Part shown: piece after piece, positions 1-64,000 of the stretch
How the letters are laid out: the number at the start of each line of letters is the position of its first letter
Position numbering within the stretch: position 1 is the first letter of the stretch
Assembly: GCF_009914755.1 (NCBI RefSeq)
Contig: NC_060947.1
Length of the DNA stretch: 64,000 bases
Direction: 5' to 3' (one strand)
From: the human T2T-CHM13v2.0 reference genome, Homo sapiens
Position numbers and translations under genes: made by a program
The notes under the pieces: model-generated
The model's database searches: none
The model's input: only the letters and a program-made list of their open reading frames with translations
What the model was told of the DNA's origin: nothing

Positions 1-945
1 TTATGGAACCCTGTCTTAGGCAAGCAGCATGAGAAGGGGAGCTCTTGGCCTGCCCGGTGATGCAAGATCAACAAGGCAATACTTATAAAGAGATAAGGAA
101 AAGCATTAGAGAAAAAGAAGCCACTAGCCCATTTATGAAAGGATTAATTGAGACCACAGCAGACTACTTCCATGTGACCCCATGGGACTGGTCAGTGCTA
201 GCTAAAACAACTTTAGAGCCCAGTCAATACCTCCTTTGGAAGGCAGAATATGATGAGTTGTGCAAACAACAAGCCAACCGGATTCAATGTGCCAGGCAAA
301 ACATAATGGCTGCTATGCTCCAGGGCAGTGGTCCCTATGTGAATGTGCAACAACAATTAAGTTTTGTTCCCCAGGCCTGTGCACAAGTGTCTTTGTGTGC
401 TCTCAGGGCTTCGGACCAAATTCTCTAATGCCGAATTCAACAGGTATCTTTTGTAAATATTCGACAAGGGCCTCAGGAGCCATTTGTTGAATTTATCAAT
501 CGGTTAACCCAGGCAATTAAAAAACAATCATGCACAGGCCACTGATATCTTATTGTTGCAGTTGGCTTATGAAAATACTAATGTAGACTGCCAGCAGGCA
601 ATGCAGGAAATCAGAGGAAAGGCAGCTACAGTTGAGAAACTTATATGAGCATGTCAGCTGGTGGGGACTGAAACACACAAATCCAGAATATTGGCTATGG
701 CATTAAAGCCTCCTAACGTGAAAAGGGAGAAAAACCCAAATTGTTTTCTGTGTGAAGAGCCAGGTCATATGAAGCGGGAATGCCCCAATAGTAAAGACCA
801 AAGTAACTCAGAAAAAGTACCCCCCTCTATATGCCCCCAATGTAAAAAGGGGAAACATTGGGCAAATCAATGCAAGTCTAAATTTGATAAAAATGGGAAC
901 CCCCTAAGTAATCAAGTGGGAAATTTAATGCAGGGCCAGCCATAA
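1..945 (+). pseudogene. gag: ERV gag remnant (capsid and nucleocapsid)
   Basis: MHR-like IRQGPQEPFVEFINRL at ~460-507; zinc knuckles CFLCEEPGHMKREC (742-783) and CPQCKKGKHWANQC (832-873); reading frame broken. Confidence 0.92.
918..924 (+). other. Putative gag-pro -1 ribosomal frameshift slippery heptamer G GGA AAT
   Basis: X XXY YYZ pattern in the gag frame just after the second zinc knuckle, where betaretroviruses carry GGGAAAC. Confidence 0.55.
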
Positions 946-1690
946 GCCCCACTCCAAACTGGGGCAATGCCAGCAGCTTTCCTTGGTCAGATGGGAGGCC
1001 CACAATTCTCTTAGAGCAGCCACCTCAGGGAGCCCAGGACTGGACTTACTCTGCCCCAATGAATTAGTGCTAAAAGGAGGAGAAGACCCTAAAAGGGTTG
1101 CAATATGAATCTGGGGCCCACAGCCTCTGGGAACAGTGGGATTAGTCCTAGGGTGATCAAGCATATCCAGTAAAGGAATCAGTGTGCTCACCAGGGTAAT
1201 TGTGATTATCAAGGTGAGATATTAGTTATGTTGCAATGTAAAGGTCTACATATTCTTCCCCCTAAATCTAAAATAGCTCAGTTACCAGTTGTACCATCCT
1301 GGGTCCCCAGCGCCCAGGGAAAGGAAAGGGGAGAAGGAGATTTTGGAAGCACAGGAGCCACAAGAGTATATTGGGACCAATTAATCACTGATCAGAGACC
1401 CATGATTACTTTAAAAATTGGAAATGAAAATTTTACTGGCTTATTAGACACAGGGGCAGACATTTCAATCATTAGTGATCAAAACTTGGCCGTGGGTCAC
1501 TCAGAAACAAAAAAATTGTTGGACTGGGGAAGCACATACAGCCAAGAAGAGCACGCACTCCCTAACATGTAGCGATTCAGAGGGAAGGAAAGCAGTCATA
1601 CACCTCTAATCATGCCCATCCTTGTTAATCTTTGGGGACAGGACCTATCAGCCCAATGAGGGGGTCACTCTGCTGACCCCTTTCTAATAA
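925..1690 (+). pseudogene. pro: ERV pro remnant: dUTPase plus aspartic protease
   Basis: dUTPase motifs GSPGLDL, GLVLG*SS, GVI..DYQGEI, KIAQL, RGEGDFGSTG; protease LLDTGADISII (D at 1447-1449) and NLWGQDL (~1627-1647); candidate pro-pol slippery site CCCTTTC at 1678-1684. Confidence 0.92.
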
Positions 1691-4520
1691 CAGCCACTTA
1701 TTCCTTCCCTGCCCCTGACGTGGCTCTCTCATAATCCAATTTTGGTAGAGCAGTGGCCTTTAAAGGGAGAGAAATTACAAAGAGCCCATGAATTAGTTTA
1801 GGAACAATTAAAAGCTGGCCATATAAAACCATCAAACAAAAGGATGAGTTCATGTCCTTTGTAGGGACATGGATGAAGCTAAAAACCATCATTCTGAGCA
1901 AACTATCGCAAGGACAGAAAACCAAACACCACATGTTCTCACTCATAGGTGGGAGTTGAACAATGAGAACACTTGGACACAGGGTGGGGAACATCACACA
2001 CCGGGGCCTGTCGTGGGGTGGGGGGAGTGGGGAGGGATAGCATTAGGAGATATACCTAATGTAAATGACGAGTTAATGGGTTCAGCACACCAACATGGCA
2101 CATGTATACATATGTAACAAACCTGCATGTTGTGCACATGTACCCTAGAACTTAAAGTAAAAAAAAAAAAAAAAAAAAAACCTATCAAACAGTCCTTGGA
2201 ATTCGCCCATTTTTGTCATTCCCAAAAAATCTGGTAAATGGAGACTTTTGCATGACTTACATGTTATCAATGCTAATTTGCAACCTACGGGGCCCCTTCA
2301 GCAGGGGCTCCCTTCCCCCCGCAGGGATTCCTCGAGATTGGCCCATTGTCATTATTGACTTAAAAAACTGTTTTTATACTGTTCCCCTTGCAAAACAGAA
2401 CAGAAAAAAATTTGTGTTTACAATACCAGCTGTCAATAATGAATGGCCAGCTCGCAGATTTCACTGGAAAGTACTTCCTCAAGGAATGCTAAACAGTCCT
2501 ACCATGTGTCAGTATGATGTAAATCAGCCTTTGCTCCCCAGTAGAAAAGAATTTCCTAATTGCAAGATCATCCATTTTATGGATGATCTCTTACTGGCAG
2601 CCCCAACAGAGCCAATACTTTCAAATGTATATGCCTCTGTCAAAAAGAATACACAGTTAAAAGGTTTAATCATAGCACCTAGAAAAGACAAATGACCTCT
2701 CCTTGGAAATATCTTAAATACATACTAACTTCCCAGTCAGTAAGACCTCAAAAGGTTAAACTGAACACTGACAACTTACACACCTTAAATAATTATCAAA
2801 AATTACTGGGCAATATTAACTGGCTTCGCCCCACCTTGGGCATAACTACTGATAAATTACAGAACCTGTTTTCTATGCTAAAGGGCAATGCAGCCCTGGA
2901 CTCTCCCAGGTATTTAACCCCCGCTGCAAAAAGGGAAATTGAGGAAATAAAGCAAACTATTTCTCAGAGGGAACTAGATCACATAAACCCGTGATATTCA
3001 GTCCAATTATTTGTATTTCCTACTAAACGTTCCCCAACAGGATTAATAGGACACATGGCCCCAGGGCTACATTTCCTGGAATGGGTTTTTTGCTCACATA
3101 CCTGGACTAAAACACTATCTCCCTATGTCCAGCTACTTAGTAAAGTCATCTATACAGGCCGCAGATGATGCAATCAATTGCTAGGTTAAGACCCTGATGT
3201 CATAAGAATACCCTTAAGTAAACAATTTGAAGCAGTCCTGCCCCTATCTCTAAACCTTCAGATAGCACTCTGAATATGCGGGTCATATAAAATGCCCTTC
3301 CCGCTGACTATTCCAGTTCTTATCTCATACTCCTATAGTTATACCTACAAAGGTAGTTCACTCCCCAATACCTAACGCTTTAACACTTTTCACTGATGGC
3401 TCTGGTAAAAATGGAAAAGCAGCTATTTGGTAGGAACCGCATAACTCCCTCACTCAATCTGGATTTACTAGTACTCAGAGAGCTGAGGTTAAAGCCCTAA
3501 TATTGGCCCTAGAAACTCTTTCCGCTCAGCATATCAATATTGTTAGTGACTCTGCTTACTCTGTTTATTTATTGCAGAACCTTGAGACAGCCCTCATTAA
3601 GTCCACTGTCAATCCCACCCTGTGTGGACTTTTTCTTCAACTTCAGCAATTGCTGGATCAATGTACATATCCTATTTTTATTACACACATTCAGGCCCAC
3701 AGCTTGCTTCCCGGTCCACTAATTCATGGCAATGATCAAGCAGACCTGCCGGTTATGACGTCACTGCTTGACCAAGCCACCCAATCGCATCAATTGTTCC
3801 ACTAAAATTGGAGAAACTTAACAATTTCAACTTACCCAAAGACTAAACAAATTATTTTACAGTGACCAGATTGCCAGCTCACAGGCACATCCCCTCCTTC
3901 AACAAGTGTTAACCCTAGAGGACTAGAACCTAATCAATTATGGCAAACAGATGTTACACACATCCCTAAATTTGGAAAACTAAGATATGTACATATATCC
4001 AGTGATACCTATTCCCACCTAATTAGTGCTTATGCTCTTCCTGGAGAGTCTGACCAATATATCATTAAACATCTTAACTTTTGCGTTTATGGGATGGCCC
4101 ACAGAAATTAAAACTGATAATGGTCCGGCTTATGCCAGCTCACAGTTTCACAAGTTTTGTCACACATGGAACATCCAACATTCCACAGGCATCCTGTATA
4201 ACCCCCAAGGACAGGCCATAGTAGAACATGTCCACCCCACCCTTAAAAATGTACTCAGAAAACAAAAAAGGGGGAATATGAGTAAGGACCCTATAACACT
4301 ATTGGCACAAGCCTTATTTACCCTTGACTTTTTAAATTTAGATAAATTTCAATCAGCCATAGAAAAGCATTTTGTAAAACCCCCTTAAGACACAAAACCC
4401 ACGGCTTTCTGGAAAGATGTAAATAGTAATGTATGGTGTGGTCCAAATGATTTGTTAACATGGGGAAGACAATATGCTCGTGTTCACACCCCCTCAGGTC
4501 CGCTTTGGACAGCACACCAA
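1690..4520 (+). pseudogene. pol: ERV pol remnant (RT, RNase H, integrase), interrupted by an L1 insertion
   Basis: [52 protein letters not shown] (2576-2587), FTDGS, NIVSDSAY, WQTDVTH, KTDNGPAY, YNPQGQAIVE. Confidence 0.95.
1839..2176 (+). mobile_element. 5'-truncated L1PA (L1PA4/5-like) 3' end inserted in ERV RT
   Basis: L1 3'UTR with G-rich tract and poly(A); TSD aaaaccatcaaaca (1825-1838) / aaaacctatcaaaca (2177-2191); RT sequence resumes after the second TSD copy. Confidence 0.95.
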
Positions 4521-4529
4521 ACCATATTG

Positions 4530-6255
4530 TGGTGTGGCTAGGACCCAACCTGGTACCAGAAATGAAGAAAATGACCCTGCAGGACCCACAGCCCCAGACG
4601 ATGCGGCTTCCTTGGATGACACAGACCTTGGATATTACCTGGGGGATGCTGAAGATGACAACTCAGAAGGCTGAGTGAATCCTGCTCTGGACACAGATGC
4701 CATTCACTCCAGAAAATTTGTTCCTTGCTATGCTTTCTGTTGTACACTGCAACTCTCATAGGTTATTAACCTTTCTTATTCTCTCACTCTGCCTGCAACC
4801 CGTACCTGCTACCTCTATTGGGCCCATCTTCTGGATCTGCCCTTCTTTCACCCTGTTACTTGGGCGGACACCCCCTTCCCAGCCTCTAACAATGTGACTA
4901 CTTGGCTAGGAGGGATTGACATACCCCCAGCAGGGTCCCTCATTAATGGCACACATTGGACTAAGATGCCAGGTAACACTACATATCACTTCACTATCCT
5001 CCCACTGTGTGTAAGTTATAAAAGTTCTAACCCCTACTCTGTACCTGCCTAAACATAATTATAGCTACATCATGGCAAAGGAAATGCCTTAACATTCTTG
5101 GTTGCCTCAAACCAGGCAACGCAACCAATGCCACTTTCCCGACATTCCTCCCTGTGCTAAAGAACAAAGGCAGGAAAGTAATGGATTCCACTTTGGCTGG
5201 GAGATCTGTCATAGGGGACAAGCCCATAGCCTCCAGTTAGGCGATTATAACATCATAGACTGGAGCCACCACAGCCACTTGCAGGCTAACCATACTGATG
5301 TCCGCATCCATCGTGGCATCAATCACAGTTTCGTAGGCACATCCCATTCCCCTATGATTTGGGCTGATGGGGGGATGGGATATTCCAGACCCCAAATTAA
5401 GTCCATGCCTCTCCAAGACACTTTATGGTGCCTGGGACATCTTAGCACCACCCTTAAAACCTGGCATAGGAAATATCAAAATTCCAGTAACAATTATAGT
5501 ATGACCTTTATTCGTAATTACACAGTTCAATGCCTGATTTGCACTTCCCATCCATACATTTTCCTTATGGAAACCAGTATTTCCATAACACCCCAAAACT
5601 CCACGTTTGTGACCTGAGTGCAGGGACAGACTTGGTTCGCCTCATGTATCACTAATTACAATATATCTAATTTAAATATTACTAGTGTCATGGTATTAAG
5701 AAGACAATCGGAGGCATTACTACCGGTCAATTTGACACCTGATTGGCAAGGTTCATCTGTTCTTGCCACCTTAGAGTGAGCCCTGTCCCAGGTCAGACAC
5801 AAAAGATTCATAGGTACACTTATAGCCTTTATAAGTCTCAGCCATAGTCATCCTAGCCACTGCTAGTGTTGCTGTTGCATCTATTACTGAATTGGTACAA
5901 ACAGCTACCTTTGTGGATAGCTTAGCCAGAAATGTGTCTAATGAACTTCTCCTACAGCAGGGTATAGATAAAAAAATTCTTGCACGTCTGCAAGCCCTTG
6001 AGGCGCCTTGGAATATGTAGGGGAACGACAAGATGCACTGGCATTCCAACAGCAATTAAACTGCGACTGGGAACATAAGCATATTTGTGTCACCTCTCTA
6101 CCACGGAATCAATCAATATGTAGTTGGGATGAGGTGAAACAACACCTCTGGGGAACCTTACATGATAATTTAACAGCAGACATAAAGCAACTTAAAACTA
6201 AAATGCAAGAATCCCTAAATGCCATAGATCTACATGCCCAACAAACAGCCATATG
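4530..6255 (+). pseudogene. env: ERV env remnant (leader, SU, TM ectodomain), truncated before the membrane anchor
   Basis: Hydrophobic signal segment LLTFLILSLCLQPVPA; furin site RHKR (5795-5806) followed by hydrophobic fusion peptide; TM CX7C motif CDWEHKHIC (~6062-6088). Confidence 0.88.
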
Positions 6256-6431
6256 GAAGGATCATCTAATAAATAGGGCTTGGTTAAATTATTATTTTTG
6301 GAAACATAAATTAAAATTGGAGCCCTATATCCAACTATACAAGAAAATCAATCCCAGGTAAATTAAATACAGACATGTAGTTAAAAATCACACATGTACA
6401 CAAATTAGAATAATGTATGGTTGAATATTAA
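6256..6431 (+). repeat. 176-bp inverted duplicate of 7685-7860 (old L1 ORF2-derived sequence)
   Basis: Manual alignment with the reverse complement of 7685-7860: 8 substitutions, no indels. Confidence 0.95.
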
Positions 6432-7630
6432 GGTCCAGCTTGTCAAATTTTGTTTTTATTGCAATTGCTTTTGAGGACTTAGCCAAAAATTCTTTGCCAA
6501 GACTGTCAAGAAGAGTATTTCCTAGGTTTTCTCCTAGGATTTTTAGTTTGAGGTTTTACATTTAAATCTTTCATCCATCTTAAGCTAATTTTTTTTTTTT
6601 TTTGCATTTCTACCATGTTATTTATTTTGGTAAGTACTGTCATCTTTTGTTATGAGCCATATTTCATTCAATAGTGTTTAATGACTTTTTTCCAAATCAT
6701 TACTCCATAATATTTACTGAGAATCAAACAGAACTTACAATAGAAAAAAGAGACACTTGACACATTTTTAGAATACTTCATTGCTAATTTTTTTACGTAG
6801 TGAAAGGTAAGCATCCAGTTTCATTATTCTGCATATGGCTAGCCAGTTATCCCAGCACTATTTATTGAATAGGGAGTCCTTTCACCATTGCTTTAGTTGA
6901 CCTTGTTGAAGATCAAATGTATGGCTTTATTTCTAAGTTTTCTAGTCTGTTCCATTGGTCTATGTGTCTCTTTCTTTACCAGTACCATGCTGTTTTGGTT
7001 ACTATAGCCTTACAGTATAGTTCGAAGTCAGGTAGCCCGATGTCTCCAGCTTTGTTCTTTTTGCTTAGGATTGCTTTTGCTATTTCAGCTCTTTTTTGGT
7101 TCCATATGAATTTAATCATAGTTTTTCTAGTTCTGTGAAGAATGATGTTCATAGATTGATAGGAATAGTGTTGAAATTGTAAATTGCTTTGGGCAGTATG
7201 GCCATTTTAATGATACTGACTTTTCTAATCCATGAGCATGGAATGTTTTTCCATTAATTTGAGTCATCTCTGATTTGTTTCAGTAGTGTTTTGTAGTTCT
7301 TTTAGAGATCCCTCACCTTCTTAGTTAGCTGTATTCCTAGGTATTTAATTTTCTGTGTGGTCATTGTAAATGGTATTGTGTTCTTAATTTGACTCTCAGT
7401 CTGAACACTGTTGGTGTATTTAAATGCTACTTATTTTTGTATATTGATTTTGTATCCTGAAATCTTACTAAAATTATCAGATCTAGAGGCTTATTGGCAG
7501 AGTCTTTAGGTTTTTGTAGGTGCAGAATCATATAATCAGTGAAGAGAGATATAATGTTTTGACTTCTGCTTTTCCTATTTGGATGCCTTTTATTTCTTTC
7601 TCTTGCCTGATTCCTCCAGCTAGGCCTTCC
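6432..7630 (-). mobile_element. Older primate L1 ORF2 fragment (L1PA15/16 or L1PB-like), 3' end missing
   Basis: Antisense L1 ORF2 sequence (ccagtaccatgctgttttggttactatagcc, ttccatatgaattt); similar to the sense element at 24422-26146. Confidence 0.9.
6596..6782 (-). other. Short polyadenylated retrocopy (orphan 3' transduction or truncated processed pseudogene)
   Basis: Poly(T) ending at 6603, TTTATT at 6621-6626, non-L1 body, TSD gctaattttttt at 6584-6595 and 6783-6794. Confidence 0.8.
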
Positions 7631-7639
7631 TATTTATTT

Positions 7640-8330
7640 ATTTACTTTTGTACTTAAATAGGTCTTCCTTGACCAGGAATCAAATTAATATTTAACCATA
7701 CATTATTCTAATTTGTGTACGTGTGTGATTTTTAACTACATTTCTGTATTTAATTTACCTGGGATTGATTTTGTTGTATAGTTGCATATATGGCTCCAAT
7801 TTTAATTTATATTTCCAAAAATAATAATTTAACCAAGCCCTATTTATTAGATTATCCTTCTTAATTAAACAGTAATTGTTTAGGTAAAACTTGATCTGTT
7901 TCTGGATTTTATGTTTCAGAGATCTCTCTATTCCTGCACTTTTCCACAGTATTGTAATAATTAGCATTTTAATATAGATTCTAATATACAGCACTGGAAG
8001 TTACCTTCTTCTAATTTTTTTGTTAATTCTTTCAAAAAGAAGTTTAGAATCATTTTGTTAAGTTAAAAGATAGCCATAATTTATCCAGAATATAATTTAA
8101 GTGAATGAGAATTTGTCTTTATATGAGTCTTTTTCACACAGAAATTGATTACCTCTTTCCATTTATGCATATCTTTTATATACTTTAGTAATTATATTTT
8201 GATATAAAATCCCATATCATTTATAACATTGTATTAAGTTTATTATTACCAGAGATTTTACATTTTTGATCACTAGCAGTAAGATCTTTTTTTCCACATT
8301 TTAAAATTAATGATTAGAAAAGATTGCTGT
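7640..8330 (-). mobile_element. Highly decayed L1M/L1ME ORF2 fragment
   Basis: Minus-strand translation KDNLINRAW...KLKLEPYMQLYNKINPR resembles L1 ORF2 [10 protein letters not shown]...[17 protein letters not shown]. Confidence 0.6.
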
Positions 8331-8559
8331 TGCTAGTCAGGGAAACTGCATTACTTGCGTTAGACTATACATACAAAATGTGGGGGTGATATTTAATATC
8401 AGGATTCAGAGGTATCTCAATGAACTTTGAGTCAGGGATTTTTCCAGAACACAGAAGTGAACTATAAGCAGTTTTCCCTGGTATTCCTTTTGCACATCTT
8501 GTTTGTCACTCTATGCTTGTTTGCTTATTTTGTTTTTGCCTTTGAGATAGGCTTCCCCT

Positions 8560-11500
8560 GATTTTCCTAAAGAAAAAAATATGGTAGATGATTTGTCGAA
8601 AACAACTCATAGATGTTGACTTTATGTTTAGCAGGGTTAGCCATTCTTTCTCTCAGTCTGACTTTAAAATTCCCATGGAAAAGAGCATGGTTGACCCAAG
8701 TTGGATCAGGGTCCGATCCAGCACTGATCATCTCATTCCAGAGTACACTAGAAACCAAGTTTGTGTCAGATTCCTTTTTCCCCCATACTTACCTTCATGC
8801 AGCAGTTATCTGGAATAAAGTGAAAAGGTGAAAGTGTTAGTCTGGAGATTTGAAATAATAGTTGGCTTTCTTGTTATAAACCAGCTTATTCCTTGTATAT
8901 ATTTTTACTATTTCCAAAGACAGAATATTGTACCTTAAGGCTTATATTTTCTAGAGAAGTATCAATTATTTGTTTATGGAGGTTGTCTGTTCAGCTTCAG
9001 AAAAGGTTGCATGAGGAAAAATACTGTCTGTCAAAGTCAAAATATAACTGAATAAGGTACAGTCACAAGAGAACTGACTTTCAATTTAAACAACAAATAG
9101 TATGGATTCCTTGGCATCAGTAAAGAACTACAGCTTTAGATATTTATACCTGCTGTGAAACCATCTTTCATAGAATTAATATTTTCATTTAAAAGAAAAA
9201 GACAATGCATACAAGAGCTCTACTAGTCTGAGTGCATGTTGCAACAGGAGGGTGGTGGGTGTATCCCTCAGTAAATAGTGAGCCAATTAGCAATACTAAA
9301 CTCCCACTCTAAAGCCACTCTGGTCTCAGGGATATGATGTCCTCTCTAGTCCCAGATCCATGGTGTGTACTCCTGCTGATCAAAGCTGTTTTGGAGTTGG
9401 TTGTCTTTTTCCATGGTGATAATGATCTTGGGTATCTGACAAACATAATCACAAAGTGACCTAGCCTTTACAACTTAGAAGCAATATAACAGATTGTGCC
9501 TTCTTTTCCTCATTTGGCAGCAAGATCTGAATCCCAAGCACCTAATTACCAACTGAATCTTTGTATTTCACTATTTGGCTACTAAAGTCTCTACAGGCTT
9601 GATTCATATCTCAAGCCATCTCAGAAGAAAGCCCGTAAGGGGTACAAGCTTTACTATCCCGAGCCAAAGAAGATTTAAGACAATAATGCCAAAGAAAGTT
9701 ATATTCCTTCAACTCTGATTACTTGGTGCTAGGTTTTGACACTTCTTATCTCAGTAATATCTTTCAGCTGGGGAGATCAAAATGACCACAAAGAAATAAA
9801 ATCACTTTAGGTTCTGCTTTCAAAAATAAACTGTTTACTGCACATGAACAAATTAAGCCTTGTGTTTACTCTCACTTTTAGAGAGATGATGGTTGCTTTC
9901 CTGTGGTTGTTTGTAATGGGTTTTCTGAACAGATATGAAAGAATCACTGATAACAAAATTCTCTCATCTAAAATAATATAACTGGGAGGTGAGAAGTGAA
10001 TCACTTATCAATTTTTGAATGATAGAAAAATGCCAAAATTACTTTCTTTAGATGTTTCAGAGATTTTTCATAGTAGGAAATTCTTTTGAATAACAGACTT
10101 AAATGTGTAATGGTCCATAGGGTATAAACAAAATCTTGTGTGTCAAGGTAACCTATATTTGCAGGGGCAAGAGAAAGGTAAAAGTGCTGAAAAGGCTCCC
10201 CGTTCCTGGGATTGCAGTAATTCTCAACCCTCCACAATTTTGGAATACAAAGCAGAACTCTTTTTATTTACATTTTATGATTCAAGGGAGTAGGTGGACC
10301 AGAAAAAAAGAATTGCTTTATGTTTCTTAAGGATTAATATTCTTAATAGCACTTTGCCCAGAGGTTTATTTTGATTGGCCCAATAGCTACATCCACTTGA
10401 CACTTTCACCACTACTGCCCATTGCCCTGTACCCCTTTCAGATTCAGCCTGATTCTGATTTTTAGGACTGGTAGCTCATATGAATGACCAGTGCAGTTTT
10501 AAAATGTACAAAACATAGGAGATTCTCATTATATGCTTCTTGGATTTCTGGATCTGTATACAAACAACAAAATAATAATAATAAAGATGCTCTGAAGATA
10601 ATTCTGATAAGCAGCCTCAGGCTCAACCTAACAGAGGAGAGATTTAGGAGGCTCCAGCCCATCAAGTCACCCTTTCTTCCGGTAGGTTCTAAGATATGTC
10701 TCTATATCATATGCCAAAGAGGGGTTGCCTGTTTGTAAGTTATTGACTTGGTAGCTTCTATAAGAAATGAAGTTTAAGAAAAAAAAATTCACTCCAATTG
10801 GGTGGAATTCTGCCCTTATAGTAAAGACCAATACTTGGAACTCTGTTACCCACTTCTAAGATTACATGATCCCAAAATCTGTCAATCCTGATTTTCCAAT
10901 GTTGACTGTTGTTTCTTCCATTGCCATTGCCAGCAATTAAGAAATCAGCACAGTTTTATTTTGAATCCTCCAATAAAGAGTCCCTGGAGTACCATCCCTA
11001 CATTTAACACTTTGATCCTGCCCTCTCCCTCTCCCTCTCCCCCTCCCCCTCTCTCCATCTCCGTCTCCGTCTCCCACTTTGCACGGTCTGCCTCTGATGC
11101 CGAGCCGAGGCTGGACTGTACTGCCACCATTTCAGCTCACTGCAACCTCCCTGCCTGATTCTCCTGCCTCAGCCTGCCGAGTGCCTGGGATTGCAGGCAC
11201 GCGCCGCCACGCCTGACTGGTTTTTGTATTTTTTGGTGGAGACGGGGTTTCGCCGTGTTGGCCAGGCTGGTCTCCAGCTCCTGACTGCGAGTGATCTGCC
11301 TGCCTCGGCCTCCCGAGGTGCCGGGATTGCAGACGGAGTCTCGCTCACTCAGTGCTCAATCTTGCCCAGGCTGGAGTGCAGTGGCTTGATCTCGGCTCGC
11401 TACAACCTCCACCTCCCAGCCGCCTGCCTTGGCCTCCCAAAGTGCCGAGATTGCAGCCTCTGCCCATCCACCACCCCGTCTGGGAAATGAGGAGCGTCTC

Positions 11501-13125
11501 TGCCTGGCTGCCCATCGTCTGGGATGTGAGGAGCCCCTCTGCCCGGCCGCCCAGTCTGGGAAGTGAGGAGCGCCTCTTCCCGGCCGCCATCCCGTCTAGG
11601 AAGTGAGGAGCATCTCTGCCCGGCCGCCCATCGTCTGAGATGTGGGGAGCGCCTCTGCCCCGCCGCCCTGTCTGGGATGTGAGGAGCGCCTCTGCCCGGC
11701 CACGACCCCGTCTGGGATCTGAGGAGTGTCTCTGCCCGACCGCCACCCCATCTGGGAGGTGAGGAGCGTCTCTGCCCGGCCACCCCATCTGAGAAGTGAG
11801 GAGCCCCTCCGCCTGGCAGCCGCCCCGTCTGGGAAGTGAGGAGCGTCTCCGCCCGGCAGCCACCCCGTCCAGGAGGTGGGGGGCAGCCCCCGCCCGGCCA
11901 GCTGCCCAGTCCGGGAGGGAGGTGGGGGGCAGACCCCACCCGGCAGCTGCCCCGTCCGGGAGGTGGGGGGCGCCTCCGCTTGGCCGCCGCCCCGTCCGGG
12001 AGGTGGGGGGCGCCTCTGCCTGGCCGCCCTGTCTGGGAAGTGAGGAGCCCCTCTGCCCGGCCGCCACCCCATCTGGGAGGTGTACCCAGCAGCTCACTGG
12101 GAACGGGCCATGATGACGATGGCGGTTTTGTCGAGTAGAAAAGGGGGAATGTGGGGAAAAGAAAGAGAGATCAGATTGTTGCTGTGTCTGTGTAGAAAGA
12201 AGTAGACATAGGAGACTCCATTTTGTTCTGTACTAAGAAAAATTCTTCTGCCTTGGGATGCTGTTAATCTATAACCTTACCCCCAACCCCGTGCTCTCTG
12301 AAACATGTGCTGTGTCCACTAAGGGTTAAATGGATTAAGGGCGGTGCAAGATGTGCTTTGTTAAACAGATGCTTGAAGGCAGCATGCTCCTTAAGAGTCA
12401 TCACCACTCCCTAATCTCAAGTACCCAGGGACACAAAGGCTGAGGAAGGCGGCAGGGCCCTCTGCCTAGGAAAACCAGAGACCCTTGTTCACATGTTTAT
12501 CTGCTGACCTTCCCTCCACTATTGTCCCATGACCCTGCCAAATCCCCCTCGCCGAGAAACACCCAAGAATGATCAATAAATACTAAAAACAACAACAACA
12601 ACAACAAAAAAACCACTTTGATCCTTCACCCACACCCTAGGGCTTGGATTTCCTATCTAAGCTAATAATTGAGTTTGCCCTCTAGAATATGCCTGTTCAA
12701 ATGGGTATGTCTACTTTGAGATAGTGGCTCTCCTTATTCTTTTCTGTCTCATTACTGCTAATCAGACCATAATCAGCAGTATCTTGAAATATTGTATCAT
12801 TTTCCATCCCAGACCATAGAGAAAGAACTGTTAGAAGCTGACAATGTGATAGTGGAGGCCATAGCAATCACTGAGATTTAGCATCAGTGGGGTTATTAAC
12901 AACCAAAATATGTGATAGTCTGGGAGAGTGACTTTAATACTAGGCGAGGACCAAAACTGGTCAACAGGACCAGGAGGAATTTGTGTCAAGTGGGGATGTG
13001 ATACCTGCAGGCCTTAGAACATCAGTATCCAAATGCTGGTACCCAGTCTGGTATTAGGCTGGTAGCATAAAACTCCTGCTTAGTATACAACTCCCTGACT
13101 TTAGGAAGTACTATATTTGAAAGTT
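8560..13125 (-). mobile_element. Decayed ERVL-MaLR-like LTR and internal sequence, split by the SVA (boundaries approximate)
   Basis: MLT1-like motif cccatggaaaagagcatggttgacccaagttggatca near 8670-8710; patches resembling MaLR internal sequence at 9300-9450, 10380-10460 and 12630-13120. Confidence 0.35.
11020..12613 (+). mobile_element. Full-length SVA retrotransposon (older SVA_B/C-like)
   Basis: CCCTCT hexamers (11020-11075), Alu-like region (~11076-11460), GC-rich VNTR (~11460-12085), SINE-R (~12086-12585) with AATAAA and an A/(AAC)n tail; exact TSD cactttgatcct at 11008-11019 and 12614-12625. Confidence 0.97.
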
Positions 13126-13130
13126 ACCAG

Positions 13131-13308
13131 AGCAGTGGTTTTCAACTTTGGTATTTGGATAACATAGACAAATGGATATTAATGGTCTCTATCCACCAGA
13201 TGTTCTGACTGAAGAGGTCTCTGATAGGACCAAGGAGTCACATTTTTGGAGAAAGAAGCTCGAGGATTTTAATACAGCTGGTCAAGGATTATAGCTTAAG
13301 GAACTCTG
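13131..13308. mobile_element. Decayed MER5-like hAT-Charlie MITE
   Basis: cagtggttttcaac start and gaactctg end about 180 bp apart. Confidence 0.45.
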
Positions 13309-14334
13309 ACCACATAAGGTCATAATATGTCTTAAAATTTGAAGCATCAGGTAGAAGGCAAATTGTCTCATATGTTGGGAAAGGGGAATATAAGCCTTGG
13401 AAACCTGGCAGAGTCTGACAATAACTGGGCCAAATTTGTTACAATTAATTATATAAGTGCTAAGTTTAGCTATTTAATACATCTTTCATACGATTCTACC
13501 AAAATTTTTTTTGGGTTCTCCTCAAATCCTTGTTTTGTAAGTCCCAAATTAAAGACTTTTAATTTGATATATTTAGGTTAGAAGCACCACACCTAAACCG
13601 AATGACCTCAACTAATCATCCAGTCACTGATTAGCTCTTAGACAGAGCATCCCCTTATCTGAATCTACTCAGCTCCATTGACAAGCACCGTTAACATACC
13701 CAATGGTTCAACAGAACACATTCCTGATTTGGTTGTTGCCAGGTATAGTTGGTAGTCTTCAGGCCCACTGCTGTCCCAAGAACAAAGTAAAAATTAGAAC
13801 AAGAAAGTATGTTACTGTGGTCCTGCAACGATGTCCTTTTATATTGAAGGGGATCTTTGAATGCTGATGTACAAAAAAAAACCTTAAGCAGAATAATTTT
13901 AAAAGTACTGAGTCCATGGTTCTTGGCTCTTCTCACATGATAGAGTCCTCACTTCCTGCTTACTCTGGCAATCTAACTTCAAGCATACTTGCTTGCCAAG
14001 GAACAACTCAGGTTTCATGGCGTCACGAGCAGGTACATGGATCCTTTGCCCTGCTTGTTGGCAAAAAAGTCAAATTAACTTGAAATCTTCATTTTCATCA
14101 ATCTTTAAACATATACTAACAATTGTAATCTGGCCTAACTCAACAGACATAATAAAATTGCATTGTTAAATATTAGATGATTTAATGATCCTACACACAG
14201 TTTCCTTGCGGATATATTTATTTCATTGTTGTAGCTTAAAATGCCTTTTAGGGAGAAACAAGGAAATGCAGCTCCCTTGAGGTGGTTTTTTAAAAACATA
14301 CATTGGATTGACTACCTTGCTATGCTATTAGTGA

Positions 14335-14721
<387 letters not shown>

Positions 14722-15044
14722 TAATTGGCTCTCAATTTGAATTTAATTTCCTGATTCCGGGTAGTAAGGTACTCAACTTCTTTATTCACTTTTATCTAAA
14801 CGTCCCTATTTTCCACCCGGTCATGTTCACAAACCTCTGTATTCCAAACCTTATTACTTTTGAGAGTTCATGTCTTAGGCTTGCCTCTGAGTTTTCATAT
14901 TCACCATTATTTCTCCTAGAAAAACCTCCCCAGTTTCTTTTGCCATACTGATGAACACTTTCTTCACATTTCTTCTCAGAAGAGAAATGGCCTTTAAAAC
15001 ACCTTTGTAAATGTTTTCAGCAATCAATATCATATTCCCCTGTC

Positions 15045-15209
15045 ACAGTGGTTCTCAACGTTCACTGCATATTAGAATCACCTGTGGAGCAGAAAGACTC
15101 TGTGCCAGACCAATTACATCAGAGATTTGGGGCTGGGATCCAGAATACAGTGTTTGTTAATCCTCCCCCAGATGCTTCTACTATACTGCAAGGGTTGGTA
15201 ACAACTGCC
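15045..15209. mobile_element. MER5-like hAT-Charlie MITE
   Basis: TIRs cagtggttctcaac ... gttggtaacaactg; internal ttagaatcacctg. Confidence 0.7.
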
Positions 15210-16856
15210 TCAAATTGTTTCTCAAATCTTAATGAGTGTAAATGTTAGGGATGCAGATCCTTGGGCAAGTGCTCCTTTGTGGATGGATCCTTGCTGGTTC
15301 TTCATTTTACTCTTGACTGCTTTTGTATTCTAAACTGCATAGGCATTTAAAAATATCATTTCAGGCCTTAATTTTCTTAACAGGAGAAACAACCTCCTTC
15401 TTTTTCTTTAAGCTTTTAATTTTATCATGAAGGTAAGCTGAGGAGCTTTCTCAATATGGTGACTTTTAGAGGTGGCCAGGGCAGAGCTAATGACATACTG
15501 ATTCAATGTTATATTAAATAGATGGAGAAAATACTCTCATGTTTGTTTCCACGCAAACTTAGAGCATCTCTAACATATAATTTTTTAAAAATCTCTGGCT
15601 AGAGTATCGGGTCGGTTATGGGGAGTTTGAGCCATTGCATTGGCAGTATCCCCAAAACAACACTGAACTGATGGCCAGCCAATTCATTGCTAATACATGG
15701 CTGTCAGTTACTTTTTTGCAAGTTGGCATGAACAAAGAGCCAAATATCTGGTTGAATGGGAACTTAAACACAGCAGAGAAGACAACATTTATCAGATGCT
15801 TCATCTTTTGCAGTATACTAATAACAGTGAACAAGCACATGCCACAGTAGGCAGGTAGACCCAGAGACTCTGATTTAAGGGTTCACTGTACTACTTCACT
15901 GCACCAGTCTTGAACAGCTTTGCCAACAGAAGTGTGTCAAGGCTTCATTTGTAGTGCTCAGTGACGATTCTAGATGTCTGACCTAACAGAAATAGGACAT
16001 GGCACCCAGAGGATGACTAGGAGAGACTTTGTCTCTGGATGTCTGGAGGAATAACAGAGTGTCCCGCAGTGCCTGAAAATAAATAGTTTTCAATAGTATG
16101 CCCATTGCCTGCGACTATGAAGGTACCCAGCAACTTTAGGCACTTAAATGAACATACATAGGTTCACACCTGCAGACTCTCAGATATAACTGCGTGAGAT
16201 TTTTGCAGGTAAGTGGAGGTCCTTTATAAGCACTGGGGGTAAGAGCCATGGAAATCTAGGTTTTTACTTTTAATATGATGCCATTTGATCTTATAGTGTG
16301 CTGGAGCCTGAGGGAATTCTTTTAATAAATTAGAAAACATATGTGAAACTACTCAACATATTCATAGTGAGCCCTCATTAAGTACTATATGCTTATTGTT
16401 AACATTATCATGTAGTAAATTGTGAATAAATTATATTAGACTATTAAAGAACAGCTTAACTTTCAATCATCTGCAGTTTTTAGGAATGATGTTTTATATA
16501 CTGATACTTTTGTATATGTACGCTTCATTTTACCTAATTTACAGAAATGCCTGACCAGAATATATCACATAACCCTGTAATGTTTACTTGTATTATATCA
16601 AGTTTGATTTTAAGTCTCTAGTATATTTTTGTGTCATCAATATTTTCTATTAACCAATAAGAGAAATATTTTATTGCTATATATATGATACTGCTTTTTT
16701 TAAAATTTTGATGTTTTTATGTGAATATCTAATGCTACATAACATCTCCACTAATGAGACTGTCCTTAAGAGAAATTGTCCCATTTTCTACTATTTTTAA
16801 AAAATATATAATCACTGCTTTTTTGCTGTTAACTATGTTACTCATTTTTTAAAAAA

Positions 16857-18645
16857 TTTGTTGTGGTAAGACATTTAACATGAGATCTACCCTCTTAACA
16901 GATTTTAAAGTATACAATACCATATTGTTAACAGGAATAATGTTGTGTAGCAGATCTCTAGAATGTATTCACCTTGCATAGCTGATTAGCAACTCCCCAT
17001 TTCCCCAAATCTCTGATACCCCAAATTCTATTATTTGCTTCCATAAATTTTATAATTTTAGATATTTCATAAAAGTGGAATCATGTAGTATTTGCCCTTC
17101 TTTGATTAGCTTATTTCACTTAGCATAGTGTCCTCAGAGCTCATCCATGTTACTGCATATAGCAGGGTTTCCTTCTGTATATTTAGAGTAATATTCGATT
17201 GTATGCACATGCTGTATTTTTTATTCATTCATCCCTTGATGAACATTTAGGTTGTTTCCACATTTTGGCTGTTGCGAATAGTACTGCAGTGAATATGGGA
17301 GTGCTAATAACTTCTTGAGATCCTGATTTCAGTTCTTTTGGCTAAATACTCAGAAGTGGGATTGCTGGATCATAAGATAGTTCTATTTTTAATTTTTGGA
17401 GGAACCTTCATATCGTTTTCCATAGTGGTTGCACCATTTTGCATTCCTGCTAACAGTGTACAAGTGTTGCAATTTCTCTATAATCATGCCAACATTTGTC
17501 TTTTGTTTTAGAGGACTTTTCTGATAGTAGTTATTCTGGCAGATGTGAAGTGACATCTCATTATAATTTTGATTTGCATTTCCCTGATGATTAGTCATGA
17601 TGAGCATCTTTTGATATACTTACTGAACATTTGTCTATCTTCTTTGGAGAAATGTCTATTTAAGTCCTCAGCCCATTTAACTGGGTTATTAGGGTTTTGT
17701 TTTTGTTGTTATTGAGTCCTTTATATATTTTGGCAGTTAACCCCTTATCTGCTATATGGTTTGCAAATATTTTCTCCCATTCCGCAGGTTGCCTTTTAAT
17801 TCTGTTGTTTGCTTTGCTGTGCAGAAGCTTTTTAACTTGACTTAGTTCCACTATCTATTTTTGCTTTTGTTGCCTGTGCTTTTAGTGTCATATCTATGAA
17901 ATCATTGCCAAGACCAATGTCATGAAGAATTTTCCTGTGTTTTCTTCAACAAGTGTTACAGTTGCAGGTCTTAAGTCGTTAATCCATTTTGACTTGAATA
18001 AAATGTATGGTGTAAGACAAGTATCCAAATTAATTCTTTTCCAGCTGGATTTTCAATTTTCCCTGCACCCTTTGTTGAAGAGCCTATTATTTCTCCATTG
18101 GGTATTCTTGGAAGCTTCATTAAAGATCAGTTGACCATATATGTGTGTTTATTTATGGATTCTCTATTCCATTCCATTAGTCTGTATGTCTGTCTTTATG
18201 CCAGTACTTTACTGTTTTCACTGTTGTAACTTTGTAATATATATTGAAATCAAGAAGTGTGATGTCTCCAGCTTTGTTCTTCTTTATCAAGATTGTGTGG
18301 CTGTTTGGGGGTCTTTTGTGGTACCACATGAATTTTAATAGTTTTTTATATTTCTGGAAAAAATGTCATTGGGATGTTGATAGGGATTGCATTGAGGCTG
18401 TAGATTGTTTTGGACAATAATAATTCTTCCTATCATGAACAGGAGATATTTTCATGTCTTTTAAAATTTGTTTTATTATGGTTTCAGAGATTCACTGTAC
18501 AAGTCCTTCACTTCCTTATTCTTTTTGATGCTATTGTTAATGGGATTGCTTTACTAATTTTCTTTTTAGATAGTGTATTATTAGTGAATAGAGAAACAAC
18601 TGATTTTTGTATGTTGATTTTGTATCCTACAACTTTACTGGATTC
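16857..18645 (-). mobile_element. L1MA (L1MA8/9-like) 3' end and ORF2 fragment
   Basis: Characteristic antisense 3' end gtggtaagacatttaacatgagatctaccctcttaac followed by antisense ORF2. Confidence 0.88.
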
Positions 18646-19342
18646 AATAAAAGTATTTATTTCATTTGAATGGCAAACATTTAAAAAATCTTTTAGCTCT
18701 ACTGGCCTTCTATTTTCTTACCCAGTAATTTTGGGAAACAAATAATATCTTTTATATTTTCCTAGTAATGTAAACTAGCAAGGCCTGCCCCATAGTAGTC
18801 CCTCCCCAAATACCAGCCATGTTCCTCCTTCATCTCCACACTGCTCACACTGGATCCATGAGAATTTTTTTTAACACAATCAGGAAGTTTTCTTAAATGT
18901 CAGTTTCATCTTCCCTCTGGTCTCTGGCTGCTTCTGCCTCTGTCTCTGGGATAACCCCAGGTTTTTCCATCCCCACTGGATTTCTGGTTCCTGAAAGAAG
19001 CCAAGTCCTATGTCTTGGGCAACAGACTGGATATGTCTTGTGTGCCAAAGGTTTGCCAATCTTTTCCAGGAACTAAGCTTGTTGCAATTCATCTTTGCTT
19101 TACAATAGACTGTTCATATCTGCCAGGGGACATTCATAAGTGTCTATTCTCAATAAATGGTTTACCTGACCCTCTCTCCAACCTCAGTCCTAGTCCTTCT
19201 CAGACCACCTCTTTCAGCCATTGATACATGTATGGAATTGATCTACATTGGCAAATACTTGCTAGAATTATTTGTTATGGATTTTGCTCTTTCTCTTTAA
19301 GCAGGCTCTTTCCATGTGCATCTCCCCATCCAATTCATGCCC

Positions 19343-19846
19343 TGTATTAGTCAAGAATCCTATAGACTACATTTAACAGACATCAAATTCAAACTGAATT
19401 GAAAATAAAAAGGGAATTTATTGACTTACATTTTCGAAAATTCCAGAGAGTTCAGATTTTATCTTCTTTTCATCTTTTGTAATTGATTTTCTCTGTGTCT
19501 CCTTTATTCCCAGGTAGGCTTTATCCATTTGGTATCTGTTCATTGACACTCTCCCAGGAAGTGCTACTGTGACAAACTAATGGCTGAAAAACATTTTTTC
19601 TTTCGTAATGTCTCTGGAAAAATCCAAGGTAATACTCATTGGCCTAGCTTAAGTCACATGTCAGTCCTGAATTAACCACAGGGGCAGATGTTTGTGATGC
19701 AAGTCCTACCATTAGATAGAAGCGTGGGTCAACCCATCAGAACTACATGGGATTGAAGAAAGAATGAACCTCACAAAGAAAAACTGCAATAGTATATTCT
19801 TACCAGAATAAAGAGGAAGTGGATACTGATCAGACAAAAAAAGCAA
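19343..19846 (-). mobile_element. MLT1-type MaLR solo LTR
   Basis: tgtattagtc start, gggaatttattg, cattggcctagcttaagtcacatgtc. Confidence 0.65.
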
Positions 19847-20507
19847 CTCCTACTATTTTCAGCATACAGTTACTATCTCAATACTCAATGGATAATTTAA
19901 ATTCTTCCACAGTCTTCACTTTTATGTGTTATTGTCAGTACCCTTCATTAGCCGTGAGAGTACACACTAACTCACCTAAAATATTACCTGTTTTGCTAAG
20001 GCAACATTTTTAGAACATTTTCTACATTCTTGACTGTGAATCAAGGATTATCATCAGGTTTGGGCTGATGCAGACCTTACAGAGAATGATCTGTGGATCT
20101 GCATCATTGTTTCCTTGCAAACAGTAAAGATAAATGGGAAAAGCTATGTCTTCCCCCTTTGTTGTGGGAAACTGCCTATGTTGACAGAGCTCTGCCTTGG
20201 CATGCAGGACTCTGGCCTATGTGACTGGGACCGTATAAAAGATTAATAAGGAGATGAGCTTGTGGCTTTTGTATTTCAAGGTGACCCACAGGCACCTTGG
20301 TGCTCATGCTGTAGAACAATAACAGGGAAAAAGAATCTGTGAACTTGGATAGATGCTGGGCCTGCCAATGAGATGCTGATGATCTACCTGTTGTATTTCC
20401 AGCCTTGAATTGTTCTATGAAACTAAGTAAATGTAGCATCAGAGTAAAGTCTAGTTTTGTCTTATGAGACTTGTTAACATCTCAAACCCATAACTACAGC
20501 TCTGCTG

Positions 20508-20720
20508 CATCATAGACACTGTCCCAAGAGCTTCACATACAAAATCTTGTTTATTCCTTATAAGAAGTCTACTACTTCTTTGGTATTATATAAAGAGAAG
20601 CAAGATGAGACCTGAAAGGCTGCATAATTTACTCATGGCCATGCAGACAAATATAGGAGAACCAGGATCAAATACAGCTATTTCAACCTTAAGACTCTGT
20701 ACCGTCAGTCAGTAAACTAT
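20508..20720 (-). mobile_element. MIR
   Basis: Antisense MIR core (taatttactcatggccatgcag...gaaccaggatcaaatacag). Confidence 0.55.
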
Positions 20721-22640
20721 GTTGTTATATTTGCCCCAGATCACCTTTAATCACTTTCATCATAATGACCTCAATGGTGTTGCAAAGTATTTTCCCACTC
20801 ACATCTGAAAAAAAAAGGATGTCTCCTCCTTAGGTCTGAATTTTACTGACCTAGGTCATATCACATGGGAGGTGTTAAAAAGGTGTTTTCTTATTGACTC
20901 TGATAGACGCATATAGCCTGTTTGCCCTATAATCTGGTGACACAGACAAATGTGTCAAATTTTGGAAAGTTACTGTATTTCTCCTTCCTATAGCATTAAA
21001 AAAAGTTTATTTTTTTCTATTCAACGTCTTTTTTATGAGGTTTCTTTTCTCTTGACTGAAATTTCCACTCACATAGGATTAGCTAAAATCCTTTGTTAGG
21101 CACTTTTCTTACTACCTATGAAAGTGTTATGTTCCCCTCCTCCTAATTAGAAACCATCCCTCTGGAAGTTTTAAAGCTTAGGTATTTTAATTGTGGAAGT
21201 TTCTTTTTAGAGTATAAATGTGTCTTTGCTGATATATGTGATTGCTTATTTGGGGACACAGGCTATTTAAAAAGCAAGCAGTGGAAGTAACATTTGACCT
21301 TTTAATATTGTACCTTTACCTAATATTGAAATTATATTTAACAAATTCTAACTGTATATTGTAATTAAGGTGAAAGTGGCCTTTTGTTGTAATTTTACAG
21401 CTTATCAAAATGAAATAAAAGATTTACCAAATATCAGGGGTCTGAATGGAAGTGCTACTAGTAAAATACAAAATACATGTCTTTTAGGCTTATGGGGAAT
21501 AAACCACACTCTTATTTTTTACCTCAGAACTTTATTGGCTGAGTTAATCTGAATCAAATTCCAGATAATTCTGTCAGTCTTAAAGTTAAAAGAAGTAGTA
21601 AAGGTCCCGTGGAGCTCACTGAAAGTTCTGGGTTGTATTAAAATTGCCCCAAATAAAATCAGAAGATTCACTGGATTGAATTTATCTTTTTGGATGTCAA
21701 TATAATCAATTAGAAAAGTAGTCATGGATTATGATGTTTGAAAGCTAGAAAATCAGCATGTAAAGTGGTTGGGGTTTAAGGATTTTTGTTTATGTGATAC
21801 TATTCATTATTCACAAATATTTATTTAGTAGTTCGAATTCTACTATTCCTACTCAATCATAGGAAAGGAGTGACAGCAGAGAAGAGGACAAAACATATTT
21901 GAGAAGAGGAACAAATGGGAAATAGGCAGCCCCAATTTTCATTAGAATGAGCACTGGAAAATATGAATTTATTAACACACATAGAAAAGTACAGAAACAT
22001 ACCTACTTCCAGATGTAAAGGGAACACAGTGATCAGGCCTTTCCTAAGTAATTGACAAGATACAGCCTGTATTCATTCTTGGGGTGCTTGTCTTTATCTA
22101 TCCAAACGATAGTAAACCACAATAGATAAAGATGTTTCCAGATAAATTGTAGATAGAACATGTGTTCAAGAAGCAATTTGTTACATGAAATGTTAATGAT
22201 AAAGCTGAGAAAGACTATCACAACATTTACATTTTTATTTGGACTTCAGTACAGTTACAGTTACAATAAAGACTGCTTTTGTTTTTTATCCATAAAACAT
22301 TTATTGATCAATTGTTGGTACCGAAGAATTATCTATTTTCTTATAAGCTGCTTCTACAATGTAGAATTGATTGATTTTGCTGATTTGTGCATTATTTCCT
22401 CATATAGTGTTAGATTCAGAAATGCCTCCCAAGGTTTTTCCTTTTTAAAATTATTATTTCATGGCCAAGTACATTGCTTTGGGAATATATTTCTTAAAAT
22501 GAGAGTTGATATTCACAATCTAATTCATACATATAAGAATTCTCACTCCCAACAGGGCAACAAGGGGAAACGTTTGTAGATCTAAGTTTTTAGTGTCATA
22601 TACCTATACTAGGTACTGTAACAAAAAGATTCTATATACA

Positions 22641-22800
22641 GACCGGAGCCAGCCTGCCTGGGTTCAAATTCCAGCAATAACATCAGCTGTGTGACATTAG
22701 GCAAATTACTTAACTTCACATGATACTTTTCTCATCTATAAAATGAAGATAAGAATAGTACCTGCCTCATAGGATTGTTTTATGAAGTCAAAAAATGTTA
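22641..22800 (+). mobile_element. MIR
   Basis: ctgcctgggttcaaattccag...gctgtgtgacattaggcaaattacttaac...ctcatctataaaatg. Confidence 0.85.
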
Positions 22801-23584
22801 GCATTATAAAATATTGTAGTATTTTCTTTTAGTTCTATACTTTTTCAAGTCAATCCTTACAATTAAATGATTCAAATAAGATTTGCTTTTCATCAGATTA
22901 GATCTCCTATGTGTCATAGCTGTTATAGAACACTGCTTTTTCCTCTTTTGTTTTTAACATAATTTGTCTGACTCTATTTTGAGTTAGCATAATATAAAAC
23001 CATAGTATCTATATTCCCAAGTGTTCAGGTATCTGTTTAAATTTCATGTTTTTTAATTAATTTATTTAGTTGTTCATTCACAAGATTATGCAGTGAAATA
23101 TTCTACTGCTCTGAGCGATGCAAAGAGAGCAAAACGTCCAGATTCTAGTACAGGAGATAAGAAACTTAGGCAAATAACTACTGGAAATCGTTTTACAGAT
23201 GGTAAACTGTAAAACTATGATTCATATAGTAGCAGTATGTGATAAATATTAACTCATTATAAAATTTAATAAATCTTATTTCTATGTGATAGATTGGATA
23301 CTTCATAATTCATTTGAGAGTTGGAGGTTTTATTTTCATTTCAGGGGACTGAAATTAATTTTTCATGAGACTTAGATTTTAACATCAGTGTACACAATAT
23401 CATTTGAAGTCAAAATTACCTTTGATCATCCTTAGAATTGTGGGGGTTGATTTTGTCTGGACATCCCATCTCACAGATAGCTTTTTCTCTAGCTCTTCCT
23501 TTAGGAGAGCTCTCTTTCTTCAGTTTGGCAACAGATGAACTATTTTGCTTATATTTAAAGGTTATACTATATGAAAATATGTAT

Positions 23585-23850
23585 TTTTTACTTTTTATAT
23601 TTTATTGATACATAGTATTTTACATATTAACGGAGTACATATGAGTATATGATACTTGCATAGAATACATTATGATCAAGTCAGGGAATTTGGGGCATTC
23701 ATCACCTTGAGTATTCATAATTACTATGTGTTAGGAACATTTCAAGTCTTTTCAGAATATTCTGAAGTATACAATATACTGTTGCAAACTATAGTCACCC
23801 TATCCTGCTACTGAACAACAGAACTTATTTCTTCTATCTAACTGTATGTT
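23585..23850 (-). mobile_element. L1MA 3' end fragment
   Basis: atgatcaagtcagg...catcaccttgagtatt...ctatagtcacccta. Confidence 0.8.
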
Positions 23851-24421
23851 TGGTTGAATGGAATAACTACCGAATCACTGCCACTATTTTAATTGTTTTT
23901 CTTCTCTCTCTTATTCCTCCATTCTTCCCTTTTGAGTGTATGTAGTTAAATTAGTATGAGTTAAATGCACACTTGGTGTGCTTCAACAGTACAACAAAGA
24001 ACACAAATGCACATAGCATGAGAGAGGTGTATAGCATGCTGAGTGGTTTAGCCCAGGTTTGCCTCAACTTCATAACCTCTTTGTTTTAAACACCTTTGAG
24101 TCTTTATTTATAGTTACACAATGTATAGTGGATGGAATGATAAGCCCTGAAATAGTTATCCTTTAGCATACTAGCCTTGATCTGTTTTTTTTTCTGAGTT
24201 ACTTAAGGAATGTAATAAATGATAATACAAAGTGATAACCACAATGTATGGGGGAAAAGTGCATGAACATTCTATGAGATTATTTATTTTATTGGTTATT
24301 GTAAATGGCATCTCAACTTTTAGGTTAGGTTTGCAAATATAAGTGGTGGGTATATGGGTGTTCTCTGTACTATTCTTTCAGCTTTTCTGAGTATCAATGT
24401 TGATAATAAATACTGACAACA

Positions 24422-26146
24422 GTAAAAGATCTCTACAAGGAGAATTACAAAACACTACTGAAAGAAATCATAGATGACACAAACAAATAAAAAAAATTCC
24501 ACACTCATGGATGGGAAGAATCAATATTGTTAAAATGGCCATATGGCCCAAAGCAATCTATAAATTCAGTGCTATTTCTATCAAGTTGCCAATGTCACTT
24601 TTCACAGAATTAGAAAATCTATTCTAAAATTCATATGGAACAAAAATAATAACCCAAATAGCAAAAGCGATCCTAAGCAAAAAGGACAAAGCCAGAGGCA
24701 TCACATTAGCTGACTTCAAACTATACTATAAGGCTACAGTGAACAAAACAGCATGGAACCAGTACAAAAAGAGACACATAAACCAATGGAACAGAATACA
24801 GAACCCAGAAATAAAGCTGCACACCTACAACCAACTGCTCTTCAACAAAGCTGGCAAAGTAAACAACAGAGAAAGGATTCCCTATTCAAGAAATGGTGCT
24901 GGGATAGCTGGCTAGCCATATGCAGAAGAATGAAACTAGACCACTACCTTTCAACATATACAAAAATTAACTCAGGATTGATTAAAGATTTTAATGTAAG
25001 ACCTCAAACTATAAACATCCTAGAAGAAAACCTAGAAAACACCATTCTGAATATCAACCTTCAGAAAGAATTTATGAGTAAGTCCCCAGAAACAATTGCA
25101 ACAAAAATTGACAAGTGAGACATAATTAAACTAAAGAGCGTCTGTACAGCAAAAGAAACTAGCAATAGAGTAAACAGACAACCTACAGAATGGGAGAAAA
25201 TATTCACCAACTATGCATCTGACAAAGGCCTAATATCCAGAACCTATAAGAATTTTAAACAATTCAGCAAGCAAAGAACAACCCCATTAAAAGTGGGCAA
25301 AACATCAAGAGACGTTTCTCAAAAGACATAAAAGCAGCCAACAAACATATGAAAAAATGCTCCATATCACTAATCATCAGAGAAATGCTAATCAAAACCA
25401 CAATGAGATACCATCTCGTATCAGTCAGAATGGGACTAAAAAGTCCCAAAACAACAGATGTTAGTGAGGCTGCAGAGAAAAGAGAACGCTTATAAACTGT
25501 TGGCGGGAATGCAAATTATTCAGGCACTGTAGAAAGCAGTTTGAAGATTTCTCAAAGAGCTTAAAACAGGACTACCATTTGGCCCAGCAATCCAATTACT
25601 AGGTATATATCAAAAAATAAATAAATACATTATTATACCAAAAATATGCATTCCTATGTTCATCACAGCACTATTCACAATAGCAAAGACCTGGAATGGA
25701 CCTAGGTGCCCATCAATGGTGTACTATATAAATACAACATAATACATATATACCACAGAATACTACGCAGCCATGAAAAGAATAAAATTATGTCCTTTGC
25801 AGCAATATGGATGCATTTGGAGGCCATTATCCTAAGTGAATTAATGGAAGAACAGAAAACCAAACACTGCCTGTTCTCTCATAAGTAGGAGCTAAATATT
25901 GGGTACTCATGGTCATAAAGATGGCAACGATACTGGAGACTAATAGTTGCAGGAGGCAGGGAAGGGGTGGGGGTTGAGAAACTAACTATTGGGTACTATG
26001 TTCAGTCCCTAGGTGATGGGATCAATCATACCCCAAACCTCAGCATCACACAATATACCCATGTAACAAGCCTGCACATGCTATCCCCTGAATCTAAAAT
26101 AAAAGTTGAAATTATAAAAAATAAAATAATAAAGTAACAGCAAATA
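24422..26146 (+). mobile_element. 5'-truncated L1PA15/16-like LINE
   Basis: Late ORF2 ([23 protein letters not shown]) and 3'UTR ending cccctgaatctaaaataaaagttg; probable TSD aaatactgacaaca (24408-24421) / aaatactgagaaga (26147-26160). Confidence 0.93.
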
Positions 26147-26316
26147 AAATACTGAGAAGAAAATGAAGTCCTCAAAGCTTGAGCTTTTGAAAATAATTCT
26201 TTTCATATATTTCATATCATAATCTTTTTTTGATCACCTACTATATGCATTTAGATAAAAGCTATGGACAAACTCAAATTCAACAAAGTGTCTGCCTTTA
26301 AGAATTACATCAGTGA

Positions 26317-26627
<311 letters not shown>

Positions 26628-26639
26628 TTACAGCAAAAA

Positions 26640-27075
26640 CAATGCTATATAACGAACTTAGTGGCATGCAACCATAAAGATTTACTTTTACACATACCAC
26701 ATACATGGGTATGGAGGTTAACTGTGGATTGGGTAATCACTCCTTTAATCATCTGAGTGGCTGCTTCAAATTTCAAGTTCTGCTGGGCATGATTCCTGGC
26801 TATATACTGGGCTCCATTTTATTCAACATAAGTTCATTTTGAGACCCATTCTCTTCTCATAGTGATGGCACAATTTCAAGAGCATAGCCCTACTAACCAA
26901 GTAGGTTTCATGATTTTGGTTGCATCATTTCTGCTAAAACATATTAGCCAAAGCAAGTCATATAGTTGAGCCCAAATCAAGAAGAAAGTTAACTCTGCCT
27001 CTAGAGAAACTACAAAGTCACATGAGAAAGGGCATGCTACAGAGAGGAAAGCATTAGGATCGAGTTTAAATTGCT
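26640..27075 (-). mobile_element. MLT1-type MaLR LTR
   Basis: aacttagtggc...; catattagccaaagcaagtcatatagttgagcccaa; caaagtcacatg. Confidence 0.7.
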
Positions 27076-27527
27076 CCAACAGGGTTAGAGTTTAATTCTT
27101 GACAAAGCAGATAAAACATTGTACAGCTGGCAATAAGATAGTCATCTTAAACAGAGTGATCATGGATTTCTCCAGTTGTTTAAAGGGTAAATGAATGTTA
27201 TTGAGTTCTAACCTGTGGGTTCATTTTCTATATTCAGTGCCTCTAACCTTAGATCATTTGAGAACTTGTACAGATTAATCCACCTTATTATCAGACTATG
27301 TTATATTAAGAAATAAAATCAATGAAAGAAACATTTATGAAGCCTTGTTACTATTTTTTAGATTATTTTCTATACCTACAAAACAGTGATAATTGAAGAC
27401 CAGCTCCCTCTCTCAAGAAGGTCTGGAGGTAGTGAGCTATAAGGACATTTTAGTTTTTGTATCAACTATTTCTTTAGCAGGAAATCTATGATTCTTAAAT
27501 TGCAGGCTATTTAATTTCTGAACAATT

Positions 27528-27725
27528 CATCACACTCCGGGGACTGTTGTGGGGTGGGGGGAGGGGGGAGGAATAGCATTTGGAGATATACTTAATGCTA
27601 AATGACGAGTTAATGGGTGCAGCACACCAACATGGCACATGTATACATATGTAACAAACCTGCACATTGTGCACATGTACCCTAAAACTTAAAGTATAAT
27701 AATAATAAAATAAAATAAAAAAAGA
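27528..27725 (+). mobile_element. Short 5'-truncated L1PA3-like 3' end
   Basis: G-rich tract, taatgctaaatgacgag, ccctaaaacttaaagtataat, A-rich tail. Confidence 0.93.
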
Positions 27726-28329
27726 AGAAATTAAATTTTCCGAGTGTCTTAGTGAAAGGTTTACATCCATTTAAAATTGTACCTTTGTTGTATAGATCAA
27801 CATTGAAGGAAATCAGCCATAACATTTTATAATTAAGAATAATGTAGGAGTGTAAGATCTTTGTTGCTTGCAGAACTTAAAAAATCTATTAATTTCTCAT
27901 TATTGCAGCATAATGACTCAACTCCTTAAACGGAAAGGAACATAAACTACTTGAACCAAATTTTGTGATAGAAACTCAGCATGTGCTATTAATTTAAAGT
28001 GATTCTTTCAATAATTTGATTATATTTTATGATATAACCGATTCAGTCAAATGGAAATGTAGAAAATGTTTCATTTGATTCCTAAATAAAGGATAATGAA
28101 GGTCTTAAAATTTCCACTAAAATAAATTGCTATTAAGGTAACATGTCAATAATTCACAAACTGAAATCTCTCTATACATATATATTCATATATAGTGCAG
28201 AATGCTTGACGTTTGCAATGATTTATTATATTTAGTGATATTATATAATTTTACTGCCCCTAAATCATATATGAATTAACCTATTCTTATATGCTTAAAT
28301 ACAAATTTACATATGAATTTTAAAACAGA

Positions 28330-29090
28330 AGAAGTTGTAATCACATGCCAATCAGAATGCCTAAAACCAAAGGGCCTGACAATTTTAAGGATTGTTGAGG
28401 ATAGGGAGTAACTGGAACCTTCATATATTGCTGGTGGGAGTTTATTTTGGTACAATTGCTTTGGAAATATCTTTGTCAATATCTCCTAAATCTGAACATA
28501 TGTACACTCTATGACAAATAAATTCAACTCCTAAGTATACATAACCCAAAATAATGTGTGTACCTGCATCTATCTATCTAATCTATCAATCATCTATCTA
28601 TCTACAGACACAAAAGTGTTCATAGCAGTATTATTCATATGTGATCTAAACTGGAAGCAATCTAAACGCATATCATCTCTAGAAAGAATAAACTGTGAAA
28701 TATTCATACAATTGAACACTACATAACAAAAGGAAATAAATTATTGTTACACACCATTAACATCAATAAGTATCAACATAACATTTAGTGAAAGATGCCA
28801 AACAAAGACTATATATTGTATAATTTCATTCATATAAAGTTCAAGACCAGGCAACATTTGTTGAAGGTGTTAGAAAGCAGGATGGTGGTTACTTTTACTG
28901 TGGCACTTAGAGCCTGGAAGTAGGTACAAGGAGGGCCTCAAAGGTGATGGTAATATTCTACTTCTGGATCTTGGCAGTGGTTATATGGATGTGTTTACTT
29001 AGTGAAAATTTAACAAGTTGCACAGTTAAGATTTGTGTACTTGTCTGAATCTATGATACATTTTTGTAAATTTTTTTTTTAAAAAATAAG
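28330..29090 (+). mobile_element. L1ME-like 3' region containing a degenerate (TCTA)n at 28568-28604
   Basis: ctggaaccttcatatattgctggtgggag; ctggatcttggcagtggttatatggatgtgtttact. Confidence 0.75.
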
Positions 29091-30279
29091 CACATATCTG
29101 GTTTCTCACTATGATGACTTCACGTCCTCTATTTTTCACAATTTCTGAAATATCTGCTTAATGACTCTAACACATTCTTTTGAATCTCATTATTTTTCAT
29201 TCTCCAAATCATTAAGGAATTATTTTTTTAAGTTCCTCAAACTGTTCACTTACTATTAATTCCTTATGTAGGAATAAGACACAAGATCTTAGGGAATTTA
29301 TAGAGCCTCTCTTCATTCTTGTATCTGCCAAAAGAAACTTTATGTTACAAACCTTGATTATCAATTCTCTCCATGACATTTAAAATAATATCTTTCATAG
29401 GAACTCTGCTACCACCTTTCTGCCCAAAGTAATTTACACTAACCATGGAAATTTTGAAATTAGATTTGAGACCTTCTGTCCCAAACCACATGCTTCTTGT
29501 AACAGAGGGAGTTTTGAATAGTATAAGGTTATTCCTAATCCTAGCAATAATACTTAATAATAATGAAAGGCTTAATGGGTTGATATATTAAGTCCATTTT
29601 TCAAATTACAGCTAAGATTGTTTTTCCTTGGAAAATCAAGTTTAGGTTTGTCTCCAGACATGCATTAAGCAATGAACATGGGTTCCTAGGAAAGGAAGGC
29701 CTCCTACGGTATGCACAGGGCATACTCATTCAATTGGAAAGCTCTTTAACAAAGAAATTGCTTCTTCATGAGCAGTATTAAAGCAACCTCCCATTACTAT
29801 CGCATGTTAAACTACCTCTTGGGCATTTTGCCAAATCTGTAAGTTGCATGACAAGCTTTTTGTATAAAATGTGTTTTTCTCTGAAATAGCTCAGACATTC
29901 TCTCCTCACTCTCTCCTTTTTTTTGTATCCCTCACAGATGCCATCAAAGTTAACCAATTTCAACCATTAATTTATTCCATAGTGCTCATGAAGTTTTACA
30001 CAGTGCCATATTGAGAAGCAAGACATCTGATGATGGAGCAGAGTTCCTTTGTGACTAGAAGAGATAAAATCCTTATAAAATGCAGAAGACTTGTCAAAAT
30101 TATTTTTTATCTTATACTAAATTATAGTCTGTAAAGAAAATCCACACAGAGTAAAAGATAAACGGTATGACTTAGGCACAAAGTCAATTACATCATGAAT
30201 ACAAAGAAATTCATTAATATTATTACTGAATTCCATAGTAAATATGAAGTGGTCAGATATGCTGCATAGGGGGATGCAA

Positions 30280-30700
30280 CTGACTGGTAGTTTTCTCCTC
30301 TAAATTTGTTGTACTTTTCTCCCTGGTCATATAGGCTAACCCAATTGAAGACAATATTCCCAGCCTCCTTTGTAGGTAGCCATGTTTGGACACTCAACTA
30401 AATTCTTGCTAATAAAATATAAGCGTAAACAATTTTTTCTGAATCTGAACTTTCCCTATTTCCTATTCCCTTTTGGTTAAAGCCAAATGAGGCAGTGAAC
30501 AACTATGACCATGCAGAAGAAATCTATATGCTAGGGAATGATGCTACACCAGTGTCGAAAGTATCTACACCACTGTATACCATGATTGAGCTGAGCCACA
30601 CCTTTAGCCTATTGAGCTCATCTGAGAAATAAATATGCTTTTGTCTACTTTTATCCATGTGTGTTTTCGTTTTTGTCATATAAACTGATCTTTATCCTAA
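30280..30700 (+). mobile_element. MLT1-type MaLR LTR
   Basis: attcccagcctcctttgtaggtagccatgt...actaaattcttgctaat; gagaaataaa near the 3' end. Confidence 0.55.
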
Positions 30701-31140
30701 AAAATCCAGATGGGTTTGTTTGCTCTTCTTGATTAATAATTTTTGATTCTCAAAAAATATGGAACAAATATTTGATTATTTTTGTGATAAAATGCTTTAT
30801 ATTTCTGTAGGATGTTTCTTTTATTTAGGCCTTTCTCTATAATCTGTCACATTATAGTCACAACAATCATGTCCTGGCAGTTAAGATAATTCATTATCAT
30901 ATTTTGCAAATAAGGAAGCAAGTTCATTGGCAAGTGGACCTCAATATTTCCAAATTATTTCAGAAACCCATACTACAAGTTCAGAGAAAAAGTAGATGGA
31001 TGACTGTTTATTAAAGTTAATAAAAATAAGGTATTTAATATGTATTTTTTGGAAAAAATATATATGACATTTTACTGCATTTATTTAACAACTAATTTAT
31101 CTCTTTAATAAAATTAAAAATATCAGTTTTTAAAATTAAG

Positions 31141-31772
31141 TCCATCTATTGGGTGTATACACAAATGAAATGAAATCAGCACTCCATAGAGATAGCTGTA
31201 CTCCCATATTCTTTATGGCATTTTTCACAATAATCAAGATATGGAAACAACCTAAGTGTCCAATGACAGATGAATGCATAAAGCAATTGTGATTCATACA
31301 TACAGTGGAATATTATTCGGTCTTAAAAGAGGAGATACTGCCATTTGTGACAACATGGATGGACTTGGAGGATATGCTAAGTGAACTAAGCCAGACACAG
31401 AAATACAAATAGTATATGATCTCAGTTGTATGTGGACTCTAAAAAGAGAAAAGGTAGAATAAATAGAAATAGAGAGTAGAACTGTGGTTACAAGGGGTAG
31501 GGATGGGGGAGAAAACGGAGAGATGTAGGTCAAGGATACAAATTAGCAGTTAGGTAGGATGAATAAGTCCAGAGATCTAATGTACAGCATGAAGACTATT
31601 ATTAATAACATTATATACTGAAAATGTGCTGAGATAATAAATTTTAGGTGCTCTTAACCACAAAAAAATTCCTATGAAAGATAGATATGTAAATTTCTTT
31701 GACTGTAGTAATAAATTCAATATGTATGTGTATCTCAAAATGTCATATTGTACATCTTAAACAATTTTAAAA
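31141..31772 (+). mobile_element. L1MA (L1MA9/10-like) 3' end
   Basis: ggaaacaacctaagtgtccaatgacagatgaatg; gatgaataagtccagagatctaatgtacagcatg. Confidence 0.85.
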
Positions 31773-32470
31773 AGAAACTTCCAAACCTTTTTCAAAACGG
31801 CTGTACTATTTTACATTCCAATCTTCAGTGACTAAAAGTTCCCCGTTTGATATACTTGCCAACATTTAGTATGGTCAGATGTTTTAGTTTTAGATAGTCT
31901 AGTACATGTGTATTTGTATCTTATTGTGGTTTTAATTTTTCATTTCCCTAATGACTAATGATGATAAGCATACTCACATTTTTGGCATCCATTTTTCCTC
32001 TCTGGATAAGTGTCCGTATGCTCTTTTGCCCATTTTCAGTTTTTACTGGCTTGTTTTCTTAGCGTTTGAGAATGTATGTGTATATATATGTACATTTATA
32101 GAGAGTGAATATATATTTACATATTTTTAATTTACATATACCATGGACACAAATAATTTATCAGAATTGTGGTTTGGCTTTTCATTCTCTTAATCATGTT
32201 TGAATTTTGATGAAGTCCAATTTTTTTTCTTCTATGGAATGTGCTTATCGTGTTGTACCTAAGAAATCTTTACTAATCCTAGGCCATAACAATTTTCTCC
32301 TATATTTTATTCTGTAAGTTTTATAATTTGGGGTTTAAATTAATATCTAGGGTCCATGTCAAAATGATTTTTGTATATGGTGCTAGGTATGTGTGGGAGC
32401 TCTCTCTCTCTTACTTTTTTTTGTTTTTTGCACATGGATATCTAATTATTCAACCATCACTACTGCGTAT
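31773..32470 (-). mobile_element. Old L1M (L1MC/MD-like) fragment
   Basis: gaaacttccaaacc...ggctgtactattttacattcc; catttccctaatgactaatgatg. Confidence 0.75.
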
Positions 32471-33764
32471 CAATTGACCATATTTGTTGTCTGAACAATG
32501 TTTTTCTAAATGATTCTTCTAAGTTTCAGCTGCATTTTGTTCAAAATCAGTATGAAGGCTTTAATCACAGTTGTCACAAAAGGGAGCAAAAAAGAACTTT
32601 GTTTGCAAACTGCAATTATTTTTAAAAAGCTTATAAACAAATTATTAAAATTTATTTTTACAAAAGCAAAGAAACAATAAACCATAAGAGCTTACATGTA
32701 ATATGATATCTAATTTTGACATTTTATAATTGTGCCTGGAAATCTAGACATGTAGGAAGAATATTTTAATGGAGCTCATATTTTTAATTGAAAAAGTTGT
32801 ATTCTGTCCTGAAAAGGAGATAAATAGAAAGAATATGACTATATGGTCTTTAAATCCAATGAAATAATTAAAAAGCATCATGAATAGAAGCAACTTATTT
32901 TGTAAGTTTTCCTGGTAAAATATTTGTCAAAGAAAGTCTCTTAGTATGAATAAAAAATAAAATATTTTGAATTAAATATTTATGCTTTGCAATATGAATA
33001 AATATCCTTGAGAATATCTCCCATTTAGCAAATTTAGCTTGAGCTTACCAGGCAACTAAGCACCTATACAGAGATACTTTTCTCAATTAAAATTATTAAA
33101 GTTTACAGAGACAAGGCATTTGAAATTGTCATCAATTCAAAATTTATTAGCCACTAAATGCAACTTTGAGGAAGTTGCAAATATTTTAGAAAAAGTTTAA
33201 AACAAGACAACATTGGAAAAATATGTTTTATAGAAAAATACTAATGACACACTATTAGCAACATATATTTAAAAATTGATAGAAGTATGTGGATATTTAA
33301 CAAGAATAATTATTTCACTTATATGTTAATGTTCAGAATATGAATAAAATTGTTTTAATGTATGCAGATATATGACTTTTGAGAAGTCATTATAGAAAAT
33401 AATTTTTGAACAGAACTAATTTTGAAGTTCACTGACATAAATATTTTTAATTTATAATTTTGTTATCATCCCCTTATATCTTAAATTTTCCAAGTTATAA
33501 AAATAAATTATGTGGTCACCTTGCCCATGAATAACTCTATTCATCTCTGGAAAATACATGCTCCTTTATTAGCTTAGTCACTATCACTTTATAATATTTT
33601 TTATTTTAACATTTAAGTTAAATAACCAAATAGATGGTGTACATACAAAACAGTGAGAGAATGAAAGTTGGTTTATATTAATAAAATATGTAATGGCCAT
33701 AGTTTTCCTTTCTGCAACTAGCCATGTGATTGAATATATTGTCTATAAGCACCTTCTGCTATAC

Positions 33765-34072
33765 TTTTTTTTTTTTTTTTTTTTTTTGAGACGGAGTTTT
33801 GCTCTTGTTGCCCAGGCTGGAGTGCAATGGCGTGATCTCTAGGCTCACCGCAACCTCCGCCTCCTGGGTTCAAGAGATTTTCCTGCCTCAGCCTCCCGAG
33901 GTAGCTGGGATTACAGGCATGTGCCACCACGCCCGGCTAATTTTGTATTTTTAGTAGAGACGGGGTTTCTCCATGTTGATCAGGGTGGTCTCAAACTCCC
34001 GACCTCAGGTAGTCCACCCGCCTCGGCCTCCCAAAGTGCTGGGATTACAGGCATGAGCCACCGCGCCGGGCC
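33765..34072 (-). mobile_element. AluSp
   Basis: Antisense dimer with gctcttgttgccc, gctcaccgcaacc and tttctccatgttg; poly(T). Confidence 0.95.
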
Positions 34073-34240
34073 TACACATCTTAAATATCCCTTTAGCCTT
34101 GGCACTGTCAATTTCCTTGGCACTATCAGCTCCCTCCACTTCACCAAATGTCTGTGCCGAAGTTGTTTTTAGCCTGGGACAGGGTTAAAGCCTCTTAGAC
34201 TAGGAGAGTTAAGAGCAATTTTTCTTCTTTAAAATAACAG

Positions 34241-34398
34241 AGCTGGCATGATGGATCACACCTGTAATCCAAGCTACGGGGGAGGCTTAGGTGGGAGGAT
34301 TGCTTGAGGCCAGGCATTCAAGACAAGCCTGAGCAACATAGTGAGACGCAGTCTCTAAAATTTATTATTTTTTTTAATTAGCTGGGCATAGTGGCACC
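34241..34398 (+). mobile_element. AluJ/FLAM-like left monomer, truncated
   Basis: gggaggattgcttgaggccagg...gcaacatagtgagac. Confidence 0.85.
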
Positions 34399-34419
34399 CA
34401 TGGAGAGTCCTAAATATTA

Positions 34420-34730
34420 AGAACACCCACAGGTAGGAAACTGGGAGACAAATGAGATCAGGGTGCTTATTCTTTCTGCCTCCTCCTTGCAGATCAGCTT
34501 AAGCTGGTTGCAAATCCCCAACTTTGTTTGCTCCTGTCAGTTGCCCTTCTTCACACAGCTCTTTGTCTCTGGGTTCTGGAAATTTCTTTCTACTCTCATT
34601 CTTTAGGCATAGGATTAGTAACATTGTGCCCTATAGTGCTTGTACTTTCCTAACAGACTCTCCACACCTTTATAAATTGTCCTCCCATTAAATACCCCTG
34701 AAATTTAGCAGTTTGAACATTTTATTGTTC
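34420..34730 (+). mobile_element. ERVL LTR (LTR33-like) 3' part
   Basis: ccacacctttataaattgtcctcccattaaatacccctgaaatttagcagtttga. Confidence 0.6.
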
Positions 34731-34788
34731 CATATTTGATAGATCTAAAAATCAAGACATTGGAAATATATTTGATAGATCTAAAAAT

Positions 34789-34849
34789 CAAGACAACATT
34801 GGAAAAATATGTTTTATAGAAACATACTAATGATACACTATTAGCAACA
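34789..34849 (+). repeat. 61-bp direct duplicate of 33203-33263
   Basis: caagacaacattggaaaaatatgttttataga...ctattagcaaca; 2 substitutions. Confidence 0.93.
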
Positions 34850-35279
34850 ATTGAGTTATACTATTATTGCAATTATATGCAATAGTTATACACTATTGCA
34901 ATTGAGTTAATAAGGAATAGGTTCTGCTTTTAATAGACTAGCCAATGAGAAGTAGTTCACTGTTTTTAATGTACACTCTTGCAGAAGGTAAAACACTGAA
35001 GGGTAGACCCAAATTGTTCCAACAGAAATGAGGGGGAAAGACAATATAAGAGAACCCAGGACATCTATATATTTACAAAATGGCTAGAGATCCAACTTTG
35101 AGATATACTGACAATTGGAAGAAAACAGAAACATCCAAGCCATAGTATAAGAAGAGTCACTTCCATCACATCCATTGCTAGCCATATCCATAATAAGGTA
35201 AATTTCTTTGATCATAAGTGAATTTACTTGGAACCATAAGTACAGTATTAGGAAGAAGTTTATATTCAATTCCTAGGTT

Positions 35280-35760
35280 TAATTCTGTCCCATGGCTTTG
35301 ATTTCTTTATATATGCCAACGTTTCTCAAATTTAGATTCTTATGAACTCTACTGAACTTGAGACTACTAAATCCAAATACTTACTCATCTCTCCATTTGA
35401 ATGTTTAATAGCTATCTCATATATCTTATGTCCAGGTTGAATTATTGACTCTTCTGAAGACCCTCGCCCCTACATGCCTCAGTTAAAATCTAATTGCTCA
35501 CGCCAATATTACAAATGTCATCATCAGTCTTTTCTTTCACCTTCCACATTCATTTTATCACTACGTCCTGTTGCTTCTACATTCAAGTCATATTCTAAAG
35601 CTGAGCACTTCACATTATCTCCAGAGTTAATGCTCTAGATCTTATGATCATCGAATACCTACTTCTTCTATTATATCTGGTCTTTTTCTGCTCTTGTACT
35701 TATAGAGTTGACTTTCCACCCATCAACCAGAGAAATCCTTTAAAAATAAGCTACATCAGT
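35280..35760 (+). mobile_element. L2 fragment
   Basis: tccaaatacttactcatctctccatttgaatgtttaatagctatctca. Confidence 0.7.
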
Positions 35761-35994
35761 ATTTAATATTTTTTCCTAAATTGCTCTACATTCTAAATCG
35801 AGAGACTGCATCAATAGTTTAAAAGCTATGAAACTAATATGAAGACAATGTATAACTTGAGAGAATAGCTTTTTCTCAATTAATACTAGTGATTTGAAAT
35901 TTTGTAAAATGGCCAAAGCAAAAACTCATTTAGGCAAAAATGTATATTATTATAAAAACTATGATAAAAATCTCAAAAATAATCTTGATTATAC

Positions 35995-36690
35995 ATATAA
36001 AGATGGTGATGGGGATGCAAAATGGTATAGCTTCTTTGGAAGACAGTTTGGCAGTTTATTGCAAAGCTAAACATGATCTTACCATACAAATAATTAATTG
36101 TACTCTGGTATTTGCCCAAGTGAGTTGAAAATGTATATCCACACAAAAACCTACACACAAGTGTTCATAACAGCTTTATGTATAAATGCCAAAACTTGAA
36201 AGCAATAAAGATGTCACAATAGAGGTGAATGGATAAACAAAGTGGTACACCTATACAATGAGATATTATTTAGTGATAAAAATAAATGAGCTATCAAGCT
36301 ATGAAGAGACATGGAGGAACCTTGAGTAAGTACTGCTAAGTAAATAACAAGTTTGAAAAGGCTACAATTTAAACTATATGACATTCTGGAAATAGCAAAA
36401 CTATACAGACAATAAAGAGACCAGTGATTATCGTGGTACAGCAGGAAGGAGGAAGGGAGAGGTGAATAGACAGGGTATGGAAGATATTTAGGACAGTAAA
36501 ATTATTCTGTATGGTATTGTAATGGCAGATACATGGCATTATATATTTGTTAAAACCCATAAATGTACAATACAAAGATTGAGCTCTAATGTAAACTATG
36601 GCCTTTAGTTAATAAAAGTGTATTAATGTTTGTTCATCAATTGTAATAAATGAACCATATTAATGTAAGATGCTAATAATAGTAGAAAAA
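35995..36690 (+). mobile_element. L1MC-like 3' region
   Basis: ttggaagacagtttggcagtt; aatgagctatcaagc; aatgtaaactatggcctttag. Confidence 0.85.
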
Positions 36691-37179
36691 TATAATTTAT
36701 TTTGTGTATCCTGGGAAGTGATCAGTTGTATCCTTAAGCAAAGTTATTATTAAACTGGAATATTTGGTTTATGGACAGTAAGAAAGGGGCATGTGAGGAA
36801 TGAAGAATTTTGTACGCTGTAATTTAGGCACTCACCACTTCATACATGATATATTGTAACATTCTCTTAATTCGTTTCCCTGCGTTAGACTTTTTCATTT
36901 ATTGGCCATTGCCAACATCAAGGATAATTAACTTTTGCAAATCACTGTTTTTCACTTGTCACACAATACCCAAAAATCTTTAATGTCTTTCTATTGCTTA
37001 TAAAATAAAGAATTTTTAGCATGTCACTCAACCTTTCCTTTAACTATTTCTTAACTATGCTCTAAAATGGATGGCTTCTATTGCCCTTAAAAGAACTATG
37101 TTCTGGGGAAACTGTTGTATTCATTGTCACTTCCATACCTACTTTCTTTCTGCTAACCTGGAAGTAAGAAAATGTTTGA

Positions 37180-37310
37180 AGCAATGGCTTTAACAATTAC
37201 AACCTGGGATATTGATCAAGGTTTATTTTGGAAGCTTTTTGAACATCAATTTCCTCATCTGAAAAAATATAAATGACAACATATACTCTTGGGGTTGCTG
37301 TGATATTTGT
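37180..37310 (+). mobile_element. MIR fragment
   Basis: caatttcctcatctgaaaaaat...ggggttgctgtga. Confidence 0.45.
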
Positions 37311-39029
37311 GTAAACACTATTTGTCCTCTCCAGTTCTATACCCATAAAACAAACTTGTGATTCAACTTCTACACAAATTTCCTACTTCTTTTGCCAGCT
37401 TAGAGACATTTGAGCTTCTGTGGCATTGCAATCTGTACCACAATTGATATTTGAGTAGTCTTAGTTGTCTTTGCATTAATAAACTTATTCTACAAACAAA
37501 GCATGATGCTAAGTGATCTGGAACCTACAGAAATAAATATGACATGGGTACTGCCCTATAATATTTACTATCTAGTTGGAAATAGTTTAGCAGTTTACCC
37601 TACTATAGTGTAAACTCCTTGACAGTAGGGTATTTATCTGGCTACTGTAAGAAGTTAGTACTTCTAACACTTTACATAATGCTTTGCACATACCCAACAC
37701 TAAATATAGATGTGCTTATGATGCTATACAGAGAAATGTGAAATAGAGAGTTTGTAAAACTCCCTATTTCAAGCCAAGATCATCCTTAATGAAAGAAAAC
37801 ATTCGAATTAACATTTAAAAACAAGACAAAAACTTTTTTTGAAAATTATTTTTCTCTTTGCCCCACAGTATAATTTAGGTTTCTATTCGTTTCATTTGTA
37901 AAGCAACAACAAAATAAAAACAAATCTATAATACCTACAACAACAAACAACAAAAGATTGAAGTTGAAAGGACAAGCATTTTCTATATGTTTACTAGCGT
38001 ATCTTATCACTGTAATAATCTCTTAAATTTAGTGATTGATGGTTTATAAAGTAATTTTGCTTGCTGTAATTTTACCTTTAATCCTCAAATAACTCTGTGA
38101 CATCCACTGTGGGTAATTTTTCCTGAAGCAGAAATGTACTAGCTTATACATATTTTTCCTGCTTTCCTTAAGAACAGTGATATATATAGCTAAGATTATT
38201 GACCATGTCCCAAAATCGACCCAGGGAAGTATTAAATCTATAATCTCAATCTCATCCACATCATGCTTGGTCACCAACAAATATTCCCCAATTTGTTTAG
38301 TGTTGCTTTTCTAAACACAGTAAATAAAAAAGCCATTGAGATGAGTGAATATGTACTTTAACAGTTGAGGGGTGGTGTTTATTTGTTTTCAGTTATTAAA
38401 ATCCTTAGTGAGATTTGAAAAATATTTCCAAATGACTCACTACTCTGCTTGCATCTCTGTTTCCTTCTCTTCAACTTAAAATTATAAGTTATTTCCTTAA
38501 TTATAACCTTAGAAGTAAAGACAATTTACCATTTTATTTTTAATATCTTAAAATTATTAGTGTACAACACCCCATTCTTCTTTATTTATAGTTGAAACTT
38601 CTGTAGCTAAAATATGTTGTCTTTGTCTGAACACATATGCCTCACATTTTGGTTTCAGAATTTGATTTCCCTTAGATAAGCCACCCTTCTCTCACTTTTT
38701 GCCTGTGTGGTTCAGAGGAGAATTTCCAACCTCAATTTCAGAACAGTCTCTGTAGTCCTGAATAAATTAAAACACTGCCTCTCCCAGGCACTATTAACTG
38801 GTCCAAAGCTACCCTAATCAGACCTCTGCTTGAAACTTTTGCTGCAACTATAATAAGAAAGAAAATGAGAACTTGAAGCTAATACCAGAAGAGAATTGCT
38901 TGCAGTTGAAGCCAATATAGAAGAAAACAGAGCTGAATAAGAGATGGATTCCTGAATATAATCTTTTAACACCTTATATAAGTTACCAGGGCTGCATAAC
39001 AAATTGCCTCAAAACTTACTGGCATCTAT

Positions 39030-39640
39030 ATTTATAGCAGCTTTATTCACAATGCTCAAATTTGGAAGCAACCAAGCTGTCCTTTGATAGGTGAGTGGAT
39101 AAACTGTGGTACATCCAGACAGTGGAGTATTATTTAGTGATAAAAAGGAATGAGCTATCAAGCCACAGAAAGACATGGAGGAAACGTAAATATATTTTAC
39201 TAAGTGAAAGAAGCCAATCTGAAAAGTCTACATACTGTAGGTTTAACTATATGACATGGAAAGCACAACTTTGGGGACAGTGAAAAGATCAGTGGTTGTC
39301 AGCGGTTGGTGGGAGGGAGGAATGAATAGAGGGAGCACAAAGGATTTTGGAGGCAGTGGAAATGCACTGTATGATATTGCAATGATAGATGCAGGTCATT
39401 ATACAATATTTGTCTGAACTTATACAATATACAACACCAAGAGTGAATCCTAGTGTAATCTATGGACTTTCAGTAATGATGATTTATCGCAGGTTCATCA
39501 AATGTAAACAAATGTACCACTTTGGTGGGGGATGTTAATAATGAGGGAAGCAATACATCTATGGGGGACAGGAAGTAGACAGAAAATCCCTGTACGTTCC
39601 TCTTAATTTTGTTGTGAACTTTCTAAAAAATGAAGTCATT
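39030..39640 (+). mobile_element. L1MC-like 3' region
   Basis: ggataaactgtggtacatccagacagtggagtatt; acaacaccaagagtgaatccta. Confidence 0.85.
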
Positions 39641-39739
39641 TAAGAAATAATTAGCCCTGGGTATTTTGTCTGTTGTTAGTTTTGAGGTAGCATGGGACCT
39701 TTTATTTTTTCACTTGTAATGATATTTTTCTACCTTTTA

Positions 39740-39990
39740 AAATTAACATTTTCAATTTACAAATCATAATTGTATATACATTTATAGGATACAAATGTGA
39801 TGTTTTGATATATGTATGCAACATAAAATGATTAAATTGAGCTAATTAACATCTCTATCACCTTGCTTACCTATAATTTTTATGAGATATATGAAATTTA
39901 ATCTCATTTTAAAATACAAAATACATTATCATTGACTACAGTCACTCTGCTGTGCAGTAGATCTCAGAACTTATGCCTTCTGTCAATCTG
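39740..39990 (-). mobile_element. L1MA 3' end fragment
   Basis: tgattaaattgagctaattaacatctctatcacct; tgctgtgcagtagatctc. Confidence 0.75.
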
Positions 39991-40572
39991 GGCTCCTATG
40001 TAATCCTTAAGTTTTTATAGATCTATGTATATTATAGAAGTTTTTCACAGTGTTTTACACTACCATTTTCACTATTATAATTAATTGTCAGCCACTTTTT
40101 CCTCTCAGCCAGGTTTTTCCTGTCATGTGAAACATAATAGTATCAGCTGAAATAATTCAAGCACCTGACAATTGCATATATAAGCATGCTCTGCACATTT
40201 CCATTTTTATGAAGTGTTAATATTTCTATATATTGAGATAAAATACATAATTTTGTGTAAGTTGAAAAGATTGAATAGTAGTTTCATATGGTTTAAACTA
40301 ATATATGCATATAACATATGACATGGAAATATATACACTCAGGTGTTGACAACAGATACCTCTGGAAAGAATAGATGATAATAATTTTTAGTTTTCTTTT
40401 ATACATGTGTATATTGTATTTTTGAGGAATGAGCAGCTTTGATTTGTAATAAAAACAAAAATATTGGACAACACTATACAATAAAAAATGAATTTAGAAA
40501 ACAATGGGACTTAAGGTGTATATTTTAAAATCTCCTACCTGAATTAATGACTCCAATAATTTATGGCTTATT

Positions 40573-45247
<4,675 letters not shown>

Positions 45248-45540
45248 AAGTTCTATATATAGAACTTAAAGTATAATTATATTATATATTATATTATGTT
45301 ATATATTATATTATATTATATTATATATAACATAATATAATATTATATATTATATAATATAATATATATTATATATAATGTATATAATACATATATAAAT
45401 ATATATATTTATAATATATATTATATATATTATATATTATATAATATATATAATATATATTATATTATATATATTATATTATATATATTATATATTATAT
45501 ATATTATATAACTTATAGAATATAAGTTATATGGTGGAAT
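45248..45540. repeat. AT-rich low-complexity (TA/TTA) tract bounded by hairpins
   Basis: Almost pure A/T; palindrome at 45248-45267 and stem-loop at 45506-45532. Confidence 0.95.
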
Positions 45541-46340
45541 ATGGCAATTCCACCTTCAGTTTGCTCAGGCCTAAAATTTTTGTGTTTATCCTTGACTCCT
45601 GCCAGTCCCTCACTACTCACCGCGTTAAATCCAATAGGAAATAACATCACTTCTACCCCTACCACACTGGTTCATGCCATCATCAAATCTTGTAAGTTTT
45701 ATTGTAAATAGTCTCTTAACTGGTCTCCTTGCTTCAACTCCTGCTTGTCTATAGTCTCTGCCTCACAGTTACCACTGTTATCCTTTAAAAATATCAACCA
45801 CATTATATCATCTCTCTTCTCAAAACCTTAAAAGTTTCTCATCTCATTTAAAATAAAACCTAAATCCTGTACTATAATCTACATGGTCCCTGGTGATGTT
45901 TCCTACCTCTGACCTCTTCTTCCGCCCTGCCCCTTCCTTATCTCTCTTTATTCATATCACTCTCCTTTCTTTCCCCCAGGCTCCTCAATTGCTATACTGG
46001 AACACTTTTTCCACATATAGCCAGAAGGCATCCTCATCACTTCATTCAGGTCTCTGTTCAAATGTCACCACATCAGAAGACCTACTTCACCATCATATCA
46101 AAAATAACAAAATAGACAGATAGCTAGATATTAATATACCTGTAGATGTGGGTATATATGTAGATATAGCTATAGCTATAGATATAGATATAACAGTATG
46201 TCTTCATCCACTCATTACTATCATTACATTATGAATTCTATAAGCAGAGTGTTTCTGATGTTTGTCTTTGTTGACTACTGTTATCTTTATGTTTAAAACA
46301 GCTCCTGACACATAAGAAAAAATTTTTGACTAAATGAATT
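45541..46340 (+). mobile_element. L2 3' region
   Basis: atggcaattccaccttcagtttgctcaggcc; cattcaggtctctgttcaaatgtcacc; L2-type 3' end. Confidence 0.8.
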
Positions 46341-47296
46341 AGTGCAATCATCATTAATATAGTATATTGTCAGGGGGGCAGGGGAGATTTTTAAGGAACA
46401 AAACCATCACAATCTACCTAGTTGGTTTTCCTATTCAGTTCGCTTATGGTAACAGCAGCAATAAAGAAGTACCTGAGCTCACTTTAGAAGCTAGAATGGC
46501 AATTAGACACGTGAAATAGTTGGGATTTTATAGATACAGTAATCCTTTCTGTGACTCTGGACTGAGTCAACCAGTTGAGAGATGATTAGCAATTGAATCA
46601 CAGCAGTGGCAAAGGAGATGAAATGCAGAAGGTGGATGGAGAAGGCTGAGAAAAAAGTCACAGGACCTAACAACAGATCACTTGTGGTGAGTGAGAGAGG
46701 AGGAAATGAACAGGGCTGAATTTTCTAGTATGACAAATTGAATTCATAGGGTAAGAATAAAATTCTGCCTTTACCTTCATTCAGGGAACTCCTACTTTCT
46801 CTTCAGCAACAATATTGCCTTGGCATCAAAATTAGCAATACTACTAATTAGCATTATTTAGAAGAAATAACACTAACATGGTAAAACCACAATGGTAAAT
46901 GAACTGATTGAGATCACTATGACATAAGACAGGGACAAAGAAAAAATAATAATTCTTGAAGATTATGCAAAATATCAAGAATGAATATGATGGCATTTAA
47001 AACCCTAACTACTGAGCGCAGTTTTAGTTGGAAGCCTTTGTTCAAACAAGCGTTGCCACTCACCAGCTGGCATTTCCTTCTTTTGTATTTACTAAGACAA
47101 TTAGTTCTTTCTGTGCCAACAGACCTACATGCTGTGTAATGAAATACAATAATGATGGAGCCCCATGGACTTGAACTAGTCTGCTTTCCATTCTAAGGCA
47201 GTGGTTTACAATATAAATTACTAACCAATAATTCAACCTAAGCCTTCTTGTATCACCAAATAATATATTCATATGCAACATAGCAGTTGCACAGAC

Positions 47297-47485
47297 CAGT
47301 GGTTCTCAAACTTTATCGTGCATGAGAATCACTGGAGGAACTTGTTAAAACACAGATTACTGGGCCCCAGCTCCGGATATTCTGACTCACTAGGTCTGGA
47401 ATAGGGCTCAATAATTTGCATTTCTGACACTTTCCTGAGTAATGGTGATGCAGCTAGTCTAAGGATCACATTTTGAGAATCATTG
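47297..47485. mobile_element. MER5A hAT-Charlie MITE
   Basis: TIRs cagtggttctcaaa / tttgagaatcattg; cttgttaaaacacagatt; aatttgcatttct. Confidence 0.9.
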
Positions 47486-48912
47486 CCATAGAATCATATT
47501 TTTCTGTCACCAGAGAAGTAGTCTCTAAAATATTAAATATTAAGTCTAGATGTAGAGTAACAGCTATAAGACTAATATTCTCCTTCATCTTTGTCATTAC
47601 CAGTAGGACAATTTCACACTCTCCTGAGCCTCTAAGAGATATAATACTTGGATAAAGTGTTAATTAACAAAATCACTAGTGAGACAGAGAAAAATAGGGG
47701 AAGGAGAAACAAAGAAATATGGTTTCTAGGTCTGTGTCCTGGAAATCTAGTTCTGACTTTTATGAAGTGAATATTTTTAGACACCCAACTAGACTCTTAT
47801 TCTCTACATCTATTGTCAATCTCTAAAGTGGTCAGGTCAGGCTTGATGATTTAGACTTAGGGAGTCAAGCTAAGAGGAGAGAATAACTATCTACAGGCAG
47901 TTACTCCAAATGTTTATGCTAATTATGAGCTGCTTTCCCTCACATTTAAATGTAATTTCAAGTTTAATTTAGTTTTTTCTGATATTAAGGGTTTTTAAAC
48001 AATATTTTTAACAGAGAAGCAAATCTCAAAATCTACATCTTTCTGTGGCTCACCAGTCCATTGTATAACATGAGTGATCTTTGCTGCCTGAGGTACTTGT
48101 TCCATACTGAATGCTTTGGATTGCAGTAATTTTTACATCAACCTATTAAGATTATTTTTCACTAAAACAGTTCCTGTAATATATTTGCAAACACCATCTC
48201 TGCAAACAAAACAAAGTAAAATCAAAACAGTCCTCTTCTCCAAATAAATCTTTTGATAATGAAACTTTCATGAATCCTGTGTCAATGCCAAGAACAGCAT
48301 CTGGAACACAGTAAGTATTTCATATCCATGCTCAGTGATAGGCTGCATGATTCAAATGAGCTGATAACGCATTAACAAGTATTGATCTTACTGTTACACA
48401 TTTTGGCTTTTCAGAAGAACTGGGTAAATTAAGACAAAGTTTATATTTGGAAAATGGCTGCAAGAAGTAGTCAAATAATTGGGAGCATAATAGCAAAGCA
48501 TGAATTTCAGTGGTACAGGTAATGTTCATTTGAGTAGAAAAAGTGTATGAGGTTAGTTCCTAATCATAAAAATATATGGATCAAGAACCTGGATTATAGT
48601 TTTTCTATGAAATATATTTCTATAGTTTTACTTTAGCAGGTTACAGATTGCTAGAATTCAACTTTAAAAATGCCAAGCAGATCTTTTTCTATACTGTCTT
48701 TAAACTTAACCTACCCATTATAGCATTTTTGCCTTAGCAATATTTCATTATCATGCTTGTGGAGTGGGGTAGGGGTATCACAGACTGAGGCCAAACTTCA
48801 TAAGTATTGTTAGACATGGACTATGTGAAGGAGAAAAGAAAGAGATGCAAAGTATTCTAAGCAGTCCTGTGCTCCTACTGAGTGACCATTAAGCTACTTC
48901 AAAATTACCATT

Positions 48913-53300
<4,388 letters not shown>

Positions 53301-55658
53301 TTAAAGTTATGAATATTTTAAGATTCCAGAGGCAGGTTCCCAGCATAATTTTCTGGAATAAAAAAAGGCTTATGTTCAAGACCACAGGGAAAATCTAATT
53401 TTTGAAATACAGTGCAAAGCACATAACTGGATTTTTTGGTGATATAAGTATAGATTGGGCTAATTGAGTATAAATATTAAAAAGAACTTGAAAGTTTGAG
53501 AAATAGTGAAGTCAATGGTCACAATTAATTTAATAACTAAGGAAAACATGAAACATTTGTGATATAGATATGATTTAGAAGGATGTGACTAAGACATATC
53601 ATTAATATATAATTCAGCTTATTGAGAAAACCTATGAAAAGTAACCCAACTGATTAAAACAGACTTCCTTAGTCACAGTGAAATTTTCATATTATATTTA
53701 ATCTGGATAATTAGTAAGATAATTGGTTTTGATACTGCAGTTCAACTGTTTATGTAACATTATGGAAATTAATTATATTTGTCAAAAAGATTGCTTAATT
53801 TTTAATGGGTTTTGTTTTGAATGAATTTTATTTTTTCCCCATTTACTTGGCACCATCATAAAGTATACTCTTAGAGTATCACAGTTCAAGTTGTTCACCC
53901 CTTCATAATTGAAAAAAACATGACTAGCAATGATCATTAATATAAGCTGCCTTATATTTCGGAAGAGTTCCAGGAAACCTGCATATAGCTAGGCACACAG
54001 TTTACTACCCTGTGGACATTTTCTCCAAGGATATTTGTGAAAACAAAAAGGAGAAACCCTTTATCAACTGATCAAACCAGAATTTATTTCTTGTTAAACT
54101 ATGCTTCTAGGAGGATAAAAAGAACCAAGGGACCAATGAAAACAAAATTTATTATGTATCAGCATAAAGCCAATGTATCCAAATGACAGATATGTAGAAA
54201 CCTAGATAATTATTTCTTCCTGTATTGAATGAATGATATGACTTAAGGACACACTGTCCAGTGAGTGTCCTGCCTACTAAGGTCATATTAAAATGTGATT
54301 TGCAGAGTCCTCAATACCTTAAAGCAACAGTGCTGGTACCATTTCACTCTTTTTAACCACTGACATTCAAAGATAGTCTCTTTCCTTTCCTAACTCTCCC
54401 AATATTGAGCAACTGTATTTGTGCTCTATCTGTCTGTCTGTCTGTCTATCTGACTTTCTCTAGTTCTAAACTGTGAACTTCCCAAAGACAGTGACCGTAC
54501 CTCAGTACATGGCACATCATGAACACTAAATAAATGTTAATTGAGCAGAGATATCTTGGGCAGTCTGAGCCTAAACATAATTATTCTAATAATCTAACCA
54601 GTCTTTATTGAGTACAAGCTGTATACAAGATGTGTTGTTAGGCATTAAGATACAAACATAAATGTAATATATTCCCATCCTTATATATTTTACAATCTGG
54701 TTTGGGAGGCAGATAATTGAAGTGGCACCTATGGTATAGCAGAGTAAGTGATGGATAAAGCTACTCATAGGGTAGTATGGGAACCCAGATTGTAATACTC
54801 ATAGTTTTGTTTTAGCACTATCTTTTTGACAGTAGGTGTGGGATGGATTCAGGGAAGAGGCAGGAGGGTGCATGCATGAGAAAGAGTCATAATTTTCTCC
54901 AGAACCTTTCATTCAGTATTTTCCAAGAGACTTCTGTTTTAACTATCAATGTCTCATACCATTGCCAAATTAATTCCATGTCTATGATTTTTATAACGCT
55001 CCTTTTCAGTCTCTACACTGCCTTCCTCAATTTCCCTTTCAAGGCAATAGTTTCAGAGCGTCTGCTCTATGGTCACAAGAAAAGGTGCATGATTCCTTAG
55101 TCTGTCACTTACTACTTGTGAGCAACTGGACAAGTTAAAAATAATCTCCTTGCATATTAAATGTGTTGATTCACATGAAATGATATATATGCCTTCCATT
55201 CACTACACAAAGAGACAACTTGCTTTTTAATAATAGGAAAATGAATTTTGCATATAGAGAAATAAAATTAGAATTTATAGCCTTATTTGATGCTTTGTTT
55301 GTTTTTATGAAAAAGAAATTCGGTATTTTATTCATTTTAACAAAAATCACCTTTTTATAATTTTGCCAAAGTAATACATCCACGTTTTTAAATAAAATAG
55401 TACAGAAAGGTGTTTAATATAATCAATAATCTGTCCCCAATCATCCCTTGTTTGGTTCATTCCCCAGAAATAATCAATTTGAACATTTTCTGCTTGAAGG
55501 TCCTTTTATGGCTGCTGTCCTATTTCTAAATAACATTACATAATAATGCTTATATTTATTGACTTTAATATTTGTCTTGGCTTTCTCTATTGATGATAAG
55601 CAACTAGCTTATTTACACCACCCCACACCCTCTATTTCTTATCTTGCCAAGTCAGTTT

Positions 55659-58600
55659 TGTTATTTATTTTTTACAGTGTTATGTTTGACACAAAATTTT
55701 ACATATTTATGGGGTATAATTTACTTTTTGCATACATATATATATTGTGTAATGATCAAATCAGGGTAATTAGCATATCCGTCACATCAAATATTTATCA
55801 TTTCTTTGTAGTGAGAACATACAAAATCCCCTTTCCTAGCTTTTTTGAAATACATTATTGCTAACTACAGTCACTTTTACTGTGCAATGGAACACCAAAA
55901 CGATTTCCTCCTGTCTACTTTTAACTTTATATCTGTTGACCAACCTCATGCCTTCCTCGCTTCTCCCCTACCCTCCTCAGCCTCTAGTAGCCACTCTTCT
56001 GCCTTCTACTTCTGAGATCAGCATTTTATATTCGACACATAAGTGATATCATGTAGTATTTGTCTTTCTGTGTCTCTTATTTCACTTAACATAATGTCCT
56101 CCAAGTTCATTCATGTTAATACAAATGACAGGATTTTATTGCTTTTTAGGGCTGAATAGTATTCCATTGTGTATATATACCACATTTTTAATCCATTCAT
56201 CTCTTGATGGACACAGGTTGATTTCATATTTTCGCTATCGGGAATAGTGCTGCATTAAACATGAAAGTACAGTTATCTCTTTGACATACTGATTTCACTT
56301 CCTTTGTACATATATACAGTAGTGGGATTGCTGGATCATATGGTAATTCTATTGTTAATTTTTTTAGGAACCTCAATTTTGTTTTTCATAATGGTTATAC
56401 TAATTTACATTCCCACCAAAAGTGTGTAAAGTTCTGTTTTCTCCACATCCTTGCCAACACCTATGTCTTTTATTAAAATAGTCATTCTAACTAGAGAGAG
56501 GTGATATCCCATTGTGGTTTTGATTTGCATTTGCCTGATGATTGGTGCTTCTGAGAGGTTTCCATATACCTGCTTGCTACTTTTATATCTTCTTTTGAGA
56601 AATGTCTATTCAGATATTTTGCTGATTTTAATTGAATTATATTATTTCCTATTGAGTTGCTCGAGTTCCTTATAAAATTTTGGATATTAACCCCTTGTCA
56701 GATGTATAGTATGCAAATATTTTCTCCCATTCTGTAGACTGTCTCTTCATATTGTTGATTATTTTCTTTGCTGTGCAGAAGTTTTTAGTTTCAGGTAATG
56801 CTATTTGATTCTTTTTGTTTTAGTTGCCTATGCTTTTGAGGTCTTATCCAAAATTCCTTGCCAAGACCAACATCATGAGGCATTTCTCCTATGTTTTCTT
56901 CTAGTAATTTCATAGTTAGTGGGTCTTACCTTTAAATCTTTAATCCATCTTTATTTGATTTCTGTTTATGTGAGACATGGGGGTCTAGTTTTATTCTTCT
57001 GCATATGGATACCCAATTTTCTTAACATCATTTTTTGAGGATACTGTCCTTTCCCCAACGAGTGCTCTTGGAGTCTTTGTTGAAAGTCAGTTAGCTGTAG
57101 ATATACATGTTTATTTATGGGTTATCTATTCTGTTTCATTAGTCTATGTGTTTGTTTTTATGCCAGTACCATGCTGTTTTGATTACCATATTTTGAAGTC
57201 AGGTAGTGTGATGTCTCCAGTTTTGTTCTTTTTGCTCAATATTGCTTTGGCTGTTCAGTCTTCTGTAGTTTTATATTAATTTTAGGATTTTTTTTCTATG
57301 TCTGTGAATGTCATTGGTATTTTGATAGGAATTGCATTGAATTTGTAGATTCCTTTGGGCAGTATGAACATTTCAACAATATTAATTCTACTAACTATGA
57401 TAGGGTTATATTTCCACTTATTTGTGTCCTATTAAATTTCCTTCATCAATGTTTTATAGTTTTCATTTTAGAGGTCTTTTATCACTTTGGTTGAATTTAT
57501 TACTAGGTATCTTTTTTGTAGCTATTGCAAATGGGATTGCTTTCTTGCTTTCCTTTTCATATAGTTCACTGTTAGTGTGTAGAAACACTACATAATTTTG
57601 TGTGTTGGTTCTTCATCCTGCATCTTTTAGTGGTGACTCTGGATCCTTAGATGATGGGACACAGCAGTATCTCAAACTCTCTGAGTCCAGATGTAGTGGT
57701 GGGAAGGATCTCGGAATGGTAGAGTGTAGCTTGTGCCATTGGGGGGCAGGAAGCAGCACAATCATGACTCCACTTCCCAGGTAGAAGGGTGTCTCAAAAG
57801 CTCAAGTTTCTAGGGTCCTACTCTAGTTCCAGGGAAGCAGGGAACTAGAGTTGTTTTGCCTGTAGGGCAGGGTTTCTTAGCTCAGTCAAAGCTCTGTTTC
57901 CCTGGGACATGGGGTACTATGTCAGTTCTGCTCTGGGATGTGGGTCTGTTTGGCCCGGCCAAGACACTGGTTTCCCAGGAGGTGATGCACCTCTTCAGCT
58001 CAGACCTGGAAGGCATTACTGCTTTGGGCAGCCAAGACACCATTTGCCTGGGATGCAGGGTGCTGCTTCCACTTAGGAACAGGGGAGCATGAGTGCTCTG
58101 TGCATCTAAGGTACTACTGCCCTGGAGGTAGGGCACAGCTTCTACTCAGGCACTGAGAGGGCATGACTGCTCTGGGTGGCCAAGACATCATTTCCCCAGG
58201 ATGCAGGGTGCCGCATCAGCTCAGGCACAGGGGATGGGGGGCAGCAGCAGTAGAGGGGGCAGATAGAATGGCTCTGCCAATGCACTGTTTCATTGGAAGG
58301 CAGTGTACAGCTTTAGGTCAGGCCCTGAGAGGCAAGGCTCAGTAGTGACTGGGAGGGGTAGATGGACCAACTCCACAGCAGCTTGGCCCCATGGGGTAGG
58401 GTGTAGCAGTAGCTTGGCTCAGGTACAGCAGACCACCAGGCAGGGATGGCTCAGTGGCAGCTAAGCTTCACGGGTGGAAGGGTGCTGTGGCCACTCACCC
58501 CTGGAGCAGGACACACTCCAGCAGTAGTTCCAGTTCCAAGATGGTGTAGCCCAATGGGCCACAGCGAGTGGGGCACTGCTGGCTGTTTCTCTGTGGGGAG

Positions 58601-58996
58601 CATGGCTGTGTGGACTCCAGGAAGTTCCCTCAGCTGGGCTTAGTGTATGTGAGGACTGTAGGGGTCCCTAGTGGTAAGGACCATAGGTGTCTAAGGTATT
58701 GATTGGAGCTGCTGAAGTACTCTTGCTTACCTTTTCTCCACAGGGAGAAGTCCCTCCTGGTCCTGAGCTGATTTGGGCTGGTGGATGGGGTGATGGAGGC
58801 CAGGTGTTTTCTTTCTTTCTCCATGTAATCATCCTGGGTTTCTGTGCTCTACCAGGTTTCTGCTACTCCTCTGATGCACACTGGTGCTTTCCTTTAGTTA
58901 TTTTCATCAAAATGTAGTTGTTTGTCTTTTGGGCTATCTTTTTGGGGAGGAACAAACACAAAAGCCTTCTGGTTGGCTATCTTGCTGGTGTCACTC
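55659..58996 (-). mobile_element. L1MA-type element: 3' end/late ORF2 (55659-~57630) joined to 5'UTR-like region (~57630-58996)
   Basis: Antisense L1MA 3'UTR and ORF2, abrupt switch to GC-richer sequence ending ggctatcttgctggtgtcact (typical antisense L1M 5' end); candidate TSD ccaagtcagttt (55647-55658) / cccagtcagttt (58997-59008). Confidence 0.8.
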
Positions 58997-59120
58997 CCCA
59001 GTCAGTTTCATACCAGTAATCTCAACTCCTTCACTCATCTTATCCTCCCTGTCAAATATTTTAAACCTCTATTTCTTGTTCCATTACTCTAAATGAATTT
59101 CTAAATCACCTTCTGCTTTC

Positions 59121-59179
59121 TGTATTAGTCAGGGTTCTCCAGAGATATGGAACAGGATGTGTATGTCTACACACATACA

Positions 59180-59241
<62 letters not shown>

Positions 59242-59620
59242 CTTATTGGTTCCATATCTATGATTTATAAGAAGCCAGCTCACACAGTTATGGAAGCTGG
59301 CAAGTCCAAGGTCTTTGAAGTGAATTAGCAAACTGGAGACACAGTAGACTCAAGAGTTAAATTCCAGTTTGAGTTCAAAGGCGTAAGAATCCGAAGAGCT
59401 GATGGTATACTTCTAGTTCAAAGGCTGGAAGATTCAAGACCAAGGAAGAACCAAAGGTCCAGTTCAAGTAAGAGGGCAGGAAAAATTCCTGTATCCTAGT
59501 TCAAAGCCTATCAGTGAGGAAAAATTGTCTTTACTTGGGGAAGGGGTCAGCCTTTTTGTACTATTCAGCCCTTTAACTGATTGGATAAGGCCTGCCAGCA
59601 TTATGGAAGGCAATATGCTG
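59121..59620 (-). mobile_element. MLT2-type ERVL LTR
   Basis: tgtattagtcagggttctccagaga; ggaagctggcaagtccaa; aactgattggataaggcc. Confidence 0.85.
59169..59240. repeat. (CA)n microsatellite
   Basis: About 30 uninterrupted CA units from 59181 to 59240 with an imperfect start. Confidence 0.98.
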
Positions 59621-60079
59621 TCCATTTGACAGATATTTGTTTCATTTCTTGTCTGTTGATGGCTCTACCCCCATGCTCTTCACTATTGTGGCCTTACACA
59701 TTGCTATCTTATGTCCTATTATTTTAATGAGGTGTCAGGGGGACTAAGAAAGACATGTCTGTGTTTAATGTGCCAAAAGCCCAGCTTATTCTATTTTGAA
59801 ATATCTATTTTATGTTATCTCAGGAACCATTTGATTGAAAAAATATTTCTAGATTTCAACCAAAAAGCCTACTTTAATTTGGGCAGTGCTAACAAATTTG
59901 AGTGGAAATAATATGATATTATGAGGCAAAGTCAGTTTAAAAAGTAGTGAGTCATAGAACTGTAATATGAAATATGCTTTGGAGAATACTGACAATATGA
60001 TTTATAATTTCACTCACTCTCTTGGTTAATTCAAACAGTGACTACAATAGGTAATGTCCTTTGTTAAATGGCAATAGAA

Positions 60080-60560
60080 TGAAAAAACCAAACTGTGTTT
60101 CCTGGCCTCAAGGAGTTGATGAAACCAAAATTGATTATGTGAACAAATAATTCCAATTAAATATAGAATGTGACAACTAGCATGTGAAATAAAACAAGAA
60201 GATATAGAAGAGTGAGAGAGACAATGTCCAAGACAGAAAATTGTTCTCATTCATCTACAACTCTGTAATACTTAATCCAAGGTTTGGCATAGAGATGATG
60301 CCCAAAAAGTGCTTATTGCATGGATGAATATGCAATTAAAGTGTGGTGAAAAGGACCTAGGAGAGCTTCATGAGAGCAGAATTTGGTCTGAGTCTTGAAG
60401 AATCGGCAGAATTTTCATAGAAAATTTTCGTGGGTCAAGGTTGGAGAAAACCAAATAATATTGCCAGCATATTTCTAGCAGACTTGGAAGAGCTAGGAAA
60501 ATATGAGGTACACATTAGAAACTGAGTTGAATCCTTTGACTCTTGAAAAGTAGCCTGACA
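60080..60560 (-). mobile_element. L2 fragments
   Basis: tcctggcctcaaggagttga; agagcttcatgagag...tttggtctgagtcttgaagaat. Confidence 0.5.
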
Positions 60561-61044
60561 TTGGAACATGAAACCAAGTGAATGCAGTTTAGAAATATAT
60601 ACTCTATTTGGTATAGAGATTTGGCACAGACTGCTAGTTCTCCTCCATGTCTATTATAACTTTTTGCTTTTAGTAATAGAATCTCCTAAATTTATGCTGG
60701 GATGGGGTCATATGGTTAAGTTCAGGTCAGTGGGGTATGAATGGAAGTGTAGAAGTTGAGGTTAATTTTGGACATGCTCAGTTTATAATGCTCATGGTGC
60801 AATAATCACACTGGCATTTGTCTTTTTAAGTTTTGAAACGATTTAATACAATTTATTTACAGATGTTTGAATACCTAAAGTGAGAATTTAAGCCTTAATT
60901 TCCCTTTATACTTTTTGGGGGCATATGATAATTACAGATATGTGAGATTAGCTTACCCTTTAAATCTCTTAGGTAAAATTTTTTCTATCAATATTTGTGT
61001 AAAATTTGAACCCACATTCGTCATTTATGTTATCTGTTGTTTTG

Positions 61045-61345
61045 CTTTTTATTGATACCTAACAATTGTACATGTTGTGGGATACATGTGATATTTTGAT
61101 ATCTGTGTACAATGTGCAAGAATCATATCAAGGTAATCAGGATAGCCATCACCTCAAACGTGTATCATTTTTTTTGTGTTGGGAACATTCAATATCCTTT
61201 CTTCTAGCTATTTTGAAATAGGCAATAAATTGTTAACTATAGTCACTCTACTGTGCTATCAAACACTAGAACTTACACTTCCTATGTGTATTTTTTACCC
61301 ATTCACCCATTTTCTTCATCCTGCTCCACACACTCTTCCTAGCCT
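61045..61345 (-). mobile_element. L1MA 3' end fragment
   Basis: atcaaggtaatcaggatagccatcacctcaaac; ttctagctattttgaaata. Confidence 0.85.
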
Positions 61346-61369
61346 TCAGAGTGAGATTCTTAGCAGGAG

Positions 61370-61870
61370 ACTGCTCTAAGCATTGCTGACAAATAAATCT
61401 CCCTAAAACTCAGCAACATTCAGCATTTAACAGGATTTCTTTCACAGTTTGGTTTTCCTAAAAAACGTTGAGCTGTGTTTATCATGGTATTGCTCTGCCA
61501 AAAATAACTTTGCTCTTTTTATTTGTTAAGGCACAGATTGAACTAACAAAGAGTCCTCTTCAAAACCAATGGCTCAATTAGATGGCATTTTATTCAAATA
61601 AGTTAGAAGTCTTTTATTCTTTTATATAAAGAAGTCCAGGACAAGTAAACGAATGCTGCTGCATGAGAATATCCAGGAACCCAGGATTGTAGTGTAGCTC
61701 AGCCATCCTTAATCAGTATCTACCAAAGTACCTGGGGTCACTGCCATTTCCATCCAGTGGGAAAGAAGGAAATCCGAGGCAAGTGACTTAATCATAGTTG
61801 AGATAACACTTAAGCTGCACACATCACTTCTAATCCATGGCATTTAAAGAAAATAGACTAGACACATAGG
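61370..61870 (-). mobile_element. Decayed MLT1-like LTR
   Basis: gacaaataaatctccctaaaactcagcaac; tgcacacatcacttct. Confidence 0.4.
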
Positions 61871-62834
61871 AAATATGAAATAACTATTATTTAGAGAAGT
61901 AATGTTTTATGAGGTGAAAAGGGCAGTAAGATTTTCAGATAAGCAGACACATATAAATGTCCATGAGACAGATAATTATAGCCTGATTTGGCACAGTAGC
62001 AGTACATATAAGAAAAAAGGGACCAATTAAAGAAATATCTCATTAGAAGATTTGTTTGTGAAGGAAAAGTGACAGGTCTCTCTGGAATTTTGAAATTGAA
62101 TGACTGGAATGATAATGATATTAAAAACTGAGAGGCAAAAGTCAGAAATAAGACTTGATTTATGAAGGAAATTAATTAGGACCCTATGATGTTCAATTGA
62201 GAGCTCATGAGACATCGAAGTTTATCTTGAGGACAGATCTGACTTTTATAAAGTTCTGTATTTTCTGGCAATAAAAATGAATCAAGGAGAGGCTTCTCCT
62301 GCCTCCCCCATTCTGGCTTCTCTATAAATTAACACATGCAATTATTGAATATTTGCATTATGTGCCACATTTAGTCTTTATAACCATAAAAGAACCATAC
62401 TATGAATTGCATTTTTGTACAAATGTTTTTAAGATTTTTCTTTTCCTTCTTCTCTCTAAATAAGCAAATGAAAATTTGTTATCTGATCCTGAGTGAAAAT
62501 TCTTGTGTCTCAGTCTCCCAGTCTTTGTCTCTGAGAAGAGACAGGAATCAGATCAGGCCCCTTAGGTACAATGGGCACTGTAGAACCCAGGCTGCCCACT
62601 TAAACAGGCAGAATGAAAAAGAACACAGAGAAAACAGTGTCTGCCTTATGAGTTAATTTGATTCCTCTTGCTGACGTTGCTGACTATTAGAATCCCAAGA
62701 TTCTGGACGTTGGTGACCAGGCTGATTATTCTGCATTTATCTGCCTGAGTAGGGCAATCTCTGAAATCAACCTCTTTTCTGCCTAGTTAGTGTCTGACAG
62801 AACTACTCCCTGCCTACTGGACTGCCTATTGATC

Positions 62835-63310
62835 CTTTTTATTTAAAATCAAAACATTTTATTATTGAAAATTTCAAATACATACATAGAAATAATATAA
62901 TGAGCCCTACGTATCCATTAGTCAACATCAACATCAACATTTATCAGTATTAGACCAATCTTTCTTCATTGCTTCATTTATCTGCCCCCTTTTAAAGCAC
63001 ATCCCAGACATCATATCATTTTACCCATGAATAATTTAGTATGTGTCTCTGATAGAAACATATACACATACACACATGAATATGAATGTATACATACATG
63101 TATATATATACTTATATATACACACATATGCATATTACATCTAATACATGTAGCAATAGTCCCTTAAAACTTACTTCATATTGTATTTGTATTACATTTT
63201 CATGATTATCTCAACGATATCTTTTTACAGTTGGTTGGCTTGAATCCAAACAATGTCCACATATTAAATTTGGAAGTTAAGTCTCTAGTCTCTTCTATTC
63301 TCCAACAGTC
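62835..63310 (-). mobile_element. Old L1M 3' end containing a mixed TA/CA repeat (63060-63130)
   Basis: ttttattattgaaaatttcaaatacatac; ttttaaagcacatcccagacatcatatcatttt. Confidence 0.7.
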
Positions 63311-64000
63311 TTTTGCTCCCTAACCTTACTTTATGCTTTTGTGTCTTTAAGTAAGAAGGCCATACCCTTACTCAAAGTATATAAGTATATACTGCCAAGC
63401 ATTTATTTGCTTTTCTGGAATCAAACTCCTTCTTACTCATCTATCTAGTGGCTGAAGAAATATTCCTGCTTGGTTGGATTCTACACACTGTCTCCTTCCA
63501 GTAAGGCCTGTCTGACTCTCAGCCAGTCTTGTGGGACAAGTGCTTTCCAGTCTAGAAGTACTCATTAACCTCTACGTATTTTTTTTCTTTGTTTTAACCC
63601 AAATGCCAATGGTATTTCTTATAAATACTGTCTTATACAAGGATAAGTGTTATTTGAATACCTTGGTATTTTACTTCATTATTGTAAGACCTTGAACTAA
63701 CTATTTTGGAAATAAAGTGTAACCATTAAATCATTGAAAGAATGTCAATATTAACAAAAAGGAGTTTTCATGAACAGAGACGTCACATCGAATAATAATA
63801 TAAAAGCATCACATATTTATTGGCATTGGAAACCAGACCATCAGATCTAATTTATTCCTTAAAATTTTGTTTCTCCTACCAAAATGCAGTATAATAAACT
63901 CAAACAGGTTACATATTAGTATTCCAAATTATATCACTGCAGAAGTTGCTGAGCTTTCAAGATATACATCTGTTTAATAGATACAGCCCTCAACTTTTTT

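What the first reader, a model, noticed from the sequence alone, without database searches (positions are those of the whole stretch)
1260..3000. Provirus carries dense GA>AA (APOBEC3-type) hypermutation
Seen: residues normally conserved in betaretroviral Pol are repeatedly D>N, E>K or G>K, each explained by plus-strand G>A mostly in GA context. Examples: GHIKP (1826, expected E), DLKNCF (2366, D), LAKQNRKKF (2393/2399/2405; HML-2 has LAEQDCEKF), YLKY (2716, G), LNNYQKLLGNINW (2791/2812; HML-2 has LNDFQKLLGDINW), HINP (2986, D), and probably dUTPase PPKSKIAQ (1264, G). Most TGG codons survive. Known: APOBEC3 deaminates minus-strand cDNA; A3G prefers GG>AG, while A3F/A3D/A3H-type enzymes prefer GA>AA. 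Inference: this copy was edited during reverse transcription by a non-A3G-like enzyme and was dead on arrival, a fossil of early primate antiviral activity given the age of HML-5.
Basis: partly seen in the sequence, partly recalled or inferred. Interest (0 to 1): 0.8.

Follow-up and report, generated by a model that had tools for sequence, protein, structure and literature searches.

The report
Lightly APOBEC3-edited ancient provirus fossil
An old, broken retrovirus copy on the human X chromosome carries a modest but real excess of the G-to-A changes that antiviral APOBEC3 enzymes leave, a kind of scar already well known in human endogenous retroviruses.

Summary
Window 1-6262 is the internal part of an old betaretrovirus-like provirus (gag-pro-pol-env). 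Its 5' LTR lies just upstream of the window, an L1 3' end is inserted at 1831-2183, and the 3' end is missing. I compared it with up to 35 paralogous copies from the same genome.

The copy is not densely hypermutated. Its mean divergence (0.141) and terminal branch (0.075, 17th of 30) are ordinary, and G>A makes up 47 of 206 private differences.

There is still a specific signal. Outside CpG, G>A is 73/920 against C>T 38/1146 (rate ratio 2.39, the most significant of 36 copies). The excess sits in GA context. In W 1-4000 that is 28/177 (15.8%) against 5.2% in the other copies, rank 1 of 36. GG, GC and GT contexts show no excess, the mirror TC>TT shows none, and W 4001-6000 shows none. That amounts to about 19 extra changes.

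Best reading (about 0.6): light, patchy editing by a GA-preferring APOBEC3 during reverse transcription. "Dense" and "dead on arrival" are overstated. This kind of scar has already been surveyed genome-wide.

The parts
1..6262 (+). Internal part of a betaretrovirus-like provirus (gag CA/NC, pro, pol RT-RNaseH-IN, env to TM), much broken by stops and frameshifts. Its 5' LTR lies at window -1029..-496, and no 3' LTR is found in the window.
   Evidence: Pfam hits Gag_p24, zf-CCHC, RVP, RVT_1, RVT_thumb, RNase_H, rve and GP41. Collinear alignment to an extended chr6 paralogue. The LTR search of the whole window found no second LTR. The fragmented frames are listed.
1831..2183 (+). L1 3'-end insertion with poly(A), absent from all paralogues and excluded from all counts.
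   Evidence: It appears as a window-only stretch in the alignment. The paralogue alignment overlaps by 9 nt across it, which indicates a target-site duplication, and a 91% identical copy lies at window -6859..-6515.
1260..3000 (+). The flagged stretch (pro end and RT). It shows a plus-strand G>A excess in GA context.
   Evidence: Non-CpG G>A 22/222 against C>T 8/269. GA context 12/72 against 5.0% in the others. All 12 named positions have G in most other copies.
1..4000 (+). Full extent of the GA>AA excess (gag to RNase H/IN start), peaking in 2184-3000.
   Evidence: GA-context G>A 28/177 against 5.2% in the others, rank 1 of 36, z 3.7. By bin: 9/50, 4/50, 9/37, 6/40. The pairwise, consensus-free ratio is 753/410 in GA context against 963/923 in other contexts.
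4001..6000 (+). IN-env stretch without the excess.
   Evidence: GA-context G>A 4/78 against 4.7% in the others. By bin: 0/43 and 4/35. Heterogeneity against 1-4000 gives Fisher p 0.02.
4264..4276 (+). Purine tract (an A run followed by a G run) inside IN. It is kept in most copies and resembles the tract just before the 3' LTR of a paralogue. No function is shown.
   Evidence: it is one of 8 purine runs of 12 nt or more. The same tract is present in most of the 28 aligned copies.
6256..6431 (.). Left arm of an inverted repeat (the partner is 7685-7860) at the point where the provirus breaks off. It is L1-like sequence.
   Evidence: 95.5% identity over 176 nt on opposite strands. Similar L1-ORF2-like reading frames occur on both strands.

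Best explanation
I could not check that name against a reference. Its minus-strand cDNA was lightly and patchily deaminated by a TC-preferring APOBEC3 during the reverse transcription that preceded integration. A TC preference on the minus strand reads as GA>AA on the plus strand. The enzyme would be of the A3F/A3D/A3H/A3C type, not the A3G type. Editing left roughly 19 extra GA>AA changes in gag-pro-pol. These sit on top of about 7.5% ordinary post-integration decay, which accounts for most of the copy's differences.

Shown here: the excess, its strand specificity, its dinucleotide specificity and its specificity to this copy. Inferred: the enzyme class, the timing before integration and any loss of function.
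For: Strand bias outside CpG: G>A 73/920 against C>T 38/1146, ratio 2.39, Fisher p 4.8e-6, BH q 1.7e-4. This is the most significant of 36 copies.

Context: in W 1-4000, GA 28/177 against non-GA 28/438 (OR 2.75, p 3.5e-4). The other copies have a per-copy GA mean of 0.052, sd 0.029, max 0.111. The window copy is rank 1 of 36, z 3.7.

Controls: non-GA G>A is not raised (OR 1.31, p 0.17), and the mirror TC>TT is 5/157 against 3.4%.

Robustness: rank 1 of 36 in 6 of 6 settings of threshold and context source.

Consensus-free pairwise counts: 753/410 in GA context (rank 1 of 36) against 963/923 in other contexts.

Placement: the copy is nested in the family tree, so its private A alleles are derived.

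Selection: 19 non-synonymous against 2 synonymous among the assignable GA>AA changes, against 119:20 possible. The changes were therefore not filtered by selection.

Literature: GA>AA is reported as the A3D/F/H signature, and human ERVs are reported to show GG>AG or GA>AA (passages read in PMC6955324, and PMC4866542).
Against: The load is small. The terminal branch is 0.075, 17th of 30. Mean pairwise divergence is 0.141, which is typical, and the all-site A|G:G|A ratio is only 1.09, 7th of 30. G>A is 47 of 206 strictly private differences.

Under the strict private rule the strand ratio of 2.16 is 3rd of 30.

Three other copies (L010, L007, L013) also pass a 2-fold, q<0.1 strand-bias rule, so this copy is the top of a continuum.

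There is no excess in W 4001-6000 (4/78). That is not the 5'-to-3' rise expected with a single 3' plus-strand primer.

GT context is also fairly high (12/118).

Tandem GG>AA (4) is matched by CC>TT (3).

The frames used for the synonymous/non-synonymous count are crude (the longest open stretch at each site).
Confidence: 0.6

Rival explanations
1. Ordinary post-integration decay only. The GA>AA excess is the upper tail of copy-to-copy scatter, noticed because a reader scanning many windows flags whatever looks striking.
For: Overall divergence and branch length are ordinary. Per-copy GA rates are over-dispersed: sd 0.029, with other copies reaching 0.111, or 0.145 in 2184-4000. With a 90% threshold z falls to 2.6-2.8. 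Two of the 12 named sites are shared or CpG-derived.
Against: The copy ranks 1 of 36 in all 6 settings. The excess is confined to one context and one strand, while the non-GA and mirror TC contexts sit at family level. The binomial tail is 1.6e-7 for 28/177 at the others' rate. The consensus-free counts agree.
Confidence: 0.25
2. The A alleles were inherited from a replicating ancestor lineage that had accumulated sub-lethal APOBEC3 changes over many cycles. The editing is real but older than this integration, and the copy need not have been crippled.
For: Several sites are shared with 2-6 other copies. W-lineage C>T changes lean synonymous (10 synonymous against 6 non-synonymous, where 34% synonymous is expected), which hints that part of the branch predates integration.
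Against: GA>AA changes are 19 non-synonymous against 2 synonymous, as expected without selection. Most are private or shared with at most 1 copy, and the sharers are scattered rather than clade-mates.
Confidence: 0.1
3. A strand-asymmetric mutation process acting on the chromosome after integration made the GA>AA excess. Candidates are replication- or transcription-linked asymmetry, or deamination of genomic single-stranded DNA.
For: This was not tested directly, because flanking repeats were not polarised. A plus-strand lncRNA gene lies about 15 kb upstream, according to the hub's annotation.
Against: The same provirus shows no excess in W 4001-6000 (4/78 against 28/177, p 0.02). Known germline strand asymmetries are far smaller than 3-fold (my own knowledge, not a call).
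Confidence: 0.05

Closest known systems
APOBEC3G-hypermutated HERV-K(HML-2) proviruses (Esnault et al. 2008, PMC2531183, passages read; Lee, Malim and Bieniasz 2008, seen only as a reference entry, paper not held)
   Same: An endogenous betaretrovirus copy with plus-strand G>A in excess of C>T, judged against sister copies. No clear gradient along the provirus was reported there either.
   Different: Those copies show GG context (A3G), with more than 70% of G>A at GG in two heavily hit proviruses, and no GA signal was found in HML-2. Here the context is GA, GG is at background (11/170), the load is light and the family is much older.
Genome-wide screens of edited ERVs (Ito, Gifford and Sato 2020, PMC6955324, passages read; Knisbacher and Levanon 2016, PMC4866542, passages read)
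   Same: The same test idea: strand bias of G>A per ERV copy plus dinucleotide context. They report human ERVs with GG>AG or GA>AA and single hypermutated copies. This copy would pass the Ito-type rule (log2 ratio 1.26, q 1.7e-4).
   Different: I could not see whether this locus or its family is in their lists. The supplements of PMC4866542 were not readable and I did not open those of PMC6955324.
GA>AA hypermutants of HIV-1 made by A3F/A3D/A3H (stated in the passages; other details from my own knowledge)
   Same: The dinucleotide preference and the plus-strand specificity.
   Different: HIV hypermutants usually carry far heavier loads and a 5'-to-3' gradient reset at the central polypurine tract. 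Here the net change is about 11% of GA sites over 4 kb, with a patchy profile.

Membership tests
   Pfam Gag_p24, two zinc-knuckle models, RVP, RVT_1, RVT_thumb, RNase_H, rve and GP41, in that order on the + strand.
   44 matches in the same genome; the 29 paralogues fetched as loci are 83-87% identical. A 5' LTR lies at window -1029..-496 by alignment to a paralogue with two LTRs. The 3' LTR is absent.
No Dfam or Repbase reference was on hand. HML5 = LTR22A-HERVK22 is stated in PMC5667498.
APOBEC3-edited provirus | Plus-strand G>A exceeds C>T outside CpG | tested here: met
   73/920 against 38/1146, ratio 2.39, q 1.7e-4, top of 36 copies.
APOBEC3-edited provirus | Excess confined to an APOBEC3 target dinucleotide (GA or GG) and absent from the mirror context | tested here: met
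   GA 28/177 against non-GA 28/438. GG 11/170 is at background. TC>TT is 5/157 against 3.4%.
APOBEC3-edited provirus | Signal specific to the copy compared with sister copies | tested here: met
   Rank 1 of 36 in 6 of 6 settings, z 2.6-3.8. Three other copies also pass a looser strand-bias rule.
APOBEC3-edited provirus | Changes present at integration (shared by all orthologues) | not testable with these tools
   No primate genomes are held.
   G>A is 47 of 206 private differences. The terminal branch is 0.075, 17th of 30. Mean divergence is 0.141.
   GA rates by bin are 0.18, 0.08, 0.24, 0.15, 0.00 and 0.11. The counts are too small to read a gradient, and the 3' end is missing.

The most novel reading that the evidence does not exclude
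The editing profile records how this extinct betaretrovirus made its plus strand. GA>AA is high up to about W 4000, absent in 4001-5000 (0/43) and returns in 5001-6000 (4/35). A family-conserved purine tract at 4264-4276 in IN resembles the tract before the 3' LTR. This would fit a central plus-strand priming site of the lentiviral cPPT type, which I do not know to be described for this group (my own knowledge; I made no search for it).
Probability: 0.06. Interest if true: 0.5.

Novelty: new member of a known kind. Interest (0 to 1): 0.2.

Why it matters
If the reading holds, this copy is one more dated trace that TC-preferring APOBEC3 enzymes were acting on betaretroviruses in early simian ancestors. 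The terminal branch of 0.075, divided by the 2.2e-9 per site per year quoted in PMC6955324, gives roughly 34 million years. That figure is an inference.

The copy adds no new mechanism. Per-copy screens of human ERVs for exactly this signature are already in print.

Its practical value is as a caution. A list of D>N, E>K and G>K changes looks like dense hypermutation to the eye, but the measured excess is about 19 changes.

Tried and rejected
One search is invalid and unused. Loci that matched on the minus strand were stored in genome orientation, so the first alignment mixed strands. I redid it.

Tandem GG>AA as a signature: the window copy has 4, the most of 30, but also 3 CC>TT, so this is not informative.

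The +2 and -1 neighbours of the GA>AA sites were read by eye. I saw no clear preference and did not test it.

Seven smaller stretches were fetched instead.

Literature searches for the family name with APOBEC3: in the listings I saw, no paper had the family name with editing in its title or abstract. I read only listings and the passages named elsewhere in this report.

The supplements of PMC4866542 were not readable, so whether this family or locus is already listed as edited remains open.

I did not assign the copy's stop codons to mutation types.

Full report
WHAT IS THERE

Window 1-6262 (+ strand) reads as the internal part of a retroviral provirus. Pfam finds Gag_p24, two zinc-knuckle models, RVP, RVT_1, RVT_thumb, RNase_H, rve and GP41 in that order. 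They lie in frames broken by many stops and shifts.

Alignment to an extended paralogue on contig 6 places the 5' LTR at window -1029..-496 and the internal region from -499 to 6262. No second LTR is found anywhere in the window. The provirus breaks off at an L1-like inverted repeat, 6256-6431 against 7685-7860, at 95.5% identity.

An L1 3' end with poly(A) is inserted at 1831-2183. It is a window-only stretch, and the paralogue alignment overlaps by 9 nt across it. I left it out of every count.

The same genome holds at least 44 matching places, and the 29 paralogues I fetched as loci are 83-87% identical to the window copy. I had no named reference to test it against.

COMPARISON SET AND METHOD

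I used 29 paralogues (L002-L030). Later I added 7 gag-pro stretches (L034-L040) and dropped L014, which is a near-identical duplicate of L017. That leaves 35 other copies.

I made no family consensus sequence. Counts are of two kinds:
- plain copy-against-copy counts;
- site tallies in which a site counts when at least 75% of the aligned other copies (at least 8) share one base.

Sites at present or decayed CpG were set aside. The same procedure was run with every copy in turn as the focal copy, so the family gives the null distribution.

The first alignment mixed strands and is void.

THE NAMED SITES

At all 12 of 12 positions checked, the window has A and most other copies have G:

| Position | Other copies with G |
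|---|---|
| 1264 | 15/17 |
| 1265 | 15/17 |
| 1826 | 29/33 |
| 2366 | 26/28 |
| 2393 | 19/28 |
| 2399 | 26/28 |
| 2405 | 25/28 |
| 2716 | 25/28 |
| 2717 | 25/28 |
| 2791 | 24/28 |
| 2812 | 18/28 |
| 2986 | 28/28 |

Position 2393 is shared with 8 copies. Position 2812 is shared with 10 and lies at a decayed CpG. Those two are not specific to this copy.

NOT A DENSELY HYPERMUTATED COPY

- Mean pairwise divergence is 0.141, inside the family range of 0.123-0.176.
- Over all sites, the window has A where another copy has G 2991 times and the reverse 2732 times. The ratio is 1.09, 7th of 30. Outside CpG it is 1.14, 5th of 30.
- In a tree of W 2184-4990 the copy is nested with L012, L028, L002, L003 and L004. 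Its terminal branch is 0.075, 17th of 30.
- Of 206 strictly private differences over 5262 sites, 47 are G>A, 27 C>T, 34 A>G, 22 T>C and 76 transversions. In 1260-3000 the split is 11, 6, 7, 9 and 20.

A SPECIFIC EXCESS IS STILL THERE

Outside CpG over W 1-6000, G>A is 73/920 and C>T is 38/1146. The rate ratio is 2.39, Fisher p is 4.8e-6 and BH q is 1.7e-4, the most significant of 36 copies. L010, L007 and L013 also pass a 2-fold, q<0.1 rule.

The excess lies in GA context. In W 1-4000:

| Context | Window copy | Other copies |
|---|---|---|
| GA | 28/177 (15.8%) | per-copy mean 5.2%, sd 2.9%, max 11.1% |
| GG | 11/170 | not raised (non-GA pooled 5.4%) |
| GC | 5/150 | not raised |
| GT | 12/118 | not raised |

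The window copy ranks 1 of 36 for the GA rate, z 3.7. Against the pooled others, GA has OR 3.64. Non-GA G>A is not raised (OR 1.31, p 0.17). The mirror TC>TT is 5/157 against 3.4%.

The rank stays 1 of 36 in all 6 combinations of threshold (0.6, 0.75, 0.9) and context source, with z 2.6-3.8.

The consensus-free pairwise sums agree. In GA context they give 753 against 410 (1.84, rank 1 of 36). In other contexts they give 963 against 923.

At the others' rate, 9.2 GA>AA changes are expected in W 1-4000 and 28 are seen, so about 19 are extra.

In the flagged 1260-3000 the figures are G>A 22/222, C>T 8/269 and GA 12/72 against 5.0%.

WHERE THE EXCESS LIES

GA-context rates by bin:

| Bin (W) | GA>AA |
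|---|---|
| 1-1000 | 9/50 |
| 1001-1830 | 4/50 |
| 2184-3000 | 9/37 |
| 3001-4000 | 6/40 |
| 4001-5000 | 0/43 |
| 5001-6000 | 4/35 |

The others run at 4-8% throughout. The contrast between 1-4000 and 4001-6000 (28/177 against 4/78) has Fisher p 0.02.

This is not the simple rise towards the 3' end expected with one plus-strand primer. Esnault et al. likewise saw no clear gradient in hypermutated HML-2 copies (PMC2531183, passage).

SELECTION

I assigned frames crudely, as the longest open stretch at each site. On that basis 19 GA>AA changes are non-synonymous and 2 are synonymous, with 7 unassigned. The possible changes at all GA sites split 119:20. The changes therefore look unfiltered by selection. 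That fits the last replication cycle or later, not long evolution in a replicating lineage.

I did not show that they disabled any protein.

READING

A plus-strand-only, GA-only, copy-specific excess is what a TC-preferring APOBEC3 acting on minus-strand cDNA leaves. GA>AA is given as the mark of A3D, A3F and A3H, and GG>AG as that of A3G (passages).

I put light editing before integration at about 0.6. The rivals are:
- alleles inherited from an edited ancestor lineage (0.1);
- a strand-asymmetric process at the locus (0.05).

The last is disfavoured because the 3' third of the same provirus lacks the excess. The decisive test is whether primate orthologues all share the A alleles, and it could not be run here.

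COMPARISON WITH PRINT

Esnault et al. 2008 found GG-type traces in HML-2 and no GA signal. Knisbacher and Levanon 2016 report GG and/or GA motifs in primate LTR elements, with ERVK prominent. Ito et al. 2020 scored every human ERV copy for G>A strand bias and report GG>AG or GA>AA and single hypermutated copies.

By the Ito-type rule this copy would qualify. I saw passages of these papers only. The supplements of PMC4866542 were unreadable and I did not open those of PMC6955324. Whether this locus is already listed is therefore open.

In the listings, no title or abstract ties this family to APOBEC3 editing.

Noticed in passing
window 1831-2183 and upstream -6859..-6515 (L031): An L1 3' end with poly(A) is inserted in the RT region, with a 9-nt overlap of the paralogue alignment across it (a target-site duplication). 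A 91% identical L1 3' end lies about 8.7 kb upstream.
   Followed up: partly
window 6256-6431 and 7685-7860: An inverted repeat, 95.5% identical over 176 nt, sits exactly where the provirus breaks off. It has L1-ORF2-like frames on both strands. The 3' env end and the 3' LTR are missing from the window.
   Followed up: partly
L014 and L017 (contig 23, 147.99 and 147.94 Mb, opposite strands): Two copies of the family are almost identical (terminal branches 0.000 and 0.001). This points to an inverted segmental duplication rather than two integrations.
   Followed up: no
paralogues L004, L005, L007-L013, L016, L022, L024, L025, L028-L030: These 16 of the 29 paralogues align to only 86-233 of the 571 bases of W 1260-1830. 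Most of them also match the first bases of the window, and the two that do not (L010, L025) start exactly at W 1663. This looks like a shared internal deletion of most of gag-pro, that is, a deleted form that was itself amplified.
   Followed up: no
contig 24 (many places): About a dozen copies at 74-79% identity lie on contig 24. Several have near-equal scores, as expected for ampliconic duplication rather than separate integrations.
   Followed up: no
L010 (contig 12, 43.93 Mb) and L037 (contig 23, 100.62 Mb): L010 has a G>A:C>T rate ratio of 2.6, with GG context 9/56 against GA 3/83, so it may carry GG-type editing. L037 has GA 13/118 against non-GA 8/263, so it may be a second GA-type copy.
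   Followed up: partly
window 4264-4276: A purine tract (an A run then a G run) lies inside IN. It is kept in most of the 28 aligned copies and resembles the tract before the 3' LTR of the chr6 paralogue. GA>AA is 0/43 in W 4001-5000.
   Followed up: partly
window 1-4000: The copy's lineage-specific C>T changes are 10 synonymous against 6 non-synonymous, where about 34% synonymous is expected. The copy also has the lowest T|C:C|T pairwise ratio of 30 (0.72). Part of its branch may predate integration.
   Followed up: no
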